Source of the DNA: Escherichia coli | Lineage (GTDB): Bacteria; Pseudomonadota; Gammaproteobacteria; Enterobacterales; Enterobacteriaceae | Direction: 5' to 3' (one strand) | NCBI RefSeq assembly: GCF_044324785.1 | Contig: NZ_CP172127.1 | Length of the DNA stretch: 64,000 nucleotides | Part shown: positions 1 to 64,000 of the stretch, piece by piece | How the letters are laid out: each line of letters opens with the position of its first letter | How positions within the stretch are numbered: the first letter of the stretch is position 1 | The notes under the pieces: generated by a model | Databases searched by the model: none | What the model was told of the DNA's origin: nothing | Seen by the model: the letters and a program-made list of their open reading frames with translations, nothing else | Made by a program: the position numbers and the translations under genes

Positions 1-2468
1 AAGCCTAACCCTTTGAGATCCGAGCGAACCAGCACGGCAAATTCGGCATCGATGTTATCAGGGTCGGAGATCGCACGCGTGACGCCGAGGATCTCTTCCG
101 TTTGATCAATACGTCGTACCGCTACAAATGCCATTTCCCGATCGTAGTCGATCTGCGTCATGTTGGCTAAATCTTCATGGGTAAATTCGTTGATCTCGCT
201 AAAGTAGCGGTAATAAAGATCTTCTTTGGTGACTCGCGAAATGAACTGCTGAAGTTGTGGCTCATCTTCTGGCAAAATCGGGCGGAACAAGCAGCGTTCA
301 CCGTTTTTCAATTCTACCCACTCTTCCAGCTGATGTGGATAAGGGCGCACTGCCAGCCGGCTCTCGTTATCGCCTTCAAACGGCGCGATATCCAGCGTGA
401 CATCCAGCGCGGTAAATTCACTGCCAGAAGCCAGCAAAGGATGAATATCCAGACGTTGAATTTCCGGACAATCGACAATCAAGTTGGAAACCTGTACCAG
501 AAGCTGGCTCAAGCCTGCAACATCCAATGGGCGTAGCGCACTGCGCGCACGAATCTTTTTACTTTTGATCCCCTGAATAACCAGATAGCGGGCCAGGTTC
601 ATGTTCAGCGGCGGCAGTGCGACGACGGCTTGATCTTCAGGACGCCACTCCACACCGCCTTCACCCAGCATGATTAACGGCCCGAAAACCGGATCGTGCT
701 CAACCACAACCCGCAACTCCTGAGCGCCAGCACGGTTAGCCATACTTTGCACCAACAGGCCGTGGACCCGCGCCTGCGGCCAGGCCATTTTTACGCGATC
801 GAAAATAGCGTTTGCCGCTTGCTGGACTTCATTAGCTGTACGCAGGTAGAGCATTACGCCCTGAACTTCCGATTTATGTGGAATATCCGGCGAGCGCAAT
901 TTCAGTGCCACCGGATAGCCAATCTGTTCGGCAATATGTACCGCTTCGGTGCTATCACTGGCAATCCAGGTAGGGAGAGTATTCATACCATACGCTTGCA
1001 GGATGGGCTGAACTTCATGGGTATCGAGCGACGTAGCCCCTTCGGCAATCGCCTGTTGCAACAGAAGATGCGCTTCTGCGGTATTGGAAGTCAGATTGCT
1101 GGGCAACGCCGGCGTTTCGCGTAGTTGCTTCTGATTACGCCGGTACTCGACCATATGCATAAAAGCAGTGATGGTTCCTTCCGGAGTACGGTAAGTCGGC
1201 AGCCCGGCTTCGCTGAATAAACGTCGTGCCTCTTGCGAGGAGTGCTCGCCGCACCAGTTCGTCAGCAAAGAGACATATTTGCTGCGGGGATGATGCTTTA
1301 CCGCTTCAATTAATACTTGCGCGCTTTCTGTTGCGGGAGCAGCGGCGCTGGGCGAATGAATAACCATCAGCGCATCAAAATCCTGGCTGTGGAGCAGAAT
1401 GTCCAGCGTTTTGACATAATGCTCGCTGCTGGCGTCATCGCGCAGATCGAGCGGGTTAGAGATTGCCACATGCCCTGGCAGTGCATCGCGCAGTTTCTGG
1501 CAGGTTTCTTCGCTTAGCGTTGCCAGCTTGCCATTACGTGACCATAAGGCATCCAGCGCCAGCGCGGCAGGCGCAGCACCGTTGCTGATAATCATCAATC
1601 GGTCGCCACGCAGCGGGCGCATATGGCTAAGGGTTTCCACCGCCGAAAACAGTTCGTGGGTGTCCTGTACCCGCAACAAACCGGCACGCTGAATAGCTGC
1701 ATCCCACGCCGGATCCATTCCTGCCGTGGTGTTCAACAGACGTTGAGCCGCCGGGCTACGTCCGCTTTTAATCACCAGAATCGGTTTATTGCGCGAGGCA
1801 CTACGGGCTGCCGAAACAAAGCGCCTCGCGTCGCTTAACTGTTCGAGATAGAGCAGGATGGCGCTGGTTTTACTGTCGCGCGCCAGATAGTCGAGCAATT
1901 CATCAACGTCGATATCCAGGCTGTCGCCGAGCGCAATAAAGTAGGAAAAGCCCATCTCACGCTGTTGCGCCCAGTCGAGGATGGTGTTGGAGACAGCAGC
2001 CGATTGCGAAATAAACGCCAGCTTGCCGCGTTTAATCGGCACAGGCGAAAAGCTGGCATTCAGACCTTGCCAGGGAGCCAGTAAGCCCAGACTGTTTGGT
2101 CCTAGCAGGCGCATGTTATGGCGCAGGGCGCAGGCGCGGAGATCTTCGTGTTGCGATGCCGGGGCGGAAAGAATAATGCAGGTTTTACAGCCTTTCTCGC
2201 CGAGCTCTTCCAGAAGAGCAAGATTACGGCTGGCATTGGTACATAAAACCGCAAGGTCGGGTGTAAAGGGCAAGCTGGCAATATCCGGCCAGGCCAACAC
2301 ACCCAACACCGCTTTCCAGGCTGGCGTCACCGGGAGTACCGGTCCGTTAAAGCCTCCCGCCAGCAGGTTACGCATCATCAGGTAACCTGCGCGATTGGGT
2401 TTCATCGACGCGCCAATTACCGCTATCGATTTTGGTCGCAGTAGTGCTTCCAGTCCTCGCTGACTCAT
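1..2468 (-). CDS. patZ: Protein lysine acetyltransferase PatZ/Pka (YfiQ), N-terminal ~822 codons; 3' end runs off the window edge
   Basis: Reverse-strand ATG at 2466-2468 reads MSQRGLEALLRPKSIAVIGAS; frame taken to run open to position 1 because no ORF-track entry (not traced codon by codon); directly downstream of yfiP as in E. coli. Confidence 0.8.
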   Translation of the reverse strand, partial: MSQRGLEALLRPKSIAVIGASMKPNRAGYLMMRNLLAGGFNGPVLPVTPAWKAVLGVLAWPDIASLPFTPDLAVLCTNASRNLALLEELGEKGCKTCIILSAPASQHEDLRACALRHNMRLLGPNSLGLLAPWQGLNASFSPVPIKRGKLAFISQSAAVSNTILDWAQQREMGFSYFIALGDSLDIDVDELLDYLARDSKTSAILLYLEQLSDARRFVSAARSASRNKPILVIKSGRSPAAQRLLNTTAGMDPAWDAAIQRAGLLRVQDTHELFSAVETLSHMRPLRGDRLMIISNGAAPAALALDALWSRNGKLATLSEETCQKLRDALPGHVAISNPLDLRDDASSEHYVKTLDILLHSQDFDALMVIHSPSAAAPATESAQVLIEAVKHHPRSKYVSLLTNWCGEHSSQEARRLFSEAGLPTYRTPEGTITAFMHMVEYRRNQKQLRETPALPSNLTSNTAEAHLLLQQAIAEGATSLDTHEVQPILQAYGMNTLPTWIASDSTEAVHIAEQIGYPVALKLRSPDIPHKSEVQGVMLYLRTANEVQQAANAIFDRVKMAWPQARVHGLLVQSMANRAGAQELRVVVEHDPVFGPLIMLGEGGVEWRPEDQAVVALPPLNMNLARYLVIQGIKSKKIRARSALRPLDVAGLSQLLVQVSNLIVDCPEIQRLDIHPLLASGSEFTALDVTLDIAPFEGDNESRLAVRPYPHQLEEWVELKNGERCLFRPILPEDEPQLQQFISRVTKEDLYYRYFSEINEFTHEDLANMTQIDYDREMAFVAVRRIDQTEEILGVTRAISDPDNIDAEFAVLVRSDLKGLG

Positions 2469-2499
2469 ACCGGTCTCCCGCAGAAGTGACCGAATGATT

Positions 2500-3198
2500 T
2501 TAAACGCTTTCTAACTGTTCTGCTGTGATGCTACCCAGATGTTGCGTTTTTCCTGCCAGATAGCGTGTTTTAAAGCGGGTAAAATGCTCGCCTAACCCTG
2601 CTGCCGCCCCGGTATCGCCGGCCATATCTAACAGTGCGATGGCTACCTCGGCAGTACAATATTGGCCTTCAGCCTGGGCTTCACGCAGGCGATAGGCAGA
2701 AAGCCGGGAAAGATCGACGGAAATGACGGGAAGATTATCCAGATACGGACTTTTACGAAACATTTTGCGAGCTTCCGGCCAGGTACCATCGAGCATGATA
2801 AACAGCGGTGGCTTACCGGCAGGTGGTGTGAAGATCACTTCCCGTTGCTCATCAGCATACGAGGCGGGAAAGACCACCATTGGCTGATAATCCGGGTTTT
2901 GTACCAGATCCAGCAAATCTTGCGAGGGTTCGGTACGCGACCATTGAAACGCAACGGTATCAGGCAAAATATCAGCAATCAGACGCCCGGTATTACTGGG
3001 CTTCATTGGCTCGGTGTCGAACATCAGCAAACAGAAGCGACTTTTTGCTTGTGCTGGGGTAATTGTCGAACAGAGACATAATTTCTCTGGCAAAAGACAG
3101 CGTTGGCAGCGAAGAACGCGATTACCGCGGGCAAGAAAAGGACGTGTTGCGCGCGCAATACGCTCGGCGCGTAACTGAAGAACAGCGTTTTCGGTCAT
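2500..3198 (-). CDS. yfiP: DTW-domain tRNA-uridine aminocarboxypropyltransferase (YfiP/TapT), 232 aa
   Basis: ORF 2500..3249; internal Met (MTENAVLQ...) gives the 232-aa length recalled for YfiP; CxxC...CxC and DGTW motifs. Confidence 0.85.
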   Translation of the reverse strand: MTENAVLQLRAERIARATRPFLARGNRVLRCQRCLLPEKLCLCSTITPAQAKSRFCLLMFDTEPMKPSNTGRLIADILPDTVAFQWSRTEPSQDLLDLVQNPDYQPMVVFPASYADEQREVIFTPPAGKPPLFIMLDGTWPEARKMFRKSPYLDNLPVISVDLSRLSAYRLREAQAEGQYCTAEVAIALLDMAGDTGAAAGLGEHFTRFKTRYLAGKTQHLGSITAEQLESV

Positions 3199-3266
3199 AA
3201 GAGAGCGTCGAAAAAACGCCATTGTCGCAGAGGAGAAAACGGGGCACAAGATGCGCCCCGGTAAGA

Positions 3267-3686
3267 TTAAAGCGATTCGTTCAGCCAGCTATCGAACGGC
3301 GCTTTCGGTACTGCGCCATTAAGCATGTCGACAACCTGACCGTTTTTGAAAATCATGATCGTCGGTATACTACGAATTCCAAAGCGACTGCTCAATTCAC
3401 GTTCAGCTTCGGTATTCACTTTCACAAAGCGCACTTTACCGCTACGCTCTTGCGCGACATCTTCAAAAATTGGTGCGAAATTACGGCAGGGGCCGCACCA
3501 CGGTGCCCAGAAGTCGATCACCACTGGTAGATCATCTTTCAGCAATTTGTCGAGCGTTTCACCGGTCGCATTAATCACCTCTCCGTCAAACAAGTCGTGA
3601 CCGCAGCGTCCGCATTTTGCCGCATCTTCGATCCGATCGTCGGGAATGCGATTGATGGCCTGACAATGGGTACAAACGGTATTCAT
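3267..3686 (-). CDS. trxC: Thioredoxin 2
   Basis: 139 aa; WCGPC active site plus N-terminal paired CxxC zinc-binding motifs typical of Trx2. Confidence 0.95.
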
Positions 3687-3892
3687 AACTAACCTCGGGA
3701 TGAGTAAGGAGACTTATCGGCAACGACGCCGGTATGTTTCTAATATGTTACATATTATCGGGGACATTGTTCCAGACAACAATCTGTTTTATTCAATAGG
3801 TATGATAGTCGCAGGCTTTGGTACGAAATCATGGCGAACCGCGCGGACTTCGGGTAATCTGCGCGCTTCGCGCAGCGCTGGTGGAGAAAAGC

Positions 3893-4930
3893 ATGAACGA
3901 TGAAATGAAAGGTAAAAGCGGCAAGGTCAAAGTGATGTATGTCCGCAGTGATGATGATTCTGATAAACGTACCCACAACCCGCGTACCGGGAAAGGGGGC
4001 GGGCGTCCAGGAAAATCTCGTGCTGACGGTGGCCGTCGCCCCGCCCGCGATGACAAACAGAGTCAGCCCCGTGACCGCAAGTGGGAAGATTCGCCGTGGC
4101 GCACGGTTTCCCGCGCGCCGGGTGATGAGACGCCGGAAAAGGCCGATCACGGTGGCATCAGTGGTAAAAGTTTTATTGATCCAGAAGTTTTGCGTCGTCA
4201 GCGTGCGGAAGAAACCCGCGTCTACGGCGAAAATGCATGTCAGGCACTGTTCCAGAGCCGTCCGGAAGCGATTGTTCGCGCCTGGTTTATCCAGAGCGTA
4301 ACGCCACGTTTTAAAGAAGCCTTGCGCTGGATGGCGGCAAACCGCAAAGCGTACCATGTGGTGGATGAAGCGGAATTGACAAAAGCGTCAGGCACGGAAC
4401 ATCACGGCGGCGTTTGCTTCCTGATCAAAAAGCGTAATGGCACAACTGTGCAGCAGTGGGTAAGCCAGGCAGGTGCGCAGGATTGCGTTCTGGCACTGGA
4501 AAACGAATCTAACCCGCATAACCTGGGGAGCATGATGCGCAGCTGCGCGCACTTCGGCGTGAAAGGCGTTGTGGTGCAGGATGCGGCACTGCTGGAGTCG
4601 GGTGCGGCTATCCGTACCGCAGAAGGCGGCGCAGAGCACGTTCAGCCGATTACTGGCGACAACATTGTTAACGTGCTGGATGATTTCCGTCAGGCGGGTT
4701 ACACCGTAGTGACAACTTCCAGCGAGCAGGGGAAACCGCTGTTCAAAACCAGTCTGCCAGCGAAAATGGTACTGGTGCTGGGTCAGGAATATGAAGGGTT
4801 ACCGGATGCCGCACGCGATCCAAACGATCTGCGCGTGAAGATTGACGGTACTGGCAACGTTGCCGGGCTAAATATCTCTGTCGCAACTGGCGTTTTGCTT
4901 GGTGAATGGTGGCGTCAGAATAAAGCCTGA
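3893..4930 (+). CDS. yfiF: SpoU/TrmH-family RNA 2'-O-methyltransferase with K/R-rich N-terminal extension (YfiF), 345 aa
   Basis: ORF 3818..4930; ATG at 3893 preceded by GGAG; product matches recalled YfiF. Confidence 0.85.
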
Positions 4931-4977
4931 TAAATCAGCCGGGTGGCAACGCTGCCATCCGGCGTTTTCCTGCAAAT

Positions 4978-5667
4978 TTACTCACTCTCTGCCGGTAATA
5001 CTGGCATCCAGTCAATCGGTTTCTCGCCACGTTGTTCCAGCCACTGATTTGCCAGCACAAAATGGTTGCAGCCAAAGAACCCGCGATGCGCAGAAAGCGG
5101 TGATGGATGCGGCGCTTTCAGTACGTGATGGCGTTGCTTATCAATAATCGCCCCTTTCTTTTGCGCATGTGAGCCCCACAACAAAAACACCACGCCTTCG
5201 CGATGCTGGTTAATCAGGCTGATGACTTTATCGGTGAAGGTCTCCCAGCCGAGGCTGGCGTGGGAATGCGCCTGACCTGCGCGAACCGTCAACACAGTAT
5301 TGAGTAGCAGAACGCCCTGACGCGCCCAGCTTTCAAGATAACCATGATTAGGGCGGGTGAAACCGGGAATAGTATTTTCCAGCTCTTTATACATATTCAG
5401 CAGTGACGGCGGTGTCGCAATGCCGGGGCGAACGGAAAATGCCAGACCATGCGCCTGTCCCGGTCCGTGATAAGGATCCTGGCCGAGAATCACCACTTTA
5501 ACGTCACCCAACTCTGTAAAGCGGAACGCGTTAAAAACATCCTTTTGTGGCGGATAGATAGTGACGCCGGACTGCCGCTCGCTGGCGACGGTCTGTAGGG
5601 TATTAAGAAAATAGGGTTGTTGCTTCTCTTCAGCCAGCACGTCATGCCAGGTTAATTCGTTTGCCAT
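4978..5667 (-). CDS. ung: Uracil-DNA glycosylase
   Basis: 229 aa; GQDPYH active-site motif; full-length match to recalled Ung. Confidence 0.95.
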
Positions 5668-5797
5668 CTCGCTCTCCCGCGAATCTTCAATCCGCCTAGC
5701 TTAACTGCTTCTTTCTACAGAACAAAATCATGCTCATTTTTTAGACTTAAACGAGTGCAAAAAAATGTAAATTGGTAAAATTTCACACCTGCATAAG

Positions 5798-5864
5798 TTG
5801 ATGTAAAACAATAAAATCCATTTGCGACCATACTTGATGTGTGGTTTTTATTGATTTAAATCAA
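5798..5864 (+). promoter_or_regulatory. grcA promoter with two FNR boxes: TTGATgtaaAACAA (5798-5811) and TTGATttaaATCAA (5851-5864)
   Basis: Two TTGAT-N4-ATCAA-type palindromes with centres 53 bp apart, about 108 bp upstream of the grcA ATG; matches the recalled -93.5/-40.5 FNR architecture of yfiD/grcA. Confidence 0.75.
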
Positions 5865-5971
5865 AGATTCAAGGGTGTTTGAGGAGTATATATACACTCA
5901 AGCAACAATGGTTTTACCAATTGGCCGCGACAGGCTGAACAAATCAAATAATTTTGCCGGGGAGGCATCAC

Positions 5972-6355
5972 ATGATTACAGGTATCCAGATTACTAAAGC
6001 CGCTAACGACGATCTGCTGAACTCTTTCTGGCTGCTGGACAGCGAAAAAGGCGAAGCGCGTTGCATCGTTGCGAAAGCAGGTTTTGCAGAAGACGAAGTG
6101 GTTGCAGTAAGCAAACTGGGTGACATTGAGTACCGTGAAGTTCCAGTAGAAGTGAAACCAGAAGTTCGCGTTGAAGGTGGTCAACACCTGAACGTAAACG
6201 TTCTGCGTCGTGAAACTCTGGAAGATGCAGTTAAGCATCCGGAAAAATATCCGCAGCTGACCATCCGTGTATCCGGTTATGCAGTTCGCTTTAACTCTCT
6301 GACTCCGGAACAGCAGCGCGACGTTATCGCTCGTACCTTTACTGAAAGCCTGTAA
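5972..6355 (+). CDS. grcA: Autonomous glycyl-radical cofactor GrcA (YfiD), 127 aa
   Basis: ORF 5954..6355; ATG at 5972 after GGGGAGG; C-terminal glycyl-radical motif RVSGYAV. Confidence 0.95.
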
Positions 6356-6375
6356 GGCTTAAGTAGCAAGTTACT

Positions 6376-6408
6376 AAGCGGAAGAGGGCAACTTCTTCCG
6401 CTTTTTTC
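6376..6408 (+). terminator. Rho-independent terminator of grcA
   Basis: AAGCGGAAGA / TCTTCCGCTT stem followed by a T-run. Confidence 0.8.
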
Positions 6409-6409
6409 G

Positions 6410-6997
6410 TTAATAGAATATGCGTACCGCACAATAGACCAGCAACAGGGCAAGCACGATATTTAACTGGCGACCATACTGGCGAAACAATCGCTGAAAC
6501 AGATGCCCCGCCAGCGCCCAGCACACATTGCCAAACGTCCCAATCATCGCCAGCAAAACGCTGACGCCAACTACCCAGCTTAGCGCCTGCGTTTGCGGCA
6601 GGACAAACGTCGACAGTGCCGTAACGCCATACAAAATGATTTTGACGTTCACAAACTGCAAAGCAAAGCTGGCCCAAAAGCTGATTGGTTTTGCCTGAAG
6701 TCCGTCTTCCTTTGTTGGACTGGTAGCGATTTTCCACGCCAGCCAGACAATGTATGCCGCTCCTGCCCAACTCAACAGATGCACTGCTGCCGGGTCGATA
6801 ACAGCCAGTGAAAACGAAATTCCCGCACACAGCAACATGACGATTAAAAATCCCAGACTCATCCCTGCCAGCACGCGGGTACTCTGACGAAATCCGTGCG
6901 ATGTGGCTGAGCTAAGGGCGAGAATATTGTTCGGTCCTGGCGTCATGGCGGTAATCAGGGTGTAAGTCCAAAAAGCACTTAAAAGGGTCGGTGTCAC
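6410..6997 (-). CDS. eamB: LysE-family cysteine/O-acetylserine exporter EamB (YfiK), 195 aa, GTG start
   Basis: ORF-track match; start codon is reverse-strand GTG (cac at 6995-6997). Confidence 0.9.
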   Translation of the reverse strand: MTPTLLSAFWTYTLITAMTPGPNNILALSSATSHGFRQSTRVLAGMSLGFLIVMLLCAGISFSLAVIDPAAVHLLSWAGAAYIVWLAWKIATSPTKEDGLQAKPISFWASFALQFVNVKIILYGVTALSTFVLPQTQALSWVVGVSVLLAMIGTFGNVCWALAGHLFQRLFRQYGRQLNIVLALLLVYCAVRIFY

Positions 6998-7099
6998 TTG
7001 TTATCTCCTCTGTTTTGGTAGACAGTACCCGACACGGAACATTTAAAAAAATGAATGTTTTTACATTCTAAATTCGATATTTTCGATAGGTTTGGAGTT

Positions 7100-7981
7100 A
7101 TGGATCTGCGCCGTTTTATTACGCTTAAAACCGTGGTGGAAGAGGGTTCCTTTTTGCGAGCTTCGCAAAAATTGTGCTGTACACAATCGACGGTGACTTT
7201 TCATATTCAGCAGCTTGAACAGGAGTTCTCGGTACAGTTGTTTGAGAAAATTGGTCGACGGATGTGCCTCACTCGCGAAGGAAAAAAGCTGCTGCCGCAC
7301 ATCTATGAACTTACCCGAGTGATGGATACGCTTCGTGAGGCTGCCAAAAAAGAGTCGGATCCGGACGGGGAACTACGCGTTGTTTCGGGCGAAACGTTGC
7401 TCTCTTACCGAATGCCGCAGGTGTTGCAGCGTTTTCGGCAACGTGCACCAAAAGTACGTTTATCGCTGCAGTCGCTGAACTGTTACGTGATCCGTGATGC
7501 ACTACTGAATGATGAGGCCGATGTTGGCGTCTTTTATCGCGTAGGAAATGATGATGCTTTGAACCGACGAGAGTTGGGTGAACAATCGCTGGTGCTGGTG
7601 GCTTCACCACAAATTGCAGATGTCGATTTTACTGAGCCGGGAAGACATAACGCCTGTAGCTTTATTATCAACGAACCGCAATGTGTCTTCCGGCAGATAT
7701 TTGAGAGCACGCTGCGACAGCGGCGGATCACGGTGGAAAACACCATTGAGCTTATAAGTATCGAAAGCATCAAGCGTTGTGTCGCGGCGAATATCGGGGT
7801 CAGTTACTTGCCGCGCTTTGCGGTGGCAAAAGAGCTTGAGAGCGGAGAATTAATTGAATTGCCTTTTGGCGAACAGTCGCAGACCATTACGGCCATGTGC
7901 GCACACCATGCTGGAAAAGCGGTTAGCCCGGCGATGCACACTTTTATTCAGTGTGTTGAAGAGTGTTTTTTGCCGGGATAA
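7100..7981 (+). CDS. yfiE: LysR-family transcriptional regulator YfiE, 293 aa
   Basis: ORF 7055..7981; internal ATG at 7100 gives the recalled length; N-terminal HTH, divergent from eamB. Confidence 0.85.
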   Translation: MDLRRFITLKTVVEEGSFLRASQKLCCTQSTVTFHIQQLEQEFSVQLFEKIGRRMCLTREGKKLLPHIYELTRVMDTLREAAKKESDPDGELRVVSGETLLSYRMPQVLQRFRQRAPKVRLSLQSLNCYVIRDALLNDEADVGVFYRVGNDDALNRRELGEQSLVLVASPQIADVDFTEPGRHNACSFIINEPQCVFRQIFESTLRQRRITVENTIELISIESIKRCVAANIGVSYLPRFAVAKELESGELIELPFGEQSQTITAMCAHHAGKAVSPAMHTFIQCVEECFLPG

Positions 7982-7985
7982 AAAT

Positions 7986-8012
7986 AATGCCGGGCTTAAA
8001 CCCGGCATTGAA
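7986..8012. terminator. Hairpin between convergent yfiE and srmB (bidirectional terminator)
   Basis: AATGCCGGG cttaaa CCCGGCATT inverted repeat. Confidence 0.6.
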
Positions 8013-8013
8013 A

Positions 8014-9348
8014 TTACTCTTCTGTCGTTTGCGGTGGCACGCCCGTTCCGCTTGGTTTACGGCGCTTACCAATATTTTTGGTGTCGCGATGGCGTTTTTT
8101 CACCCGCGGCTTCTCTTTCTCTTTAGCTTTTTTCTTCTCGGCACGTTTAGCCAGTACTTTCTTCGATGGCTTGCCGGTCTGCTTTTCGCTTGGCGCACGC
8201 GTTTTCGGGCGTAACTCATCAATAACGCGAGCTTTAATTGGCTCTTCAATATAGCGGCCTACTTTGCCCAGCAGCAGATGGTCATGAGCTTCAACCAGCG
8301 AAATCGCTGTTCCCTTACGACCGGCGCGCGCGGTACGTCCGATACGGTGCAAATAAGTATCACCACTGCGCGGCATATCGAAGTTAAAGACGTGGCTGAC
8401 GTCTGGAATGTCGATACCGCGTGCAGCAACGTCGGTGGCAACCAGTACGTTTACGCGGCCTTCGGTCAGACGTTTAATCGCTTCGTTACGCTTACCTTGT
8501 ACCATCTCGCCTTCGAGATAGCAGTTGTTGATGCCCGCTTCGCGCAGCCAGTTTGCCAGCTCATGCACACGCTCACGCTTACGCACAAATACGATTGAGC
8601 GAGTCGCTTCCGGCTGTTTTAACAGGTGCACCAGCAACGCGGTTTTATGTTCCAGGTCATCGGCGCGGTAATACCACTGATGAATTTTTTTGCGCTCACG
8701 GGTGGAGGGATGGGCAGAAACTTCCACCGGATCTTCCAGCAGACGCTCGGCAAAGTCCTGAATCGCATCGCCTTCCAGCGTTGCCGAAAAGAGCAGGGTC
8801 TGTTTACGCCAGCGAGTTTCGCCAGCAATATGTTCGATATCCTGAGCGAAGCCCATATCCAGCATACGGTCAGCTTCGTCGAGGATCAGCGTTTCAACTG
8901 CGCGGCAATCGAAGTTCTCTTCTTTTATGTATTGCAGCAGACGTCCGGTCGTGGCGACCACGATGTCCTGGTTTTCGCTGAAAACTTCTGCGTGGTTCAT
9001 ATAGGCCACGCCGCCGGTGATAGTGGCGATATCCAGATGCGTATGTTTCGCCAGTTCGCGGGCATGATCGGCCACCTGCATCGCCAGCTCGCGAGTTGGG
9101 GTGAGGATCAAAATACGCGGCGGACCGGATTTCTTACGTGGGAAATCGAGCAGGTGCTGCAACGCTGGCAGCAGATACGCCGCCGTTTTACCGGTGCCTG
9201 TCGGCGCAGAACCGAGTACATCACGGCCATCGAGCGCAGGCGGAATGGCGGCAGCCTGAATGGCGGTCGGGCGAGTGAAACCTTTATCCTGGAGGGCTTC
9301 CAGCAGGCTTTCGTCGAGTTCAAGTTCGGAAAAAGTCGTTACAGTCAT
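8014..9348 (-). CDS. srmB: DEAD-box ATP-dependent RNA helicase SrmB
   Basis: 444 aa; GTGKT Walker A, DEAD box, SAT and HRIGRTAR motifs; lysine-rich C-terminus. Confidence 0.95.
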
Positions 9349-9479
9349 GTTCTACCTCTGTGTGGGGCGCTGATTATAGACGTTACGGCTGCAATCTTCA
9401 TCTGTTTGTATGGATATCGCTTCTCGGGTATTGTTCTCACCCGGTGCTATCGCCGTTTTTCCTGCAAGGTTTTATTTTC

Positions 9480-11922
<2,443 letters not shown>

Positions 11923-12079
11923 CGCTGACGCAGGGCGGCGAGAAAAAGAGAAGTTACTGGCTGGTGGAGGATTAGGTGGTGAAATAAAAAGGCCGTTGGG
12001 TTACTCTTCAGGCAGTTAAATGGGCATTTCTACACAGATAATGCGATGTTCAGATTCTGTAGACTTATAATGATAGATA

Positions 12080-12235
12080 ATGATCCGTCTACAGCATGAC
12101 AAACAAAAACAGATGCGTTACGGAACTTTACAAAAACGAGACACTCTAACCCTTTGCTTGCTCAAATTGCAGCTAATGGAGTGGCGTTTCGATAGCGCGT
12201 GGAAATTTGGTTTGGGGAGACTTTACCTCGGATGA
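12080..12235 (+). CDS. rseD: rpoE leader peptide RseD, 51 aa (MIRLQHDKQKQMRYG...GRLYLG)
   Basis: ATG 12080 to TGA 12233-12235; its stop overlaps the rpoE ATG (ATGA); below the ORF-track size cutoff; matches the recalled rpoE leader ORF. Confidence 0.6.
   Translation: MIRLQHDKQKQMRYGTLQKRDTLTLCLLKLQLMEWRFDSAWKFGLGRLYLG
12122..12149 (+). promoter_or_regulatory. SigmaE-dependent rpoE promoter (GGAACTT-N16-TCTAA)
   Basis: Exact sigmaE -35/-10 consensus with 16-nt spacer, about 85 bp upstream of the rpoE ATG and inside rseD. Confidence 0.8.
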
Positions 12236-12807
12236 GCGAGCAGTTAACGGACCAGGTCCTGGTTGAACGGGTCCAGAAGGGAGATCAGAAAGCCTTTAAC
12301 TTACTGGTAGTGCGCTATCAGCATAAAGTGGCGAGTCTGGTTTCCCGCTATGTGCCGTCGGGTGATGTTCCCGATGTGGTACAAGAAGCTTTTATTAAAG
12401 CCTATCGTGCGCTGGATTCGTTCCGGGGAGATAGCGCTTTTTATACATGGCTGTATCGGATTGCTGTAAATACAGCAAAAAATTACCTGGTTGCTCAGGG
12501 GCGTCGTCCACCTTCCAGTGATGTGGATGCCATTGAAGCTGAAAACTTCGAAAGTGGCGGCGCGTTGAAAGAAATTTCGAACCCTGAGAACTTAATGTTG
12601 TCAGAAGAACTGAGACAGATAGTTTTCCGAACTATTGAGTCCCTCCCGGAAGATTTACGCATGGCAATAACCTTGCGGGAGCTGGATGGCCTGAGCTATG
12701 AAGAGATAGCCGCTATCATGGATTGTCCGGTAGGTACGGTGCGTTCACGTATCTTCCGAGCGAGGGAAGCTATTGATAACAAAGTTCAACCGCTTATCAG
12801 GCGTTGA
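12232..12807 (+). CDS. rpoE: RNA polymerase sigma-E factor, 191 aa
   Basis: ORF 12199..12807; internal ATG at 12232 (MSEQLTDQ...); ECF sigma regions 2 and 4. Confidence 0.97.
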   Translation: MSEQLTDQVLVERVQKGDQKAFNLLVVRYQHKVASLVSRYVPSGDVPDVVQEAFIKAYRALDSFRGDSAFYTWLYRIAVNTAKNYLVAQGRRPPSSDVDAIEAENFESGGALKEISNPENLMLSEELRQIVFRTIESLPEDLRMAITLRELDGLSYEEIAAIMDCPVGTVRSRIFRAREAIDNKVQPLIRR

Positions 12808-12839
12808 CGATAGCGGGATACTGGATAAGGGTATTAGGC

Positions 12840-13490
12840 ATGCAGAAAGAACAACTTTCCGCTTTAATGGATGGCGAAACGCTGGATAGTGAGCTGCTTA
12901 ACGAACTGGCTCATAACCCAGAAATGCAGAAAACCTGGGAAAGCTATCACTTAATCCGTGACTCAATGCGGGGTGATACTCCCGAGGTGCTCCATTTCGA
13001 TATCTCTTCACGCGTGATGGCCGCCATTGAAGAAGAGCCAGTACGTCAACCGGCGACATTGATCCCGGAAGCCCAGCCTGCGCCGCATCAATGGCAGAAA
13101 ATGCCATTCTGGCAGAAAGTACGTCCGTGGGCGGCACAGCTTACCCAAATGGGCGTAGCAGCATGCGTATCGCTTGCAGTTATCGTTGGCGTCCAGCACT
13201 ATAATGGACAATCTGAAACGTCCCAGCAGCCCGAAACGCCGGTATTTAATACACTGCCGATGATGGGTAAAGCCAGCCCGGTTAGTCTGGGAGTACCTTC
13301 TGAAGCGACCGCAAATAATGGTCAACAGCAGCAGGTACAGGAGCAGCGTCGTCGCATTAATGCAATGTTGCAGGATTACGAACTGCAACGCCGACTCCAC
13401 TCTGAACAGCTTCAGTTTGAGCAGGCACAAACTCAGCAAGCCGCTGTACAGGTGCCAGGAATTCAAACTTTAGGAACGCAATCGCAGTAA
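12840..13490 (+). CDS. rseA: Anti-sigma-E factor RseA, 216 aa
   Basis: ORF 12804..13490; internal ATG 12840 (MQKEQLSALMDGE...); single TM segment and Q-rich C-terminus. Confidence 0.95.
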   Translation: MQKEQLSALMDGETLDSELLNELAHNPEMQKTWESYHLIRDSMRGDTPEVLHFDISSRVMAAIEEEPVRQPATLIPEAQPAPHQWQKMPFWQKVRPWAAQLTQMGVAACVSLAVIVGVQHYNGQSETSQQPETPVFNTLPMMGKASPVSLGVPSEATANNGQQQQVQEQRRRINAMLQDYELQRRLHSEQLQFEQAQTQQAAVQVPGIQTLGTQSQ

Positions 13491-14446
13491 TGAAGCAACT
13501 TTGGTTTGCCATGTCATTAGTGACAGGTAGCCTGTTATTCTCTGCTAACGCCTCGGCCACTCCCGCGTCCGGGGCGTTATTACAGCAGATGAACCTGGCC
13601 AGTCAGTCACTGAATTACGAGCTGTCATTTATCAGCATCAATAAACAGGGTGTTGAGTCTCTGCGTTATCGACATGCACGCCTCGATAACCGTCCTCTTG
13701 CACAATTGTTGCAAATGGATGGCCCGCGCCGGGAAGTGGTACAGCGCGGCAATGAAATCAGCTATTTTGAACCGGGACTTGAACCGTTCACGCTTAATGG
13801 CGATTACATTGTTGATTCTCTGCCATCGCTCATCTATACCGATTTCAAACGCCTTTCTCCTTACTACGACTTTATCTCCGTCGGGCGCACGCGTATTGCT
13901 GATCGTCTTTGCGAAGTCATTCGCGTGGTTGCCCGAGATGGTACACGCTACAGCTACATCGTGTGGATGGACACCGAATCGAAATTACCGATGCGGGTTG
14001 ATCTCCTTGATCGCGATGGTGAAACGCTGGAACAATTTCGCGTGATTGCTTTTAACGTCAATCAGGATATCGGCAGCAGTATGCAGACGCTGGCGAAGGC
14101 AAATTTGCCGCCGTTGCTTTCTGTTCCTGTAGGTGAAAAAGCTAAATTCAGCTGGACGCCAACCTGGTTGCCACAGGGTTTTAGCGAAGTTTCCAGTAGT
14201 CGACGTCCGCTACCGACGATGGACAACATGCCTATCGAATCACGTCTCTATTCCGACGGATTATTCAGCTTCTCGGTAAACGTTAACCGCGCTACGCCAT
14301 CGAGCACCGATCAGATGTTGCGCACCGGGCGCAGAACCGTCAGTACAAGCGTACGTGATAACGCCGAAATCACCATTGTCGGTGAACTGCCGCCGCAAAC
14401 GGCGAAACGCATTGCCGAGAATATTAAGTTCGGGGCAGCGCAATGA
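13490..14446 (+). CDS. rseB: SigmaE regulatory protein RseB
   Basis: 318 aa with signal peptide; start overlaps the rseA stop (TAATG). Confidence 0.95.
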   Translation: MKQLWFAMSLVTGSLLFSANASATPASGALLQQMNLASQSLNYELSFISINKQGVESLRYRHARLDNRPLAQLLQMDGPRREVVQRGNEISYFEPGLEPFTLNGDYIVDSLPSLIYTDFKRLSPYYDFISVGRTRIADRLCEVIRVVARDGTRYSYIVWMDTESKLPMRVDLLDRDGETLEQFRVIAFNVNQDIGSSMQTLAKANLPPLLSVPVGEKAKFSWTPTWLPQGFSEVSSSRRPLPTMDNMPIESRLYSDGLFSFSVNVNRATPSSTDQMLRTGRRTVSTSVRDNAEITIVGELPPQTAKRIAENIKFGAAQ

Positions 14447-14922
14447 TCAAAGAGTGGGCTACCGTCGTCTCCTGGGAAAACGGGCAGGCGCTGGTTAGTT
14501 GTGATGTTAAAGCCTCATGCAGCAGCTGCGCTTCACGCGCCGGTTGCGGTAGCCGCGTGTTGAATAAACTTGGCCCGCAAACCACGCATACCATTGTCGT
14601 ACCCTGTGATGAGCCGTTAGTGCCGGGGCAAAAAGTGGAATTGGGGATCGCCGAAGGCAGCCTGCTTAGCTCCGCATTACTGGTTTATATGTCGCCGCTG
14701 GTGGGATTATTTCTCATCGCTTCGCTATTTCAGCTACTCTTTGCTTCAGATATTGCAGCATTATGCGGTGCGATTCTCGGTGGCGTTGGTGGATTCCTGA
14801 TTGCACGTGGCTGCTCTCGAAAGTTTGCTGCCCGGTCTGAATGGCAACCGATCATCTTAAGCGTGGCATTGCCGCCTGGCCTTGTGCGATTTGAAACATC
14901 TTCGGAAGACGCGAGCCAGTGA
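14443..14922 (+). CDS. rseC: SoxR-reducing system / sigmaE regulatory protein RseC
   Basis: 159 aa; N-terminal Cys cluster and two TM helices; start overlaps the rseB stop (ATGA). Confidence 0.9.
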   Translation: MIKEWATVVSWENGQALVSCDVKASCSSCASRAGCGSRVLNKLGPQTTHTIVVPCDEPLVPGQKVELGIAEGSLLSSALLVYMSPLVGLFLIASLFQLLFASDIAALCGAILGGVGGFLIARGCSRKFAARSEWQPIILSVALPPGLVRFETSSEDASQ

Positions 14923-15119
14923 TTTCACTGGCTTTGTTGCATTTTGCATAACAAATGCGAGGACGTTTCCAGATACCACAATCCATACGGTATGAACATT
15001 TCCTCGCCTCAATGTTGTAGTGTAGAATGCGGCGTTTCTATTAATACAGACGTTAAGCTCAGAACAGCGACTTCTAAAAGCCTGGTTAACCGGGCATTAA
15101 GGCACAATAATCATACTTT

Positions 15120-16919
<1,800 letters not shown>

Positions 16920-16934
16920 CCCTTAGGAGTTGGC

Positions 16935-17909
16935 ATGGCGAATATGTTTGCCCTGATTCTGGTGATTGCCACACTGGTGACGGGCATTTTATGGTGCGTG
17001 GATAAATTCTTTTTCGCACCTAAACGGCGGGAACGTCAGGCAGCGGCGCAGGCGGCTGCCGGTGACTCACTGGATAAAGCAACACTGAAAAAGGTTGCGC
17101 CGAAGCCTGGCTGGCTGGAAACTGGTGCTTCTGTTTTTCCTGTGCTGGCTATCGTATTGATTGTGCGTTCGTTTATTTATGAACCGTTCCAGATCCCGTC
17201 AGGTTCGATGATGCCGACTCTGTTAATCGGTGATTTTATTCTGGTAGAGAAGTTTGCTTATGGCATTAAAGATCCTATCTACCAGAAAACGCTGATCGAA
17301 ACCGGTCATCCGAAACGCGGCGATATCGTGGTCTTTAAATATCCGGAAGATCCAAAGCTTGATTACATCAAGCGCGCGGTGGGTTTACCGGGCGATAAAG
17401 TCACTTATGATCCGGTCTCAAAAGAGCTGACGATTCAACCGGGATGCAGTTCCGGCCAGGCATGTGAAAACGCGCTGCCGGTCACCTACTCAAACGTGGA
17501 ACCGAGCGATTTCGTTCAGACCTTCTCACGCCGTAATGGTGGGGAAGCGACCAGCGGATTCTTTGAAGTGCCGAAAAACGAAACCAAAGAAAATGGAATT
17601 CGTCTTTCCGAGCGTAAAGAGACACTGGGTGATGTGACGCACCGCATTCTGACAGTGCCGATTGCGCAGGACCAGGTGGGGATGTATTACCAGCAGCCAG
17701 GGCAACAACTGGCAACCTGGATTGTTCCGCCGGGACAATACTTCATGATGGGTGACAACCGCGACAACAGCGCGGACAGCCGTTACTGGGGCTTTGTGCC
17801 GGAAGCGAATCTGGTCGGTCGGGCAACGGCTATCTGGATGAGCTTCGATAAGCAAGAAGGCGAATGGCCGACAGGTGTGCGCTTAAGTCGCATTGGCGGC
17901 ATCCATTAA
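16935..17909 (+). CDS. lepB: Signal peptidase I
   Basis: 324 aa; catalytic Ser in SGSMMPTL and Lys in KRAVGLPGD. Confidence 0.97.
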   Translation: MANMFALILVIATLVTGILWCVDKFFFAPKRRERQAAAQAAAGDSLDKATLKKVAPKPGWLETGASVFPVLAIVLIVRSFIYEPFQIPSGSMMPTLLIGDFILVEKFAYGIKDPIYQKTLIETGHPKRGDIVVFKYPEDPKLDYIKRAVGLPGDKVTYDPVSKELTIQPGCSSGQACENALPVTYSNVEPSDFVQTFSRRNGGEATSGFFEVPKNETKENGIRLSERKETLGDVTHRILTVPIAQDQVGMYYQQPGQQLATWIVPPGQYFMMGDNRDNSADSRYWGFVPEANLVGRATAIWMSFDKQEGEWPTGVRLSRIGGIH

Positions 17910-17922
17910 TAGCCCATCTTCG

Positions 17923-17962
17923 TTCACGTTGTCGCCGTTATGGCGACAACGTGAATTATTTA
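17923..17962 (+). terminator. Rho-independent terminator after lepB
   Basis: 14-bp perfect stem TTCACGTTGTCGCC / GGCGACAACGTGAA followed by a T-rich tract. Confidence 0.8.
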
Positions 17963-17984
17963 TGAGATAAATCTCCCGTGGCTA

Positions 17985-18013
17985 ACGACATCCCCCGTCG
18001 TTGTGTATAGAAT
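17985..18013 (+). promoter_or_regulatory. Putative rnc promoter (ACGACA-N17-TAGAAT)
   Basis: Sigma70-like -35/-10 pair about 170 bp upstream of the rnc ATG, ahead of the leader stem-loop. Confidence 0.4.
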
Positions 18014-18054
18014 ATTCCCCCGAAGTTTAAGGTTGGCACCTCCAGGTTGCCACG

Positions 18055-18148
18055 GCACACGAAACAGCGTTGGTCCCCATATACCGGTAAACTGAAACTG
18101 CAGCGAAGCAGTTAGCAGAGCCATGTATATCAGGTCTGTTTCGTGTGC
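18055..18148 (+). promoter_or_regulatory. rnc 5' leader stem-loop (RNase III autoregulatory target)
   Basis: Perfect 13-nt arms GCACACGAAACAG (18055-18067) and CTGTTTCGTGTGC (18136-18148) enclosing 68 nt, 34 nt upstream of the rnc ATG. Confidence 0.7.
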
Positions 18149-18151
18149 TGA

Positions 18152-19764
<1,613 letters not shown>

Positions 19765-19775
19765 GAGTAACTCCG

Positions 19776-20504
19776 ATGGAAGGCTGGCAGCGCGCATTTG
19801 TCCTGCATAGTCGCCCGTGGAGCGAAACCAGCCTGATGCTGGACGTCTTCACGGAGGAATCGGGTCGCGTGCGTCTGGTTGCCAAAGGCGCACGCTCTAA
19901 ACGCTCTACTCTGAAAGGTGCATTACAGCCTTTCACCCCTCTCTTGCTACGTTTTGGCGGGCGTGGCGAAGTCAAAACGCTGCGCAGTGCTGAAGCTGTC
20001 TCGCTGGCGCTGCCATTAAGCGGTATCACGCTTTACAGCGGTCTGTACATCAACGAACTTCTCTCCCGCGTACTGGAATACGAGACGCGCTTCTCTGAAC
20101 TCTTTTTCGATTACTTGCACTGCATTCAGTCACTTGCAGGTGCCACTGGTACGCCAGAACCCGCGCTGCGCCGCTTTGAACTGGCACTGCTCGGGCATCT
20201 GGGCTATGGCGTCAATTTTACTCATTGTGCGGGTAGCGGCGAGCCGGTAGATGACACCATGACGTATCGTTATCGCGAAGAAAAAGGGTTTATCGCAAGC
20301 GTCGTTATCGACAATAAAACGTTCACCGGAAGGCAGTTAAAAGCGTTAAACGCGCGGGAATTTCCTGACGCAGACACACTGCGCGCCGCGAAACGCTTTA
20401 CCCGCATGGCGCTTAAGCCGTATCTTGGCGGTAAACCATTAAAGAGCAGGGAACTGTTCCGGCAGTTTATGCCTAAGCGAACGGTGAAAACACATTATGA
20501 ATGA
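19776..20504 (+). CDS. recO: DNA repair protein RecO
   Basis: 242 aa; full-length match to recalled RecO. Confidence 0.95.
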
Positions 20505-20515
20505 TGAGGATTGTC

Positions 20516-21247
20516 ATGGCTGAATTACTGTTAGGCGTCAACATTGACCATATTGCAACGCTGCGTAACGCACGCGGTACTGCTTACCCGGATCCGGTGC
20601 AGGCGGCGTTTATTGCCGAGCAGGCGGGAGCAGACGGCATTACCGTGCATTTACGTGAAGATCGCCGCCACATTACTGACCGCGATGTGCGCATCCTGCG
20701 TCAGACGCTGGATACCCGCATGAATCTGGAGATGGCGGTGACCGAAGAGATGCTGGCGATCGCCGTTGAGACGAAGCCACATTTTTGCTGCCTGGTACCG
20801 GAAAAGCGTCAGGAAGTAACAACCGAAGGCGGCCTGGACGTCGCTGGACAGCGTGAAAAAATGCGCGATGCCTGCAAACGTTTGGCGGAGGCCGGGATCC
20901 TGGTTTCTCTGTTTATCGACGCCGATGAAGAGCAGATCAAAGCTGCGGCAGAGGTTGGCGCACCGTTTATCGAGATCCACACCGGTTGCTATGCTGATGC
21001 CAAAACTGACGCCGAACAGGCGCAAGAGCTTGCGCGTATCGCCAAAGCCGCGACCTTTGCCGCAAGTCTCGGTCTGAAAGTTAACGCCGGACACGGTCTG
21101 ACATATCACAACGTGAAAGCCATTGCCGCCATTCCTGAGATGCACGAACTGAATATCGGTCATGCCATTATTGGTCGTGCAGTGATGACCGGACTGAAAG
21201 ATGCGGTGGCAGAAATGAAGCGTCTGATGCTGGAAGCGCGTGGCTAA
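20516..21247 (+). CDS. pdxJ: Pyridoxine 5'-phosphate synthase, 243 aa
   Basis: ORF 20501..21247; internal ATG 20516 ([21 protein letters not shown]...). Confidence 0.95.
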
Positions 21248-21627
21248 TGGCAATATTAGGTTTAGGCACGGATATTGTGGAGATCGCTCGCATCGAAGCG
21301 GTGATCACCCGATCCGGTGATCGCCTGGCACGCCGCGTATTAAGCGATAACGAATGGGCTATCTGGAAAACGCACCACCAGCCGGTGCGTTTTCTGGCGA
21401 AGCGTTTTGCTGTGAAAGAAGCGGCGGCAAAAGCGTTTGGCACCGGGATCCGCAATGGTCTGGCGTTTAATCAGTTTGAAGTATTCAATGATGAGCTCGG
21501 CAAACCACGGCTACGGCTATGGGGTGAGGCATTAAAACTGGCGGAAAAGCTCGGCGTTATAAATATGCATGTAACGCTTGCCGATGAGCGCCACTATGCT
21601 TGTGCCACGGTAATTATTGAAAGTTAA
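21247..21627 (+). CDS. acpS: Holo-[acyl-carrier-protein] synthase
   Basis: 126 aa; [17 protein letters not shown]-terminus; start overlaps the pdxJ stop (TAATG). Confidence 0.95.
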
Positions 21628-21644
21628 AAATAATACCGTTCTCT

Positions 21645-21726
21645 TTATAAAGTAAAACCCCCGAACTGGTAAGGAACGGGGGTTTTACTTTTTAACTTTA
21701 ATTTTGTGCAGCACACGATTCCAACG
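21645..21726 (-). ncRNA. ohsC: Probable OhsC antitoxin sRNA of the shoB type I toxin-antitoxin pair (boundaries approximate)
   Basis: Plus-strand 21706-21724 (GTGCAGCACACGATTCCAA) repeats shoB 5'-UTR 21955-21973 at 18 of 19 positions, so a minus-strand transcript is antisense to the shoB leader; candidate minus-strand -10 CATAAT (complement of 21733-21738); terminator at 21652-21688. Confidence 0.35.
21652..21693. terminator. Bidirectional intrinsic terminator (acpS on plus strand; probable OhsC 3' end on minus strand)
   Basis: GTAAAACCCCCG / CGGGGGTTTTAC 12-bp stem with T-rich flanks on both strands. Confidence 0.75.
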
Positions 21727-22048
21727 GAAATGATTATGGATCAATTTCGTTATCCTGTACAAGCAACTTGCAATCTCTGACATAAAAAACGCGAGCCTTT
21801 ACGAAGAAATCGACATTGATGAAAAGATTAACGTGACCGCTTTTTGATAAGTACATTAAAATCGGTTTCGTTATTGGCAATTTTGCTGTGCTTTACACCA
21901 TGCCACTGAATTCCCCCATTGAAACGAGTGGTGTCGTCAAAGCTCTGGTGTGGAGTGCAGCACTCGATTCCAATAACTCGCACGTTCAGTTTTGGGGAGA
22001 TGTAAGGGCTAATCTGAACGGCTGCATTCCTTGTTTAAGGAAAAACGA

Positions 22049-22129
22049 ATGACTGATTGCCGATACCTGATTAAACGGGTCATCAAAATCATCATTGCTG
22101 TTTTACAGCTGATCCTTCTGTTCTTATAA
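22049..22129 (+). CDS. shoB: Type I toxin ShoB, 26 aa (MTDCRYLIKRVIKIIIAVLQLILLFL)
   Basis: ATG 22049 to TAA 22127-22129, preceded by AAGGAAAAA; hydrophobic single-helix peptide; lies in the acpS-yfhL gap; below ORF-track cutoff. Confidence 0.85.
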   Translation: MTDCRYLIKRVIKIIIAVLQLILLFL

Positions 22130-22146
22130 CATAAGGAAACGTACTT

Positions 22147-22185
22147 AAGGCGCGTCAGGTTAACCAGCCAGGCGCGCCTTTAATA
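22147..22185. terminator. Hairpin after shoB (AAGGCGCG ... CGCGCCTT)
   Basis: GC-rich inverted repeat 22147-22154 / 22173-22180 downstream of the shoB stop. Confidence 0.55.
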
Positions 22186-22322
22186 ATTATAAATAAATGT
22201 CTGGGCAGATATTATATAAATTCATTTGGTGAATAATTATGCTAATGTCATCAATTAAATAAATATAATGGCGTTAAGGCTTCCCTGTAAAATAATTAAC
22301 ACTCTACCTCCAGAGTAGAATA

Positions 22323-22619
<297 letters not shown>

Positions 22620-22638
22620 TTATACGCGCATTCTTTAC

Positions 22639-23487
22639 TCAGACCAGTTTTTTCACCAGCGCTTCACTATGACGAATACGTTCTGGTGCCAGTTCCAGAT
22701 CCTGCTGAATCAGCGCAATGAACAGCAAATCCGTTAACATTCCCTGCGCGTGGCAAGCAGAGATTGAAGCACTGTTTGTCGCTTGTTCTTCGGCAATGGT
22801 ATACAGGCAATGAGAAGCACGCTGTTGCAGGGCATTGGGAGTAAAGCCGGTAATCGCCAGCACTTTTCCGCCCACTCGCAGCATCTCATCTGCCGCCAGG
22901 TTTAACTCGCGTCGTACACCGGTGTAGGAAATGGCTAATAACAGATCGTCAGGGGACGACGCCTGTACTGTAGCGAGTAGCGCATGCATATCGCGCACTG
23001 CGGCAGCATTGAAGCCAATCTTCATCAGCTTCCAGGCAAAGTTTTGCGCCACCAGACCCGAAGCGCCAATACCGGTCAGAATTATCCGCCGTGCAGAGCG
23101 CAACATTGCCACGCACTCATGCAGCTTCTCTTCACTATTAACGTTTAGCGTTGCGTACATGGCGGCAGTATTTTCTTTAATCAGTTTTTCGCCGACCAGC
23201 CGTAACGGATCATCACCGCGGATTTGGTTATGAATGGGCACGGAGGGAGATTCCGGCTGGCTTGCCAGCGCTTCACTCAACGCCAACTTAAGTGCCGGAA
23301 AACCTTTATAGCCGAGTTTTTGCGCAAACTTCACGACGCTGGACTGACTGACTCCGGCTTCGTTGGCCAGTTGCTGAGAGCTTAAATGGCGCGCCGTATC
23401 AGGTTGTAGCAGCAGATAATCCGCCAGTTTTTTATCACTCTGGGCAAGCCCCTGGTAACGCTGACGGATACGAAGTAAGCCGTTCAT
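22639..23487 (-). CDS. yfhH: RpiR-family (HTH + SIS domain) transcriptional regulator YfhH, 282 aa
   Basis: ORF 22639..23559; internal ATG (cat 23485-23487) gives MNGLLRIRQRYQGL... Confidence 0.8.
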   Translation of the reverse strand: MNGLLRIRQRYQGLAQSDKKLADYLLLQPDTARHLSSQQLANEAGVSQSSVVKFAQKLGYKGFPALKLALSEALASQPESPSVPIHNQIRGDDPLRLVGEKLIKENTAAMYATLNVNSEEKLHECVAMLRSARRIILTGIGASGLVAQNFAWKLMKIGFNAAAVRDMHALLATVQASSPDDLLLAISYTGVRRELNLAADEMLRVGGKVLAITGFTPNALQQRASHCLYTIAEEQATNSASISACHAQGMLTDLLFIALIQQDLELAPERIRHSEALVKKLV

Positions 23488-23695
23488 ATCTTTCCTCGCG
23501 ATGAAATAGTGGCGACAACAGGCAATATGAGACACACGCGAGTGAATTTTATATTCCATTGCCGCTAATTGCCATGAATTAAAAATTCCAGTTAGCCATG
23601 ATGCGGTCGATTGTTGCCGGAAAAGTGATGATCTATCTGTTAGGCTATGTAGTAGCGAAAATTAATCAGGATGTTTCAGTCCAGAGGAGTATGGT

Positions 23696-24331
23696 TTGGC
23701 AACTCACGAGCGTCGTGTGGTGTTTTTTGACTTAGATGGAACATTGCATCAGCAGGATATGTTCGGCAGTTTTCTGCGCTATTTACTGCGTCGCCAACCG
23801 CTGAATGCGTTACTTGTCCTGCCGTTGTTGCCGATTATAGCCATTGCGTTATTGATAAAAGGTCGTGCGGCACGCTGGCCGATGAGTCTGCTTCTGTGGG
23901 GATGCACTTTTGGTCACAATGAAGCGCGTTTGCAGGCGTTGCAGGCCGATTTCGTACGCTGGTTTCGTGACAATGTTACCGCCTTTCCGCTGGTTCAGGA
24001 GCGATTAACCACCTACCTGTTAAGTTCCGATGCTGATATCTGGTTGATTACCGGCTCTCCGCAGCCGCTGGTTGAAGCGGTTTATTTCGATACGCCCTGG
24101 CTGCCGCGGGTTAATCTTATCGCCAGTCAGTTTCAGCGTGGCTATGGTGGTTGGGTATTGACGATGCGTTGCCTCGGGCATGAGAAGGTCGCGCAACTGG
24201 AGCGTAAAATCGGCACGCCACTGCGGTTGTACAGTGGCTATAGCGACAGTAATCAGGACAACCCGCTGCTTTATTTCTGTCAGCATCGCTGGCGAGTAAC
24301 CCCGCGCGGTGAACTCCAGCAACTGGAATAG
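23696..24331 (+). CDS. pgpC: Phosphatidylglycerophosphatase C (YfhB), TTG start
   Basis: 211 aa; HAD motif FFDLDGTL; TTG at 23696 preceded by GAGGAG. Confidence 0.85.
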   Translation: MATHERRVVFFDLDGTLHQQDMFGSFLRYLLRRQPLNALLVLPLLPIIAIALLIKGRAARWPMSLLLWGCTFGHNEARLQALQADFVRWFRDNVTAFPLVQERLTTYLLSSDADIWLITGSPQPLVEAVYFDTPWLPRVNLIASQFQRGYGGWVLTMRCLGHEKVAQLERKIGTPLRLYSGYSDSNQDNPLLYFCQHRWRVTPRGELQQLE

Positions 24332-24343
24332 AGTAAAGCATAG

Positions 24344-26445
<2,102 letters not shown>

Positions 26446-26610
26446 TTAGTTAATTCTCTGTGTCGTGCGCGTCCCAGCTTGAAAAAACGTAATAATAGTG
26501 AAAGGTTTACTCATAAATGAGCGGCATTTTGCGTAAACCTGCGCCAGTTGGCAACTTATTACAGCCATTGGCGGCACGCGTTGCTAATTCTCGATGGTGA
26601 TTTTATTTCC

Positions 26611-26649
26611 ACGCAAACGGTTTCGTCAGCGCATCAGATTCTTTATAAT
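26611..26649 (+). promoter_or_regulatory. purL promoter: PurR box ACGCAAACGGTTTCGT (26611-26626) plus -10 TATAAT (26644-26649)
   Basis: Close match to the PurR operator consensus placed over the -35 region, upstream of the purL ATG. Confidence 0.75.
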
Positions 26650-26702
26650 GACGCCCGTTTCCCCCCCTTGGGTACACCGAAAGCTTAGAAGACGAGAGAC
26701 TT

Positions 26703-29700
26703 ATGATGGAAATTCTGCGTGGTTCGCCTGCATTGTCGGCATTCCGAATCAACAAACTGCTGGCACGTTTTCAGGCTGCCAGGCTCCCGGTTCACACTAT
26801 TTACGCCGAGTATGTCCATTTTGCTGACCTCAATGCGCCGTTAAACGATGATGAGCACGCACAACTTGAACGCCTGCTGAAATATGGCCCGGCACTCGCC
26901 AGCCACGCCCCGCAAGGCAAACTCCTGCTGGTGACCCCGCGTCCTGGCACCATCTCTCCCTGGTCTTCGAAAGCGACCGATATTGCCCATAACTGCGGGC
27001 TGCAACAGGTAAACCGTCTTGAGCGCGGCGTGGCTTACTATATAGAAGCCGGTACGCTGACCAATGAACAATGGCAGCAGGTTACCGCTGAACTGCACGA
27101 CCGCATGATGGAAACGGTCTTTTTTGCTTTAGATGATGCAGAGCAGCTGTTTGCACACCATCAACCGACTCCGGTCACCAGCGTTGATTTGCTGGGGCAG
27201 GGCCGTCAGGCGCTAATCGACGCTAACCTGCGTCTTGGCCTGGCACTGGCGGAAGATGAAATTGACTATTTGCAGGATGCTTTCACAAAGCTTGGTCGTA
27301 ACCCGAACGACATCGAACTGTATATGTTTGCCCAGGCGAACTCCGAGCACTGCCGCCACAAAATTTTTAACGCCGACTGGGTTATCGATGGTGAACAGCA
27401 GCCGAAATCGCTGTTTAAGATGATCAAAAACACCTTCGAAACCACGCCGGATCACGTTCTCTCTGCTTATAAAGATAACGCCGCCGTAATGGAAGGTTCT
27501 GAAGTGGGCCGCTACTTTGCTGACCACGAAACGGGCCGCTACGATTTCCATCAGGAACCGGCGCATATTCTGATGAAAGTCGAAACTCACAACCACCCGA
27601 CTGCGATTTCTCCGTGGCCGGGCGCGGCGACCGGTTCCGGCGGTGAAATCCGCGATGAAGGTGCCACCGGACGTGGCGCAAAGCCGAAAGCTGGTTTGGT
27701 TGGTTTCTCCGTTTCCAACCTGCGAATTCCTGGCTTCGAACAGCCGTGGGAAGAAGATTTCGGTAAGCCTGAGCGCATTGTCACCGCGCTGGACATCATG
27801 ACCGAAGGCCCGCTGGGCGGCGCGGCATTTAACAACGAATTTGGTCGTCCGGCACTGAACGGCTACTTCCGTACTTATGAAGAAAAAGTGAACAGCCACA
27901 ATGGCGAAGAGCTGCGCGGTTATCACAAACCGATCATGCTGGCGGGTGGGATCGGCAACATTCGCGCCGATCACGTACAAAAAGGCGAGATCAACGTTGG
28001 TGCGAAGCTGGTCGTTCTCGGCGGCCCGGCAATGAACATCGGTCTTGGCGGCGGCGCGGCGTCTTCCATGGCATCTGGTCAGTCTGATGCCGACCTCGAC
28101 TTTGCTTCCGTACAGCGCGACAACCCGGAGATGGAGCGTCGCTGCCAGGAAGTGATCGACCGTTGCTGGCAGCTTGGTGATGCCAACCCAATCCTGTTTA
28201 TCCACGACGTTGGCGCAGGCGGTCTTTCTAACGCCATGCCGGAACTGGTGAGCGACGGCGGGCGCGGCGGTAAATTTGAACTGCGCGATATCCTGAGCGA
28301 CGAACCGGGCATGAGCCCGCTGGAAATCTGGTGTAACGAATCCCAGGAACGCTACGTGCTGGCGGTTGCTGCCGATCAGTTACCGCTGTTTGACGAACTG
28401 TGTAAGCGTGAACGAGCGCCATACGCGGTGATTGGCGAGGCCACCGAAGAATTACATCTTTCTCTGCACGATCGTCATTTTGATAATCAACCCATCGATC
28501 TGCCGCTGGACGTGCTACTCGGCAAAACGCCGAAGATGACTCGCGATGTACAAACGCTGAAAGCGAAAGGCGACGCGCTGGCCCGTGAAGGGATCACCAT
28601 CGCTGACGCGGTGAAACGCGTGCTGCATCTGCCGACCGTGGCGGAGAAAACTTTCCTGGTGACCATTGGTGACCGCAGCGTAACCGGCATGGTAGCGCGC
28701 GATCAGATGGTGGGTCCGTGGCAGGTGCCGGTCGCTAACTGCGCGGTCACTACCGCCAGCCTCGATAGCTACTACGGCGAAGCGATGGCAATTGGCGAGC
28801 GTGCGCCGGTTGCGCTGCTGGATTTCGCCGCCTCTGCCCGTCTGGCGGTCGGTGAAGCGTTAACCAATATTGCCGCAACACAGATTGGCGATATCAAACG
28901 CATTAAACTTTCCGCGAACTGGATGGCAGCGGCAGGTCATCCAGGCGAAGATGCGGGCCTGTATGAAGCCGTTAAAGCTGTGGGCGAAGAGCTTTGTCCG
29001 GCGCTGGGCCTGACGATCCCGGTGGGTAAAGACTCTATGTCGATGAAAACCCGCTGGCAGGAAGGTAACGAAGAGCGCGAAATGACGTCGCCGCTGTCGC
29101 TGGTGATTTCTGCATTTGCCCGTGTGGAAGATGTGCGTCACACCATCACGCCGCAGCTTTCTACCGAAGATAACGCATTACTGCTGATTGATCTGGGCAA
29201 AGGCAATAACGCGCTGGGCGCAACGGCGCTGGCGCAGGTTTATCGTCAGCTTGGCGACAAACCGGCAGATGTACGCGACGTCGCGCAACTGAAAGGTTTC
29301 TATGACGCGGTTCAGGCGCTGGTAGCACAGCGTAAGCTGCTCGCGTACCACGACCGCTCTGATGGCGGCCTGCTGGTAACGCTGGCGGAAATGGCCTTTG
29401 CTGGTCATTGCGGCATTGACGCGGATATCGCCACTCTGGGTGACGATCGCCTGGCGGCGTTGTTTAACGAAGAACTGGGTGCGGTGATTCAGGTTCGAGC
29501 CGCTGACCGTGAAGCCGTTGAAGTGGTACTGGCACAGCATGGGCTTGCTGATTGCGTCCATTATGTTGGCCAGGCGGTTTCCGGTGACCGTTTTGTGATT
29601 ACCGCCAACGGGCAGACTGTATTCAGCGAAAGCCGCACTACGTTGCGTGTCTGGTGGGCAGAAACTACCTGGCAGATGCAGCGCCTGCGTGACAACCCGG

Positions 29701-30590
29701 AGTGTGCCGATCAGGAACATCAGGCGAAATCCAACGACGCCGATCCGGGCCTGAATGTGAAACTGTCGTTCGATATTAACGAAGATGTAGCAGCTCCGTT
29801 TATCGCTACTGGCGCGCGCCCGAAAGTTGCCGTACTGCGTGAGCAAGGCGTGAACTCGCATGTTGAAATGGCGGCAGCTTTCCACCGTGCGGGCTTTGAT
29901 GCTATCGACGTGCATATGAGCGACCTGCTGACTGGACGCACGGGACTGGAGGATTTCCACGCCCTGGTCGCGTGCGGTGGTTTCTCCTACGGTGATGTGC
30001 TGGGTGCCGGTGAAGGTTGGGCGAAGTCTATCCTGTTCAATGACCGTGTACGCGATGAGTTTGCAACCTTCTTCCACCGTCCGCAAACGCTGGCGCTGGG
30101 GGTATGTAACGGTTGCCAGATGATGTCTAATCTGCGTGAACTGATCCCAGGTAGTGAGTTGTGGCCACGTTTTGTGCGCAATACCTCCGATCGCTTTGAA
30201 GCGCGTTTCAGCCTGGTTGAAGTGACCCAAAGCCCATCGCTGCTATTGCAGGGGATGGTGGGCTCACAGATGCCGATTGCTGTGTCTCACGGTGAAGGGC
30301 GCGTGGAAGTGCGCGATGCGGCGCATCTGGCGGAGCTGGAAAGTAAAGGGCTGGTGGCACTGCGCTATGTCGATAACTTCGGTAAAGTCACTGAAACCTA
30401 CCCGGCTAACCCGAACGGTTCTCCGAATGGTATTACGGCGGTTACGACTGAAAGTGGTCGAGTCACCATTATGATGCCGCACCCGGAACGTGTTTTCCGT
30501 ACTGTCAGCAACTCCTGGCATCCGGAAAACTGGGGCGAGGATGGCCCATGGATGCGCATTTTCCGCAATGCGCGTAAGCAGTTGGGGTAA
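26703..30590 (+). CDS. purL: Phosphoribosylformylglycinamidine synthase
   Basis: 1295 aa single-chain FGAM synthase with C-terminal glutaminase domain (GVCNGCQ). Confidence 0.98.
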
Positions 30591-30647
30591 GCCGTCAGTC
30601 CATTGGTTTTACAGCCGGATGAGGCATTAAGCACCAACCACTATTAT

Positions 30648-30673
30648 AAGCTCCCAACTTCGGGAGCTTTTTT
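30648..30673 (+). terminator. Rho-independent terminator of purL
   Basis: AAGCTCCC aacttc GGGAGCTT followed by TTTTTT. Confidence 0.85.
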
Positions 30674-30674
30674 G

Positions 30675-30788
30675 TGTCTGTAAATCACGACAATGGGTGG
30701 TTTACCGTGTCGCTTTCTGGCGACACTTAACTGATTGATTTTAATAGTATCTAATAAGTTTATCTTAAGTTGTCTCTTTTTAGCGACA
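30675..30788 (+). promoter_or_regulatory. Three GlrR (QseF-type) activator sites TGTC-N10-GACA at 30675-30692, 30708-30725 and 30771-30788
   Basis: Three exact TGTC-N10-GACA repeats 100-230 bp upstream of the sigma54 promoter; fits the recalled glmY upstream activating sequences. Confidence 0.75.
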
Positions 30789-30877
30789 CAGTGGCTGATT
30801 TACATTCAAATAGCGAAGAAGCCATAAATCCCTCAAAGCAGCGTATAATCAGTACGTTACCAAACTATTTTCTTTAT

Positions 30878-30897
30878 TGGCACAGTTACTGCATAAT
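30878..30897 (+). promoter_or_regulatory. Overlapping sigma54 (TGGCAC-N5-CTGCAT) and sigma70 (-10 CATAAT) promoters of glmY
   Basis: GG at 30879-30880 and GC at 30891-30892 have the canonical 12-nt -24/-12 spacing; CATAAT at 30892-30897 overlaps the -12 element. Confidence 0.8.
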
Positions 30898-30904
30898 AGT
30901 AACC

Positions 30905-31088
30905 AGTGGCTCATTCACCGACTTATGTCAGCCCCTTCGGGACGTGCTACATAAAATTCGAATGACGCACAACAAGGTGCCTGCCGTCCAACTTCTGATA
31001 TCAGCGTAGCTATATCAACCATCGGGCGAAACGTCGAGTTAGGCACCGCCTTATTCCATAACAAAGCCGGGTAATTCCCGGCTTTGTT
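30905..31088 (+). ncRNA. glmY: GlmY small RNA (SroF/tke1), about 184 nt
   Basis: Starts about 12 nt after the -12 element (AGTGGCTCATTCACC...) and ends at terminator hairpin AAAGCCGGG taatt CCCGGCTTT (31063-31085) plus GTTGT; in the purL-glrK gap next to the GlrK/GlrR genes. Confidence 0.75.
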
Positions 31089-31146
31089 GTATCTGAACTT
31101 CCCCTCGGTTAGCATCAGGCTATTCGCGTCTGACGAGAGTAACACC

Positions 31147-32574
31147 TTGAAACGCTGGCCCGTTTTTCCCCGCTCATTACGACAACTGGTAATGCTGGCA
31201 TTTTTGCTGATTCTGCTGCCCCTGTTGGTGCTGGCATGGCAAGCCTGGCAAAGCCTGAATGCGCTTAGCGATCAGGCGGCGCTGGTTAACCGCACTACGC
31301 TTATTGATGCCCGGCGTAGTGAAGCGATGACCAACGCGGCGCTGGAGATGGAGCGTAGTTACCGTCAGTATTGCGTGCTGGACGACCCAACCCTGGCGAA
31401 GGTTTATCAAAGCCAGCGCAAGCGTTACAGCGAAATGCTCGATGCCCACGCAGGCGTGCTGCCGGACGATAAACTCTACCAGGCATTACGTCAGGATTTG
31501 AACAATCTGGCTCAACTTCAGTGTAACAACAGCGGTCCCGATGCTGCCGCCGCCGCACGTCTTGAAGCCTTTGCCAGTGCCAATACCGAAATGGTACAGG
31601 CCACGCGCACAGTGGTGTTCTCTCGTGGGCAGCAGCTTCAGCGTGAAATTGCCGAACGCGGGCAATATTTTGGTTGGCAATCGCTGGTGCTATTTCTGGT
31701 GAGTCTGGTGATGGTGCTACTTTTCACGCGGATGATTATCGGTCCGGTGAAAAATATTGAACGGATGATCAACCGGCTGGGGGAAGGGCGTTCTCTGGGC
31801 AATAGCGTTTCGTTCAGTGGACCGAGTGAGTTACGCTCGGTTGGGCAACGTATTCTTTGGTTAAGTGAGCGCCTGTCATGGCTGGAATCCCAACGTCATC
31901 AATTCTTAAGACATTTATCTCATGAATTAAAAACGCCGCTGGCGAGTATGCGCGAGGGCACTGAATTACTGGCTGACCAGGTTGTCGGGCCGCTTACGCC
32001 AGAGCAAAAAGAGGTGGTGAGCATTCTTGATAGCAGCAGCCGCAATTTGCAAAAGTTGATCGAACAACTGCTTGATTACAACCGTAAACAGGCGGACGGT
32101 GCGGTGGAACTGGAGAATGTTGAGTTAGCGCCACTGGTGGAAATGGTGGTTTCTGCTCATAGCCTGCCCGCACGGGCTAAAATGATGCATACCGACGTCG
32201 ATCTCAAAGCAACAGCTTGCCTGGCGGAGCCAATGCTGCTGATGAGCGTACTGGATAATCTTTACTCCAATGCGGTGCACTACGGGGCTGAATCCGGTAA
32301 CATTTGCCTTCGCAGCAGTTTACATGGCGCGCGGGTTTATATTGATGTCATCAATACAGGCACACCCATTCCGCAAGAGGAACGCGCCATGATCTTTGAA
32401 CCCTTTTTTCAGGGAAGCCACCAGCGAAAAGGGGCGGTGAAGGGCAGCGGTCTGGGATTAAGCATTGCCAGGGATTGTATTCGCCGTATGCAAGGGGAAC
32501 TGTATCTGGTCGACGAGAGCGGGCAAGACGTTTGCTTCCGCATTGAATTGCCGTCGTCGAAAAACACGAAATAA
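31147..32574 (+). CDS. glrK: Sensor histidine kinase GlrK (YfhK/QseE), 475 aa, TTG start
   Basis: ORF 31084..32574; TTG at 31147 gives MKRWPVFPRSL... of recalled length; HAMP, H-box HELKTPL, and ATPase N/G boxes. Confidence 0.85.
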   Translation: MKRWPVFPRSLRQLVMLAFLLILLPLLVLAWQAWQSLNALSDQAALVNRTTLIDARRSEAMTNAALEMERSYRQYCVLDDPTLAKVYQSQRKRYSEMLDAHAGVLPDDKLYQALRQDLNNLAQLQCNNSGPDAAAAARLEAFASANTEMVQATRTVVFSRGQQLQREIAERGQYFGWQSLVLFLVSLVMVLLFTRMIIGPVKNIERMINRLGEGRSLGNSVSFSGPSELRSVGQRILWLSERLSWLESQRHQFLRHLSHELKTPLASMREGTELLADQVVGPLTPEQKEVVSILDSSSRNLQKLIEQLLDYNRKQADGAVELENVELAPLVEMVVSAHSLPARAKMMHTDVDLKATACLAEPMLLMSVLDNLYSNAVHYGAESGNICLRSSLHGARVYIDVINTGTPIPQEERAMIFEPFFQGSHQRKGAVKGSGLGLSIARDCIRRMQGELYLVDESGQDVCFRIELPSSKNTK

Positions 32575-32738
32575 TGCTAACAGCCTATCCCATCAGGCTA
32601 TTTTATTTGCCAGTTTGGCCCTGGGCAGTGCTCGAAATCCTCACGTACGACGTGTACGCTCCGGTTTCTCCGCGCTGTCCATGTCCAGACTGCCTGCAAT
32701 AATTACGCCCACTGGGATAGGCATTAAGTCTGGTGAAT

Positions 32739-33452
32739 ATGCGACACATTTTTCAACGATTATTGCCCCGACGGCTGTGGCTGGCAGGGCTGCCATGTCT
32801 GGCATTGCTGGGTTGCGTGCAGAGTCACAATAAACCAGCCATTGATACGCCAGCAGAAGAAAAAATTCCGGTTTATCAACTGGCTGACTATCTTTCTACT
32901 GAATGTAGCGACATCTGGGCGCTGCAAGGTAAATCAACCGAAACCAATCCGCTTTACTGGCTGCGGGCGATGGATTGTGCTGATCGTTTAATGCCTGCGC
33001 AGTCGCGTCAGCAAGCCCGCCAATATGATGACGGCAGCTGGCAAAATACCTTTAAACAAGGGATTTTGCTCGCCGATGCCAAAATTACGCCGTATGAGCG
33101 CCGCCAGCTGGTCGCGCGTATTGATGTGTTAAGTACCGAGATCCCGGCACAGGTTCGCCCACTGTATCAACTCTGGCGCGACGGTCAGGCGCTGCAACTG
33201 CAACTGGCGGAAGAGCGCCAACGCTACAGCAAACTTCAGCAGTCCAGCGACAGCGAGCTTGATACTTTGCGCCAGCAACATCACGTTCTACAACAGCAAC
33301 TGGAACTCACCACCCGCAAGCTGGAAAACCTGACCGATATTGAACGCCAGCTCTCGACCCGCAAACCGGCTGGAAATTTCTCGCCGGATACGCCGCACGA
33401 GGGTGAAAAGCCCGCGCCATCCACCCATGAGGTCACGCCTGATGAGCCATAA
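32739..33452 (+). CDS. qseG: Outer-membrane lipoprotein QseG (YfhG), 237 aa
   Basis: ORF 32733..33452; ATG at 32739; lipobox LLGC; Q-rich coiled-coil C-terminus. Confidence 0.8.
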   Translation: MRHIFQRLLPRRLWLAGLPCLALLGCVQSHNKPAIDTPAEEKIPVYQLADYLSTECSDIWALQGKSTETNPLYWLRAMDCADRLMPAQSRQQARQYDDGSWQNTFKQGILLADAKITPYERRQLVARIDVLSTEIPAQVRPLYQLWRDGQALQLQLAEERQRYSKLQQSSDSELDTLRQQHHVLQQQLELTTRKLENLTDIERQLSTRKPAGNFSPDTPHEGEKPAPSTHEVTPDEP

Positions 33453-34776
33453 ACCTGCGCATTTATTATTGGTCGATGACGATCCGGGATTGCTGAAACT
33501 GCTTGGCCTGCGTCTGACCAGCGAAGGCTACAGCGTGGTTACGGCGGAAAGTGGTGCTGAAGGATTACGGGTACTGAATCGCGAAAAAGTAGATTTAGTC
33601 ATCAGCGACCTGCGGATGGATGAAATGGACGGTATGCAGCTGTTTGCTGAAATCCAGAAAGTGCAGCCGGGAATGCCAGTAATTATTCTTACTGCGCATG
33701 GTTCTATTCCCGATGCCGTTGCTGCAACACAGCAGGGCGTTTTTAGTTTCCTCACCAAGCCTGTCGATAAAGACGCGCTATATCAGGCAATTGACGATGC
33801 GCTGGAACAATCCGCGCCAGCCACCGATGAACGCTGGCGCGAGGCGATTGTCACCCGCAGCCCGCTGATGCTGCGTTTGCTGGAACAGGCGCGGCTGGTG
33901 GCACAATCAGACGTTAGCGTTTTGATTAACGGCCAGAGCGGCACCGGGAAAGAGATTTTCGCCCAGGCTATCCACAACGCCAGCCCGCGCAACAGCAAAC
34001 CATTTATTGCTATTAACTGTGGTGCATTGCCCGAGCAATTGCTGGAGTCGGAGCTGTTTGGTCATGCGCGTGGAGCGTTTACTGGCGCTGTCAGCAATCG
34101 CGAAGGTTTATTCCAGGCGGCGGAAGGCGGTACGCTATTTCTCGATGAGATTGGCGATATGCCCGCACCGTTGCAGGTTAAACTGCTGCGCGTGTTGCAG
34201 GAGCGTAAAGTGCGCCCGCTGGGCAGTAACCGCGATATTGATATCGACGTGCGGATTATTTCTGCCACTCACCGCGACCTGCCAAAAGCGATGGCGCGCG
34301 GGGAATTCCGTGAAGATCTTTATTACCGCCTCAACGTTGTCAGCCTGAAAATTCCGGCACTGGCGGAGCGCACAGAAGACATTCCGCTACTGGCAAATCA
34401 CCTGTTGCGCCAGGCGGCAGAGCGACATAAACCGTTTGTCCGCGCGTTCTCTACCGATGCGATGAAACGCCTGATGACCGCGAGCTGGCCGGGTAATGTG
34501 CGCCAGTTGGTCAACGTGATTGAACAGTGCGTGGCGCTGACCTCATCTCCGGTGATTAGTGATGCGCTGGTGGAGCAGGCGCTGGAGGGTGAAAATACGG
34601 CGCTGCCAACCTTTGTTGAGGCACGTAATCAGTTTGAACTCAACTATTTGCGTAAGCTGCTGCAAATTACCAAAGGCAACGTCACCCACGCGGCGAGAAT
34701 GGCGGGGCGCAACCGGACAGAATTTTATAAACTGCTTTCCCGACACGAGCTGGATGCAAACGATTTCAAGGAATGA
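33442..34776 (+). CDS. glrR: Sigma54-dependent response regulator GlrR (YfhA/QseF), 444 aa
   Basis: ORF 33340..34776; internal ATG 33442; receiver domain, AAA+ with GAFTGA, C-terminal HTH; overlaps the qseG 3' end by 11 nt. Confidence 0.9.
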
Positions 34777-34800
34777 ATTGGCGTTATGTGTTACGTTTAG

Positions 34801-35175
<375 letters not shown>

Positions 35176-35188
35176 ACCGCGTCAAGGG

Positions 35189-35214
35189 TTGCCGGATGTT
35201 TCCATCCGGCAACA
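35189..35214. terminator. Bidirectional terminator between convergent glnB and hmp
   Basis: GTTGCCGGATG ttt CATCCGGCAAC perfect hairpin. Confidence 0.8.
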
Positions 35215-35219
35215 TCAAA

Positions 35220-36410
35220 TCACAGCACCTTATGCGGGCCAAAGCATTCGTAATGAATGTTTTCCTGCTTCACGCCCAGATCCACTAACTGTTTCGCGGC
35301 AAACTGCATGAAGCCAACCGGGCCGCAGAGATAGAACTGCATTGTCGGATCGCTGAACGCACCTTCCAGTTTGCTCAAATCCATCAGACCTTCGCTATCA
35401 AACTGACCTTTAGCGCGATCGGCTTCGCTTGGCTGACGATACCAGGTGTGCGCGGTAAAGCGCGGCAGTGCTTGCCCCAGTTCCTTAACTTCATCGGCAA
35501 AGGCGTGAACATCGCCATTTTCTGCCGCATGGAACCAGTTCACTTGTGCTGTGTGGCCAGCTTTTGCCAGCGTGTCGAGCATTGCCAGCATTGGCGTTTG
35601 ACCGACACCGGCAGAGATTAACGTCACTGGTGTGTCATCTGCGACAGCCATAAAGAAATCACCTGCTGGAGCAACCAGTTTCACGACATCGCCAACATTG
35701 GCGTGATTGTGCAGCCAGTTGGATACCTGCCCGCCCTCTTCGCGTTTCACCGCAATACGATAGCCTTTGCCATCCGGTTTGCGAGTCAAAGAGTACTGAC
35801 GAATTTCCTGATGCGGGAAACCTTCCGGCTTCAGCCAGACGCCGAGATATTGCCCCGGACGGTATTCTGCCACTGCGCCACCGTCGACCGGCTCCAGTTC
35901 GAAGCTGGTGATAAGTGCGCTGCGCGGTGTTTTAGCCACAATGCGGAAATCGCGAGTACCTTCCCAGCCACCGGCTTTGCTGGCGTTTTCGTTATAGATT
36001 TCCGCCTCGCGATTGATAAATACATTAGCCAGTACGCCATAGGCTTTACCCCACGCGTCCAGCACTTCCTGGCCCGGGCTGAACATTTCGTCCAGCGTCG
36101 CCAACAGGTGTTCGCCGACGATGTTGTACTGTTCCGGTTTGATCTGGAAACTGGTGTGCTTCTGCGCGATTTTTTCTACCGCTGGCAGCAGCGCAGGCAG
36201 GTTTTCAATATTACTGGCGTAGGCGGCAATGGCGTTAAACAGGGCTTCACGTTGATCGCCATTACGCTGGTTACTCATGTTAAAAATTTCTTTGAGTTCT
36301 GGGTTATGAGTAAACATACGGTCGTAGAAATGGGCGGTTAACTTTGGCCCTGTTTCCACCAGTAAAGGGATGGTGGCTTTTACTGTAGCGATGGTTTGAG
36401 CGTCAAGCAT
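35220..36410 (-). CDS. hmp: Flavohaemoglobin (NO dioxygenase), 396 aa
   Basis: ORF 35220..36431; internal ATG (cat 36408-36410) gives [17 protein letters not shown]...; globin plus FAD/NAD reductase domains. Confidence 0.97.
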
Positions 36411-36427
36411 ATGGTCTTCCTTTTTTT

Positions 36428-36461
36428 GCATCTTAATTGATGTATCTCAAATGCATCTTAT
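36428..36461. promoter_or_regulatory. hmp promoter operator: NsrR-type palindrome (AAGATGCATTTGAGATACATCA on the hmp strand) with overlapping FNR-like TTGATgtatCTCAA
   Basis: Palindrome 18-51 bp upstream of the hmp ATG with a duplicated TGCATCTTA element; matches the recalled NsrR/FNR repression site. Confidence 0.7.
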
Positions 36462-36605
36462 AAAAAATAGCCCTGCAATGTAAATGGTTCTTTGGTGTTT
36501 TTCAGAAAGAATGTGATGAAGTGAAAAATTTGCATCACAAACCTGAAAAGAAATCCGTTTCTGGTTGCAAGCTCTTTATTCTCCAAAGCCTTGCGCAGCC
36601 TGAAG

Positions 36606-36621
36606 GTAATCGTTTGCGTAA
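36606..36621 (+). promoter_or_regulatory. Possible PurR operator in the glyA promoter (GTAATCGTTTGCGTAA)
   Basis: Contains the CGTTTGCGT core of the PurR box about 120 bp upstream of glyA. Confidence 0.4.
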
Positions 36622-36737
36622 ATTCCTTTGTCAAGACCTGTTATCGCACAATGATTCGGTTATACTGTTCGCCGTTGTCCAACAGGACCGCCTATAAAGG
36701 CCAAAAATTTTATTGTTAGCTGAGTCAGGAGATGCGG

Positions 36738-37991
36738 ATGTTAAAGCGTGAAATGAACATTGCCGATTATGATGCCGAACTGTGGCAGGCTATGGAGCAG
36801 GAAAAAGTACGTCAGGAAGAGCACATCGAACTGATCGCCTCCGAAAACTACACCAGCCCGCGCGTAATGCAGGCGCAGGGTTCTCAGCTGACCAACAAAT
36901 ATGCTGAAGGTTATCCGGGCAAACGCTACTACGGCGGTTGCGAGTATGTTGATATCGTTGAACAACTGGCGATCGATCGTGCGAAAGAACTGTTCGGTGC
37001 TGACTACGCTAACGTCCAGCCGCACTCCGGCTCCCAGGCTAACTTTGCGGTGTACACCGCGCTGCTGGAACCAGGTGATACCGTTCTGGGTATGAACCTG
37101 GCGCATGGCGGTCACCTGACTCACGGTTCTCCGGTTAACTTCTCCGGTAAACTGTACAACATCGTTCCTTACGGTATCGATGCTAGCGGTCATATCGACT
37201 ACGCCGATCTGGAAAAACAAGCCAAAGAACACAAACCGAAAATGATTATCGGTGGCTTCTCTGCATATTCCGGCGTGGTTGACTGGGCGAAAATGCGTGA
37301 AATCGCTGACAGCATCGGTGCTTACCTGTTCGTTGATATGGCGCACGTTGCGGGCCTGGTTGCTGCTGGCGTCTACCCGAACCCGGTTCCTCATGCTCAC
37401 GTTGTTACTACCACCACTCACAAAACCCTGGCGGGTCCGCGCGGTGGCCTGATCCTGGCGAAAGGTGGTAGCGAAGAGCTGTACAAAAAACTGAACTCTG
37501 CCGTTTTCCCTGGTGGTCAGGGCGGTCCGTTGATGCACGTAATCGCCGGTAAAGCGGTTGCTCTGAAAGAAGCGATGGAGCCTGAGTTCAAAACTTACCA
37601 GCAGCAGGTCGCGAAAAACGCTAAAGCGATGGTAGAAGTGTTCCTCGAGCGCGGCTACAAAGTGGTTTCCGGCGGTACTGATAACCACCTGTTCCTGGTT
37701 GATCTGGTTGATAAAAACCTGACCGGTAAAGAAGCTGACGCCGCTCTGGGCCGTGCTAACATCACCGTTAACAAAAACAGCGTACCGAACGATCCGAAGA
37801 GCCCGTTTGTGACCTCCGGTATTCGCGTGGGTACTCCGGCGATTACCCGTCGTGGCTTTAAAGAAGCCGAAGCGAAAGAACTGGCTGGCTGGATGTGTGA
37901 CGTGCTGGACAGCATCAATGATGAAGCGGTTATTGAGCGCATCAAAGGTAAAGTTCTCGACATCTGCGCACGTTACCCGGTTTACGCATAA
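36738..37991 (+). CDS. glyA: Serine hydroxymethyltransferase, 417 aa
   Basis: ORF 36732..37991; ATG 36738 after AGGAG; PLP-lysine motif [14 protein letters not shown]. Confidence 0.98.
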
Positions 37992-38024
37992 GCGAAACGG
38001 TGATTTGCTGACAATGTGCTCGTT

Positions 38025-38128
38025 GTTCATGCCGGAAGCGGCATGAACGCCTTATCCGGCCTACAAAACTTTGCAAATTCAATATATTGCAATATCCGTG
38101 TAGGCCTGATAAGCGTAGTGCATCAGGC
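38025..38128. repeat. REP/BIME cluster downstream of glyA
   Basis: Hairpin GTTCATGCCG...CGGCATGAAC, then REP copies GCCTTATCCGGCCTAC and inverted GTAGGCCTGATAAGCG...CATCAGGC. Confidence 0.8.
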
Positions 38129-38149
38129 AATCTTAGGTTTGTGATCATC

Positions 38150-38171
38150 AAGGCTTCCTTCGGGAAGCCTT
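38150..38171. terminator. Hairpin AAGGCTTCC ttcg GGAAGCCTT between glyA and yphH (putative terminator)
   Basis: Perfect 9-bp stem with tetraloop; flanks are not strongly T-rich. Confidence 0.45.
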
Positions 38172-38188
38172 TCTACGTTATTGCGCCA

Positions 38189-39382
38189 TCAAATCTGCCG
38201 TAACTGCGCCTCAACATACAAATAGCCAATTCCCAGCACCTGTTGTGCGCGGCTTAATTGCCCAAAGCCAATCTGTGTCGCTTTCACGCTCGGTCCTTCG
38301 TCGCGGTCGAAAGGGTTAAATCCCGTCTGGCGAATGATGGTATTAAGCCAGTTCTCACCAAAGGCACAACTGCGACCGTACAACCAAATCTGATTAATAT
38401 TGAGGATGTTGAGGAAGTTATACAGACTCAAACCAATGGCGTTGGCAGAGCGATCAACCCAACTGGTGATCCACGGTTCTCCACTCTGCCAGGCAGCGAT
38501 TAACTGCGCAGTAGTCAGTTTTTCAGGATCAAGCTGAGTATTAACCGGTTGTGATTTTAGCCATACCCGCGCCTGTTTTTTTAATGCGCTTAACGAGGCG
38601 ACGGTTTCCAGGCAGCCATAACGTCCGCAGTCGCAGACGACGCCATCCGGATTAACGATGGTGTGACCAATCTGTCCGCTACCATACAAACTGCCGCGAT
38701 AAATTTGCTCGTTAATCACGAACGACGAGCCAATGCCGTAATCAACGTTGATCACGCAGAAATCCCGGCCCTGCGAATTATTTTGCCATTTCTCCGCCAG
38801 CGCCAGCATCACGCAGTCATTATCGACCATCACCCGAATGCCGAGCTTCTCTTCCAGCAGATACTTTACCTCAACCGGCGTTGTCCACGGTGCTTGCGGC
38901 ATGGTTTGCGACACGCCAGTCACCGGATCAACCTGACCGTGGATTGCCAGCGCCAGGTTGATGGTACGGTCCGGCCACAATTTACGGTGGCGATGCCAGC
39001 ATTTTTCGATTTCGGACAGCAGCGCCTGCGGCGTCGGTGCATCAATCTGTAAATACTCAAATTCACCTTTCGGACTTAAACAGGCGTTAGCGACCTGACA
39101 CTCAATACTGGTGGGCGTCACGTTCAGGCACAGCGTCCAGTCACCTTCCGGCGCAATCAGCCATGTACCGCTACTATGCCCGCGCGTCTGGCTTTCATCG
39201 TCGATATTCACCACCCGTTTTTCGCTTTCCAGTTCCTGCAAAATATTACTGACCGCCGGAATCGAAATTTGCGCCAGCCGGGCCAGGGTTGATTTATTGG
39301 CGCGCTTTTGCCGGTACAGCAGTTCCAGAATCACGCATTTGTTATGGTGGCGAATCTGTTGATTATTAATGCAGGCTCTCAT
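38189..39382 (-). CDS. yphH: ROK (NagC/Mlc)-family transcriptional regulator YphH, 397 aa
   Basis: ORF 38189..39388 (GTG); ATG (cat 39380-39382) gives MRACINNQQIRHH...; N-terminal HTH and ROK CxCGxxGC zinc motif. Confidence 0.85.
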   Translation of the reverse strand: MRACINNQQIRHHNKCVILELLYRQKRANKSTLARLAQISIPAVSNILQELESEKRVVNIDDESQTRGHSSGTWLIAPEGDWTLCLNVTPTSIECQVANACLSPKGEFEYLQIDAPTPQALLSEIEKCWHRHRKLWPDRTINLALAIHGQVDPVTGVSQTMPQAPWTTPVEVKYLLEEKLGIRVMVDNDCVMLALAEKWQNNSQGRDFCVINVDYGIGSSFVINEQIYRGSLYGSGQIGHTIVNPDGVVCDCGRYGCLETVASLSALKKQARVWLKSQPVNTQLDPEKLTTAQLIAAWQSGEPWITSWVDRSANAIGLSLYNFLNILNINQIWLYGRSCAFGENWLNTIIRQTGFNPFDRDEGPSVKATQIGFGQLSRAQQVLGIGYLYVEAQLRQI

Positions 39383-39499
39383 CTTCACTAAACCTTGTTT
39401 AGTTAATTGCGTGATTATTCCGCGAAAACATTGCCAGATTGTTCAATACACTGCCACAAATCTTTTAATTCAGTATGTCTTGTTAATATTGAGGGCACC

Positions 39500-42400
39500 A
39501 TGACTCCAGTAAAAGTGTGGCAAGAGCGCGTTGAGATCCCGACCTATGAAACCGGGCCGCAGGATATACATCCCATGTTCCTGGAAAATCGCGTTTATCA
39601 GGGATCGTCCGGCGCGGTTTATCCCTACGGCGTGACCGATACGCTGAGCGAGCAGAAAACCCTGAAATCCTGGCAGGCGGTGTGGCTGGAAAACGACTAC
39701 ATCAAAGTGATGATCCTGCCGGAACTGGGCGGTCGGGTGCATCGCGCGTGGGATAAAGTGAAACAGCGCGATTTTGTCTATCACAATGAAGTCATTAAAC
39801 CGGCGCTGGTGGGGCTGCTGGGACCGTGGATCTCCGGCGGGATTGAGTTTAACTGGCCGCAACACCATCGCCCGACCACCTTTATGCCCGTTGATTTCAC
39901 CCTCGAAGCCCATGAAGACGGCGCACAGACGGTGTGGGTAGGCGAAACGGAGCCGATGCATGGTTTACAGGTGATGACAGGTTTCACCCTGCGTCCTGAC
40001 CGGGCGGCGCTGGAAATCGCCAGCCGCGTCTATAACGGCAACGCCACGCCGCGTCATTTCTTGTGGTGGGCCAACCCGGCAGTGAAAGGGGGTGAAGGGC
40101 ATCAGAGCGTTTTCCCACCGGATGTGACTGCGGTGTTTGATCACGGCAAACGGGCCGTCTCTGCTTTCCCCATCGCCACCGGCACTTACTACAAAGTGGA
40201 CTACTCCGCTGGAGTGGACATTTCTCGCTATAAAAATGTGCCTGTTCCAACCTCATATATGGCTGAAAAATCACAGTACGATTTTGTTGGCGCGTGGTGT
40301 CACGATGAAGATGGCGGTTTGCTGCACGTTGCCAACCACCATATTGCGCCAGGTAAAAAACAGTGGAGTTGGGGACACAGTGAATTTGGCCAGGCGTGGG
40401 ATAAGAGTCTGACCGACAATAACGGCCCGTATATCGAACTGATGACTGGTATTTTTGCCGATAACCAGCCCGATTTTACCTGGCTTGATGCTTACGAAGA
40501 GAAGCGTTTCGAGCAGTATTTCCTGCCTTATCATTCTCTGGGCATGGTGCAAAATGCCTCCCGCGATGCGGTGATAAAACTCCAGCGTAGTGAGCGGGGG
40601 ATTGAGTGGGGGCTGTATGCCATCTCTCCGTTGAACGGATACCGCCTGGCGATCCGCGAAATCGGCAAATGCAACGCGTTACTTGATGATGCCGTGGCCT
40701 TGACACCAGCGACCGCCATCCAGGGCGTGTTGCACGGTATCAATCCTGAAAGGCTGACCATTGAGCTCTCCGATGCCGACGGCAATATTGTACTGAGTTA
40801 TCAGGAACATCAGCCGCAAGAGTTGCCGTTGCCGGACGTCGCCAAAGCGCCACTGGCAGCACAAGACATTACCAGTACAGATGAAGCCTGGTTTATCGGT
40901 CAGCATCTGGAGCAATATCATCACGCCAGCCGTTCACCGTTCGATTACTACCTGCGCGGCGTGGCGCTGGATCCGCTGGATTATCGCTGTAATCTGGCGC
41001 TGGCGATGCTGGAATATAACCGCGCAGATTTCCTGCAAGCGGTGGCGTATGCCACTCAGGCGCTGAAACGCGCACATGCGCTGAACAAAAATCCGCAGTG
41101 CGGACAGGCGAGTTTGATTCGCGCCAGTGCTTACGAACGTCAGGGGCAATATCAACAAGCCGAAGAGGATTTCTGGCGTGCGGTCTGGAGCGGCAACAGT
41201 AAAGCCGGTGGCTATTATGGTCTGGCACGGCTGGCGGCGCGTAATGGTCACGTCGACGCTGGTCTGGATTTTTGCCAACAAAGTCTTCGCGCCTGCCCAA
41301 CCAATCAGGAAGTGCTTTGCCTGCATAATCTGCTGCTGGTGTTAAGTGGTCGTCAGGACAACGCGCGTTTGCAGCGTGAGAAACTGCTGCGTGATTATCC
41401 GCTGAACGCCACTCTGTGGTGGCTGAACTGGTTCGATGGTCGTAGCGAATCAGCCCTCGCGCAGTGGCGCAGTCTGTGTCAGGGACGCGACGTTAACGCC
41501 CTGATGACCGCCGGGCAACTGATTAACTGGGGAATGCCCACCCTGGCGGCAGAGATGCTGAACGCACTGGACTGCCAGCGCACGCTGCCGCTTTACTTGC
41601 AAGCCAGCATGCTGCCGAAAGCTGAACGCGGCGAACTGGTCACAAAAGCCATTTATGTCTTCCCGCAGTTTGTCCGTTTCCCGAATACGCTGGAAGAAGT
41701 GGCGGCGCTGGAGAGTATTGAAGAGTGCTGGTTTGCCCGTCATTTACTGGCCTGCTTCTACTACAACAAGCGCAGCTACAACAAAGCCATTACTTTATGG
41801 CAACGTTGCGTAGAGATGTCGCCGGAGTTTGCCGACGGCTGGCGCGGGTTAGCGATCCATGCGTGGAATAAGCAACACGATTATGAGCTGGCCGCGCGTT
41901 ATCTTGATAATGCTTATCAGCTTGCTCCGCAGGATGCACGTCTGCTTTTCGAACGGGATTTGCTGGATAAGTTAAGCGGAGCCACACCGGAGAAACGACT
42001 GGCGCGTCTGGAAAATAATCTGGAAATTGCGCTGAAACGCGACGACATGACCGCAGAACTGCTCAATTTGTGGCATCTCACGGGTCAAGCAGACAAAGCG
42101 GCGGACATTCTCGCCACGCGCAAATTCCACCCGTGGGAAGGCGGGGAAGGGAAGGTCACCAGTCAGTTTATCCTCAACCAGTTATTACGCGCCTGGCAGC
42201 ATCTTGATGCCAGAGAGCCGCAGCAGGCCAGCGAACTGCTTCATGCCGCGCTGCATTATCCGGAGAATTTAAGCGAAGGCCGTTTACCGGGGCAAACTGA
42301 CAACGACATCTGGTTCTGGCAGGCGATATGCGCCAACGCGCAGGGTGATGAAACTGAAGCGACGCGTTGTTTACGTCTGGCGGCGACTGGCGATCGCACC

Positions 42401-42781
42401 ATTAACATTCACAGTTATTACAACGATCAGCCGGTTGATTATCTCTTCTGGCAAGGAATGGCGCTGCGACTGCTGGGCGAACAACAAATCGCACAGCAAC
42501 TGTTTAGTGAAATGAAACAGTGGGCGCAAGAGATGGCGAAAACCAGTATCGAGGCGGATTTCTTTGCTGTTTCACAACCTGACCTGTTGTCGCTGTATGG
42601 CGATTTACAACAGCAGCATAAAGAAAAATGCCTGATGGTGGCGATGCTGGCGTCCGCGGGACTAGGGGAGGTTGCGCAATATGAATCTGCTCGTGCTGAA
42701 TTGACGGCGATTAATCCGGCCTGGCCGAAAGCAGCATTATTCACCACCGTGATGCCTTTTATTTTTAACCGCGTTCACTAA
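39500..42781 (+). CDS. yphG: Large TPR-repeat protein YphG (start uncertain: ATG 39500 with GAGGG RBS, or TTG 39407)
   Basis: Continuous ORF 39407..42781 (1124 codons from TTG, 1093 from ATG); TPR-like repeats in the C-terminal two-thirds. Confidence 0.8.
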   Translation: MTPVKVWQERVEIPTYETGPQDIHPMFLENRVYQGSSGAVYPYGVTDTLSEQKTLKSWQAVWLENDYIKVMILPELGGRVHRAWDKVKQRDFVYHNEVIKPALVGLLGPWISGGIEFNWPQHHRPTTFMPVDFTLEAHEDGAQTVWVGETEPMHGLQVMTGFTLRPDRAALEIASRVYNGNATPRHFLWWANPAVKGGEGHQSVFPPDVTAVFDHGKRAVSAFPIATGTYYKVDYSAGVDISRYKNVPVPTSYMAEKSQYDFVGAWCHDEDGGLLHVANHHIAPGKKQWSWGHSEFGQAWDKSLTDNNGPYIELMTGIFADNQPDFTWLDAYEEKRFEQYFLPYHSLGMVQNASRDAVIKLQRSERGIEWGLYAISPLNGYRLAIREIGKCNALLDDAVALTPATAIQGVLHGINPERLTIELSDADGNIVLSYQEHQPQELPLPDVAKAPLAAQDITSTDEAWFIGQHLEQYHHASRSPFDYYLRGVALDPLDYRCNLALAMLEYNRADFLQAVAYATQALKRAHALNKNPQCGQASLIRASAYERQGQYQQAEEDFWRAVWSGNSKAGGYYGLARLAARNGHVDAGLDFCQQSLRACPTNQEVLCLHNLLLVLSGRQDNARLQREKLLRDYPLNATLWWLNWFDGRSESALAQWRSLCQGRDVNALMTAGQLINWGMPTLAAEMLNALDCQRTLPLYLQASMLPKAERGELVTKAIYVFPQFVRFPNTLEEVAALESIEECWFARHLLACFYYNKRSYNKAITLWQRCVEMSPEFADGWRGLAIHAWNKQHDYELAARYLDNAYQLAPQDARLLFERDLLDKLSGATPEKRLARLENNLEIALKRDDMTAELLNLWHLTGQADKAADILATRKFHPWEGGEGKVTSQFILNQLLRAWQHLDAREPQQASELLHAALHYPENLSEGRLPGQTDNDIWFWQAICANAQGDETEATRCLRLAATGDRTINIHSYYNDQPVDYLFWQGMALRLLGEQQIAQQLFSEMKQWAQEMAKTSIEADFFAVSQPDLLSLYGDLQQQHKEKCLMVAMLASAGLGEVAQYESARAELTAINPAWPKAALFTTVMPFIFNRVH

Positions 42782-42797
42782 ACCTTATTAACTGTAA

Positions 42798-42834
42798 TAT
42801 TTGAGCGGCACGCGCTGCCGCTCACGCTCAAATA
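42798..42834. other. Nested inverted repeat between yphG and yphF
   Basis: TATTTGAGCG...CGCTCAAATA outer arms with inner GAGCGGCA/TGCCGCTC arms; 17 nt after the yphG stop. Confidence 0.5.
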
Positions 42835-42877
42835 ATTAAAATAAGCCGTTGTAAATAAAAACCCTACAGGAGGCACT

Positions 42878-43861
42878 ATGCCTAAAAAAATGAGAACAAC
42901 CCGTAATCTATTATTAATGGCTACGCTATTAGGTAGCGCACTATTCGCCAGGGCTGCGGATAAAGAAATGACCATTGGCGCAATATACCTTGATACCCAG
43001 GGATATTACGCTGGCGTGCGTCAGGGCGTTCAGGATGCGGCAAAAGATTCTTCAGTACAGGTACAGTTAATTGAAACTAACGCCCAGGGTGATATTTCGA
43101 AAGAAAGTACCTTTGTTGATACCCTCGTGGCGCGTAATGTCGATGCCATTATTTTATCGGCAGTGTCTGAAAATGGCAGTAGCCGTACCGTTCGTCGCGC
43201 CAGTGAAGCGGGTATTCCGGTGATTTGCTACAACACCTGTATTAATCAAAAAGGCGTCGATAAATATGTCTCGGCGTATCTGGTCGGCGATCCGCTGGAA
43301 TTTGGTAAAAAACTGGGTAACGCTGCCGCCGATTATTTTATTGCCAACAAAATTGACCAGCCGAAAATTGCCGTTATCAATTGCGAAGCCTTTGAAGTTT
43401 GTGTGCAACGACGTAAAGGGTTTGAAGAAGTATTAAAAGCCCGCGTTCCCGGCGCGCAAATTGTCGCTAATCAGGAAGGGACTGTTTTAGATAAAGCGAT
43501 TTCCGTTGGTGAAAAACTAATTATCTCCACGCCGGATCTCAACGCCATTATGGGCGAATCGGGCGGTGCGACACTCGGCGCGGTAAAAGCGGTACGTAAT
43601 CAAAATCAGGCCGGAAAAATTGCTGTTTTCGGTTCTGATATGACCACTGAAATTGCTCAGGAGCTGGAAAACAACCAGGTGCTGAAAGCGGTGGTGGATA
43701 TTTCCGGTAAGAAAATGGGCAATGCTGTTTTCGCGCAAACTTTGAAGGTTATCAATAAACAAGCCGACGGTGAAAAAGTGATTCAGGTGCCTATCGATCT
43801 CTATACCAAAACGGAAGACGGTAAACAGTGGCTGGCAACGCACGTTGATGGTCTGCCCTAA
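42878..43861 (+). CDS. yphF: ABC transporter periplasmic sugar-binding protein YphF
   Basis: 327 aa with signal peptide; AGGAGG RBS. Confidence 0.9.
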   Translation: MPKKMRTTRNLLLMATLLGSALFARAADKEMTIGAIYLDTQGYYAGVRQGVQDAAKDSSVQVQLIETNAQGDISKESTFVDTLVARNVDAIILSAVSENGSSRTVRRASEAGIPVICYNTCINQKGVDKYVSAYLVGDPLEFGKKLGNAAADYFIANKIDQPKIAVINCEAFEVCVQRRKGFEEVLKARVPGAQIVANQEGTVLDKAISVGEKLIISTPDLNAIMGESGGATLGAVKAVRNQNQAGKIAVFGSDMTTEIAQELENNQVLKAVVDISGKKMGNAVFAQTLKVINKQADGEKVIQVPIDLYTKTEDGKQWLATHVDGLP

Positions 43862-43883
43862 TCGCTGATTCGCAGAGGTCCCT

Positions 43884-45395
43884 ATGTTCACGGCAACAGA
43901 GGCAGTCCCGGTAGCAAAAGTGGTGGCAGGAAATAAGCGTTATCCCGGCGTCGTTGCGTTGGATAACGTTAACTTCACGCTCAATAAAGGCGAAGTTCGT
44001 GCGCTGTTAGGCAAAAACGGCGCGGGCAAATCGACCCTCATTCGAATGCTTACCGGTAGCGAACGTCCGGATAGCGGTGATATCTGGATTGGCGAGACGT
44101 GACTGGAAGGTGACGAAGCTACGCTGACTCGCCGTGCCGCTGAACTGGGGGTACGCGCGGTTTATCAGGAGTTAAGTCTGGTGGAAGGGCTGACGGTGGC
44201 GGAAAACCTCTGCCTCGGTCAATGGCCCCGCCGCAACGGCATGATTGATTACCCGCAAATGGCGCAGGATGCCCAACGTTGCTTACTGGCGCTGGGCGTT
44301 GACGTTAGTCCTGAACAACTTGTTTCAACACTAAGCCCGGCGCAAAAGCAGCTGGTGGAAATTGCGCGGGTGATGAAAGGCGAGCCGCGCGTGGTCATTC
44401 TTGATGAACCTACCAGTTCGCTTGCCAGTGCGGAAGTTGAACTGGTGATCAGCGCGGTTAAAAAGATGTCGGCACTGGGCGTGGCGGTGATTTATGTCAG
44501 CCACCGGATGGAAGAAATTCGCCGCATTGCCTCCTGTGCCACCGTTATGCGCGATGGTCAGGTGGCGGGCGATGTGATGCTCGAAAACACCTCCACGCAT
44601 CATATTGTGTCGCTAATGCTCGGGCGCGATCACGTTGATATTGCGCCGGTTTCCCCTCAGGAAATTGTCGATCAGGCCGTGCTGGAAGTCCGTGCGTTAC
44701 GCCATAAGCCCAAGCTGGAGGATATCAGCTTTACGCTCCGTCGTGGCGAAGTACTCGGCATTGCTGGCCTGCTGGGGGCAGGGCGCAGTGAATTGTTGAA
44801 AGCCATAGTTGGGCTGGATACGTATGAACAGGGCGAAATTGTTATCAACGGCGAGAAAATCACGCGCCCCGATTACGGCGACATGCTGAAACGCGGCATT
44901 GGCTATACGCCAGAAAACCGCAAAGAAGCGGGGATCATTCCCTGGCTGGGCGTTGACGAAAATACGGTGCTGACCAATCGGCAAAAAATCAGCGCCAACG
45001 GTGTGCTGCAATGGTCCACCATCCGCCGCCTGACCGAAGAGGTGATGCAGCGGATGACGGTCAAGGCCGCCAGTAGCGAAACGCCCATCGGCACGCTTTC
45101 TGGCGGCAATCAGCAAAAAGTGGTGATCGGTCGTTGGGTCTATGCCGCCAGCCAGATTTTGTTGCTCGACGAGCCAACGCGTGGCGTCGATATCGAAGCC
45201 AAACAGCAGATTTACCGTATTGTCCGCGAGCTGGCTGCCGAAGGAAAAAGCGTGGTGTTTATCTCCAGTGAAGTGGAGGAGTTGCCGCTGGTGTGTGACC
45301 GCATCCTGTTATTACAGCACGGCACGTTCTCGCAGGAGTTTCACGCTCCGGTCAATGTGGATGAGCTGATGTCCGCCATTCTGTCTGTGCACTGA
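43884..45395 (+). pseudogene. yphE: Sugar ABC transporter ATP-binding protein YphE interrupted by an in-frame TGA at codon 73 (44100-44102)
   Basis: ORF-track entries 43884..44102 (72 aa, Walker [10 protein letters not shown]) and 44181..45395 (404 aa) are in the same frame; the only break is TGA 44100-44102; 72+1+430 codons = 503, the recalled intact YphE length. Confidence 0.85.
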
Positions 45396-45419
45396 TGAAT
45401 TTTACCGAGGAACCTGAAG

Positions 45420-46418
45420 ATGTCTGCTTCGTCATTACCATTGCCGCAGGGCAAGAGCGTCTCGCTCAAACAATTTGTCAGTCGCCATATTAATGAGATC
45501 GGTTTGCTGGTGGTGATTGCCATTCTTTATCTGGTCTTCTCCCTGAACGCGCCTGGCTTTATCTCATTGAATAACCAGATGAACGTGCTGCGCGATGCCG
45601 CCACCATCGGGATCGCCGCCTGGGCGATGACGCTGATTATTATCTCTGGTGAAATTGATGTCAGCGTTGGGCCGATGGTGGCTTTTGTCTCGGTGTGCCT
45701 GGCATTTTTGCTGCAATTTGAAGTTCCGCTGGCGGTGGCGTGTCTGCTGGTGTTGCTGTTAGGCGCGCTGATGGGAACGCTGGCCGGGGTGCTGCGCGGC
45801 GTGTTTAACGTACCAAGTTTCGTGGCCACGCTGGGGCTGTGGAGCGCCCTGCGCGGAATGGGGCTGTTTATGACCAACGCACTGCCAGTGCCGATTGACG
45901 AAAATGAGGTGTTGGACTGGTTGGGGGGACAATTTCTCGGTGTGCCGGTATCTGCGCTGATCATGATGGTGCTGTTTGCGCTGTTTGTGTTCATTAGCCG
46001 CAAAACCGCCTTCGGGCGCTCGGTTTTTGCCGTTGGCGGTAATGCCACGGCGGCGCAGTTATGCGGTATTAACGTTCGTCGGGTACGCATTCTTATTTTT
46101 ACCCTTTCGGGATTATTAGCAGCGGTGACCGGCATTTTGTTGGCGGCGCGCCTCGGTTCTGGTAACGCAGGTGCGGCAAACGGTCTGGAGTTTGACGTCA
46201 TCGCCGCGGTCGTGGTCGGCGGTACGGCACTTTCCGGCGGTCGCGGTTCCCTGTTCGGTACATTGCTTGGTGTGCTGGTGATTACGCTAATCGGTAACGG
46301 TCTGGTGCTGCTCGGTATTAACTCCTTTTTCCAGCAGGTGGTACGCGGCGTCATCATCGTGGTGGCGGTGCTGGCGAATATCTTGCTGACCCAGCGAAGC
46401 AGTAAAGCGAAACGCTAA
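45420..46418 (+). CDS. yphD: ABC transporter permease YphD
   Basis: 332 aa multi-TM permease (ribose/xylose-type); RBS GAGG. Confidence 0.9.
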   Translation: MSASSLPLPQGKSVSLKQFVSRHINEIGLLVVIAILYLVFSLNAPGFISLNNQMNVLRDAATIGIAAWAMTLIIISGEIDVSVGPMVAFVSVCLAFLLQFEVPLAVACLLVLLLGALMGTLAGVLRGVFNVPSFVATLGLWSALRGMGLFMTNALPVPIDENEVLDWLGGQFLGVPVSALIMMVLFALFVFISRKTAFGRSVFAVGGNATAAQLCGINVRRVRILIFTLSGLLAAVTGILLAARLGSGNAGAANGLEFDVIAAVVVGGTALSGGRGSLFGTLLGVLVITLIGNGLVLLGINSFFQQVVRGVIIVVAVLANILLTQRSSKAKR

Positions 46419-46483
46419 ACCTTAACGCCCCTGGCGCGGGTGCGGCAGGGATGAAAATTAATCGTATTGTTAATGAGGGATTT

Positions 46484-47545
46484 ATGAAAACGATGCTGGC
46501 AGCTTATTTACCAGGAAATTCGACCGTCGATCTGCGGGAAGTTGCGGTGCCGACGCCGGGGATTAACCAGGTACTGATCAAAATGAAATCCTCCGGAATT
46601 TGCGGAAGCGATGTCCACTATATCTACCACCAGCACCGCGCTACGGCGGCGGCACCCGATAAACCGTTATACCAGGGATTTATCAACGGTCATGAACCGT
46701 GCGGGCAAATTGTGGCGATGGGGCAAGGCTGCCGCCATTTTAAAGAGGGCGACCGTGTGCTGGTGTATCATATTTCTGGCTGTGGTTTTTGCCCGAACTG
46801 CCGTCGTGGTTTTCCTATCTCTTGTACTGGCGAAGGAAAAGCGGCTTACGGCTGGCAGCGTGACGGCGGCCATGCTGAATACCTGCTGGCGGAAGAAAAA
46901 GATCTGATCCTGCTCCCGGACGCGCTGAGCTATGAAGATGGTGCGTTTATCAGTTGCGGCGTTGGTACAGCGTATGAAGGGATTTTGCGCGGCGAAGTTT
47001 CCGGCAGTGATAACGTGCTGGTGGTCGGTCTGGGGCCGGTCGGCATGATGGCGATGATGCTGGCGAAAGGTCGCGGTGCAAAACGGATCATCGGCGTTGA
47101 TATGCTGCCGGAACGTCTGGCGATGGCAAAACAGTTAGGGGTGATGGATCACGGCTATTTAGCGACCACCGAAGGTCTGCCGCAGATAATTGCTGAACTT
47201 ACCCACGGTGGCGCGGATGTTGCGCTCGATTGTTCTGGTAATGCCGCAGGTCGCTTGCTGGCACTGCGATCCACCGCTGACTGGGGACGGGTGGTTTACA
47301 TCGGAGAAACCGGAAAAGTGGAGTTCGAGGTCAGCGCCGATCTGATGCACCATCAACGGCGGATTATCGGCTCCTGGGTGACCAGTCTGTTCCATATGGA
47401 AAAATGCGCCCATGATCTGACGGACTGGAAACTGTGGCCGCGTAACGCCATTACCCATCGCTTCACGCTGGAACAGGCAGGTGATGCCTATGCGCTGATG
47501 GCGAGCGGCAAATGCGGGAAAGTTGTGATTAACTTCCCGGATTAA
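46484..47545 (+). CDS. yphC: Zinc-dependent alcohol/sugar dehydrogenase YphC, 353 aa
   Basis: ORF 46451..47545; ATG 46484 after GAGGGA; MDR motifs GHEPCG and GLGPVG. Confidence 0.85.
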   Translation: MKTMLAAYLPGNSTVDLREVAVPTPGINQVLIKMKSSGICGSDVHYIYHQHRATAAAPDKPLYQGFINGHEPCGQIVAMGQGCRHFKEGDRVLVYHISGCGFCPNCRRGFPISCTGEGKAAYGWQRDGGHAEYLLAEEKDLILLPDALSYEDGAFISCGVGTAYEGILRGEVSGSDNVLVVGLGPVGMMAMMLAKGRGAKRIIGVDMLPERLAMAKQLGVMDHGYLATTEGLPQIIAELTHGGADVALDCSGNAAGRLLALRSTADWGRVVYIGETGKVEFEVSADLMHHQRRIIGSWVTSLFHMEKCAHDLTDWKLWPRNAITHRFTLEQAGDAYALMASGKCGKVVINFPD

Positions 47546-47556
47546 GGAGTTAGCGG

Positions 47557-48429
47557 ATGACCATCTATACCTTGTCCCACGGGTCGCTAAAGCTGGGCGT
47601 TTCTGACCAGGGCGGCGTAATCGAAGGCTTCTGGCGCGATACGACGCCGCTCTTACGTCCTGGTAAAAAAAGCGGTGTGGCAACCGATGCCTCTTGTTTT
47701 CCGCTGGTGCCATTTGCAAACCGGGTGAGCGGCAACCGTTTTGTCTGGCAGGGGCGTGAGTATCAACTGCAACCGAATGTTGAGTGGGATGCGCACTATC
47801 TGCACGGCGACGGCTGGCTGGGGCAGTGGCAATGTGTCTCGCGCAGCGAAGATAGCTTGTGTCTGGTGTATGAACATCGCAGCGGTGTTTATCACTATCG
47901 GGTAAGTCAGGCGTTTCATTTAACGGCGGATACGCTGACGGTGACGCTCTCTGTCACCAATCAAGGGGCAGAGACGCTGCCATTTGGTACCGGCTGGCAT
48001 CCTTATTTTCCGTTGTCACCACAAACGCGGATTCAGGCGCAGGCGAGCGGTTACTGGCTGGAGCGGGAGCAGTGGCTGGCGGGTGAGTTTTGCGAGCAGC
48101 TACCGCAGGAGCTGGATTTCAACCAGCTCGCGCCGTTGCCGCACCAGTGGGTAAACAATGGCTTTGCCGGATGGAATGGTCAGGCCCGCATCGAGCAGCC
48201 GCAGGAGGGTTATGCCATCATCATGGAAACGACGCCACCTGCACCATGTTATTTCATCTTTGTTTCCGACCCGGCGTTTGATAAAGGATATGCGTTTGAT
48301 TTCTTCTGTCTGGAACCGATGAGCCATGCGCCGGATGACCATCATCGCCCGGAAGGGGGTGATCTCATTGCGCTTGCACCAGGGGAATCAACAACTTCAG
48401 AGATGTCGTTGCGGGTTGCGTTACTGTAA
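47557..48429 (+). CDS. yphB: Aldose 1-epimerase-family protein YphB
   Basis: 290 aa; ORF-track match, RBS AAGGAG. Confidence 0.85.
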   Translation: MTIYTLSHGSLKLGVSDQGGVIEGFWRDTTPLLRPGKKSGVATDASCFPLVPFANRVSGNRFVWQGREYQLQPNVEWDAHYLHGDGWLGQWQCVSRSEDSLCLVYEHRSGVYHYRVSQAFHLTADTLTVTLSVTNQGAETLPFGTGWHPYFPLSPQTRIQAQASGYWLEREQWLAGEFCEQLPQELDFNQLAPLPHQWVNNGFAGWNGQARIEQPQEGYAIIMETTPPAPCYFIFVSDPAFDKGYAFDFFCLEPMSHAPDDHHRPEGGDLIALAPGESTTSEMSLRVALL

Positions 48430-48437
48430 TTTATAAA

Positions 48438-48477
48438 ATGCCGGATAAGGCGTTCACGCCGCATCCGGCATGTTTTT
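48438..48477. repeat. REP-type palindrome between yphB and yphA, also serving as terminator
   Basis: ATGCCGGAT aaggcgttcacgccgc ATCCGGCAT followed by GTTTTT. Confidence 0.75.
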
Positions 48478-48898
48478 AACGCCGATCGAGAGAAATTGCC
48501 CCCGGCCCGGTAATTGCCAACAGCAGGAATGCGCCAGCGATACTGACATTCTTCCAGAAATTAATCATATTTGGCCCAACCGCATCGCCGGTCATATCCC
48601 AGTAATGGTGACCAATTACCGCTGTACCCAGCGTGTAGAAAATAAACAGCACCGCCAGCGGACGGGTGAAAAAGCCAAGCACGATTAATATCGCGGCGGG
48701 CACTTCCATAACTACCGCAATAATCGCTGCCAGCATCGGCATTGGCGCGCCCAGCGAGGCCATATATTGGACCGTACCGTCAAAACCCATCATTTTGGGA
48801 AAACCAAAAATAATGAAAATTAAGACCACGGCGATACGGGCAATTAATAACAAAACGGGGCGTGCAGCACCAAAATCAAAATAACGTAGTGAGTTCAT
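48476..48898 (-). CDS. yphA: DoxX-family inner membrane protein YphA, 140 aa
   Basis: ORF 48476..48970; internal ATG (cat 48896-48898) gives [14 protein letters not shown]... Confidence 0.85.
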
Positions 48899-48994
48899 AA
48901 CCAATCCCTTTGCAAGATAATGTGATTTAAACGTAATACACACTCTGGTACCTCGCCACGCCCCAGGCATTGAGATATTCGCTAATTATCCTGG

Positions 48995-50206
<1,212 letters not shown>

Positions 50207-51019
50207 TTAAAGATCCAGCCCAGCCGCTACGTGGCGAATGCCGCGAATCGCTAAACCCGCATCAGCGTTGATCATCACACCGCTTAATGCGCGATTATTG
50301 CGCCGCGATGCCAACATCACATACGGACCCGTAAAATCCGCCGGTTGCGGGAAAAATTGCAGCGGTAAAATGGCGGCAATTTTCTCAGGCGTCAGAGACT
50401 GCATTATCGAGGTTTCACTTTGCCCGAGCGCCTGTGGGCCGCGCAGGTCGCTGGCCATACCACACGGGCCGACGCCATTCACCCGCACTTTCGGTGCCAG
50501 TTCATAAGCCAGTTGGCGAATAAGTCCGGTTGCGGCATGTTTACTGGCGGTGTACAGCGGGCCACCGCCGCCGGGATACCAGGCGGCGTTTGACAGTGTG
50601 AAAATCATGCTGCCTTCACTGGCGATTAACGCCGGAGCGCAGGCTTTTGCGCCCAGCAGGTAACCGAGTACGTTGACGTTAAACAGCTCGTGGAAGCCAG
50701 TTTCGAGCGTCTCTGCAGGAGTATTAACCAGTGAGGCATTGTGATCCCAGATGCCCGCATTGCCGATAAAACAATCCAGCTTGCCAGAACGAGTCAGGAT
50801 CTGATCGACCGCGCGTTGATAATCGGCATAACAGGTCACGTTACCTTCCACCGCCAGAATATGTTCGCCAAATCGCTGACGCAGACTGGCGACTTTTGCC
50901 GCCGACAGTTCCAGCGTGGCAACCTGCGCGCCTTCTTCGATAAATCGCTCGACCAGCGCCAGGCCTAATCCCGATCCGCCGCCGGTAATAAAGATGGACT
51001 CGTTATGCAGATCGCTCAT
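50207..51019 (-). CDS. hcaB: 2,3-dihydroxy-2,3-dihydrophenylpropionate dehydrogenase (SDR)
   Basis: 270 aa; SDR motifs TGGGSGLG and YTASK. Confidence 0.95.
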
Positions 51020-51335
51020 GGCTGCGCCTCCGGTAAGTCGATGAAGATGTCACCACCTTCAACGTGTACTGGATAAGTGGTGAGCGGATCGGTGGCGGGC
51101 AGGCATAATGCTTTCCCCGTTTTCAGGCAAAAACTGGCGGCGTGCAGCGGGCACTCCACCGTGGCGTCATCTTCCAGATACCCTTCTGACATCGACGCAT
51201 TACCATGGCTGCAACGATCGTTAATGGCATAAAACTCGCCGCCTACGTTGAACAGGGCGATGACGGGCGAGGTATCGATCCGGAGAGCCTCACCCTCCGG
51301 CACATCCGCAACGGGACACGCATAAATTCGATTCA

Positions 51336-51336
<1 letters not shown>
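51016..51336 (-). CDS. hcaC: Rieske ferredoxin subunit of 3-phenylpropionate dioxygenase
   Basis: 106 aa; Rieske CSH...CPLH motifs. Confidence 0.95.
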
Positions 51337-53248
<1,912 letters not shown>

Positions 53249-53347
53249 CTATTTTTGTGCCATAAGGATGTTGCTGGTTGGTTGCTAATATGTGAAATAG
53301 TTAATTTCTACCAGCTGAGACGTTTTTTCGATAACAAGGGGAAGGTG

Positions 53348-54238
53348 ATGGAACTACGGCATTTACGCTATTTCGTCGCAGTGGCGCAGGCACTGAACTT
53401 TACCCGTGCGGCGGAAAAACTGCATACCTCACAGCCTTCGTTAAGCAGCCAGATCCGCGATCTTGAAAACTGTGTCGGTGTTCCGTTGCTGGTGAGGGAT
53501 AAGCGCAAAGTCGCGTTGACGGCGGCGGGAGAATGTTTTCTCCAGGACGCGCTGGCAATCCTCGAACAAGCGGAAAATGCCAAATTACGGGCGCGGAAAA
53601 TTGTTCAGGAAGACAGACAATTAACCATTGGCTTTGTGCCATCGGCGGAAGTGAATTTACTGCCAAAAGTATTACCGATGTTTCGTCTCAGACAGCCAGA
53701 TACCTTAATTGAGCTGGTGAGTTTAATCACCACGGAACAGGAAGAAAAAATTCGCCGTGGTGAACTCGACGTCGGCTTAATGCGCCATCCTGTTTATAGC
53801 CCGGAGATTGATTATCTGGAGCTTTTTGACGAACCATTAGTGGTGGTGTTACCGGTTGATCACCCTTTAGCACATGAAAAAGAGATCACTGCCGCGCAAC
53901 TGGATGGCGTGAATTTCGTCAGTACTGATCCAGCGTATTCCGGTTCGCTTGCGCCGATCGTTAAAGCGTGGTTTGCGCAAGAAAACAGCCAGCCAAATAT
54001 CGTCCAGGTGGCAACGAATATTCTGGTGACCATGAATCTGGTGGGGATGGGGCTGGGCGTCACTTTGATACCCGGTTATATGAATAATTTTAATACCGGC
54101 CAGGTGGTATTTCGACCCATTGCCGGAAATGTGCCTTCCATTGCTTTACTGATGGCGTGGAAGAAAGGGGAGATGAAGCCGGCATTACGCGATTTCATCG
54201 CCATTGTGCAGGAACGTTTGGCAAGCGTAACGGCATAA
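53348..54238 (+). CDS. hcaR: LysR-family activator of the hca operon, 296 aa
   Basis: ORF 53255..54238; ATG 53348 after AAGGTG; divergent from hcaE. Confidence 0.9.
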   Translation: MELRHLRYFVAVAQALNFTRAAEKLHTSQPSLSSQIRDLENCVGVPLLVRDKRKVALTAAGECFLQDALAILEQAENAKLRARKIVQEDRQLTIGFVPSAEVNLLPKVLPMFRLRQPDTLIELVSLITTEQEEKIRRGELDVGLMRHPVYSPEIDYLELFDEPLVVVLPVDHPLAHEKEITAAQLDGVNFVSTDPAYSGSLAPIVKAWFAQENSQPNIVQVATNILVTMNLVGMGLGVTLIPGYMNNFNTGQVVFRPIAGNVPSIALLMAWKKGEMKPALRDFIAIVQERLASVTA

Positions 54239-54397
54239 TTACGCATTATTTTTGCAACATGCGTCGCGGATCGCAGTTTTTTAGTGCTTGTGAACTGGTG
54301 TTACAGACATCGGGAAGCAGGCTCGAATATTCTTATTTTTCAACTTGCACCAACATTCGATTAACCCCAGACTAACGCCTCCTGACGGGAGGGACTC

Positions 54398-55537
54398 ATG
54401 GTTTTGCAATCCACGCGCTGGTTGGCGCTCGGCTATTTCACATACTTTTTTAGTTACGGCATTTTTCTACCTTTCTGGAGCGTCTGGCTTAAGGGGATTG
54501 GTTTAACGCCAGAAACCATCGGCCTGTTATTGGGGGCAGGTCTGGTTGCCCGTTTTCTCGGGAGCTTGCTCATCGCGCCCCGCGTCAGCGATCCTTCTCG
54601 CCTGATTTCCGCCTTGCGCGTGCTGGCACTGCTGACACTTCTCTTTGCTGTCGCATTCTGGGCGGGGGCGCACGTAGCGTGGCTGATGCTGGTGATGATT
54701 GGCTTTAACCTCTTTTTCTCACCACTGGTACCGTTGACCGATGCACTGGCGAATACGTGGCAAAAGCAGTTCCCGCTTGATTACGGCAAAGTGCGATTGT
54801 GGGGCTCGGTGGCGTTTGTCATTGGCTCGGCGCTGACGGGCAAACTGGTCAGTATGTTTGATTATCGGGTGATCCTCGCGCTGTTGACGTTGGGCGTGGC
54901 ATCCATGCTGCTCGGCTTTCTCATCCGTCCGACGATTCAGCCACAAGGGGCAAGCCGCCAGCAGGAGAGCACCGGTTGGTCTGCGTGGTTGGCGTTGGTT
55001 CGCCAGAACTGGCGCTTTCTGGCCTGCGTTTGTTTATTGCAGGGGGCGCATGCGGCCTATTACGGTTTTAGCGCCATTTACTGGCAGGCTGCTGGCTACT
55101 CGGCCTCGGCGGTGGGCTATTTGTGGTCGCTGGGCGTGGTGGCGGAAGTCATTATCTTTGCGCTGAGTAATAAACTTTTCCGCCGTTGTAGTGCACGCGA
55201 TATGCTGTTGATCTCAGCGATTTGCGGCGTAGTGCGCTGGGGCATTATGGGAGTAACTACGGCGTTGCCGTGGTTGATAGTGGTGCAAATTCTGCATTGT
55301 GGCACCTTCACGGTCTGCCACCTGGCCGCCATGCGCTATATTGCCGCTCGCCAGGGTAGCGAAGTCATCCGTTTACAGGCGGTTTACTCTGCCGTCGCGA
55401 TGGGCGGCAGTATTGCGATCATGACCGTTTTCGCCGGTTTCCTGTATCAATATCTGGGGCACGGCGTGTTCTGGGTGATGGCGCTGGTGGCGCTTCCGGC
55501 AATGTTTTTGCGCCCGAAAGTTGTTCCCTCATGCTGA
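54398..55537 (+). CDS. hcaT: MFS transporter HcaT (putative 3-phenylpropionate permease)
   Basis: 379 aa, 12-TM MFS-like. Confidence 0.9.
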   Translation: MVLQSTRWLALGYFTYFFSYGIFLPFWSVWLKGIGLTPETIGLLLGAGLVARFLGSLLIAPRVSDPSRLISALRVLALLTLLFAVAFWAGAHVAWLMLVMIGFNLFFSPLVPLTDALANTWQKQFPLDYGKVRLWGSVAFVIGSALTGKLVSMFDYRVILALLTLGVASMLLGFLIRPTIQPQGASRQQESTGWSAWLALVRQNWRFLACVCLLQGAHAAYYGFSAIYWQAAGYSASAVGYLWSLGVVAEVIIFALSNKLFRRCSARDMLLISAICGVVRWGIMGVTTALPWLIVVQILHCGTFTVCHLAAMRYIAARQGSEVIRLQAVYSAVAMGGSIAIMTVFAGFLYQYLGHGVFWVMALVALPAMFLRPKVVPSC

Positions 55538-56809
55538 TTCGAGCATTTTGCGGATCTGCTCCTGTTGATGTGTTGTCAGCGTCAAGTCCGTATAGATCAG
55601 CGGTGGTGAAAAGAGCGGTAACGGCATGGTATAAGGCGCAATAATCAGTGCCGCGCCGCGCGGAGCGCCTGTCTGCAAAAATACCTTTACCGACATATGT
55701 TTAATGTTGAGCGGCAGTAACGTTAGTTCGCGTAGCTGCTGCTCAATCTGCGCTTCTCGCTCGCTATCATTCCCGGTCAGTAGAATAATCTGTTTCTCAT
55801 GCAGGTCGTTTTCCTGCATTAGCCAGGCACCGAAAATCACCGCGACCAGACCGCTTTCCTCATCAGAAAGATGGACGCCGTATTCACTTTCAAATCCGGC
55901 CAGCGCCGCGCGGGTGGTGCGCACCAGGCGTGGATACAGGCGGGCGAACTCTTCCGGCAGGGTGTTATCAATACCGATGGCAAACAAACTGCGATTTAAC
56001 GCCTGGGCGAGGTGGGTATAAAGCTGATCGCACAACCCCTGTTCATCATAAAAACGAACATTTCCCAGCTCACGAAAGTGGTTTACTAGACGTTTGATAG
56101 ACTTACGCAGTTGTCTGTCCCGCTGATGCGCATCCCGCAGTGGATCGGGAACCCGCAACATGGAAAAAAGTAATGCCATAAACAGTGGCTCATCAGGCGG
56201 TACAGGCTGGAGCGCCCGACGCTGCCAGTGGCGTCCAATTTCCTGCGCTACCTGAAATTCAAGGCAGGATTCCGCCCAGCGACGTTGGAGCGGATTAAAC
56301 TGAGGCGTAATTCCAGCGTGGTGTTGCAGCAAACAATATTGCAGATACAGACACAGGAAATGAATATCGCGCGTTTCAAAGCGTTTTTGCAGCCGTCGGG
56401 AGCAGAGATTCACTAACGCTTGTAGATTGGTATCGTCGTAAAAGTTACGCGCAATTCCGCGTCGCTTCAGTTCACTCTTCAGGGCGGGGGTGAAATGGCT
56501 GGTAATAAATGACGGACACAGACGGAAACCACGTCGTAGCCAGTGAAATAAACACAAACGTTGGTTAAGCACTGTACCTTCAACCCGGTAGCTACCGTCA
56601 TAACCAGTAGTCAGTGTGAGTTGATGATAGCGCAGGATCTCACGTCCTGTTTCGCTGATATCAAGACTGGCAATATCATCATCCACACCATTAAGCTCGC
56701 TGAAAGTTGCCGTGGTGGCGGTCAACCCCGGCTGAAAGAGTGTCAGCAAGATCTGGCAGCGGCGCTGGGGAGCCGAAAGGACAGATGGTGGAGCAAGCGT
56801 AGGCATCAT
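55529..56809 (-). CDS. csiE: Stationary-phase-inducible protein CsiE, 426 aa
   Basis: ORF 55529..56830; ATG (cat 56807-56809) gives MMPTLAPPSV...; 3' end overlaps hcaT by 9 nt. Confidence 0.85.
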   Translation of the reverse strand: MMPTLAPPSVLSAPQRRCQILLTLFQPGLTATTATFSELNGVDDDIASLDISETGREILRYHQLTLTTGYDGSYRVEGTVLNQRLCLFHWLRRGFRLCPSFITSHFTPALKSELKRRGIARNFYDDTNLQALVNLCSRRLQKRFETRDIHFLCLYLQYCLLQHHAGITPQFNPLQRRWAESCLEFQVAQEIGRHWQRRALQPVPPDEPLFMALLFSMLRVPDPLRDAHQRDRQLRKSIKRLVNHFRELGNVRFYDEQGLCDQLYTHLAQALNRSLFAIGIDNTLPEEFARLYPRLVRTTRAALAGFESEYGVHLSDEESGLVAVIFGAWLMQENDLHEKQIILLTGNDSEREAQIEQQLRELTLLPLNIKHMSVKVFLQTGAPRGAALIIAPYTMPLPLFSPPLIYTDLTLTTHQQEQIRKMLESA

Positions 56810-56999
56810 CTGTAGATCTCCCATAAGCATAATTGATAAGAATAGCTAAAGTTTGCTCAGGGAAATGGCGAAGGGAATGCTAATCATCAGAAATGTTGGC
56901 AAGCGTCACAGAATTTTTCTCATCTTAAACTGTTCTGACCAGTGGATTAGCATGTCTTAAGGTAGTTTTGTGAATGATTATCGTGCTAGCGATCATGGG

Positions 57000-57854
57000 T
57001 TAGTTCTGCGGATTCAACGCGCTAAGGATAAAATCCACTATCTGTTCGCGATAAACATCGCCGTGACGATCGGAAAAAGCATCAATGTGTTCGCCATCCG
57101 GGATTAGGATCAACCGTTTTGGCTCTTTTGCCAGGCTATACAACTTTTCGCTGTGCTGCCATGGGATAACGTGATCAGCTTTACCGTGAATCAGTAAAAG
57201 CGGGATCGGGCTGACGCTGGCGATGTAATTTTCGCCGCTGTAACTCTCATCAAGTAAGTAGCCACTGCCGGGGATCATCTGGTTGGCGATGGTCGCATAA
57301 GAGGCAAATGTGGAGTCGAGGATCACCGCACGTATGCCTTCACGATCACCCTGACCAATAACATCCAGAATATTCGCCCCGCCAATACTCTGCCCGAACA
57401 GCACCAGCCGTTGTGGGTTTACATCACTGCGATGGCGCACCACATTGATGGCACTTTGCGTATCGTCCAGCAATCCGGCCTGGGACGGCGTGCCTTTTGA
57501 TTTACCGAATCCACGATAATCAAACATAAAAACATTGAAATTACGTTCGGGTAACCAACTGACCAGCGGCCAGTGGGCGGACATATTTCCGGCATTGCCG
57601 TGAGCATGAATAATGGTAGCAATGGCGTTATCAGCAGGGCCCGTCGAAGAAGGGATAAACCAGCCTTGCAGATGAGTACCGTCCTTAGCCGTAAATTCGA
57701 CGGATTCCGCCGACCAGGGTTCGGGACCGTAGATTTTGTCGTCAGGGTAATAGAAAAAATTGATGGCGATGCGCGGTATTAAATAAATGCAGAAGGCAAC
57801 AACAAAGAGAATAAACAGAATTTTGAGAACGCGTTTGTTCACTGGCAGCGCCAT
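57000..57854 (-). CDS. yfhR: Alpha/beta-hydrolase-fold protein YfhR, 284 aa
   Basis: ORF 57000..57881; ATG (cat 57852-57854) gives MALPVNKRVLK...; N-terminal TM anchor and nucleophile elbow GQSIGG. Confidence 0.85.
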   Translation of the reverse strand: MALPVNKRVLKILFILFVVAFCIYLIPRIAINFFYYPDDKIYGPEPWSAESVEFTAKDGTHLQGWFIPSSTGPADNAIATIIHAHGNAGNMSAHWPLVSWLPERNFNVFMFDYRGFGKSKGTPSQAGLLDDTQSAINVVRHRSDVNPQRLVLFGQSIGGANILDVIGQGDREGIRAVILDSTFASYATIANQMIPGSGYLLDESYSGENYIASVSPIPLLLIHGKADHVIPWQHSEKLYSLAKEPKRLILIPDGEHIDAFSDRHGDVYREQIVDFILSALNPQN

Positions 57855-57998
57855 AACCTTTCCTTGCGACTTCTTTATCATCCATTAATCGGGGAAAGAT
57901 GGTGGGAGAGTGGCGAAAGAAAGTAAAGCGGTGAGGAAGTATTTCGGAATAGCGCCTGAAAGGCGAGGGCGGGTGAGTGACATCACCCGCCAGAGTCA

Positions 57999-58802
57999 TT
58001 AACGCTTCAGGGCGTCGCTTAACTCGTCACGCATGTTCGCCAGCATGGCTTTAACAACGCGCGGGTTACCAGCAACGATGTTACCGGTCAGCATGTAGTT
58101 ATGACCACCGGTGAAGTCGCTGACGATGCCGCCCGCTTCACGAACCAGCAGCTCGCCTGCGGCGAAATCCCACGGACGCAGACCGATTTCAAAGAAACCG
58201 TCAACGCGACCCGCAGCAACGTAAGCCAGATCCAGCGCCGCAGAACCGGTACGACGGAAGTCAGCGCATTCGTTGAACAGTTTGCCGACGATGTTGATGT
58301 AGGTGGTGGCGTACTGTTTTGCTTTGAACGGGAAGCCGGTCGCCAGAATAGTACCGTCGAGATCGCGAGCGGTGCTGCCGCGCAGACGGTAGCCGTTCAG
58401 CTGTGCGCCCTGACCGCGAGTGGCGGTGAACAGTTCGTTACGCATAGGATCGTAAACCACAGCAACTTCAGTGCGGCCTTTGATACGAACGGCGATAGAT
58501 ACCGCGAAGTGCGGCAGACGTTTGATAAAGTTGGTAGTGCCATCCAGTGGATCGATAACCCATTGAACATCCTGATCAGTACCTTCAAGTTCACCGCTTT
58601 CTTCGGTGATGATGGTGTGCTGTGGGTAAGATTTACGAATCGTGTCGATAATCACCGCTTCGGCAGCTTTATCTACGTTGGTCACGAAGTCGTTACTGCC
58701 TTTCTGGCTCGCTTCTACAGCGTCCGGGGTTTCATAGTTTTTGGCAATTAAATTACCCGCCTTGCGCGCTGCGCGCACGGCGATGTTCAGCATCGGATGC
58801 AT
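57999..58802 (-). CDS. suhB: Inositol monophosphatase SuhB
   Basis: 267 aa; IMPase motifs DPLDGT and WDFAAG. Confidence 0.97.
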   Translation of the reverse strand: MHPMLNIAVRAARKAGNLIAKNYETPDAVEASQKGSNDFVTNVDKAAEAVIIDTIRKSYPQHTIITEESGELEGTDQDVQWVIDPLDGTTNFIKRLPHFAVSIAVRIKGRTEVAVVYDPMRNELFTATRGQGAQLNGYRLRGSTARDLDGTILATGFPFKAKQYATTYINIVGKLFNECADFRRTGSAALDLAYVAAGRVDGFFEIGLRPWDFAAGELLVREAGGIVSDFTGGHNYMLTGNIVAGNPRVVKAMLANMRDELSDALKR

Positions 58803-58920
58803 CGGTCTCTCTCACTGGATGTTAAAGAACGGGAAAACGGCGCAGAGTATAGCAGCGAGATCGGCATCTGTCTTCGTTTTATGATAAGATGCGCGAATAA
58901 TCTTTAGACGAAGAAAGACA

Positions 58921-59661
58921 ATGCTGCAAAATATTCGAATTGTGCTGGTGGAGACGTCACACACCGGCAATATGGGTTCTGTTGCCCGTGCCATGAAAAC
59001 AATGGGATTAACCAATCTGTGGCTGGTTAATCCACTGGTGAAACCTGACTCCCAGGCGATTGCCCTGGCAGCAGGGGCCAGCGATGTGATTGGTAATGCT
59101 CATATCGTCGATACGCTCGACGAAGCGTTAGCCGGTTGTAGCCTGGTGGTGGGCACCAGCGCACGCTCCCGCACGCTGCCGTGGCCGATGCTCGACCCGC
59201 GCGAATGTGGTCTGAAAAGCGTCGCTGAAGCGGCAAATACCCCGGTGGCGCTGGTTTTTGGTCGTGAGCGTGTTGGCTTGACCAATGAAGAGTTGCAGAA
59301 ATGCCATTATCATGTCGCGATTGCTGCGAACCCGGAATACAGTTCGCTGAACCTGGCGATGGCGGTTCAGGTTATTGCCTATGAAGTGCGCATGGCCTGG
59401 CTGGCAACTCAGGAAGATGGCGAACAAGTCGAGCATGAAGAGACGCCGTATCCGCTGGTCGATGATCTGGAGCGTTTTTATGGTCATCTGGAACAAACGC
59501 TGCTGGCAACCGGTTTTATTCGTGAAAACCATCCGGGGCAGGTGATGAATAAATTGCGCCGTCTGTTTACCCGTGCGCGCCCGGAAAGCCAGGAATTGAA
59601 TATCCTGCGCGGGATTCTGGCTTCTATAGAGCAGCAGAATAAAGGTAATAAGGCCGAATAA
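58921..59661 (+). CDS. trmJ: tRNA (cytidine/uridine-2'-O)-methyltransferase TrmJ (YfhQ)
   Basis: 246 aa SpoU-class methyltransferase. Confidence 0.95.
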
Positions 59662-59669
59662 CAGTGGTT

Positions 59670-59753
59670 GCCTGATGCGACGCTTAATGCGTCTTATCAG
59701 GCCTACAATGTACAGAACCGTAGGTCGGATAAGGTGTTCACACCGCATCCGAC
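59670..59753. repeat. REP/BIME pair between trmJ and iscR
   Basis: GCCTGATGCGACGCTTAATGCGTCTTATCAGGCCTAC and GTAGGTCGGATAAGGTGTTCACACCGCATCCGAC in inverted arrangement. Confidence 0.8.
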
Positions 59754-59799
59754 AACAGGTACAAACGCCACGATAAAAAAATGGCACTGAAGGTTAAAT

Positions 59800-59880
59800 A
59801 CCCGACTAAATCAGTCAAGTAAATAGTTGACCAATTTACTCGGGAATGTCAGACTTGACCCTGCTATGCAATACCCCCAC
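59800..59880 (+). promoter_or_regulatory. iscR promoter with tandem IscR type-1 binding sites
   Basis: AAATACCCGACTAAATCAGTCAAGTAAATAGTTGACC and AATTTACTCGGGAATGTCAGACTTGACCC upstream of iscR; match the recalled IscR autoregulatory sites. Confidence 0.7.
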
Positions 59881-59930
59881 TTTTACAATAAAAAACCCCG
59901 GGCAGGGGCGAGTTTGAGGTGAAGTAAGAC

Positions 59931-60419
59931 ATGAGACTGACATCTAAAGGGCGCTATGCCGTGACCGCAATGCTTGACGTTGCGCTCAACTCTGAAGCGG
60001 GCCCGGTACCGTTGGCTGATATTTCCGAACGTCAGGGAATTTCCCTTTCTTATCTGGAACAACTGTTTTCCCGTCTGCGTAAAAATGGTCTGGTTTCCAG
60101 CGTACGTGGACCAGGCGGTGGTTATCTGTTAGGCAAAGATGCCAGCAGCATCGCCGTTGGCGAAGTGATTAGCGCCGTTGACGAATCTGTAGATGCTACC
60201 CGTTGTCAGGGTAAAGGCGGCTGCCAGGGCGGCGATAAATGCCTGACCCACGCGCTGTGGCGTGATTTGAGCGACCGTCTCACCGGTTTTCTCAACAACA
60301 TTACTTTAGGCGAACTGGTTAATAACCAGGAAGTGCTGGATGTGTCTGGTCGTCAGCATACTCACGACGCGCCACGCACCCGCACACAAGACGCGATCGA
60401 CGTTAAGTTACGCGCTTAA
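59931..60419 (+). CDS. iscR: Fe-S cluster regulator IscR
   Basis: 162 aa Rrf2-family; cluster-ligating Cys residues (CQGKGGC...C). Confidence 0.97.
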
Positions 60420-60530
60420 TAAAAAGTATTCAGAATCAGGCCGGAGTGTTTAACACTCCGTAAACACGGTCGTACATCCAGCCGGTAGCCTGGTTCCTTG
60501 CATTGAGTGATGTACGGAGTTTATAGAGCA

Positions 60531-61745
60531 ATGAAATTACCGATTTATCTCGACTACTCCGCAACCACGCCGGTGGACCCGCGTGTTGCCGAGAAAATGA
60601 TGCAGTTTATGACGATGGACGGAACCTTTGGTAACCCGGCCTCCCGTTCTCACCGTTTCGGCTGGCAGGCTGAAGAAGCGGTAGATATCGCCCGTAATCA
60701 GATTGCCGATCTGGTCGGCGCTGACCCGCGTGAAATCGTCTTTACCTCTGGTGCAACCGAATCTGACAACCTGGCGATCAAAGGTGCAGCCAACTTTTAT
60801 CAGAAAAAAGGCAAGCACATCATCACCAGTAAAACCGAACACAAAGCGGTACTGGATACCTGCCGTCAGCTGGAGCGCGAAGGTTTCGAAGTCACCTACC
60901 TGGCACCGCAGCGTAATGGCATTATCGACCTGAAAGAACTGGAAGCAGCGATGCGTGACGACACCATCCTCGTTTCCATCATGCACGTAAATAACGAAAT
61001 CGGCGTGGTGCAGGATATCGCGGCTATCGGCGAAATGTGCCGTGCTCGCGGCATTATCTATCACGTTGATGCAACCCAGAGCGTGGGCAAACTGCCTATC
61101 GACCTGAGCCAGTTGAAAGTTGACCTGATGTCATTCTCCGGTCACAAAATCTATGGCCCGAAAGGGATCGGTGCGCTGTATGTGCGTCGTAAACCGCGCG
61201 TACGCATCGAAGCGCAAATGCACGGCGGCGGTCACGAGCGCGGTATGCGTTCCGGCACTCTGCCTGTTCACCAGATCGTTGGTATGGGCGAAGCCTATCG
61301 CATCGCAAAAGAAGAGATGGCGACCGAGATGGAACGTCTGCGCGGCCTGCGTAACCGTCTGTGGAACGGCATCAAAGATATCGAAGAAGTTTACCTGAAC
61401 GGTGACCTGGAACACGGTGCGCCGAACATTCTCAACGTCAGCTTCAACTACGTTGAAGGTGAGTCGCTGATTATGGCGCTGAAAGACCTCGCGGTTTCTT
61501 CCGGCTCCGCCTGTACGTCGGCAAGCCTCGAACCGTCCTACGTGCTGCGCGCGCTGGGGCTGAACGACGAGCTGGCACATAGCTCTATCCGTTTCTCTTT
61601 AGGTCGTTTTACTACTGAAGAAGAGATCGACTACACCATCGAGTTAGTTCGTAAATCCATCGGTCGTCTGCGTGACCTTTCTCCGCTGTGGGAAATGTAC
61701 AAGCAGGGCGTGGATCTGAACAGCATCGAATGGGCACATCATTAA
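60531..61745 (+). CDS. iscS: Cysteine desulfurase IscS, 404 aa
   Basis: ORF 60507..61745 (GTG); ATG 60531; PLP-lysine [12 protein letters not shown] and active-site SSGSACTS. Confidence 0.98.
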
Positions 61746-61772
61746 TCGGTATCGGAATCAGGAGAATTTATA

Positions 61773-62159
61773 ATGGCTTACAGCGAAAAAGTTATCGACC
61801 ATTACGAGAATCCGCGTAACGTGGGTTCCTTTGACAACAACGACGAGAACGTCGGCAGCGGCATGGTGGGTGCACCGGCCTGTGGCGACGTGATGAAGTT
61901 GCAGATTAAAGTCAACGATGAAGGTATCATTGAAGACGCGCGTTTTAAAACTTACGGCTGCGGTTCTGCTATCGCTTCCAGCTCCCTGGTCACCGAATGG
62001 GTGAAAGGGAAGTCTCTCGACGAAGCGCAGGCGATCAAAAACACCGATATTGCTGAAGAACTTGAACTGCCGCCGGTGAAAATTCACTGTTCTATTCTGG
62101 CAGAAGACGCGATCAAAGCCGCCATTGCGGACTATAAAAGCAAACGTGAAGCAAAATAA
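61773..62159 (+). CDS. iscU: Fe-S cluster scaffold IscU
   Basis: 128 aa; GAPACGD, LPPVK and HCS motifs. Confidence 0.98.
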   Translation: MAYSEKVIDHYENPRNVGSFDNNDENVGSGMVGAPACGDVMKLQIKVNDEGIIEDARFKTYGCGSAIASSSLVTEWVKGKSLDEAQAIKNTDIAEELELPPVKIHCSILAEDAIKAAIADYKSKREAK

Positions 62160-62175
62160 GAGTTGAGGTTTGGTT

Positions 62176-62499
62176 ATGTCGATTACACTGAGCGACAGTG
62201 CAGCAGCGCGAGTAAATACCTTTCTGGCTAACCGCGGCAAAGGGTTTGGCCTGCGTCTGGGCGTGAGAACCTCCGGATGTTCAGGTATGGCTTATGTACT
62301 GGAATTTGTTGACGAACCGACGCCGGAAGACATCGTGTTTGAAGACAAAGGCGTGAAAGTCGTGGTCGATGGCAAAAGCCTGCAATTTCTGGACGGTACG
62401 CAGCTGGACTTCGTAAAAGAAGGCCTGAACGAAGGGTTTAAATTCACCAACCCGAACGTTAAAGATGAGTGTGGTTGCGGCGAAAGCTTCCACGTTTGA
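62176..62499 (+). CDS. iscA: Fe-S cluster carrier IscA, 107 aa
   Basis: ORF 62170..62499 (TTG); ATG 62176; C-terminal CGCGESF. Confidence 0.97.
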
Positions 62500-62512
62500 T
62501 GCGCATACCGAT

Positions 62513-62550
62513 AACCCCACCGTGGTCGCCTGCGCGTGGGGTTTGTTTTA
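62513..62550 (+). terminator. Hairpin plus T-tract between iscA and hscB (partial terminator/attenuator)
   Basis: AACCCCAC...GTGGGGTT followed by TGTTTTA. Confidence 0.5.
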
Positions 62551-62594
62551 CCTGATTCGCCGTTATCGCGGCGGATCGCAGCCCTGAGAATGTT

Positions 62595-63110
62595 ATGGAT
62601 TACTTCACCCTCTTTGGCTTGCCTGCCCGTTATCAACTCGATACCCAGGCGCTGAGCCTGCGTTTTCAGGATCTACAACGTCAGTATCATCCTGATAAAT
62701 TCGCCAGCGGAAGCCAGGCGGAACAACTCGCCGCCGTACAGCAATCTGCAACCATTAACCAGGCCTGGCAAACGCTGCGTCATCCGTTAATGCGCGCGGA
62801 ATATTTGCTTTCTTTGCACGGTTTTGATCTCGCCAGCGAGCAGCATACTGTGCGCGACACCGCGTTCCTGATGGAACAGCTGGAGCTGCGCGAAGAACTG
62901 GACGAGATCGAACAGGCGAAAGATGAAGCGCGGCTGGAAAGCTTTATCAAACGTGTGAAAAAGATGTTTGATACCCGCCATCAGTTGATGGTTGAACAGT
63001 TAGACAACGAGACGTGGGACGCGGCGGCGGATACCGTGCGTAAGCTGCGTTTTCTCGATAAACTGCGAAGCAGTGCCGAACAACTCGAAGAAAAACTGCT
63101 CGATTTTTAA
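62595..63110 (+). CDS. hscB: Co-chaperone HscB (J-domain)
   Basis: 171 aa; J-domain HPD motif. Confidence 0.95.
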
Positions 63111-63126
63111 TTTCTGGAAGCTAAAC

Positions 63127-64000
63127 ATGGCCTTATTACAAATTAGTGAACCTGGTTTGAGTGCTGCGCCGCATCAGCGTCGTCTGGCGGCCGGTATCGA
63201 CCTGGGCACAACCAACTCGCTGGTGGCGACAGTGCGCAGCGGTCAGGCCGAAACGTTAGCCGACCATGAAGGCCGTCACCTGCTGCCGTCTGTTGTTCAC
63301 TATCAACAGCAAGGGCATTCGGTGGGTTATGACGCGCGTACTAACGCAGCGCTTGACACCGCCAACACCATTAGTTCTGTTAAACGCCTGATGGGGCGCT
63401 CGCTGGCTGATATCCAGCAACGCTATCCGCATCTGCCTTATCAATTCCAGGCCAGCGAAAACGGCCTGCCGATGATTGAAACGGCGGCGGGGCTGCTGAA
63501 CCCGGTGCGCGTTTCTGCGGACATCCTCAAAGCACTGGCGGCGCGGGCAACTGAAGCCCTGGCAGGCGAGCTGGATGGTGTCGTTATCACCGTTCCGGCG
63601 TACTTTGACGATGCCCAGCGTCAGGGCACCAAAGACGCGGCGCGTCTGGCGGGGTTGCATGTTCTGCGCTTACTTAACGAACCGACCGCTGCGGCTATCG
63701 CCTACGGGCTGGATTCCGGTCAGGAAGGCGTGATCGCCGTTTATGACCTCGGCGGCGGGACGTTTGATATTTCCATTCTGCGCTTAAGTCGCGGCGTGTT
63801 TGAAGTGCTGGCGACCGGCGGTGATTCTGCGCTCGGCGGCGATGATTTCGACCATCTGCTGGCGGATTACATTCGCGAGCAGGCGGGCATTCCTGATCGT
63901 AGCGATAACCGCGTTCAGCGTGAACTGCTGGATGCTGCCATTGCGGCCAAAATCGCGCTGAGCGATGCGGACTCCGTGACCGTTAACGTTGCGGGCTGGC
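63127..64000 (+). CDS. hscA: Hsp70-type chaperone HscA, N-terminal ~291 codons; 3' end beyond window
   Basis: ATG 63127 ([31 protein letters not shown]...); Hsp70 ATPase motifs DLGGGTFD; open to window end so absent from ORF track. Confidence 0.9.

Follow-up and report, generated by a model that had tools for sequence, protein, structure and literature searches.

The yphH–yphA locus of Escherichia coli is a well-conserved, still uncharacterized sugar-uptake locus with YphG as its signature protein

What do the eight genes between glyA and hcaD in Escherichia coli do, and do they act together? We addressed this in a 64,000-nucleotide stretch of E. coli DNA (the window). The open reading frame (ORF) list and comparison with an annotated E. 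coli chromosome (L001) placed yphH to yphA between these two flanking genes at the coordinates in Table 1, confirming the gene calls and the divergent and convergent layout of a preliminary description. The yph locus is annotated gene content, and a chance pattern is excluded. For yphG the longest ORF, from TTG 39407, would give 1124 aa, and an alternative yphC start at 46484 gives 353 aa. The same comparison revealed no stop codon or frameshift in the seven genes besides yphE. The genes have operon-like spacing (11 to 96 nt), and a terminator scan of the locus found no excess of terminators.

Table 1. Genes, domains, and candidate regulatory elements of the yph locus (positions in the window)
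Feature	Position	Strand	Description
yphH	38189-39382	-	ROK-family (NagC/Mlc-type) regulator, 397 aa, intact
O1	39387-39403		ACTAAAC-CTT-GTTTAGT, a perfect palindrome 4 nt from the start codon of yphH; candidate operator of YphH
Invariant block	39406-39414		ATTGCGTGA; unchanged across five genera
TAnnCT hexamer	39447-39452	+	TACACT, conserved; candidate -10 of yphG promoter
yphG	39500-42781	+	1093-aa cytoplasmic protein, mutarotase-fold domain + small β domain + TPR solenoid
YphG N-domain	39500-40534	+	Residues 1-345
YphG β domain	40568-40804	+	Residues 357-435
YphG TPR solenoid	40877-42775	+	Residues 460-1092
FHPWEGGEG loop	42125-42151	+	YphG residues 876-884, conserved, within TPR region
O2	42777-42793		Second operator-like motif copy, ACTAAACCTTATTAACT; overlaps yphG stop codon, upstream of yphF
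Hairpin, yphG-yphF gap	42798-42834	+	Conserved, without U-tail
yphF	42878-43861	+	Periplasmic solute-binding protein, CUT2-type sugar ABC importer, intact
yphE	43884-45395	+	Tandem-NBD sugar ABC ATPase, broken by TGA 44100-44102 (R73*)
yphD	45420-46418	+	BPD_transp_2 permease, intact
yphC	46451-47545	+	Zn-dependent medium-chain dehydrogenase, intact
yphB	47557-48429	+	Aldose-1-epimerase-family protein, intact
yphA	48476-48898	-, convergent	DoxX-family membrane protein; unit membership doubtful

Profile searches bore out the domain assignments made earlier. Several Pfam assignments were recorded on the L092 locus, which is identical to the window across 17,282 nt (100% identity): ROK for YphH, DUF5107 and TPR for YphG, Peripla_BP_4 for YphF, tandem ABC_tran for YphE, BPD_transp_2 for YphD, ADH_N and ADH_zinc_N for YphC, Aldose_epim for YphB, and DoxX for YphA. 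YphF, with its signal peptide MPKKMRTTRNLLLMATLLGSALFARA legible in the translation, matches allose-, galactose-, ribose-, and galactofuranose-binding protein profiles, all far below cutoff (64 bits against a cutoff of 335 for the allose-binding model), and its nearest solved structure is 5hsg (89 bits). YphD is RbsC/AraH-like and has no amino acid difference from the reference across 332 aa despite 30 nucleotide differences, and the intact form of YphE matches the AraG, XylG, and AlsA profiles below cutoff. The YphC translation shows a GHE motif, a Cys-rich structural zinc site (CGFCPNCRRGFPISC), and GLGPVG, and an acidic residue after β2 (GVD) suggests use of NAD+. YphB matches PDB 3NRE (E. 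coli b2544; E value, 8e-203) and scores 39 bits against the aldose-1-epimerase equivalog, with a cutoff of 251 bits. None of the NCBIfam equivalogs reaches its cutoff for the proteins of the locus, no functional study of the locus was found in the full-text literature, and neither the searchable literature nor the curated family models assign a substrate. These results agree with the earlier statement that no substrate is on record and fit its general reading of a sugar uptake and conversion unit.

The nonsense codon in yphE noticed in the preliminary description is real. The in-frame TGA stands at codon 73, where the reference has CGA (Arg). The truncated protein of 72 aa retains only the Walker A motif of the first NBD (G43 to T51), which is missing from a 404-aa ORF starting at GTG 44181, and no other ATPase gene for the importer lies within the locus. 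As YphE is cut at residue 72, the ABC importer of the present genome should be largely inactive, with the rest of the locus intact. In E. coli, no stop context leaks more than UGA with a following C, and some full-length YphE may thus persist. This would also weaken the earlier suggestion that the system may be in decay in this lineage. Under that suggestion, the codon would mark an incipient pseudogene cluster, and one relative that shares the TGA, L093, additionally has a yphH stop-loss (+22 aa) and the YphB substitution S39N. We consider decay very unlikely. The TGA is the single lesion in 10.7 kb, and none of the complete E. coli genomes matching the region (5257) has it; a representative contig (standing for 22 of the 24 contigs read), which encodes an identical YphG protein and shows 2 nt differences from the window over 17,282 nt, retains CGA and an intact 503-aa yphE; and of 5426 complete E. 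coli genomes, 5370 keep the locus with at least 80% coverage. dN/dS ranges from 0 to 0.12 across all eight genes, seven of them intact. This pattern indicates that purifying selection acts on all eight genes, and the nonsense codon is a very recent mutation.

The signature protein of the locus is YphG. No characterized member of DUF5107 was found. Structure prediction, which the preliminary description had suggested, gave a high-confidence model in which the N-domain has a stand-alone aldose-1-epimerase (mutarotase) fold and is followed by the small β domain and a TPR solenoid of about 630 residues. No sequence-profile relationship between the N-domain and Aldose_epim was detectable in profile searches. 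The N-domain is 61 to 68% identical between E. coli YphG and its Bacteroidota or Firmicutes homologs and has about 110 residues that are invariant across three phyla, including H122, H123, H215, and E313, which are also retained in the distant paralog 5CD6. From motif order only, we infer that a His/His/Glu set among these corresponds to the mutarotase catalytic residues. Within the TPR region, the FHPWEGGEG segment is non-helical in the model, and F876 and E880 hardly vary in an alignment of 100 sequences reaching down to 25% identity. A domain search found no DNA-binding or NTPase domain in YphG, and most homologs have no signal peptide.

β-Sandwich plus helical-repeat builds are known in GH15, GH65, GH95, and PL8-type enzymes, and YphG might accordingly be a new intracellular glycoside hydrolase, phosphorylase, or lyase acting on an imported di- or oligosaccharide or glycoside. 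YphB would then mutarotate the freed sugar, by analogy with LacZ/GalM or YihQ/YihR; transporter, glycosidase, mutarotase, and repressor form a recurring operon plan, and distant YphG homologs lie in polysaccharide utilization loci and also next to GH2 and GH97-like enzymes, sulfatases, and CUT1 permeases. We nevertheless regard this explanation as improbable. The fold search groups the N-domain with stand-alone mutarotases, apart from glycosidase accessory domains; the helical part resembles TPR superhelices, unlike (α/α)6 barrels; conservation is strongest in the β-sandwich, which is non-catalytic in those GH and PL families; and the transporters paired with YphG are of monosaccharide types.

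We surveyed the context of YphG homologs in 80 loci from three phyla. The homologs are found in sugar loci with a divergent regulator (ROK or AraC) and a monosaccharide transporter (XylE-like MFS or CUT2 ABC), frequently together with a GH2 enzyme or a mutarotase. The preliminary description had called the giant TPR protein unusual for a sugar operon, which this survey contradicts. An AraC regulator is present in 48 loci, a XylE-like sugar porter in 45, GH2 in 33, CUT2 ABC in 13 to 18, Zn-ADH in 11, and YphB-like and GalM proteins in 10 each. The loci of Aeromonas, Serratia, and Klebsiella oxytoca contain only a ROK gene divergent from genes for YphG, an MFS porter, and a YphB-like protein; in such MFS-type loci, the YphB-like gene (31 to 35% identical) is downstream of the porter. 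The comparative genomics proposed earlier points to a conserved core module of regulator, YphG, transporter, and YphB-like protein, of which YphFED plus YphC is the E. coli-type variant. YphG is the defining part of this module, which is present in hundreds of species.

The most constant neighbor of YphG is the divergent ROK or AraC regulator (at least 60 of the 80 loci), which raises the alternative that YphG is a non-enzymatic sugar-sensing adaptor. Its mutarotase fold would bind sugar and its TPR part, a bona fide example of a classic protein interaction module, would bind the regulator (compare Mlc, sequestered by PtsG or MtfA) or the transporter, so that expression or uptake would follow the supply of sugar. 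For Mlc, itself a ROK repressor, control is exerted through sequestration by a protein and not through a small ligand, and an adaptor would also suit a core module without enzymes for entering central metabolism. This alternative seems unlikely to us, although less so than a glycosidase. ROK and AraC regulators are unrelated, yet YphG homologs remain about 40% identical over their full length even across ROK- and AraC-type loci, and such conservation across unrelated partners is hard to reconcile with coevolving regulator contacts. The dense invariant polar residues (His, His, Arg, Asp, Glu, Lys-Lys, and DNQPD) resemble an active site, and the lack of DNA-binding and NTPase domains likewise speaks against an adaptor.

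YphH differs from RefSeq WP_001200774.1 at 4 amino acids and matches the NagC and Mlc profiles over residues 10 to 343, below equivalog cutoffs, with an intact CDCGRYGC zinc motif (CxCGxxGC). In 2022 it was still among the transcription factors of unknown function (PMC9308461). The search for a ROK binding site in the yphH-yphG gap, also proposed earlier, yielded O1, whose conservation is symmetric in an alignment of E. coli, Klebsiella, Aeromonas, and Serratia. Of 16 ROK-type loci, 15 have the motif about 113 to 125 nt upstream of the yphG homolog, and only 5 further matches turned up elsewhere in about 350 kb; the O2 position keeps it in the ABC-type loci of Klebsiella, E. coli, E. albertii, and Budvicia. 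ACTAAAC-N3-GTTTAGT is therefore our candidate YphH operator. Of 14 additional intergenic regions of the ROK type, 12 contain the invariant block ATTGCGTGA, which does not match the CRP consensus at 3 or fewer mismatches. The T, A, C, and T of the TAnnCT hexamer are invariant in the intergenic alignment (A1), but a simple sigma-70 scan of the gap found no full promoter, so that the hexamer can only be proposed as the -10 of yphG. Between yphG and yphF, the hairpin (-22.5 kcal/mol; z score, -2.1), whose arms GAGCGGC...GCCGCTC are kept in Enterobacterales, was ruled out as a canonical intrinsic terminator by the terminator scan. Together, O2 and the hairpin point to possible transcription of yphG apart from yphFEDCB.

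These elements bear on the claim that the eight genes form one unit, which is not supported. The yphA gene is adjacent to the locus only in Enterobacteriaceae; it adjoins yphB in E. coli and E. albertii, whereas Klebsiella and other genera have it between glyA and yphH, and among the loci examined it is absent from those of Aeromonas, Serratia, and Budvicia and from all outside Enterobacteriaceae; it is probably a bystander. For the other genes, the unit may be split, with yphH-yphG (plus transporter and yphB) ancient and yphFED-yphC a separately acquired and separately transcribed cassette, a possibility that we hold as tentative and rather doubtful. A single MFS porter replaces YphFED and YphC at the same chromosomal site in K. 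oxytoca; Citrobacter, Cedecea, Serratia, and Aeromonas also have an MFS porter in their place; some genomes have both transporters (L013 to L015); and the O2-type site and hairpin lie between yphG and yphF. However, a shared operator motif ahead of both parts implies coregulation, and gene order, strand, and short gaps are kept from E. coli to Budvicia. In Firmicutes, too, YphG homologs occur with CUT2 ABC genes and with a YphC homolog (48% identical), which adjoins the YphG homolog in a Dorea metagenome-assembled genome (MAG).

We favor, with a probability of about one half, a repressor-controlled system for uptake and first-step conversion of a neutral monosaccharide, which neighbors of distant homologs weakly suggest is galacto- or arabino-configured. 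By family membership, YphF would capture the sugar in the periplasm and YphD/YphE would import it. Cytoplasmic YphG, for which fold, conservation, and context were observed, would act on it through the His/His/Glu set of the mutarotase-fold domain, with ring opening as the presumed chemistry (anomer, ring-form, or epimer conversion) and the TPR solenoid as an integral scaffold or lid. YphB may equilibrate the anomers of the product, and in the E. coli-type variant, YphC, as an NAD+-type Zn-dehydrogenase, may oxidize it or a related sugar. YphH, given the palindrome and its positional conservation, would bind the operator motif and control the divergent yphH/yphG region and the yphF junction. 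Several points count against this reading, besides the missing profile link between the YphG N-domain and Aldose_epim and the possible separate transcripts of yphG and yphFEDCB. Kinase, isomerase, and aldolase genes are all missing from the core module, which leaves entry into central metabolism unexplained; we know of no mutarotase with a 630-residue TPR solenoid, and TPRs usually serve protein-protein contacts; O1 is about 45 to 60 nt upstream of the candidate -10, and no second operator-like site was found near the yphG promoter in E. coli.

The locus is a system of known kind whose signature protein is uncharacterized and can be tested in E. coli. YphFED shares the parts list of the E. coli CUT2 importers (RbsBAC, AlsBAC, AraFGH, XylFGH, MglBAC, and YtfQRT-YjfF), namely, a Peripla_BP_4 protein with a Sec signal, an ATPase of about 500 aa with two fused NBDs, and a BPD_transp_2 permease, but none of its components reaches a curated equivalog cutoff, and the ATPase is truncated in the present genome. 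With NagC, Mlc, and XylR, YphH shares the N-terminal DNA-binding part and the ROK domain with its zinc motif, and like their quasi-palindromic operators, the yph divergent promoter region holds a conserved palindrome. The candidate is, however, a 7-3-7 palindrome, whereas the NagC/Mlc site is 23 bp with TT/AA at ±5,6, and YphH, in a small branch of its own, lacks the GR linker motif found in NagC and Mlc (PMC4288165). As in galETKM (GalM) and the yih sulfoquinovose cluster (YihR), a transporter, a repressor, and an aldose-1-epimerase-family protein occur together, but yph has two mutarotase-fold proteins, YphB and, through its N-domain, YphG, and YphB, which has served as a mutarotase comparator (PMC5902678), scores far below the GalM-type equivalog. 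PDB 5CD6 (BDI_1685 of Parabacteroides distasonis), a structural-genomics "TPR-domain containing protein" with no reported function or ligand, has 580 aa against 1093 in YphG and is about 21% identical. Compared with the stand-alone aldose 1-epimerases (GalM, YeaD, and hexose-6-phosphate mutarotase; 3mwx, 3ty1, 2ciq, and 1l7j), YphG shows no profile-level similarity, is fused to a β domain and the solenoid, and is conserved across phyla far above what is usual for mutarotases.

The ORF list and the alignment to the annotated Escherichia coli chromosome place exactly eight genes in the interval 38189-48898, the same eight that a preliminary description had named and read as a sugar or polyol unit, and relative to that chromosome seven of them are free of stops and frameshifts. 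Of 5426 complete E. coli genomes, 5370 (~99%) contain the 10.7-kb region at ≥80% coverage, with a best identity of 98.1%. Over the full region, complete RefSeq E. coli genomes reach at most ~98.1% identity, and draft and metagenome contigs (L091 to L093) are 99.97 to 100% identical to the window; its lineage seems to be without a complete genome in the collection. For yphG we prefer the annotated start, the ATG at 39500 (1093 aa), over the longest ORF (TTG at 39407), because the N terminus MTPVKVW... is conserved across phyla and because most homologs have an in-frame stop no more than 15 to 30 codons upstream. Two long antisense ORFs, the shorter of which has a low-complexity translation, are most likely spurious.

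Features of the yph locus and its surroundings in the window
Feature	Position	Strand	Remark
Palindrome copy ACTAAACACGGTTTGGT	11841-11857		One mismatch; far outside the yph locus
glyA	36732-37991		Flank
Antisense ORF	36741-38030	-	429 aa, opposite glyA
Sub-threshold Rfam match	38010-38107		glyA-yphH gap
yphH	38189-39382	-	ORF list, alignment to annotated E. coli chromosome
Palindrome O1	39387-39403		yphH-yphG gap
Invariant 9-mer ATTGCGTGA	39406-39414		Beside O1; invariant from E. coli to Aeromonas and Serratia
Conserved hexamer TAnnCT	39447-39452		Candidate -10
yphG	39500-42781	+	ORF list, alignment to annotated E. coli chromosome
Palindrome O2	42777-42793		Overlaps yphG stop codon, upstream of yphF
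Hairpin	42798-42834		After O2
yphF	42878-43861	+	ORF list, alignment to annotated E. coli chromosome
yphE	43884-45395	+	ORF list, alignment to annotated E. coli chromosome
yphE nonsense codon	44100-44102		TGA at codon 73
yphD	45420-46418	+	ORF list, alignment to annotated E. coli chromosome
Antisense ORF	45527-46357	-	276 aa, opposite yphD
yphC	46451-47545	+	ORF list, alignment to annotated E. coli chromosome
yphB	47557-48429	+	ORF list, alignment to annotated E. coli chromosome
Sub-threshold Rfam match	48439-48507		yphB-yphA gap
yphA	48476-48898	-	ORF list, alignment to annotated E. coli chromosome
hcaD	48995-		Flank

YphF, YphE, and YphD group with the CUT2 monosaccharide ABC importers by curated NCBIfam models, those matched being for allose, ribose, arabinose, xylose, galactose, and galactofuranose. 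YphF has a Sec signal peptide visible in the translation, the Pfam domains Peripla_BP_1 and Peripla_BP_4 (called on an identical locus), and matches to sugar-binding proteins in NCBIfam and the PDB. YphD scores 227 bits against the RbsC profile and 221 bits against that of AraH and matches Pfam BPD_transp_2, and the ancestral yphE product is a 503-aa protein with two ABC_tran domains. YphC matches Zn-dependent medium-chain dehydrogenases (NCBIfam) and has the ADH_N (GroES-like) and Rossmann domains; its catalytic and structural zinc ligands and GxGxxG motif are seen in the translation as GHE, a Cys4 structural zinc site, and GLGPVG. The equivalogs for threonine dehydrogenase (170 bits, cutoff 380) and scyllo-inosose 3-dehydrogenase (168 bits, cutoff 450) score about equally and below their cutoffs, and an acidic residue after β2 suggests that it uses NAD+. 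YphB, a Pfam Aldose_epim protein, is essentially the same protein as PDB 3NRE, an aldose-1-epimerase-fold structure without an assigned substrate, and reaches 39 bits against the aldose-1-epimerase equivalog, whose cutoff is 251 bits. YphH (Pfam ROK) is grouped with NagC/Mlc in NCBIfam; the Mlc profile aligns over residues 10 to 335, and the zinc motif CxCGxxGC is present as CDCGRYGC. None of the matches of YphF, YphE, and YphD, nor that of any other yph protein, attains an NCBIfam equivalog cutoff, and therefore a substrate is not transferable to the locus.

The literature describes YphH of E. coli as the "third uncharacterized ROK repressor" (PMC4288165), and lists of transcription factors with unknown function included it in 2016 and still in 2022. 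Our search of the full-text literature found no functional study of the yph locus, DUF5107, the structure 5CD6, PF17128, or a mutarotase-like domain joined to TPRs. In a proteomic study, YphF went up on levoglucosan along with XylF, MalE, MglA, and UgpB (PMC8753852). We considered levoglucosan as a specific yph inducer and rejected it; YphF rises with many catabolite-controlled binding proteins, which we read as general catabolite derepression.

The one interrupted gene is yphE, in which the reference CGA (Arg73) is replaced by TGA. The nonsense codon in the ATPase gene noted in the preliminary description is therefore real, and yphE of the window no longer encodes the two complete nucleotide-binding domains on one ATPase that mark CUT2 systems. 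The 72-aa product keeps the Walker A motif of the first nucleotide-binding domain and nothing further, so the ABC importer is expected to be inactive; in this strain it has probably been inactivated by a recent point mutation. Stop codons of the form UGA-C are leaky, and the early stop in yphE may in addition be polar on yphDCB.

The same description had gone further and suggested that the system may be decaying in this lineage, which the comparison with other genomes speaks against. Of the 5257 complete E. coli genomes with the region, none has an exact match to the 59-mer around the TGA, and the best match has one mismatch. The exact YphG protein of the window occurs in about 280 E. coli contigs, of which the 24 longest were read: 22 are represented by a single place with an intact 503-aa yphE, where contig L091 has CGA and 2 nucleotide differences from the window in 17,282; L092, which does not differ from the window, has the TGA; and L093 (GCA_040713815.1) has the TGA together with a TGA-to-TTA change in the stop codon of yphH (equivalent to window position 38190), which extends YphH by 22 aa, and YphB S39N. 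The dN/dS ratio against a 2%-divergent E. coli is 0 to 0.12 in all eight genes. Since the TGA is absent from the complete genomes and the closest relatives and dN/dS is ≤0.12, the lesion is, on these comparisons, best described as a recent CGA>TGA transition segregating inside one clone, not lineage-wide decay. Multiple lesions, relaxed selection, and sharing across the lineage were all looked for as signs of decay and are not seen at the locus. Decay is quite improbable as an account of it: the extra changes in L093 speak for it, but the locus in the window has a single nonsense codon and its genes are under constraint. L093 alone hints that, with the importer gone, constraint may relax. The dS of yphE (0.019, against 0.05 to 0.12 in the other seven genes, compared with E. 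coli VCSW7) hints at mosaicism by recombination inside the operon.

A search for a ROK-binding site in the 117-nt gap between yphH and yphG, suggested by the preliminary description, yielded a conserved candidate: the perfect palindrome ACTAAAC-CTT-GTTTAGT (O1), 4 nt from the yphH start codon. Its half-sites are symmetrically conserved from E. coli to Aeromonas and Serratia, and of 16 ROK-type loci, 15 have it with ≤3 mismatches about 113 to 125 nt ahead of their yphG homolog, against just five such matches elsewhere in ~350 kb. A second copy (O2) lies at the end of yphG, a position that carries the motif in other ABC-type loci too. From this phylogenetic footprinting we propose the palindrome as a candidate YphH operator. 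An outlying copy in the window may be due to chance, ~1.6 matches with ≤3 mismatches being expected per window. No weaker second operator was found near the E. coli yphG ribosome-binding site at ≤5 mismatches.

Beside O1 stands the invariant block ATTGCGTGA, which often has ATTGYG 11 nt further on. An invariant CGTGA with the look of a half-site prompted a scan for a CRP site in the gap, which ruled it out: TGTGA-N6-TCACA with ≤3 mismatches had zero matches in 39383-39499, and matches across the window stayed below those in shuffled sequences. The sigma-70 promoter scan called none in this gap. The Rfam scan found no riboswitch or leader, and its sub-threshold matches to REP-like small RNAs, ES036/CssrF (37.1 bits, gathering score 37.6) and naRNA4/CssrE, fall in the flanking gaps only, where they resemble palindromic elements of the REP type on either side of the locus. 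No tandem repeats were found.

The intergenic gaps are short (11 to 96 nt) and the terminator scan found no excess, which fits an operon. A conserved hairpin follows O2 (-22.5 kcal/mol); with no U-tract at its end, it was ruled out as an intrinsic terminator 3' of yphG. The arrangement of O2 and hairpin is compatible with yphG and yphFEDCB forming either one transcript or two co-regulated ones. Two units in place of a single one are a possibility that we hold to be the less likely, and one with which the main model is compatible.

The Pfam assignment of YphG is DUF5107 at residues 39 to 324 (E = 3e-55), with weak TPRs besides. An AlphaFold2 model from a 100-sequence alignment, with identities down to 25%, reached a pLDDT of 96 and a pTM of 0.93. 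It consists of a β-sandwich with the mutarotase fold (residues 1 to 345), a small β domain (357 to 435), and a solenoid of tandem helix-turn-helix TPRs (460 to 1092) resembling the superhelices of OGT, Ctr9, Ski3, and APC subunits; a FHPWEGGEG loop within the TPR part is conserved in the alignment. An architecture of the GH15/GH65/GH95 hydrolase type, with its (α/α)6 catalytic barrel, is ruled out by this match to TPR superhelices. That YphG could be a new glycosidase, phosphorylase, or lyase is improbable for the same reason, its helical part not being such a barrel. A fold search of AFDB50 returned as sole name "DUF5107 domain-containing protein." The N-terminal domain had no Pfam Aldose_epim match at E ≤10, and hhalign against an alignment of YphB-type epimerases covered 23 columns with a probability of 1%, so the catalytic residues of YphG are not mappable by sequence. 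The sole match of its alignment in a PDB profile search was 5CD6, a "TPR-domain containing protein" from Parabacteroides distasonis (BDI_1685) that is a distant YphG paralog.

Between E. coli and Bacteroidota or Firmicutes, the N-terminal domain is 61 to 68% identical, and about 110 of 350 positions are invariant, including H122, H123, R124, D208, H215, K286, K287, E313, N322, Q323, and D325; D321 is nearly invariant. The succession His, His, Glu (H122/H123, H215, and E313) has the order of the mutarotase catalytic set, a likeness at the level of residue order in the sequence, and the motifs are also kept in 5CD6. A noncatalytic role for YphG, as a sugar sensor or adaptor, is unlikely in our estimate, though less so than the glycosidase reading.

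An exhaustive HMMER search with residues 1 to 480 gave 3,935 cluster representatives at E ≤0.001, mostly of ~1,100 aa, and at least 589 relatives were confirmed among the 600 pattern matches listed, with one genome per species. We retained 80 loci from Enterobacterales, Aeromonas, Bacteroidota, and Firmicutes (~40% full-length YphG identity), clustered the adjoining ORFs, and annotated representatives. An AraC-family regulator, usually divergent, is present in 48 of the 80, and a XylE-like MFS sugar porter, as a rule encoded by the directly preceding gene in the same orientation, in 45; less frequent are a GH2 enzyme of ~930 aa (33 loci), CUT2 ABC genes (13 to 18), a ROK regulator (12), a Zn-dehydrogenase (11), a YphB-like epimerase (10), and GalM (10). 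Occasional neighbors are GH97-like α-galactosidase, β-L-arabinopyranosidase-like, IlvD/arabinonate-dehydratase-like, and tagaturonate-reductase-like enzymes, a GDSL esterase, and sulfatases. The locus of Aeromonas, Serratia, and Klebsiella oxytoca comprises a ROK gene divergent from YphG-MFS-YphB-like and nothing more; in K. oxytoca it occupies the glyA-linked position that it has in E. coli. An arrangement of ABC genes, YphC, and YphB as in E. coli is seen in Klebsiella pasteurii and a few further Enterobacterales, in some cases together with the MFS porter. A YphC counterpart (48% identical) adjoins the YphG homolog in a Dorea genome.

We conclude that the conserved core is a regulator, YphG, and a monosaccharide transporter, with or without a mutarotase, and that YphFED and YphC are a lineage-specific elaboration. 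The preliminary view of the TPR protein as out of place in a sugar operon is therefore reversed, YphG being part of that core. The membership of yphA (DoxX) in the unit is doubtful, since its adjacency is limited to Enterobacteriaceae and the side varies. Three loci (Enterobacter sp. BIGb0383, RIT691, and Budvicia diplopodorum) have both YphFED and a XylE-like MFS porter 3' of yphB; this state may be ancestral in enterobacteria, and the E. coli locus would then have arisen by loss of the porter and that of K. oxytoca by loss of yphC and the ABC genes. In eight marine Flavobacteriia loci (L028, L034, L040, L042, L058, L064, L067, and L082), one fixed order is seen, sulfatase, MFS porter, GDSL esterase, GH2, YphG homolog, and sulfatases or GH2. 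This arrangement, in which the YphG homolog is central, has the look of a conserved locus dedicated to a glycan that is sulfated and perhaps also acetylated.

To the following model as a whole we assign a probability of about one half. YphH would repress the locus via the palindrome, and YphFED would import a neutral monosaccharide, on which cytoplasmic YphG would act through a ring-opening reaction at a His/His/Glu site of the mutarotase kind; YphB would equilibrate the anomers, and YphC would oxidize the product. A kinase or aldolase is absent from the core module. The neighbors of distant YphG homologs (GH2, α-galactosidase, arabinopyranosidase, and GalM) weakly suggest that the sugar may be galacto- or arabino-configured. 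More tentatively, and with odds clearly below even, YphG may represent a new, very widespread class of cytoplasmic sugar-processing proteins, with a mutarotase-fold catalytic domain set in a TPR solenoid, that would carry out a hitherto unrecognized initial reaction on a common monosaccharide from diet or host just after its import. This reaction could be a furanose/pyranose or anomer/epimer conversion of a sugar with galacto or arabino configuration, and the module, shared by Proteobacteria, Bacteroidota, and Firmicutes, would have YphH as its dedicated ROK repressor in enterobacteria.

For this strain, the practical consequence is modest. In E. coli K-12 the yph genes are among those that still await an explanation, with a locus in nearly all complete genomes of the species, and the focus now moves away from the ABC transporter and its unknown sugar toward YphG, a family with no member of known function among ~3,900 clustered relatives and the relatives confirmed in species representatives. 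With a member in the most tractable bacterium, next to a candidate repressor and operator, the question is directly testable, and its solution would provide an annotation for thousands of genes in polysaccharide utilization loci from the gut and the sea. The system is of a familiar type (transporter, dehydrogenase, mutarotase, and repressor) with genes long annotated; its unfamiliar part is the signature protein YphG, which for all its exceptional conservation and breadth has no relative that is characterized.

Follow-up and report, generated by a model that had tools for sequence, protein, structure and literature searches.

Locus and gene context

The site lies in the 96-nt spacer that separates the co-oriented genes yphG and yphF in the yphGFEDCB cluster of the Escherichia coli chromosome, within a stretch of 64,000 nucleotides that was analysed as a whole and is referred to here as the window. 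Gene names were taken from the open reading frame (ORF) list together with the annotation of strain N3, which is 99.7 % identical to the window, and of K-12. The yphH gene, which encodes a regulator of the ROK family, is transcribed divergently from the yphGFEDCB cluster, and its product is described as an uncharacterised repressor of that family (PMC4288165). The yph locus (yphH plus yphGFEDCB) belongs to the sugar-utilisation clusters of E. coli K-12 that are still uncharacterised. In K-12 the corresponding spacer occupies minus-strand positions 2679368-2679463, where the RefSeq annotation gives no feature and no repeat_region. A yph transcript spanning both yphG and yphF, that is, co-transcription of the two genes, is assumed throughout. 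Upstream of yphF, the block ACCCTACAGGAGG (window 42860-42873) is kept well past the Shine-Dalgarno sequence in nearly all genera, and RNAalifold pairs CCU with AGG (3 bp) within it. The coordinates of the features are given in Table 1.

Table 1. Features of the yphG-yphF boundary and related sites (window positions unless stated otherwise)
Feature	Position	Strand	Description
yphG CDS	39500..42781	+	DUF5107 protein, 1093 aa; ATG 39500; TAA stop 42779-42781; from the ORF list
yphF CDS	42878..43861	+	Periplasmic sugar-binding protein, YphDEF ABC transporter (putative); ATG 42878
yphF Shine-Dalgarno, AGGAGG	42868..42873	+	Within conserved block ACCCTACAGGAGG
Whole reported palindrome	42798..42834	+	A/U extension TATTT / AAATA on both sides of the hairpin
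Outer repeat, TATTTGAGCG / CGCTCAAATA	42798-42807 / 42825-42834	+	10 bp, 100 % complementary, 17 nt between
Inner hairpin, arms TGAGCGGCA / TGCCGCTCA	42802..42824 (arms 42802-42810 / 42816-42824)	+	Perfect 9-bp inverted repeat
Derived 5-nt replacement, CGCTC	42825..42829	+	In place of ancestral TCACA, TCACT or TTGCC; gives rise to the 10-bp outer repeat and to the CGCTCA tandem (x2)
Window haplotype, CGCTC	42825-42829		1,005 exact + 574 one-mismatch genomes (about 29 %)
K-12 haplotype, TCACA	42825-42829		3,204 exact + 626 one-mismatch genomes (about 71 %)
M1	39387..39414	+	Perfect dyad ACTAAAC-CTT-GTTTAGT (39387-39403) plus TAATTGCGTGA
M2 left-flank block	42777..42804	+	Degenerate dyad ACTAAAC-N3-GTTTAGT (42777-42793), then TGTAAT..TGA into the left arm
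-10-like hexamer, TAAAAT	42837..42842	+	TAGAAT in K-12; candidate internal promoter element
Second hairpin	L021, about 2395-2430		Equivalent positions in L020, L026, L017, L016, L015 and L012

Repeat geometry and predicted folding

An earlier note on this DNA had described a 10-bp outer inverted repeat enclosing an 8-bp inner one. The outer repeat is perfect and lies at the coordinates claimed for it, and the inner one proved to be a pair longer, with a 9-bp stem of which 7 pairs are G-C and a 5-nt loop, CGCGC (42811-42815). The distances given there, 17 nt after the yphG stop and 44 nt before yphF, agree under inclusive counting with the 16 nt found between the yphG stop and the outer repeat and the 43 nt between the repeat and the yphF ATG; the inner hairpin begins 21 nt past the yphG stop, and the yphF start is 54 nt downstream of the hairpin. 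The nested arrangement had to be abandoned. The left arms have 6 nt in common (42802-42807), and a tandem CGCTCA CGCTCA (42819-42830) makes up the right side, so that the inner and outer helices are mutually exclusive, and the two pairings are alternative registers of one left arm. The folding energies, which the note had named as a check, bear out a stable structure, with -15.9 to -16.0 kcal/mol for the inner hairpin and -16.1 kcal/mol for the best outer-stem structure, which is the minimum free energy (MFE) structure (ViennaRNA). Its description of the flanks as A/T-rich and devoid of a clean U-tract also stands, for both strands, and the order around the stem, U-rich upstream and A-rich downstream, is the reverse of that of a terminator.

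The two registers of the window allele are nearly isoenergetic, with a computed equilibrium of ~69 % outer and ~31 % inner pairing (ViennaRNA). In the common E. coli allele a 5-nt bulge sets the TATTT / AAATA extension apart from the hairpin, and in the window it is fused into the 10-bp alternative stem; the outer repeat is thus predicted to make the RNA toggle between two registers instead of holding one conformation. The window contains 11 perfectly paired hairpins whose stem is 9 bp or longer and whose loop does not exceed 8 nt, compared with 1.36 +/- 1.2 in 100 dinucleotide shuffles, and the repeat at the yphG/yphF boundary exceeds chance. A long-range helix, CUUAUU/AAUAAG, that would enclose the hairpin was rejected, as it is not kept in K-12.

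Alleles in E. coli and origin of the outer repeat

Of 5,426 complete E. coli genomes, 5,411 gave exactly one matching place for a 43-nt query covering the site (threshold E <= 10). Both inner arms were identical across all intact E. coli copies sampled in the allele alignment; the loop occurs as CGCGC, TGCGC or CGTGC, and the block of five bases that follows the right arm changes as a unit, which confines the 10-bp outer repeat to the minority haplotype (Table 1). The K-12-type haplotype is carried by K-12, BL21, O157:H7 and O111, and intermediate haplotypes are found in only 2-3 genomes. The outgroups have TTGCC (E. albertii) or TCACT (E. whittamii and two divergent species representatives labelled E. 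coli) at 42825-42829, and CGCTC is therefore the derived state. Since it is absent from ~71 % of E. coli and from all outgroups, the outer repeat cannot be a conserved functional part of the site.

If the ancestral five bases are replaced by the reverse complement of 42803-42807, each of the three ancestral states turns into the exact window sequence, and copying the neighbouring CGCTC (42819-42823) directly does so equally well; the inverted and direct templates are indistinguishable because the inner arms are complementary to each other. The copied tract may span up to 42798-42807, given that AAATA is already complementary to TATTT. From the allele sequences we infer that, within E. coli, a single templated replacement of 5 nt filled the ancestral bulge with a second CGCTC and created the outer repeat, which appears to be a recent, allele-specific by-product outside the conserved design of the site. 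Template-switch mutations in quasi-palindromes were reportedly described by Ripley in 1982 and by the Lovett laboratory for a thyA hotspot, and Loytynoja and Goldman are said to have formulated a four-point model of template switching in 2017. The outer arm resembles such mutations in that five adjacent substitutions perfect an imperfect inverted repeat, and the changes are clustered, derived, matched by an exact reverse-complement template and accompanied by few intermediates. It differs in that a direct-repeat copy explains it equally well and in that the event is read from population data. The outer repeat would provide a clean natural example of a templated 5-nt change inside a quasi-palindrome, and the variant is now carried by ~29 % of the E. 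coli genomes sequenced.

Two E. coli genomes show lesions at or near the boundary. In strain 2018-05-5CC (L005, from about position 228) an IS1A interrupts the hairpin in its right arm, following TGCCGC, and separates yphG from yphF; in strain 2013C-3513 (L002) yphG is annotated as a frameshifted pseudogene.

Conservation beyond E. coli

A scan with YphF, using one genome per species, returned 57 loci, and yphG is directly upstream of yphF in all 23 Enterobacterales loci that extend that far. A homologous hairpin block, GTT(A/T)ACTG(T/A)AAT-N4-GAGCGGC-loop-GCCGCTC, stands at the start of the spacer in 13 Enterobacteriaceae lineages, with the hairpin core offset by 24 nt from the T of the yphG stop in 12 of them; the exception, RIT691, has a 7-nt deletion in the flank. 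Across 18 sequences that represent the 13 lineages, the core GAGCGGC/GCCGCTC shows little or no change, and the loop is variable. Over the 30 non-loop positions of flank and arms, identity to E. coli is 80-93 % in 11 of 12 comparisons (63 % in RIT691), as against 33-55 % at the 4-fold synonymous sites of yphF in other genera (74 % in E. albertii) and 2-4 of 7 positions in the loop, the last being about neutral. As judged from these alignments, the pattern shows strong purifying selection on the hairpin and thereby points to a functional element at the yphG/yphF boundary, of which the inner GC-rich hairpin, previously unannotated, is the conserved part.

The element is not universal. In four Enterobacterales lineages (L014, L018, L030 and L031) the spacer is 20-30 nt long and lacks the hairpin, and the M2 tail and the -10-like box are also absent from these yphG-yphF junctions, so that the whole spacer module is dispensable. 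Ewingella and Rahnella have a different strong hairpin, again without a U-tract, at the corresponding place (z = -5.8 and -3.6, respectively), and in two further lineages no hairpin was found there. The L030 record, titled Chryseobacterium sp. 18061, holds an Enterobacteriaceae-type yphG-yphF locus with a YphF that is 85 % identical to that of E. coli, and the assembly is probably mislabelled or contaminated.

Outside Escherichia the spacer is ~45 nt longer, and past the -10-like box, ahead of the ribosome-binding site, it contains a second hairpin. The sequence of this hairpin is wholly different between genera, a stem-loop is nevertheless present in each, and it is absent from Escherichia. 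The first hairpin seems to be constrained in sequence, beyond shape.

Comparison with terminators and other known elements

With 9 bp, 7 G-C pairs, a 5-nt loop and -16 kcal/mol, the hairpin has the G+C-rich stem-loop of an intrinsic terminator, and like a terminator or attenuator it follows soon after a stop codon. It differs from an intrinsic terminator in its tail. A U-run (at least about 5 of the 8 nt directly 3' of the stem) is missing on both strands, the window tails being CGCUCAAAUA for the inner stem, AUUAAAAUAA for the outer one and AAUAUUACAG on the minus strand, and the K-12 tail after the hairpin being UCACAAAAUA. A terminator and promoter scan of the window made no call anywhere in the yphG-yphF spacer. 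A canonical intrinsic terminator was rejected on these two grounds. The more general idea of a functional boundary element is retained. Among the 13 homologous hairpins from other lineages, the terminator scan was passed by one, the U-tailed RIT691 homologue (tail GUUUUCGAUG / GTTTTCGATG).

The RIT691 tail bears on an explanation that we consider unlikely, namely that the hairpin is the decayed terminator of an ancestral yphG unit, which has lost its tail in Escherichia and has residual or no function left. Tails are indeed U-richer elsewhere, in Pluralibacter (UGUUUCAG) and Citrobacter (UUUUCC or UUUCUUC) as well as in RIT691, than the UCACAAAAUA or CGCUCAAAUA of E. coli, the Escherichia spacer has lost ~45 nt including the second hairpin, and the whole module has been lost in four lineages. 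The stem itself, however, is invariant between E. coli and E. albertii despite 26 % neutral divergence, the chance of 14 core positions remaining unchanged between the two being about 0.015; variation within E. coli has so far fallen in the loop, bulge and flanks and never in the stem, and most tails outside Escherichia also fail the terminator criterion.

Several further identities were examined and rejected. A search against Rfam 15 gave sub-threshold matches only, the thermometer model at 42832-42883 scoring 20.5 bits against a gathering score of 88, and a known RNA family was dismissed on these scores. The element is not a dispersed repeat, since the 43-nt query matches exactly one place per genome, and with no repeat annotated in the K-12 spacer a REP/BIME or other dispersed palindrome was discarded. 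A small ORF in the spacer (TTG AGC GGC ..., 12 codons) has no ribosome-binding site and is lost in the lineages with a 6-nt loop. A sigma-54 promoter (CGGCAC-N-TGC in the stem) would have a GG-to-GC spacing 2 nt too short, and the motif is unconserved across genera; for a CRP or LacI-type operator (TGAGCGG, TCACA) the spacing was wrong by inspection.

RNA helix or DNA site

Three departures from the 7-bp core occur, and each is a G.U or U.G pair as read on the + strand; on the other strand they would be A.C mismatches. The closing pairs exchange U-A for C-G and A-U for C-G among lineages, and several genera extend the stem with flanking pairs of their own, to a maximum of 13 bp in UBA3516. The distance between the cores is 6 nt in Phytobacter, UBA3516, Enterobacter R1 and Entomohabitans and 7 nt elsewhere, a variation that would do no harm to an RNA and would be awkward for a dimeric DNA-binding protein. 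In RNAalifold the inner helix is the only consensus structure of the spacer proper, the other call being the 3-bp helix at the ribosome-binding site. In the covariation analysis 90 % of cells were paired, 4 of the 9 pairs never varied, and double changes occurred in 2 pairs (3 cells); the observed number of covarying pairs was reached in 190 of 500 shuffles and the covariation score in 8 of 500, with a figure of 54/500 for the extended helix. The formal covariation is weak because the stem core does not vary.

Other properties resemble those of an operator-type dyad. The half-sites are conserved and the loop sequence between them is unconstrained; the fixed half-site spacing of an operator palindrome was not found, the spacing being 6 or 7 nt across lineages. 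The non-pairing left flank is conserved as strongly as the stem. Such strict conservation of the stem sequence, together with a conserved unpaired left flank, fits sequence-specific protein recognition better than it fits a generic hairpin. With regard to the RNA-processing and protein-binding options offered in the earlier note, selection upholds a functional element, and the invariant core does not choose between the two.

Flanking motifs and the case for an internal promoter

The left flank of the hairpin belongs to a longer block, M2, made up of the last yphG codons and the flank itself, whose dyad has 3 mismatches and is conserved across genera. It is a direct repeat of M1, which overlaps the translation-initiation region of yphH (minus strand) at the start of the yphH-yphG spacer, so that the two sites are 3.4 kb apart and bracket yphG. 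Each of the eight genera examined has the two copies, whose similarity score was equalled by 0-18 of 300 shuffles, and the perfect dyad lies in one spacer or the other depending on the genus; M1 and M2 show no mutual covariation. On this pattern M1 and M2 form a candidate operator pair, for which YphH is the obvious candidate binder. They resemble the operators of the ROK proteins NagC and Mlc in being dyads beside a divergent ROK gene, with two copies in the locus (PMC4288165). The NagC/Mlc operator rule is TT-N9-AA, with TT/AA at positions +/-5,6, and ACTAAAC-N3-GTTTAGT departs from those operators by breaking it at +/-5,6 (PMC4288165). The rule matches a site in the Enterobacteriaceae yphH-yphG spacer, and no consistent occurrence was found in the yphG-yphF spacer. 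The GC hairpin is likewise unlike the NagC/Mlc operators, which are A/T-rich.

Elsewhere in the window, ACTAAACACGGTTTGGT at 11841-11857, 17 nt upstream of the nadB start, matches the M dyad with 1 mismatch. The region around it, TGTTTA-ATTTAC-TAAACA, is presumably the NadR box, and the near-match was judged coincidental.

Downstream of the hairpin, a -10-like box TA(G/A)AAT follows after 12-13 nt in nearly all lineages (12 nt in the window), with T1 and T6 invariant and A2 nearly so across genera. No match to a -35 element was found upstream of the TAAAAT box, and a consensus promoter scan made no call in the spacer of E. coli, Citrobacter, Phytobacter or RIT691.

The three parts could belong together at the DNA level, as elements of an internal, regulated promoter of yphFEDCB composed of M2, the GC palindrome and the -10-like box, in which the palindrome (about -47 to -25) would be either a protein site that replaces the -35 element or a terminator or insulator ahead of the promoter. 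We regard this as possible, if somewhat doubtful, and as the main rival of the RNA stem-loop proposed below. The sequence-conserved half-sites with free sequence between them, the invariant T1 and T6 of the box and its constant 12-13 nt spacing to the hairpin speak for it, as does the paralogy of M2, kept in 8 genera, with the M1 dyad that overlaps the yphH start; the lack of M1-M2 covariation is what a degenerate protein-binding motif present twice would be expected to show. The divergent regulator fits as well, YphH being an uncharacterised repressor of the ROK family (PMC4288165), and the proteins induced on levoglucosan in one proteomic study include YphF and not YphG (PMC8753852), which is compatible with uncoupled expression of the two genes and far from a proof of it. 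Against such a promoter stand the missing -35 match and the negative promoter scans in the four genomes, the half-site core spacing of 6 or 7 nt, the G.T asymmetries within the core, and the absence of a yphF transcription start site among the entries listed in the Cappable-seq and ROSE supplements; moreover, we know of no protein that binds GAGCGGC.

A more specific version, in which the three-part module (M2 dyad, GC hairpin and -10-like box) is a promoter of yphFEDCB's own under the control of YphH, strikes us as rather improbable; two operators bracketing yphG could then cooperate, for instance through looping or by forming a roadblock. In a more exotic version of the module, the yphG 3' UTR pairs with the yphH ribosome-binding site. 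The corresponding explanation is that the end of the yphG mRNA, consisting of M2 and the protective hairpin, acts in trans by pairing with the translation-initiation region of yphH, and so exerts feedback on the repressor gene when the operon is transcribed. In the window 13 nt are perfectly complementary (UUCACUAAACCUU vs AAGGUUUAGUGAA) and cover the yphH Shine-Dalgarno sequence, and the duplexes predicted for 8 genera range from -17 to -35 kcal/mol, with 0-18 of 300 shuffles as strong. The complementarity is, however, automatic from an old direct duplication, and the hairpin has no U-tail, which Hfq-dependent 3' UTR small RNAs normally carry. M1 and M2 do not covary and the anti-Shine-Dalgarno CCTT is replaced in the M2 of other genera (by GAAC, GAGC, CGCC and others), which makes a role in trans very improbable.

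Proposed role of the hairpin

The yphG/yphF hairpin is a modest regulatory element. Our preferred reading, held tentatively as the one with a reasonable though less than even chance, is that of a sense-strand RNA stem-loop at the 3' boundary of the yphG cistron which serves as a pause, a weak attenuator or an exonuclease barrier; we infer its strand, its RNA-level action and its effect on expression. The inner hairpin would form in the sense (+) yph transcript, 21 nt downstream of the yphG stop, and would act as a pause site or weak attenuator and in addition obstruct 3'-to-5' exonucleases. As it has no U-tract, it is not an efficient intrinsic terminator. The read-through transcript would be cut in the downstream A/U-rich spacer, or terminated further on, and the hairpin would then give the yphG segment a fate distinct from that of the yphFEDCB transporter segment. 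The structural features of an intercistronic stabiliser are present, in that a stable sense-strand hairpin without a terminator tail lies between co-oriented cistrons.

The REP hairpins between malE and malF, which, in work of Newbury and colleagues from 1987, reportedly stabilise intercistronic mRNA, are a close parallel. The yph hairpin resembles them as a stable, G+C-rich, U-tract-less sense-strand structure between sugar ABC-transport cistrons, and by analogy a 3' exonuclease block that sets different levels of the upstream and downstream genes would be expected. It differs from them in being single-copy and outside the REP/BIME family, and the gene order is reversed with respect to mal, as in yph the large cytoplasmic-type gene comes before the hairpin and the binding-protein gene after it.

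In E. coli, exonuclease-trimmed 3' transcript ends are reported to collect at stable stem-loops that have no U-tract (Dar & Sorek 2018, PMC6061677). In comparison with the trimmed ends of Rho-terminated transcripts, the yph hairpin, also lacking a U-tract, could set a precise 3' end in the same way, and it differs in that a well-translated yphF follows 54 nt downstream, where Rho action would be unexpected.

The Term-seq tables of Adams et al. 2021 list no yphG or yphF 3' end, the operon probably being silent there, and no yphG/yphF entry was found in the TERMITe supplement; the yph cluster is probably silent in standard media. No new kind of system is involved, the current picture of bacterial gene regulation is left unchanged, and the practical value is local. 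It consists of handles for the study of yph, namely a strongly selected hairpin, a two-copy candidate operator dyad and a candidate internal -10 box.

Other palindromes in the window

Just after yphB, which ends at 48429, the palindrome ATGCCGGATAAGGCGTTCACGCCGCATCCGGCAT at 48438-48471 looks like a REP-type extragenic palindrome. Long perfect hairpins with stems of 11-15 bp lie at 17923-17955, 21649-21691, 31060-31088 and 35188-35213, and are probably terminators of neighbouring genes.

Follow-up and report, generated by a model that had tools for sequence, protein, structure and literature searches.

In a stretch of 64,000 nt of Escherichia coli DNA, referred to as the window in the following, the gene yphE is interrupted by an in-frame TGA codon, which raises the question whether the gene has been lost by a genuine mutation, whether the codon is read through or recoded, or whether the sequence is in error at this position. 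The yphE frame spans 43884-45395 on the plus strand, from the ATG at 43884 to the natural stop codon TGA at 45393-45395. A first, sequence-only reading had described it as a single frame of 503 positions that is broken only by TGA at 44100-44102, i.e., 72 sense codons, the stop and 430 sense codons, and both the sequence and the translation agree with this description. The premature TGA is codon 73 and lies on the plus strand in the context GAG ACG TGA CTG GAA, with C as the next base. The Walker A motif (P-loop) of the first nucleotide-binding domain, GKNGAGKST (residues 43-51), could be read from the translation at 44010-44036 (plus strand), and the stop is located 24 codons downstream of its Lys49, as had been stated before. 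In the second domain the Walker A motif is degenerate in the translation (GLLGAGRSE, with Arg replacing Lys), and the only canonical P-loop of YphE sits upstream of the premature stop.

The yphE region was matched in 5,413 of 5,426 complete RefSeq E. coli genomes, under the product name 'sugar ABC transporter ATP-binding protein', and the gene order around it is the usual one (yphH / yphG-F-E-D-C-B / yphA / hca). In K-12, yphE is annotated with 1512 nt, corresponding to 503 aa (WP_000493470.1), and the intact length that the sequence-only reading had given is thereby correct. The window gene is likewise 1512 nt long, contains exactly one internal stop and is colinear with the K-12 gene in an alignment with 0 gaps and 37 differing sites (97.6% identity). 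The closest complete genome for yphE is ST2747, with eight differences (99.5% identity). A comparison with yphE of other E. coli genomes had been proposed, with CGA (Arg) guessed as the ancestral codon, and this sense codon was indeed found at the equivalents of 44100-44102 in K-12, ST2747, L033, L034 and six further references. As K-12 and ST2747 both carry CGA at codon 73, the lesion is a single C->T transition at 44100. The gap-free alignment to K-12, together with the existence of an intact allele that differs only at 44100, also bears out the earlier statement that a point nonsense change is present and not a frameshift or a fusion.

With Arg restored at codon 73, YphE aligns over its full length to the AraG, XylG, AlsA, MglA, YtfR and RbsA families of NCBIfam (AraG: E = 4e-136, residues 17-487), and PF00005 is found twice in the intact protein, which places it among the CUT2-type two-domain sugar ABC ATPases. 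K-12 YphE and the six proteins named correspond to the window gene in length and two-domain architecture, and the combination of a canonical Walker A motif in the first nucleotide-binding domain with a degenerate one in the second is shared with CUT2-type ATPases. Unlike the intact K-12 protein, the window YphE is truncated at codon 73. An equivalog-level identity could not be found, as every NCBIfam score was below the curated cut-off (454 vs. 689 for AraG); the substrate is therefore probably not among the characterised ones. A literature search on yphE and the yph operon returned nothing that addresses their function, only noise or incidental mentions.

A sequencing or assembly error, with CGA as the true codon and an intact yphE, had been offered as the alternative to a real stop. 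The difference concerns one base, and neither an 81-mer nor a 30-mer of the window that carries the T has a match in the complete RefSeq E. coli genomes (5,380-5,426 genomes searched), so that support for the exact window haplotype with T comes entirely from draft and metagenome assemblies. In these, however, the allele recurs: in public assemblies from NCBI, ENA and Logan, the exact 72-aa product (P0001, e.g., EFL9677988.1) is found on 160 contigs in 243 blocks and the window-specific 404-aa product of the remaining frame (P0016, e.g., EFL9677989.1) on 89 contigs. The sequence L003 (GCA_958308385.1) was compared over 6,219 bases and agrees with the window at every one of them, those of the TGA among them. 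For the counting of TGA carriers, 30-mers were used in which every 28-base seed word contains the T; identity bands of 81-mers were set aside, since neighbouring SNPs blur them. Furthermore, the same stop, designated TGA73 in the following, occurs on another haplotype in two complete RefSeq genomes, AR_0061 (NZ_CP020058.1) and MDK9L1 (NZ_CP081333.1), in both of which PGAP calls yphE a pseudogene with 'internal stop'. The TGA73 allele and its reading as a pseudogene are thus already present in public annotation. Since so many independent assemblies contain the allele, the error alternative is effectively refuted and is regarded as extremely improbable.

The stop is therefore treated as real, and intact counterparts of the allele could be found. 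The repaired protein with Arg73 (P0034) is intact on 20 contigs. The yphE genes of L033 and L034 are identical to the window gene over the whole 1,512 nt except for C at 44100 (gene nt 217), and L033 (GCA_021459405.1) is colinear with the window over 21.5 kb, with five differences within 37445-51811. Since the gene and the operon show no other damage and an intact allele with no further difference is still in circulation, the mutation is a recent one. Within the window, yphF, the intact gene for the substrate-binding protein of the same transporter, is located at 42878-43861 (plus strand), and yphD, an intact permease gene, at 45420-46418 (plus strand), 24 nt past yphE, according to the ORF list and the K-12 comparison. 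The other 59 genes of K-12 that could be placed in the window all align colinearly, with no gap and no internal stop codon, and neither IS elements nor further pseudogenes were seen among the 60 colinear K-12 genes of the window. A Shigella origin of the window was considered, as identity to complete E. coli genomes reaches at best 99.5% for yphE and 98.5% over 24 kb, but it was discarded on account of this colinearity and because the identical sequence is found in assemblies that bear the label E. coli. The absence of further decay fits a very young pseudogene, but would also fit residual function.

The similarity to ST2747 is limited to yphE (43884-45384), where two, one and five differences were counted per 500 bp; in the flanks at 40884-43884 and 45384-47384, most bins show 10-23 differences per 500 bp. 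For the window segment 36000-60000, identity to any complete RefSeq genome is 98.5% at most. From this pattern, the yphE region looks like a recombination mosaic. Some apparent damage to yphA, hcaD and hcaB in the comparison to K-12 was traced to a 1-nt length difference in the yphB-yphA spacer / yphA 3' end (48430-48477), i.e., to an offset artefact, and these genes are intact. The window also contains the RNA elements and small genes that are expected for a region syntenic to K-12, namely the AsrC antisense RNA, rncO, the OhsC antitoxin sRNA with the shoB toxin ORF, GlmY and the iscRS stability element, at 14407-15238 (minus strand), 18022-18236 (plus), 21649-21725 (minus), 22049-22129 (plus), 30905-31052 (plus) and 60420-60529 (plus). 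No tRNA genes were found in its 64,000 nt.

TGA73 is present not only on the window haplotype, but also on the haplotypes L004, L005, the AR_0061 group, L009 and L012/L014, of which the last two, being 5 nt apart, were counted as one haplotype group. The yphE genes of these haplotypes are 32-46 nt apart from that of the window and, between groups, about 12-43 nt from each other. In the AR_0061 group (P0003, 75 contigs), TGA73 is combined with D66E. The AR_0061/MDK9L1 allele has the C->T change at nt 217, the TGA at codon 73 and the yphG-F-E-D-C context in common with the window, but differs from it by 40 other nucleotides, by D66E and by C at the equivalent of 44111. SNPs that separate the TGA73 haplotypes come as near to the stop as 19 bp on its upstream side (44081) and 11 bp on its downstream side (44111), and if TGA73 were shared by common descent, conversion tracts of less than about 30-57 bp would have to be assumed.

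For several of the TGA alleles an intact counterpart of the same type could be assigned. While the window allele differs from L033 and L034 at gene nt 217 only, L005 and its intact counterpart L037 are 1 nt apart over 3,512 bp, AR_0061 differs from L046 by nt 217 within the gene and two further positions in 2 kb of flank, and L004 from L053 and L060 by 3 nt in the gene. Because the nearest neighbour of each TGA allele is an intact one of the same type, independent origins are suggested; for the AR_0061/MDK9L1 allele, the intact twins on both sides likewise point to an origin separate from that of the window. The economical reading of these haplotypes indicates that TGA73 arose independently at least three times.

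The recurrence of the same stop on several haplotypes could also be explained by an unusually mutable C217 in ACG-CGA-CTG. The identical change with at least three independent origins is in line with such a mutational hotspot, and codon 73 is one of just two CGA codons in yphE. On the other hand, the allele was specifically searched for, which introduces an ascertainment bias, and any single transition can be expected to turn up repeatedly once hundreds of thousands of E. coli have been sequenced. As a control, a search was made for the exact N-terminal fragments that further early stops, each one step away, would leave on the common D66 background, and six out of six exist: R54* on 45 contigs, W68* on 66, Q95* on 43, Q113* on 70, W114* on 302 and Q125* on 130 contigs, whereby some of the records bear the label 'partial' and may be cut off by the end of a contig. 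W68* is additionally recorded on the E66 background (P0007), and frameshift products of YphE are recorded as P0002 (96 aa, 163 contigs) and P0015. In yphE, 34-35 transition routes lead to a stop, a good number of which have evidently been taken. Since the other one-step nonsense fragments are about as common as that of TGA73, or more so, codon 73 is probably no special hotspot, and this explanation is considered improbable. Two specific mechanisms were also discarded: deamination at a Dcm site, as the CCWGG motif is absent at codon 73 (44100), and templating by a quasi-palindrome or direct repeat, for which the match of the new GTGAC to GTGAC at 44110-44114 is too short.

YphE is the ATPase of the YphDEF sugar ABC importer, with two fused nucleotide-binding domains, and in the proposed course of events its translation would stop after 72 residues, just beyond the P-loop. 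The N-terminal 72-codon fragment (43884-44099, plus strand), which appears as a separate 72-aa CDS in GenBank-style annotations, includes Walker A and would carry the P-loop alone. The earliest in-frame ATG, GTG or TTG past the premature stop is the GTG at 44181, and the earlier expectation that a product started there lacks the P-loop holds for the 404-codon ORF in the ORF list (44181-45395, plus strand; P0016), which is without residues 1-99 and hence without P-loop and Q-loop. Re-initiation at this GTG is plausible and would yield 404 aa without the domain 1 P-loop and the Q-loop residue Gln95. Nine nucleotides before the GTG, a Shine-Dalgarno-like AGGAG can be read from the sequence at 44167-44171 (plus strand). 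In intact yphE alleles, these bases are codons for Gln95-Glu96; the motif is thus probably incidental, but it might support re-initiation at 44181. The separate 404-aa 'sugar ABC transporter ATP-binding protein' calls by gene callers may arise because AGGAG acts as a chance internal ribosome-binding site. A canonical ATP site would be missing from both fragments, neither of which would contain residues 73-99.

As everything past residue 72 is removed, we infer a loss of YphE function, and the transporter is expected to be inactive except for slight UGA readthrough, probably with insertion of Trp. The gaps of only 22 nt to yphF and 24 nt to yphD imply co-transcription, and in combination with 1.3 kb of untranslated message, Rho-dependent polarity of the premature stop on the downstream genes yphD-C-B could result.

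The residual readthrough leads to a further reading, in which the UGA-C stop is leaky and insertion of Trp provides a low level of functional YphE(R73W), so that the allele is hypomorphic and perhaps tolerated or favoured. The C after the stop, which had already been pointed out, was read as TGAC at 44100-44103, and UGA with C at position +4 is an inefficient terminator in bacteria (PMC5289835). TGA is also the stop codon with the most readthrough in E. coli, where it is decoded chiefly as Trp (PMC11126739), and in the window lineage the rest of the frame shows no damage. However, the higher readthrough values are largely derived from K-12, in which RF2 is defective, and wild strains terminate better (PMC11126739). 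The stop has also not been maintained in evolution: TGA73 is derived, rare and polyphyletic, and no recoding structure is present downstream of it. One TGA73 lineage, L011, has moreover gained a second lesion. Its yphE (GCA_902847155.1, 3001-4473) is of the AR_0061 haplotype with otherwise 0 mismatches, but carries an extra in-frame deletion of 39 bp (gene nt 692-730) between TGATGCTCG direct repeats, which is secondary decay of a TGA73 pseudogene. In addition, relatives disable other yph genes outright, which points to dispensability and not to tuning. Taken together, a leaky allele with a function of its own is very unlikely.

Programmed recoding of the UGA, as selenocysteine or otherwise, was considered as well, as an in-frame UGA lies within an otherwise intact ORF in several lineages. 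In contrast to what would be expected of a recoded codon, this UGA is not conserved, with CGA (Arg) found at codon 73 in almost every one of some 5,400 complete genomes, and every TGA allele derives from an intact one by a single step. Arg73 is also no catalytic Cys-type position. Neither an Rfam family nor a SECIS-like signal or stem-loop was found near the premature stop, and shuffled sequences fold as well as the 61 nt past the UGA (MFE -19.1 vs. -18.8 as the mean of the shuffles, z = -0.11). The probability of recoding is accordingly set practically to zero.

A genuine natural loss-of-function allele, in which C->T at 44100 converts Arg73 (CGA) of YphE into UGA, thus remains the preferred reading, to which we assign a probability of roughly 0.92.

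Lesions elsewhere in the operon were found in several relatives. In L033, which is the closest relative of the window and whose yphE is intact, yphG carries W146* by G->A at the equivalent of window position 39936 (codon 39935-39937; L033 position 6053). In L035 (ENA ERZ28623860), about 256 bp of yphG are gone (window 40344-40701; L035 6717-6818) and the call is shortened to 683 aa; the YphE protein of L035 is that of the repaired window allele. In L045 (GCA_022180225.1, 1-978), an IS1 transposase gene is located in yphF, the product of which is cut to 152 aa, and yphE is intact.

By comparison of L033 with the window, sister lineages have disabled different genes of one operon. In E. coli the yph operon has been knocked out independently many times, the window allele being one such case, which suggests that it is dispensable in many lineages, and the lesions look like those of a conditionally dispensable operon under relaxed selection. 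Alternatively, inactivation of Yph might be positively selected in some E. coli lineages, so that yphE R73* in the window lineage, yphG W146* in its sister, the yphG deletion in a further relative and, in unrelated lineages, R73* at least twice more, IS1 in yphF and the many other YphE nonsense alleles would represent convergent adaptive losses and not neutral decay. This proposal is tentative and rather unlikely; if the loss were selected, the leaky UGA-C would possibly give a reversible or tuned-down state.

With regard to known cases, yphE resembles the strain-specific nonsense pseudogenes of E. coli and Shigella, in which an accessory catabolic or transport gene is hit by a one-step stop, the frame is otherwise undamaged, intact orthologues are present in most strains and the same operon is hit in parallel. 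It is mildly unusual for this class only in the identical base change on at least three backgrounds. yphE in the window is an ordinary, recent nonsense pseudogene of a dispensable transporter. For the annotation, it is best described as a pseudogene with an internal stop and not as two CDS of 72 and 404 aa, and metabolic reconstructions of the strain should treat YphDEF as non-functional. For E. coli in general, the repeated natural knock-outs mark the yph operon as conditionally dispensable and could help to establish in which niche the operon is of use.

Follow-up and report, generated by a model that had tools for sequence, protein, structure and literature searches.

The yphB–yphA gap and its hairpin

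We analysed a window of 64 000 nt from Escherichia coli (assembly GCF_044324785.1, contig NZ_CP172127.1), the whole stretch being numbered from its first letter. Within it the genes yphB and yphA, whose names were taken from the RefSeq annotation of loci 96–99% identical, converge on an intergenic gap of 46 nt (Table 1). The gap contains a palindrome, ATGCCGGAT-AA-GGCG-TTCA-CGCC-GC-ATCCGGCAT, that starts 8 nt past the yphB stop codon and ends 4 nt short of the yphA stop codon. By sequence inspection, an outer stem of 9 bp (ATGCCGGAT at 48438–48446 paired with ATCCGGCAT at 48463–48471) is separated by an AA/GC bubble (48447–48/48461–62) from an inner GGCG/CGCC stem of 4 bp (48449–52/48457–60), which closes on a TTCA loop (48453–56). 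A single G (48472) follows the hairpin and leads into a run of five T, the last two of which lie inside the yphA stop codon. With the flanks ATAAAAT upstream and GTTTTTAA downstream, the arms of this allele extend to 24 nt and are 79% complementary.

Folded as RNA, the hairpin reaches −22.9 kcal/mol on the plus strand and −23.8 kcal/mol on the minus strand, with z-scores of −5.3 and −6.0, respectively, and an equally good fold was found in none of 200 shuffles. The expected count of its 30-nt core in shuffles of the window is 0.00. The initial annotation had pictured a single REP palindrome with a trailing T-run, lying exactly between the two stop codons and probably acting as a bidirectional terminator; the palindrome, its place between the convergent stops and the presence of the T-run all agree with our inspection of the sequence.

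Two further features of the region were recorded. The yphA frame remains open for 24 codons beyond the annotated start (window 48899–48970, minus strand), giving an open reading frame of 164 aa rather than 140 aa. Compared with 5426 complete E. coli genomes, the 1.1 kb at window 47900–49000 has a best match of 99.0%, most genomes lying at ~97%, so the lineage of the window is thinly represented among complete E. coli genomes.

Table 1. Coordinates of the features at the yphB–yphA junction, in window positions
Feature	Position	Strand	Basis or remark
yphB (aldose 1-epimerase family)	47557..48429	+	Stop TAA at 48427–48429
A/T-rich spacer TTTATAAA	48430..48437	−	Reads UUUAUAAA directly after the hairpin in the yphA transcript
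Region matching the 43-nt overlap of convergent 3′ ends in K-12 (2673769–2673811)	48434..48476		Transferred by hand
Y-type REP (palindromic unit), counterpart of K-12 REP185	48438..48471		Sequence, fold, repeat search, K-12 match
TCAC, 4-bp target duplicated by IS1397 in other strains	48454..48457		Junctions in strain S1-SRL-01-C
T5 run after the hairpin in the yphB transcript, allele-specific	48473..48477	+	Overlaps the yphA stop; sequence comparison
yphA (DoxX family inner-membrane protein, 140 aa from annotated start)	48476..48898	−	Stop TAA at 48478–48476

Repeat identity, IS1397 and history of the locus

The hairpin is a Y-type REP, an ordinary representative of the most frequent intergenic repeat of E. 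coli. Its identity is borne out by repetition across the genome, by IS1397 targeting and by its counterpart in K-12, which is listed as REP185 (Harris et al. 2026, Table 16, with EcoCyc-style numbering) and has a 34-nt hairpin identical to that of the window. An 86-nt query containing the whole REP matched each E. coli genome by megablast at 29 places in the median (at most 40 pieces counted per record), while the median was 1 for a query with only half of the REP. The core shares 28 of 30 bases with a GTAG-footed Y REP at 38031–38060, part of a BIME downstream of glyA (window 38031–38130: y REP, linker, z1-like REP). Another BIME, in which a z2 iREP faces a y-type REP whose foot is altered by one base, lies at window 59670–59733. 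As in the Y-type family at large (Bachellier; Ton-Hoang et al. 2012, PMC3333891), the palindrome is imperfect and GC-rich with an AA/GC mismatch in the stem, and it lies outside coding sequence at gene 3′ ends, occurs in many copies and is a target of IS1397.

The window copy differs from the family in two respects: it has no partner iREP, and in place of the 5′ GTAG foot stands AAAT. Single REPs are a minority in K-12 (84 of 584), and the conserved 5′ GTAG is required for binding and cleavage by TnpA-REP (PMC3333891). The window REP should accordingly be invisible to TnpA-REP on sequence grounds, and because its foot is replaced the copy is probably a degenerate, immobile member of the family. 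The missing foot also explains why a Y/Z REP consensus pattern with a CTAC foot gave no hit in a search allowing up to three mismatches. The K-12 RefSeq record annotates no repeat features, the glyA BIME included. Two other roles were considered and rejected. First, an sRNA gene at the site was ruled out: the sole Rfam similarity is to naRNA4, an RNA derived from REP arrays, and it scores 36.3 bits against a threshold of 59.5. Second, the roles of REPs in IHF or gyrase binding are tied to the L linker of BIME-1 or to Y+Z2 pairs, both absent here, and a role of this kind was set aside.

IS1397 inserts specifically into REPs, as shown experimentally (PMC1525189), and the yphB/yphA REP has been hit in its loop by at least two independent insertions, in two orientations and in two forms of the locus. 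In strain S1-SRL-01-C the element is flanked by a duplication of TCAC; in strain 16843 a second insertion has the opposite orientation and a TTAC duplication. The insertions occupy positions 3059–4492 of our locus L003 (NZ_CP145630) and 2672–4103 of L009 (NZ_CP113503), each with a 4-bp duplication. With a 141-nt query, the TCAC-type junction was found in at least 59 complete E. coli genomes, and the REP is thus split by ~1.4 kb in a sizeable lineage of the species. An 81-nt junction query returned 695 genomes and was discarded as an overcount, insertions in other Y REPs nearly reaching 80% coverage.

The description of the REP as single holds for the window; 437 of the 5426 complete E. coli genomes (8%), the type strain among them, carry a multi-REP array in a longer gap instead. 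The longer gap also occurs in E. albertii, in E. whittamii and in a divergent species representative labelled 'E. coli'; it measures 159 nt in E. coli 19AR1321 (L002, 1031–1189), and further examples were located at L010 9388–9549, L060 1859–2020 (E. whittamii) and L022. Of the 85 stretches that a 17-mer scan picked up in species genomes, 5 proved to be the real locus and all others were chance matches. In the long form, a y iREP with an internal deletion is followed by a linker, a z2 iREP, another linker and a GTAG-footed y REP, the foot reading GTAG or GTAA. Compared with this BIME-2-like array of E. albertii, E. whittamii and phylogroup-B2-type E. coli such as ATCC 11775, the window has the same flanks and right-hand y REP, and the array has 112 extra bp (y iREP, linker, z2 iREP, GTAG-footed y REP). 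Aligning the long form with the short form, which is carried by at least 4783 genomes, leaves a single clean 112-nt gap with both edges in a GCCGGAT direct repeat. The most parsimonious reading is that an ancestral BIME was reduced by deletion to the single REP of the window and K-12, and the GTAG foot would have been lost through this 112-bp deletion between the GCCGGAT repeats. A third arrangement of the gap (AAAAT, y REP, linker, z2 unit) is found in Escherichia sp. E1V33 (L070, 1–118), where the sequence ends. The neighbourhood varies as well: the hcaR-hcaEFCBD cluster lies beside yphA in the window and in K-12 and is missing in the long-form strains, where yphA is directly followed by hcaT (L002 1190–2194; L009 4127–5171).

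Tail alleles and transcript 3′ ends

Across divergent E. coli the 34-nt hairpin is nearly invariant and its flanks vary. The T-run allele is found in ~5% of complete E. coli genomes and in E. whittamii, its GTTT-TTAA tail being identical in at most 257 records. The tail CTTTCCTAA, together with a TAG stop of yphA, is that of K-12, strain W, E. albertii and most other genomes, and K-12 and most strains have CTTTCC at the position of the T-run. On the opposite side most strains read ATAAAAT and K-12 reads ATTAAAT. Compared with REP185 of K-12 MG1655, the window thus has the same locus, flanking genes and hairpin, while the tail on the yphA side differs by three substitutions and a 1-nt deletion (GTTT-TTAA in the window, CTTTCCTAA in K-12) and the other tail by one substitution (ATAAAAT in the window, ATTAAAT in K-12). 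The changes on the yphA side create the T5 run and convert the yphA stop from TAG in K-12 to TAA in the window. E. whittamii (L060, 2006–2020) has the minority GTTTTTAA tail of the window (48469–48480), whereas E. albertii and most E. coli have CTTTCCTAA; the shared tail reflects either an old polymorphism or exchange between lineages.

For transcript ends we turned to a K-12 list of bidirectional terminators between convergent genes, which we take to stem from the SEnd-seq study of Ju et al. 2019. The K-12 counterpart is entry 209 of its 306 terminators, containing REP185 with the flanks GUUAGGAA and AAUAAAUU, a 43-nt overlap at 2673769–2673811 and a ΔG of −26.1 kcal/mol, classed as convergent transcription in a gap region and seen in both log and stationary phase (bioRxiv 10.64898/2026.03.23.713779, supplementary Table 16). 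When K-12 coordinates were moved by hand through the base-by-base correspondence of the two sequences, the yphA-sense end fell at window 48434 and the yphB-sense end at ~48475/76, which nearly coincides with the interval given in the initial annotation. The 3′ ends of both K-12 transcripts therefore overlap across the hairpin, which supports the bidirectional terminator proposed in the initial annotation, and they do so with an allele that has no T-run. The lack of transcript 3′ ends that would have told against the initial annotation is not what the K-12 catalogue shows. We infer that the same 3′ ends would form in the strain of the window. The element is thus one already named and already catalogued as a bidirectional terminator in K-12: the finding is accurate, and it is already known.

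Other data sets are less uniform. Term-seq had been suggested as a check in the initial annotation, and an independent Term-seq study of K-12 in three conditions called no 3′ end within 2673500–2674099 (Adams et al. 2021, PMC7815308). A positive control for this search, the 3′ end at 2684070 downstream of glyA, was found. That end falls on a separate classic terminator hairpin following the glyA BIME (window 38150–38175, GGCTTCC-TTCG-GGAAGCC-TTTCT) and not on the REPs. The SMRT-Cappable-seq supplements have no entry for yphA/yphB, and a full-text literature search for yphA and yphB together returned only unrelated PHA papers.

In the same Term-seq study a Rho termination region was reported in K-12 at 2674648(+), antisense to yphB and, along the yphA strand, ~840 nt beyond the REP, with reads of 48/11 without bicyclomycin (BCM) and 233/228 with it; inhibiting Rho raises the reads in the 800 nt directly past the REP from 48 to 233 (PMC7815308). 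On the minus strand of the window the position is roughly 47597, where it is antisense to the 5′ part of yphB. The region implies that antisense RNA spans all of yphB in K-12, and this plus-strand RNA downstream of the REP has its source either in readthrough or in an internal antisense promoter. The data suggest that in K-12 the REP is often passed by polymerase on the yphA strand, Rho then completing termination, and that the site may be leaky as a terminator.

Formation of 3′ ends and alternative readings

We consider it probable that the lone Y REP, a BIME remnant and the counterpart of REP185, is a common and probably leaky bidirectional 3′-end element of yphB and yphA. Because the REP is nearly palindromic, both transcripts would carry it as a hairpin, so that a stable fold of about −23 kcal/mol could form at the 3′ end of the yphB mRNA on the plus strand and of the yphA mRNA on the minus strand. 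Such a hairpin would pause or terminate RNA polymerase arriving from either side and would block 3′-to-5′ exonucleases, leaving stable ends a few bases past the stem. This matches what is described for REPs in general. About 60% of REPs lie between convergent genes, a REP is present in 207 of 704 convergent gaps, 78 REPs lie inside the 306 bidirectional terminators, and the model array REP325 combines two activities, partly Rho-dependent termination and stabilisation of the upstream mRNA (bioRxiv 10.64898/2026.03.23.713779). The site also resembles the overlapping bidirectional terminators of the SEnd-seq class (Wang et al. 2022 preprint) in its convergent pair and in the single hairpin within the 3′-end overlap. 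The K-12 site further shares their few flanking A/U (3 of 8 on either side), whereas the window allele has more flanking A/T; the transcript data in this comparison are from K-12 only.

Is the hairpin only an exonuclease barrier? On this reading, polymerase would read through the REP, Rho would terminate diffusely in the opposing gene and PNPase or RNase II would trim the RNA back to the hairpin. The model of Dar and Sorek, in which Rho-dependent transcripts end at stable hairpins without a U-tract and REPs are enriched, provides a precedent: 3′ ends at REPs make up 24% of Rho-dependent and 13% of intrinsic ends, and REP hairpins protect the ends (PMC6061677). The BCM-raised reads past the REP fit the view from that study that the main effect of REP hairpins is to set stable, trimmed 3′ ends, and both the 5-fold rise just after the REP, with the Rho region ~840 nt further on, and the U-poor K-12 tails point the same way. 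Against this, the catalogue authors state that the bidirectional-terminator class is independent of Rho, attributing it to hairpin-induced pausing and polymerase collisions on the basis of SEnd-seq and single-molecule work; the opposite strand, antisense to yphA or hcaD, has no reported Rho region; and the plus-strand RNA in yphB could come from an internal promoter. We regard a pure barrier as tentatively possible, at clearly less than even chances.

The closeness of the hairpin to both stop codons raises the possibility that it acts on translation, terminating ribosomes stalling at the hairpin and lowering the yield of YphB and YphA. According to Liang et al. 2015, as cited in PMC12306157, REPs lower translation of the upstream gene only if its stop codon is <16 nt away. 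Both genes qualify, the spacing being 8 nt at yphB and 4 nt at yphA. Such an effect could be added to 3′-end formation instead of being an alternative to it, and we hold it to be rather unlikely.

Equally doubtful is the notion that the REP is a neutral remnant of a selfish repeat, with the 3′ ends an unselected by-product of any stable hairpin. The loss of the GTAG foot recognised by the REP transposase would suit a neutral remnant, as would tail sequences that are not conserved and a plastic locus with long, short and IS1397-disrupted forms. However, the hairpin itself has stayed nearly invariant across divergent E. coli while its flanks vary, the y REP is kept in E. albertii and E. whittamii, and convergent gene pairs with REPs show higher expression genome-wide (bioRxiv 10.64898/2026.03.23.713779).

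The T-run of the initial annotation would suit a canonical Rho-independent terminator working in both directions through hairpin and U-tract alone, a mechanism that we consider unlikely. In most strains the site is not such a terminator because it has no U-tract. The window allele would come nearer to one in both directions: its tails read G-UUUUU-AA, with the T5 run, on the plus strand (yphB) and UUU(U)AUAAAUU on the minus strand (yphA), U making up five of the first eight bases on each, the K-12 tails being poorer, and its flanks give the extended, partly complementary arms described above. The d'Aubenton-Carafa and TransTermHP tail scores, re-implemented here and read as heuristics only, are borderline; the best d is ~+15 yphA-sense, a weakly positive score, and −0.7 yphB-sense in the window, and ≤0 for both in K-12. 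A consensus terminator scan gave no hit here, its rule being unable to deal with a bulged stem. Most REPs have no poly-U, few being classed as coincidental intrinsic terminators (bioRxiv 10.64898/2026.03.23.713779). With stop codons 4 and 8 nt from the stem, a terminating ribosome would probably cover the 5′ arm and oppose the hairpin, which would make hairpin-dependent termination less effective as long as translation and transcription are coupled. K-12 and most genomes have no T-run, yet the K-12 ends are present; since the K-12 allele still shows 3′ ends, the T-run cannot be what makes the site work. It is possible that the run is a modest improvement of 3′-end formation rather than its cause. 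That in the GTTTTTAA/TAA allele a U-less REP hairpin has been naturally converted into a genuine Rho-independent terminator for the yphB side seems to us improbable.

Lastly, the hairpin might only pause polymerase, release needing head-on and trailing RNA polymerase collisions between the convergent units, as proposed for such sites from SEnd-seq and single-molecule work on ynaJ-uspE, but this is hard to credit here, as that model was tested at one other locus only and expects efficiency to rise with expression, which predicts poor performance at the weakly expressed yphA/yphB pair (in laboratory media the expression of hca/yphA and of the yph operon is weak, with a base mean of 166 for yphA in one RNA-seq table), and Term-seq called no peaks at the site.

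We therefore retain the bidirectional, probably leaky 3′-end element as the preferred reading. As one among several hundred REP hairpins of E. coli, the yphB/yphA site matters little alone. If the conversion of the T-run allele were true, readthrough into antisense yphA/hcaD would be measurably different between strains with one allele and the other, and the alleles would offer a population-level case of terminators switching class by a few tail mutations. The locus as a whole provides a natural series, comprising a multi-REP array, its single-REP deletion product, two tail alleles and versions disrupted by IS1397, which could separate the effects of the hairpin, the U-tract and REP number on termination and mRNA stability.

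Follow-up and report, generated by a model that had tools for sequence, protein, structure and literature searches.

The genes hcaT and csiE of Escherichia coli converge tail to tail and share the last 9 bp of their coding sequences, an arrangement that is best regarded (with a probability of about 0.8) as an ordinary overlap of two real genes, which is already contained in the reference annotation and whose regulatory effect, if there is any, is probably small. In the analysed stretch of 64,000 nucleotides from contig NZ_CP172127.1, referred to here as the window, hcaT is located on the plus strand (54398..55537) and codes for an MFS transporter of 379 aa with a TGA stop at 55535-55537, and csiE is located on the minus strand (55529..56809) and codes for a PRD-domain protein of 426 aa, whose TGA stop is the complement of 55529-55531. 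Both genes are supported by the list of open reading frames, Pfam, NCBIfam and RefSeq. The length of 426 aa for CsiE refers to the RefSeq start at 56809, and the reading frame can be extended up to an ATG at 56830 (ORF 55529..56830, minus strand). As read directly from the sequence, the segment common to the 3' coding ends of both genes (55529-55537) is TCATGCTGA, which encodes S378-C379-stop of HcaT on the plus strand and S425-A426-stop of CsiE on the minus strand. The plus strand of hcaT ends with ...CCC TCA TGC TGA and the minus strand of csiE with ...GAA TCA GCA TGA, and the TGA stop of either gene is the complement of a TCA serine codon of its partner. The two genes have their codon boundaries in register, which corresponds to overlap phase 123:321. 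With nucleotides shared between the 3' ends and both stops verified, csiE and hcaT represent a convergent (tail-to-tail) pair of overlapping coding sequences. The 9-bp overlap with its two stop codons had been recorded in the initial annotation, which proved exact to the base and identical to the overlap in RefSeq, and reading of the sequence likewise confirms its conclusion that the two genes converge without a spacer.

The gene names csiE and hcaT are right. CsiE matches the NCBIfam equivalog NF008597 with 777 bits (cut-off 304) over residues 1-425 of 426, and HcaT matches NF008346 with 624 bits (cut-off 259) and TIGR00902 with 706.5 bits (cut-off 698.9) over residues 1-378/379; Pfam recognizes PRD domains in CsiE and an MFS_1_like domain in HcaT. 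Together with these full-length equivalog matches, the conservation of the C-terminal cores up to 1-4 codons before the stops in 37 orthologous loci indicates that both reading frames are real as far as their called stops. It is hardly credible, on this background, that the overlap represents an annotation artefact, in which one of the genes would end or be functionally complete upstream of its called stop and no true dual-coding segment would exist. The last 1-4 residues of CsiE and HcaT are indeed unconserved, CsiE of Escherichia sp. E69 is two codons shorter, the genes merely abutting there, and the gap in Enterobacter soli is 0. However, the frames run uninterrupted to the called stops in the window as well as in every E. 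coli genome examined, conserved motifs reach within one codon (CsiE) and four codons (HcaT) of the stops, the curated full-length profiles cover both proteins up to their ends, and translation terminates at the first stop in frame regardless of any role of the tail residues. Misannotated stop codons were ruled out by the C-terminal alignments and the full-length profile matches. Neither gene is shorter than called, the frames being unbroken to the stops and the profiles full-length, whereas a shorter gene was what the initial annotation had named as speaking against the overlap.

The overlap is already known, ordinary and no statistical oddity. The RefSeq annotation of E. coli K-12 MG1655 contains an identical 9-bp overlap of the same genes in the same orientation (csiE, b2535, 2665435..2666715 on the plus strand; hcaT, b2536, 2666707..2667846 on the minus strand). 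CsiE and HcaT of K-12 share 98.8% and 99.5% identity, respectively, with the proteins of the window, and the junctions of the two strains differ only by strain-level nucleotide changes. The same 9-bp overlap is annotated by RefSeq in the nearest isolate, AF40, which shows 99.8% identity over 601 bp. A query of 601 bp spanning the junction yielded a single match in 5424 of the 5426 complete E. coli genomes, always under features annotated as hcaT and csiE, and a segment of 71 bp with the junction at its center is at least 99% identical in 5004 of these 5424 genomes. In a study by Lillo and Krakauer, the number of convergent overlaps in E. coli amounted to 58, and the authors found that a model of stop-codon mutation fits the observed overlap phases, that phase 123:321 accounts for 33% of the convergent overlaps of at least 5 nt, and that only 20% of the genes in convergent overlaps have a rho-independent terminator (PMC2174442). 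Within 50 kb of annotated sequence around the locus, overlaps occur at two of six convergent junctions. A second case in the window is formed by tadA (plus strand, ORF 24356..24892) and mltF (minus strand, 24889..26445), whose TAA stops are interlocked in the TTAA at 24889-24892. This pair resembles csiE/hcaT in its tail-to-tail coding overlap, in the missing spacer and in its presence on the list of convergent excludons discussed below, but represents the modal 4-bp form with interlocked stops (the CTAA/TTAA/CTAG/TTAG class), whereas csiE/hcaT overlap by 9 bp in phase 123:321.

A view on the junction in related genera was obtained by scanning species-representative genomes for CsiE, which gave 36 loci in which both frames were extended to their stops and the junction was measured. 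A convergent hcaT gene is present in 35 of the 36 loci, and in 32 of the 35 two-gene loci (14 named genera) no spacer separates csiE from hcaT, the junctions being overlaps of 14, 9, 6 or 4 bp or a gap of 0. Overlaps of 9 bp are found in Escherichia, the Citrobacter amalonaticus/sedlakii group, Pseudenterobacter and Intestinirhabdus, and the segment TCATGCTGA is invariant in the Escherichia loci that have the 9-bp overlap. Overlaps of 6 bp occur in Salmonella enterica subsp. arizonae and diarizonae and in three Citrobacter sp., those of 4 bp in Kosakonia, Leclercia, Pseudescherichia, Silvania, Cedecea colo and others, and those of 14 bp in most Buttiauxella; the junction is 0 bp in Enterobacter soli and Escherichia sp. 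E69. Spacers are found in three loci only, every one of which contains a REP-like or ERIC repeat: the spacers of Cedecea sulfonylureivorans (38 bp) and Dryocola boscaweniae (89 bp) harbor REP-like palindromes, and that of Buttiauxella sp. A111 (186 bp) harbors an ERIC core that agrees with a K-12 ERIC copy at 35 of 37 bases. As judged from these loci, spacers seem to arise through repeat insertion only. The one locus with csiE but without hcaT belongs to a Buttiauxella MAG (L028, 5236-7686), in which a 116-nt spacer separates csiE from the next genes, which code for proteins with APH (kinase-like) and IF-2B family domains.

The alignments show that the conserved C-terminal core of HcaT (...VFW[VI]MAL[VL]A[LV]PA..[LIV]RP[KR]V) is followed by a variable tail of 3-10 residues and that of CsiE (...QQxxIRxx[LI]E[SGC]) by a variable tail of 0-1 residue. 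The overlap therefore contains variable tails only, namely the last 1-4 residues of each protein. In Escherichia sp. E69 (L004, around 3625-3636), a 3-nt TAA insertion shortens CsiE by two residues (...KMLE*) and turns the 9-bp overlap into an exact abutment; the last two CsiE residues appear to be dispensable, because they are removed by this insertion. Extra conservation at the junction was not supported by a sliding-window comparison of six Escherichia lineages, in which its diversity (0.07-0.09) lies within the range of other hcaT segments. The abutment of the two genes thus seems to be ancient, and the exact overlap is not conserved, a combination that is the expected outcome of the loss of a spacer followed by neutral movement of the stop codons. 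The intergenic spacer between csiE and hcaT would have been lost before the sampled genera of the Enterobacteriaceae diverged; the poorly constrained C-terminal tails may then have drifted, with point mutations and small indels shifting the stops to yield overlaps of 4, 6, 9 or 14 bp or an abutment. As a separate observation, csiE evolves much faster than hcaT, with identities across the loci of 59-90% for CsiE versus 74-98% for HcaT (window 54398-56809 compared with L002-L038), and the nucleotide diversity among Escherichia lineages is higher in csiE (roughly 0.15-0.2) than in hcaT (about 0.1).

Because the junction leaves no room for an intergenic terminator, each of the two transcripts must end inside the partner gene. 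For csiE, such an end is known from Term-seq of K-12, which places it at 2666762 (plus strand) with about 1664 reads and classifies it as "primary, antisense" for csiE/hcaT; it appears only in the data sheet for LB cultures at OD 2.0 (PMC7815308, supplementary file 1). Transferred via the aligned stop codons, this coordinate corresponds to position 55482 on the minus strand of the window, which suggests a csiE 3' UTR of 47 nt (55482..55528, minus strand) running antisense inside the last hcaT codons. The csiE and hcaT mRNAs are accordingly complementary over at least 56 nt, and by this transcript geometry the pair qualifies as a convergent "excludon". An hcaT 3' end is absent from the same Term-seq study (Adams 2021; PMC7815308), and neither csiE nor hcaT is mentioned in the SMRT-Cappable-seq supplements.

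A scan for terminator-like structures, which found eight versus an expected 3.6 +/- 2.2, revealed no canonical terminator after the stop of either csiE or hcaT. The only structure adjoining the mapped csiE 3' end is a weak GC-rich palindrome at 55483..55500 (GCTGGTGGCGCTTCCGGC on the plus strand), which has a T-run on its plus-strand side only and lies within the coding part of hcaT, 35 nt upstream of the stop. The base pairs of this E. coli hairpin are kept in about half of the 37 orthologous sequences, and the folding of the junction is no more stable than that of shuffled sequence on both strands (z of +0.9 and +0.8). An intrinsic or bidirectional terminator at the junction was ruled out by the scan, these folding values and the unconserved hairpin pairs. 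Bidirectional intrinsic terminators likewise serve to end two transcripts that converge on one short region, but csiE/hcaT differ from them in having no intergenic hairpin, the only palindrome being weak, unconserved and internal to hcaT. A search of positions 53000-58000 against Rfam (E <= 1) gave no RNA family at the junction, and two sub-threshold chance matches elsewhere.

Over the 78 nt that follow the csiE stop, C makes up 36% of the bases (C/G of 1.47), and by this base composition the csiE RNA just past its stop is a plausible Rho loading site. Termination of csiE may thus proceed by loading of Rho on the untranslated C-rich RNA, and subsequent trimming by exonucleases would generate the mapped end. 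Neither gene is listed in the published data set with and without bicyclomycin, which was sampled at OD 0.5, where csiE is barely expressed (PMC7815308). The read-through RNA of hcaT is rich in G over about 140 nt, and a C-rich stretch follows only at +200 to +380.

The overlap of the transcripts raises the question of interference between the two genes. The initial annotation had concluded from the missing spacer that mutual transcriptional interference would be allowed, and the overlap at the transcript level is borne out by the Term-seq end of csiE 47 nt into hcaT in K-12 and by the inclusion of the pair in a published excludon list (PMC7815308, PMC12288877). ExcludonFinder reports csiE-hcaT as one of 165 convergent excludons that were detected in at least 50% of 58 RNA-seq samples of MG1655 (PMC12288877, NAR 2025), and csiE and hcaT are a convergent excludon in the sense of overlapping transcripts on the published data (Term-seq and the MG1655 excludome). 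The other members of this list likewise consist of mRNAs overlapping at their 3' ends and terminating inside the neighboring gene (PMC12288877). However, most of them possess an intergenic region (mean 95 nt) and overlap in their 3' UTRs only, whereas csiE and hcaT overlap in their coding sequences and are known as an excludon by transcript geometry. The mscL/arfA pair is also convergent, has complementary 3' regions and is on the excludon list; an antisense regulatory effect is reported for mscL/arfA (PMC10070815), in contrast to csiE/hcaT.

A functional convergent excludon would require more than this geometry, namely that the zero spacer is kept by selection and that transcription of the partner lowers expression through collision of RNA polymerases or cleavage of the 3' duplex by RNase III; csiE, whose induction in stationary phase is brought about by sigma-S and cAMP-CRP, would then lower hcaT, and vice versa. 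Such a function is unlikely. The place of the pair among the 165 convergent MG1655 excludons (PMC12288877) would fit it, but adds little, because overlapping coding sequences imply overlapping full-length mRNAs by definition. The detection of the csiE 3' end inside hcaT at OD 2.0 only (PMC7815308) and the very strong, about 792-fold RpoS-dependent induction of csiE (PMC2907692), for which RpoS, CRP and H-NS are listed as regulators (PMC2907692), would also agree with a stationary-phase effect on hcaT. However, the hcaT mRNA is one of the three that vary least between strains, growth stages and temperatures and serves as a reference in qPCR (PMC3110127), hcaT is absent from the main text of the RpoS transcriptome study (PMC2907692), and no p19-captured dsRNA cluster is reported at hcaT or the 3' junction (PMC7373196). 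The tight junction in 32 of 35 loci from 14 genera is compatible with selection for antisense coupling, but overlap length and phase vary by genus, REP/ERIC insertions of 38-186 bp are tolerated, and the nucleotide diversity of the junction is no outlier compared with the rest of hcaT. A strong interference effect is thus disfavored, and mutual interference is unlikely to be large. The more specific idea of a selected module, in which sigma-S-driven transcription of csiE modulates the hcaT mRNA at its 3' end (or vice versa), is quite doubtful; if true, it would link a PRD-domain stationary-phase protein to an MFS transporter affecting stationary-phase survival.

Double-stranded RNA is nevertheless known from csiE itself. 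In a study based on capture by p19, dsRNA cleaved by RNase III was abundant over csiE nt 4-667 in both growth phases (class "Full"), and antisense start sites were reported at csiE nt 701, 502 and 124 (PMC7373196). In the window, the dsRNA region corresponds to about 56143-56806 and the antisense starts to positions 56109, 56308 and 56686 on the plus strand; the sequence TGATAGACT at 56095-56103 resembles an extended -10 element for the start at nt 701. Read-through from hcaT was considered as the source of this dsRNA but is not supported, since the p19 clusters begin just downstream of the antisense start at nt 701 and stop short of the 3' junction. Antisense control of csiE, if there is any, is more likely to come from internal promoters than from hcaT.

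The description of HcaT as an aromatic-acid transporter in the initial annotation stands only in part: HcaT contributes to the uptake of 3-phenylpropionate, but growth on this compound does not need it (PMC10249474). The gene has its own promoter, in which single-nucleotide variants of the -10 region raise hcaT expression, and strains with such promoter mutations show an effect in long-term stationary-phase competition under oxidative stress (PMC10249474). Among the csiE-hcaT loci compared, hcaR and hcaE adjoin hcaT in those of Escherichia only, and neither gene was detected within roughly 2.8 kb beyond hcaT in the non-Escherichia loci (e.g., L011, 5273-7866); in Salmonella enterica subsp. arizonae, the next gene after hcaT is glyA. 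As far as can be judged from gene order, the pairing of csiE and hcaT seems to be independent of the hca cluster, and the link between hcaT and this cluster appears to be Escherichia-specific. The name hcaT thus rests largely on a gene neighborhood that is specific for Escherichia. On the hcaR side of hcaT in the window, the hcaR stop codon is overlapped by a terminator-like hairpin with a T-run at 54225-54244 on the plus strand (GCGTAACGGCATAATTACGC, then ATTATTTTTG); the gap of 159 bp between hcaR and hcaT lies downstream of that hairpin and contains the hcaT promoter. The K-12 annotation also contains a 21-codon ORF, iroK, inside the last hcaR codons.

The constant adjacency of the two genes may alternatively be thought to reflect a partnership of the proteins, e.g., with the PRD protein CsiE sensing or controlling HcaT, rather than an interplay at the RNA level. 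The presence of the pair in 35 of 36 loci, which outside of Escherichia lack hcaR or hcaE nearby (with glyA flanking hcaT in Salmonella arizonae), would agree with such a link, as would the PRD domains of CsiE, which are typical of transport-linked regulators. However, PRD regulators are known as partners of PTS components and not of MFS carriers, which counts against a CsiE-HcaT partnership. An increase in hcaT expression has an effect on competition in long-term stationary phase under oxidative stress, and csiE is induced in stationary phase, but the convergent orientation excludes co-transcription of the two genes, and the Buttiauxella MAG retains csiE without hcaT. The adjacency alone is a weak argument, the order of core genes being broadly conserved in the Enterobacteriaceae. 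A functional link between the CsiE and HcaT proteins is therefore conceivable but unsupported, and must be regarded as very improbable.

The ordinary overlap of two real genes carries little weight as a discovery, considering that it is present in the K-12 annotation, that the overlap of the transcripts has been published and that convergent overlaps are common. It has a practical side, however, as deletion or tagging of csiE or hcaT can damage the partner gene. The primer used for the original Keio deletion of csiE anneals downstream of its target, so that the 3' end of hcaT is lost together with the last transmembrane helix, and the Keio library contains both faulty and corrected csiE mutants (PMC9431181). 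The damage by this primer touches the region corresponding to window positions 55482-55537 (K-12 csiE/hcaT). Because the original Keio csiE deletion truncates hcaT, phenotypes assigned to csiE may actually be hcaT effects. New aspects are the abutment of the two genes across genera, the apparent origin of spacers via repeat insertion only, and the seeming independence of the pair from the hca cluster. The natural spacer variants in Dryocola, Cedecea and one Buttiauxella may serve, in comparison with the genera with tight junctions, as a ready comparative test of the regulatory cost or benefit of such an arrangement.

Follow-up and report, generated by a model that had tools for sequence, protein, structure and literature searches.

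The window, a 64,000-nt stretch of an Escherichia coli genome read on one strand, contains suhB (minus strand), trmJ (plus strand), iscR (59931-60419, plus strand), and iscS, in this order. The spacer between trmJ and iscR is 269 nt long, and a pair of REP sequences lies within the part of it that forms the trmJ 3' UTR; a 401-nt query covering this region (59560-59960) is 100% identical to strain CFSAN018748. The initial annotation had described two REP-like palindromes in inverted arrangement at 59670-59753, immediately 3' of the trmJ stop codon and about 50 bp before the IscR operator, and had suggested that they may insulate the isc promoter from trmJ read-through. The description of the palindromes and their arrangement is borne out by the analyses given below, and the boundaries were right to within one base (59669-59754). 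The location immediately after trmJ likewise holds, as does the location upstream of the operator; the distance does not, since 43 nt rather than about 50 separate the end of REP2 from IscR site A. Both operator sites are outside the repeat. Coordinates are given in Table 1. Farther downstream, the iscR-iscS spacer (60420-60529) matches the Rfam iscRS family, the "iscR stability element" (RF01517, 131.7 bits), a known RyhB-related structure.

Table 1. Features of trmJ and of the trmJ-iscR spacer in the 64-kb window.
Feature	Position	Strand	Sequence or composition	Basis or comment
trmJ CDS, 246 aa, stop TAA 59659-59661	58921..59661	+		ORF list; RefSeq annotation of identical/near-identical E. 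coli records
Spacer from trmJ stop to REP1	59662-59668	+	CAGTGGTT (8 nt)	
REP1, Z2-type, inverted (iREP)	59669-59706	+	TGCCTGATGCGACGC-TTAAT-GCGTCTTATCAGGCCTAC	
Linker, 13 nt	59707-59719	.	AATGTACAGAACC	Between both tag ends
REP2, Y-type, direct orientation	59720-59754	+	GTAGGTCGGATAAGGTGTTCACACCGCATCCGACA	
IscR type-1 sites A and B	A 59798-59822, B 59823-59847	+	1 and 3 mismatches	Motif search; 0 expected by chance
Sole C-rich, G-poor stretch of the spacer	59860..59899	+	C 15, G 2 in 40 nt	In iscR leader

The two REPs face each other through their tags: the CTAC tag of REP1 (59703-59706) and the GTAG tag of REP2 (59720-59723) lie on either side of the linker. Both are imperfect palindromes, REP1 with a 5-nt loop and REP2 with a 2-nt internal loop; as RNA hairpins they are predicted to have energies of -22.0 and -17.3 kcal/mol, respectively. 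The stem proper of REP1 (GCCTGATG) starts at 59670, which is 8 nt past the trmJ stop, and in the window strain it can be lengthened by pairing of GTGG (59664-59667) with the CTAC tag. Inverted-repeat detection recovers both palindromes together with the mutual complementarity of REP1 and REP2, and the predicted minimum-energy fold of the pair consists of two separate hairpins. Folded as RNA, the 111-nt stretch that includes the pair reaches -46.6 kcal/mol versus -25.6 +/- 3.6 kcal/mol for shuffled sequences (z -5.8), and none of 200 shuffles folds as well; REP consensus words are matched here 4 times versus 0.18 expected and 5 times versus 0.97 expected.

REPs are non-autonomous repeats that are recognised and recombined by the REP-associated tyrosine transposase (TnpA_REP); E. 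coli K-12 has 584 copies (Ton-Hoang et al., 2012). They are defined as extragenic imperfect palindromes of 30-40 nt, mostly found 3' of genes, with a GTAG tag on the 5' side of the palindrome's foot and a mismatch in the stem, and binding of TnpA_REP needs the non-complementary stem bases (Ton-Hoang et al., 2012). REP1 and REP2 are 38 and 35 nt long, form stems of 13-14 pairs with an internal mismatch or loop in each predicted hairpin, carry the tag (as its complement, CTAC, in the inverted REP1), and are extragenic, flanked by the trmJ stop (59661) on one side and the iscR start (59931) on the other. BIME-2 elements combine a z2 and a y REP with a short linker, and their copy number differs between strains (Ton-Hoang et al., 2012). 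In the window, one Z2 and one Y REP are in opposite orientation with 13 nt between them, and this unit is single, while other strains have two or three copies with a period of 91 bp. The segment is almost certainly one BIME-2-type unit. REP1 is assigned to Z2 by its arms (CCTGATG...ATCAGG) and long stem, and REP2 to Y by the arms (T)CGGATAAGG...CATCCG, in comparison with the subtype consensus sequences. An open reading frame of 40 aa at 59668-59790 was dismissed as a chance ORF across the repeats.

Other REPs in the 64-kb window are found at about 38048 and 48436. At 38031-38115 there is a BIME-1/RIP-like element, in which a Y-type iREP is followed by a long linker with an IHF-type core (AAATTCAATATATTGCAA) and then by GTAGGCCTGAT...; at 48436-48475 there is a lone Y-type REP that lacks the GTAG tag and has TGTTTTT directly after it, and this hairpin could double as an intrinsic terminator.

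The orthologous spacer of K-12 is 451 nt long and contains three tandem 91-bp copies of the Z2-Y unit; a check of the K-12 iscR-trmJ array showed it to be homologous to the window segment. The K-12 locus is listed as "BIMEs2 2662088-2662353, 265 bp, iscR-yfhQ" (Sutormin et al., 2019, table DS3; W3110 coordinates). Judged from its sequence, the window segment is a one-unit allele of this iscR-yfhQ(trmJ) BIME-2, already catalogued in K-12.

Within the species, the trmJ-iscR junction was matched in 5,425 of 5,426 complete E. coli genomes and the REP-bearing allele in 3,989 of the 5,426; by coverage, about 26% of the genomes are without a REP-bearing allele at this locus. E. coli P276M (NZ_CP044293.1) is the only genome whose best match to the junction is a 69-nt REP match elsewhere, and its trmJ-iscR junction may be rearranged or missing. 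Allele types were sampled from 60 evenly spaced matches in this collection, whose make-up is skewed by laboratory K-12 and O157 strains: 30 have one unit, 6 have two units (for example, L002), 8 have three (as do K-12, L001, and L004), 15 have no REP and a boxC-like repeat, and 1 has no junction match. The REP-less allele of E. coli strain 149 (L003:397-525) has the G+C-rich repeat CCCCTCGCCCCTTCGGGGAGAGGGTTAGGGTGAGGGG in place of the BIME, and its trmJ is one codon shorter, with TGA as the stop codon. The core of this repeat is present at a median of 16 copies per E. coli genome; judged against the BoxC consensus, the repeat resembles the known BoxC family.

Nine one-unit alleles of E. coli were aligned with the allele of E. 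albertii, which has the matching Z2-Y pair at the matching offset with both hairpins intact. Variation is almost wholly within the repeat, and these alleles hardly differ between 59755 and the iscR ATG. Five alleles of B2 type (L086, L088, L089, L090, and L092; alignment columns 67-88) have lost both tags, with CTAC changed to CTGT and GTAG to CCAG or CAAG, and are therefore dead as TnpA_REP substrates; they keep both hairpins fully paired. The inner stem of the Y REP, GGTG/CACC in the window strain, switches jointly between this form and GGCG/CGCC across alleles. Over the 9 distinct alleles, 97.5% of stem cells are paired, tag-less alleles included, with one compensatory pair. Three changes in the REP1 core alter one side of the stem only, and each of them still allows a G-U pair on the trmJ-sense strand. 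Covariation across the 9 distinct alleles falls short of significance, with 135 of 500 shuffles scoring equally well, so that the pairing pattern is no more than a hint.

Beyond E. coli, a TrmJ scan gave 80 species-representative loci, with both genes present in 76. An E. coli-type REP arm occurs in at least 28 of the 76 loci, by a regex count that is a minimum because the REP arms of other genera diverge. A degraded iREP is found together with one REP in Salmonella arizonae and diarizonae, the number of REPs in Citrobacter species ranges from none to two, and Kluyvera and Enterobacter have REPs of their own; two Superficieibacter genomes have genus-specific REPs, one of them with four REP-arm matches. 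A boxC-like motif is found in nine species, and such motifs are seen at the equivalent place in Klebsiella michiganensis, K. oxytoca, Pseudocitrobacter, and Lelliottia. In Cedecea, Mangrovibacter, Franconibacter, and Atlantibacter the intergenic regions are just 125-130 nt long, and in Citrobacter werkmanii (L015) there is no spacer at all: the trmJ ORF runs into IscR site A, with its stop within GTCAAGTAA. The isc promoter block is visible and conserved in the related genera whose sequences were compared. The site just 3' of trmJ is thus a permissive spot that has been occupied repeatedly, and its occupant, of whatever kind, is dispensable for isc regulation.

This variability bears on one account of the pair, in which it is a neutral passenger, a relic of REP/TnpA_REP activity that measurably affects neither trmJ nor iscR nor DNA topology. 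Polymorphism both in presence and in copy number, the concentration of changes in the repeat between invariant flanks, the tag-less B2-type alleles, and the lack of significant covariation are all consistent with a passenger. The same comparisons also hold points against it, however: E. albertii keeps the pair with intact hairpins, the stems stay paired even where the tags are gone, and structured repeats recur just 3' of trmJ in many genera. In addition, published REPs in 3' UTRs usually have some effect (Dar and Sorek, 2018; Harris, 2026, preprint). A neutral passenger is a possible reading but not a probable one.

No U-tract follows either hairpin (the tails read AATGTACAG and ACAGGTACAAAC), so the pair was rejected as an intrinsic terminator, and a terminator scan of the plus strand from 59662 to 59930 found none. 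Nor does the REP pair look like a Rho loading site: it has no C-rich (C>G) tract, and its C content is about equal to its G content. The C-rich stretch in the iscR leader (Table 1) is a candidate site at which Rho could load on read-through RNA that is not translated. On the minus strand, a terminator-like hairpin and T-run lie at 59895-59909, within the same leader, and could stop antisense transcription from the iscR side.

In K-12, a putative Rho termination region is listed at 2662135 on the minus strand, with a Rho score of 3.06 and a p value of 3e-9 (Adams et al., 2021, supplement 2). This coordinate corresponds to window position 59927, which is 4 nt 5' of the iscR ATG and about 170 nt past the REPs; it adjoins the C-rich stretch and a CCCCGGGCAGGGG hairpin. 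The score of 3.06 is confounded because the 800-nt windows that are compared include the isc promoter, and the region has three conceivable origins: transcripts are attenuated within the iscR leader, read-through from trmJ is terminated there, or bicyclomycin induces the isc promoter. Within the K-12 BIME, no Term-seq 3' end is called (Adams et al., 2021); trmJ may be too weakly expressed for 3' ends to be called there. Among two of the three trmJ rows in the Term-seq table of that study, the sole 3' end labelled trmJ is a very strong one at K-12 2663263 on the minus strand; its Rho score is 0.62, and it is assigned to no Rho termination region (Adams et al., 2021). This end corresponds to window position 58981, 60 nt inside the trmJ ORF, in a stretch whose predicted fold does not stand out (z -1.06). 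Should the majority of trmJ transcripts stop at this point, the REP pair would receive little transcription. A literature search for co-transcription of trmJ/yfhQ and iscR found no paper.

Published work on REPs gives the expectation for such an element. REPs withstand degradation by 3' exonucleases, and many transcripts that are terminated by Rho have their steady-state ends at REPs (Dar and Sorek, 2018). REP325, with 12 hairpins, is both a stabiliser of the upstream transcript and a partial terminator; it cuts downstream expression about 8-fold, in part through Rho, while fragments of it with 2-4 hairpins show no Rho dependence and are not BCM-sensitive (Harris, 2026, preprint). In tandem gene pairs separated by REPs, expression is biased to the upstream gene, and terminal REPs do not uniformly lengthen mRNA half-lives (Harris, 2026, preprint). 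In the supplement of that study, iscR appears only within a differential-expression list.

These results allow the suggestion of the initial annotation to be weighed, namely that the pair is a dedicated insulator that stops trmJ transcription so that isc is driven solely by its IscR-controlled promoter. The idea is plausible in kind: trmJ has no intrinsic terminator, REP325 lowers downstream expression, REP-separated tandem genes favour the upstream gene, and K-12 has a BCM-sensitive boundary at the trmJ/iscR junction. The pair itself, however, has neither a U-tract nor a C>G tract and is short in comparison with attenuating arrays, REP fragments of its size class are not BCM-sensitive, the K-12 Rho coordinate lies well beyond the REPs and is confounded as described above, and the K-12 BIME contains no called 3' end. 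The distribution of the element counts further against insulation. Copy number varies from 1 to 3, roughly one in four E. coli genomes lacks the REP allele with the promoter unchanged, and therefore any effect is non-essential; four genera have only short spacers, one Citrobacter trmJ ends inside IscR site A, and the promoter block is conserved whatever sits upstream. PiscR-lacZ fusions at other loci also keep IscR-dependent regulation, in constructs for which the paper does not give the upstream limit of the reporter. Insulation as an essential function is excluded, as the element is dispensable, and a dedicated insulator is improbable.

The explanation that we prefer, and that we consider very probable, is that the segment is a BIME-2 unit acting as a pair of 3'-UTR hairpins, which block exonucleases and attenuate read-through in a leaky manner. 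The pair would be transcribed within the first ~95 nt of the trmJ 3' UTR and would form two stable hairpins. Transcripts of trmJ, having no intrinsic terminator, would probably run on to a Rho-dependent stop downstream, plausibly by way of the C-rich tract, and would then probably be trimmed by 3' exonucleases back to the REP hairpins, which would define and protect the 3' end of the trmJ mRNA; any reduction of read-through would be leaky at most. With REP1 only 8 nt from the stop codon, some interference with the terminating ribosome may modestly lower TrmJ output, and in its DNA form the Y REP offers a potential gyrase site. Shielding of the isc promoter would be a by-product, neither dedicated nor required. 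At the trmJ-iscR locus some strains have the unit amplified to two or three copies, and in others it is absent or replaced. Whether the one-unit allele has a measurable effect at the RNA level is a separate matter, for which we put the chances at about even.

The distance between REP1 and the stop codon suggests another reading, in which the pair is a translational tuner: the terminating ribosome would have to melt REP1, and stalling, mRNA cleavage, tmRNA rescue, and less TrmJ would follow. According to a "<16 nt" rule reported in the literature, a REP closer than that to a stop codon is expected to interfere with the terminating ribosome. The offset of 8 nt is the same in all ten aligned alleles of E. 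coli and E. albertii, and with the lengthened stem of the window strain the distance may be as short as 3 nt from the stop. On the other side, the RepRanger supplements include neither trmJ nor iscR, and in the boxC allele the stop codon is displaced and the REP is gone, apparently at no cost. A role in the tuning of translation is doubtful.

At the level of DNA rather than RNA, the pair could be a sequence-specific target of DNA gyrase that relieves supercoils between trmJ and the isc promoter, a role that is compatible with one in the RNA. The K-12 three-unit BIME-2 is a mapped, rifampicin-resistant gyrase cleavage hot spot, with 3 cleavage sites for ciprofloxacin (Cfx), 6 for rifampicin plus ciprofloxacin (Rif+Cfx), 0 for microcin B17, and 4 for oxolinic acid (Sutormin et al., 2019), and among the table entries that were considered it is one of few BIME-2 loci with multiple sites. 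BIME-2 elements in general are over-represented among cleavage sites, with signals that go up under rifampicin genome-wide, and cleavage is more frequent at Y REPs than at Z2 REPs (Sutormin et al., 2019). For an element of the size in the window the record is divided: among the entries considered, some of one-pair size (83 bp) are cleaved (yegE-alkA, 2/2/0/2 sites; cvpA-dedD, 0/2/1/0 sites), but most BIME-2 entries of about 80-87 bp are listed with zero cleavage sites. Moreover, the inner stem of the window Y REP differs from that of K-12, and the boxC-type and spacer-less alleles indicate that a gyrase site is dispensable here. A gyrase role for the one-unit allele is conceivable but on the whole unlikely, and the hairpin-pair explanation given above is retained.

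The element is ordinary and strain-variable, and its allelic series is typical of BIME-2. The trmJ-iscR spacer thereby offers a natural series of boxC-type alleles and alleles with 1, 2, or 3 REP pairs in front of an invariant, well-studied promoter, which makes it a handy test bed for the effects of REPs on read-through, mRNA ends, translation termination, and gyrase activity. A bolder and very improbable idea is that the bases after trmJ are a landing pad that has been re-occupied recurrently across the Enterobacteriaceae by REP, BIME, and boxC-like repeats, with the E. coli alleles serving as a natural dial. If this were true, the alleles would set IscR-independent trmJ transcription into isc, or gyrase activity ~110 bp upstream of the isc transcription start, and strains would differ in basal capacity for Fe-S cluster assembly with promoter and protein unchanged.

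The pair can be placed among known systems by its likenesses and differences. Like intrinsic terminators, it presents G+C-rich stem-loops at the end of a gene, but unlike them it has no U-tract after its hairpins. REPINs, which are RAYT-mobilised REP doublets, also consist of inverted REPs with a short spacer that can pair as one long hairpin; the concept was defined in Pseudomonas, however, and in the window one REP is a Z2 and the other a Y, and the predicted minimum-energy fold keeps the hairpins separate. BIME-1/RIP (RIB) elements resemble it in having two REPs with facing tags, but BIME-1 contains a Z1 REP, and its linker is long and conserved and includes an IHF site, whereas the linker in the window (59707-59719) is 13 nt long with no IHF-type core, and membership was rejected on these grounds. 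The REP325/naRNA4 array, which has 12 hairpins between yjdM and yjdN, is similar as a set of REP hairpins between two co-directional genes but differs from the two hairpins in the window in number. Both REPs have sub-threshold matches to the Rfam naRNA4 family (RF02564; E 3e-5 and 7e-4, with scores of 40.3 and 34.2 bits), because naRNA4 is itself built of REPs (the REP325 array); with these scores and a third of 33.3 bits all below the gathering threshold of 59.5, membership in naRNA4 was rejected.

The locus itself is already known: descriptions of REPs and BIME-2 elements go back decades, and the K-12 copy has been tabulated both as a BIME-2 and as a gyrase hot spot. Compared with the K-12 iscR-yfhQ BIME-2, the window element differs in having one unit instead of three, in a few bases of the linker and loop, in the inner stem of the Y REP (GGCG/CGCC in K-12, GGTG/CACC in the window), and in its tags, which are both intact in the window while the promoter-proximal Y REP of K-12 is without GTAG. 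It shares with that element the locus, the 8-nt offset from trmJ, the Z2-linker-Y order, and the downstream junction (ACAGGTACAAACGCC).

Follow-up and report, generated by a model that had tools for sequence, protein, structure and literature searches.

The 50 bp from position 59798 to position 59847 of the window (the whole stretch of Escherichia coli DNA that was analysed, 64 kb) are almost certainly the operator of the iscRSUA-hscBA-fdx promoter. The operator consists of two abutting type 1 sites for the regulator IscR and serves feedback repression of the operon. A sequence-only reading had placed two adjacent IscR elements here. This main call was correct, yet the operator that it described is already known, being that of the characterised E. 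coli promoter PiscR.

IscR autoregulation is the central homeostat by which the synthesis of Fe-S clusters is matched to demand, in E. coli and in many pathogens. Its workings were elucidated from 2001 to 2013, and the same laboratory is still refining them. The present analysis holds no new biology on the sites themselves. It corrects their register and the assignment of the -10 element, and it shows that the design, an abutting pair of sites with an embedded promoter, is deeply conserved in 81 sequences from four gammaproteobacterial orders.

Two abutting type 1 sites upstream of iscR

The interval 59800-59880, in which the elements had been noticed, falls between trmJ and iscR on the E. coli chromosome. 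The list of open reading frames gave the following genes around it:

57999-58802, minus strand: suhB
58921-59661: trmJ
Also in this neighbourhood: yfhR
59931-60419, plus strand: iscR coding sequence of 162 aa, annotated as iscR in RefSeq, encoding the regulator that binds the sites
Downstream of iscR: iscS, iscU, iscA, hscB and the first part of hscA

The gene order trmJ-iscRSUA-hscBA is common to the window and K-12 MG1655, and every base between about 59753 and the iscR ATG is identical in the two. The operator and promoter thus identified do not differ from K-12 PiscR (Schwartz 2001; Giel 2006, 2013). Of 5426 complete E. coli genomes, 5425 matched a 301-bp query that takes in the interval, and every match was chromosomal and between trmJ and iscR. 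For a 91-bp core (59785-59875), identity was 99% or more in 5344 of 5424 genomes.

The type 1 consensus, ATASYYGACTRWWWYAGTCRRSTAT (25 bp), the wording of which was checked in two papers, was scanned for on both strands with up to three mismatches. The 64 kb gave two matches and no more, and no match was obtained in any of 100 shuffles. The two matches were:

59798-59822, no strand assigned: IscR type 1 site A, ATACCCGACTAAATCAGTCAAGTAA, one mismatch to the consensus
59823-59847, no strand assigned: IscR type 1 site B, ATAGTTGACCAATTTACTCGGGAAT, three mismatches to the consensus; it is the primary operator and overlaps the -35 and the spacer

The sites abut exactly, with a joint span of 59798-59847, and the pair lies 84-133 bp 5' of the iscR ATG. 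Two adjacent IscR type 1 elements of about 25 bp were thereby borne out. All the strings that had been named for them were present (CCCGAC at 59801-59806, AGTC at 59814-59817, ACTCGGG at 59838-59844, GAC at 59852-59854 and TATGCAAT at 59865-59872), but the register had to be changed. The interval 59800-59880 misses the first 2 bp of site A, and its part from 59848 to 59880 belongs to neither site. CCCGAC is indeed within site A. ACTCGGG, on the other hand, had been taken for the start of a new site, whereas it forms the right half-site of site B, in which TTGAC (59827-59831) forms the left. The GAC that had been paired with ACTCGGG belongs to the -10 region.

Type 1 half-sites are partly asymmetric: one side has TTGAC and the other, read on the complementary strand, has CCGAC. 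As the consensus itself is a perfect palindrome, orientation was judged from this asymmetry. Site B has GTTGAC as its left half-site and CCCGAG (reverse complement) as its right. Site A is the mirror of this, with CCCGAC on the left and CTTGAC (reverse complement) on the right. Both have A/T-rich ends (ATA...TAA in site A and ATA...AAT in site B). Aligned to site B, the E. coli site A gave 19 identities out of 25 with the reverse complement and 14 out of 25 in the direct orientation. The 'tandem' pair in E. coli is really a 50-bp dyad. Such a mirrored arrangement fits independent, non-cooperative binding.

Judged by their motif, sites A and B are type 1 and not type 2. The type 2 sites (hyaA, sufA and ydiU) are bound by the same protein and also have the -35 hexamer embedded in them. 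They differ in their motif, which has symmetrical CCxYA half-sites, in being bound by both apo- and holo-IscR, and in giving activation or repression. At erpA (yadR) and nfuA (yhgI), the 25-bp type 1 motif is used for repression of Fe-S biogenesis genes specifically by holo-IscR. These two are described as having one site each in Yersinia, in contrast to the abutting pair here, and neither promoter is in the window.

Conservation was followed in one genome per species, which gave 80 iscR loci from Enterobacterales, Vibrionales, Alteromonadales and Aeromonadales, and 81 sequences with the window. Site B was present in all 81 with no more than five mismatches. In 76 of the 81, a second site with no more than seven mismatches preceded site B by exactly 25 bp; in two Rheinheimera the distance was 26 bp, making a total of 78 at 25-26 bp. 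Neighbouring offsets had means of 15-17 mismatches. In the DNA flanking the 80 loci, background 25-mers with no more than seven mismatches occurred at 1.4e-4 per position, and those with no more than five at about 1e-5 per position. Site B was more strongly conserved than site A.

These results bear on whether the two elements might be a chance resemblance in A/T-rich intergenic DNA, with no specific binding. The general A/T richness of the interval, and nothing more, speaks for this, and its probability is negligible. The empty shuffles, the background of about 1e-5 for comparable 25-mers and the conservation in a fixed register in 81 sequences from four orders all argue against it, and it is refuted by published data on direct binding.

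Site B kept one polarity in every species: its TTGAC was always on the left, where it also serves as the -35. The polarity of site A flipped among lineages. Two Pantoea loci (L035 and L039) had a third, weaker type 1-like 25-mer (6-7 mismatches), 25 bp upstream of site A at about -137 from the iscR ATG. In many species GGTTAAAT recurs ahead of both site A and site B. The third 25-mer of Pantoea and the recurrent GGTTAAAT hint that sites were once arrayed at intervals of 25 bp in an ancestor.

The published experiments on E. coli PiscR apply to this DNA. A 30-bp "type 1 (iscRB)" oligonucleotide, AAATAGTTGACCATTTTACTCGGGAATGTC, was used for the binding of [2Fe-2S]-IscR (2025, Kiley laboratory; PMC12594620). 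It is the same as 59821-59850 of the window except for one base, T in the oligonucleotide and A in the window and MG1655, at 59834. This position is W in the motif, and T is natural there in Pseudocitrobacter, Cedecea and others. The mismatch is probably a typing error or a harmless variant. The exact letters of the sites were not found by text search of the papers covered.

[2Fe-2S]-IscR binds iscRB, and the isc operon is repressed via the type 1 sites; apo-IscR is inactive at PiscR, and oxidation of the cluster weakens binding (PMC12594620 and others). In PiscR-lacZ fusions, full repression was reported as 32-fold and PMS gave an 8-fold derepression, and the level in delta-iscR was about twice the PMS-derepressed level. 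At E. coli PiscR either of the main sites, A and B, is bound independently, and a "minor, nonconserved site C" was reported in addition. For the latter, we give a location with low confidence, the coordinates being a guess:

59846-59870, no strand assigned: candidate location of the published minor IscR site C

The half-site in this candidate, ATGTCAGACT, matched ATASYYGACT at 7 of 10 positions, and the full 25-mer had about 14 mismatches. Across species, only a slight enrichment was seen at the corresponding offset of +23 from site B.

The regulator encoded in the window, a [2Fe-2S] protein of the Rrf2 family, passed the NCBIfam equivalog model NF008110 (344.7 bits against a cut-off of 275) as well as TIGR02010 (220.2 bits against a cut-off of 207.55). 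C92, C98, C104 and H107, which are the cluster ligands of IscR, and E43, its specificity residue, were all readable in the 162-aa translation. Going by this translation, the iscR gene is intact. The proposed feedback repression of isc by holo-IscR thus holds, with DNA that is that of K-12 PiscR, an intact IscR, and published binding and repression on PiscR.

The predicted promoter and its overlap with site B

When the 81 sequences were anchored on site B, a TTGAC, a TG and a -10 hexamer were found in a fixed register to it. In the window these elements are:

59827-59832, plus strand: -35 hexamer TTGACC, in the left half-site of site B, recognised by conservation and spacing
59847-59855, plus strand: extended -10, recognised by conservation and made up of TG (59847-59848), T, and the hexamer CAGACT (59850-59855)
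59863, plus strand: predicted transcription start, a G, 7 nt after the -10 (plausible range 59862-59865)

In the -35, each of T, T, G, A and C was conserved in 79-81 of the 81 sequences. The TG was conserved in 79; its T is the last base of site B and its G is the next base. In the -10 hexamer, A2 was kept in 77, A4 in 68 and T6 in 80, and positions 1, 3 and 5 varied freely. The spacer between TTGACC and CAGACT is 17 bp. This conserved pattern, TTGAC-17 bp-TG-n-nAnAnT, strongly suggests a sigma-70 promoter of the extended -10 type. Both the -35 and the spacer thus fall within site B, which reaches as far as the TG of the extended -10.

A simple scan with the sigma-70 consensus called no promoter in 59600-60000. 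It missed this one because CAGACT matches the consensus at only three of six positions. We did not accept the empty result as evidence that a promoter is absent, the weak -10 hexamer being compensated by the TG.

The conserved sequence GCTATG starts 6-8 nt past the -10 throughout the clade of Escherichia, Citrobacter and Enterobacter, in which the leader is long. In the 2006 and 2013 work of Giel, site A reportedly spans -65 to -41 and site B -40 to -16. A start at about 59863 would agree with these coordinates and with the geometry of the Pseudomonas aeruginosa promoter.

PiscR of P. aeruginosa likewise has two abutting 25-bp type 1 sites just upstream of the transcription start, which has been mapped, with site A at -67 to -43 and site B at -42 to -18 (Romsang 2014; Saninjuk 2019). 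Its site B, ATAGTTGACCTAATTACTCGGATAA, is nearly identical to the E. coli site B, and binding likewise needs cluster-loaded IscR. The two systems differ in how the sites are filled. The primary one in P. aeruginosa is site B, and a higher concentration of IscR is needed before site A is filled, whereas in E. coli either site is reportedly bound independently. Also, no site C was footprinted in P. aeruginosa, whereas the minor site C was reported in E. coli.

The sequence-only reading had placed the IscR sites upstream of a -10-like TATGCAAT (59865-59872). If this were the -10, the sites would lie upstream of the core promoter, and repression would not act by occlusion of the -35 and spacer. 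A TG (59862-59863) one base before TATGCA does make it resemble an extended -10, and GCTATG is conserved in the Escherichia/Citrobacter/Enterobacter clade. However, neither hexamer in it is complete, TATGCA being without T6 and TGCAAT without A2. There is no -35-like hexamer 16-18 bp upstream, where GGAATG, GAATGT and AATGTC are all poor. The later bases vary even in close relatives (CAAT, CAAC, CAAA, TGAC and TAAC), and the motif is missing from about 60 species with short leaders. What is conserved instead in nearly all 81 sequences is TTGAC-17 bp-TG-n-nAnAnT. Moreover, the mapped start of P. aeruginosa follows site B by 18 nt, a distance that would put it at about 59865 in the window.

Conservation thus argues against TATGCAAT as the -10, and we consider that assignment very unlikely. 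Most likely, TATGCAAT is initial transcribed sequence, from +3 to +10 of the predicted transcript. The sites are not upstream of the promoter, as site B itself embeds the -35.

In the operator that we favour, one IscR dimer with a reduced [2Fe-2S] cluster binds each of sites A and B. Holo-IscR on site B would block the sigma-70 RNA polymerase by excluding regions 4 and 3 of sigma-70. We infer steric occlusion as the mechanism of repression from this geometry, in which site B holds the -35 and the spacer and borders on the extended -10. Site A, at roughly -65 to -41, would cover the position where the C-terminal domain of the polymerase alpha subunit is expected.

The Isc machinery encoded downstream in turn loads the cluster onto IscR, completing a negative feedback loop. 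Since the cluster of IscR is loaded by the Isc proteins, repression rises when the supply of Fe-S clusters exceeds demand, and falls when clusters are scarce, oxidised or destroyed. No substantive evidence against the operator was met in this analysis.

A candidate mar/sox/rob box next to site A

A perfect mar/sox/rob box was found next to site A:

59781-59799, plus strand: ATGGCACTGAAGGTTAAAT, which fits the mar/sox/rob box consensus AYNGCACNNWNNRYYAAAY perfectly and shares 2 bp with site A

The wording of the consensus was confirmed in a paper. ATGGCACTGAAGGTTAAAT is its sole exact match in the 64 kb, where 0.01 were expected. A perfect box was present at the same offset in 7 of the 80 sequences scored, in Escherichia, Citrobacter, Pseudocitrobacter and some Enterobacter, with variation at the N positions. 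The box reads forward, with its centre about 73 bp upstream of the predicted +1, and a gap of 27 bp separates it from the -35. By the class rules that Martin and colleagues are said to have set out in 1999, class I boxes are backward and upstream, and class II boxes are forward and overlap the -35.

In another explanation, the conserved block would serve chiefly as an activator or UP-type element, for example a class I site for SoxS/MarA/Rob at 59781-59799 with A/T-rich flanks, and IscR binding would be secondary. Besides the perfect box and its conservation in related genera, a paper on Klebsiella proposed a putative SoxS box in roughly this position, between -144 and -126 relative to the iscR ATG. 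In addition, PMS still raised PiscR-lacZ 1.5- to 1.7-fold in delta-iscR. Against this, the induction of isc by paraquat is independent of SoxRS, and faster without SoxR. The original authors rated the effect in delta-iscR as minor and IscR as essential to the response. iscR was not found among the MarA/SoxS targets in the supplementary material searched. The forward box, centred near -73, would also be non-canonical by these class rules.

Apart from the 2-bp overlap, the box lies outside both IscR sites and therefore cannot account for their conservation. That the block is mainly an activator element is highly improbable, and the operator made of sites A and B is preferred.

In isc regulation, the literature points to a role of the box that is probably minor at most. 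There is a small chance that it serves as a SoxS/MarA/Rob input, which would modestly boost isc transcription after IscR has left site A. If so, the box would explain the residual IscR-independent induction of PiscR-lacZ by PMS, and activator and repressor would compete for adjacent DNA.

The iscR leader and neighbouring elements

The predicted start defines a leader with the following features:

59863-59930, plus strand: 5' leader of iscR, about 68 nt, counted from the predicted +1
59896-59908, plus strand: putative small hairpin CCCC-GGGCA-GGGG in the leader
59916-59919, plus strand: Shine-Dalgarno sequence GAGG in the leader

The leader of the Escherichia/Citrobacter/Enterobacter clade is about 40 nt longer than that in most other Gammaproteobacteria sampled. 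The small hairpin was present in all 13 aligned members of the clade and is preceded by an A-run. One compensatory change, from C-G to G-C, was seen in the 13 sequences, and this was equalled in 40 of 500 shuffles. The fold of the leader was not more stable than that of shuffled sequences (z = +1.18). On the minus strand, 59896-59908 reads like an intrinsic terminator, with a hairpin followed by a T-run.

A 16-nt inverted repeat (59849-59864 and 59902-59917) was also considered as an RNA structure. This is unlikely, because most of its first arm is upstream of the predicted +1.

A REP-pair (BIME) element at 59661-59756 lies past the trmJ stop codon and ahead of the iscR promoter. The window has one copy and MG1655 has three, and the intergenic regions are 269 bp and 451 bp long, respectively. 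The 301-bp query was covered to at least 80% in only 3988 of the 5425 genomes because of differences in the number of these copies.

One E. coli genome, that of strain 27992 (NZ_CP195627.1; a blood isolate from Egypt), has a 44-bp deletion that corresponds to 59763-59806 of the window. The deletion, at about 2480-2500 of this locus (L083), is flanked by AC microhomology. Site B and the promoter remain intact, but the marbox-like element is lost together with the left half of site A. Its frequency was 1 in 5424 genomes, and it may be an assembly error.

Rfam gave the following RNA elements in the window, of which the four besides the iscRS element were noted as above the gathering score:

60420-60529, plus strand: iscRS 'iscR stability element' (RF01517, 131.7 bits), in the iscR-iscS intergenic region
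14407-15238, minus strand: AsrC
18022-18236, plus strand: rncO
21649-21725, minus strand: ohsC
30905-31052, plus strand: GlmY

The iscR stability element is a target of RyhB, which thereby uncouples the expression of iscR from that of iscSUA. AsrC is an antisense RNA of the rseC mRNA.
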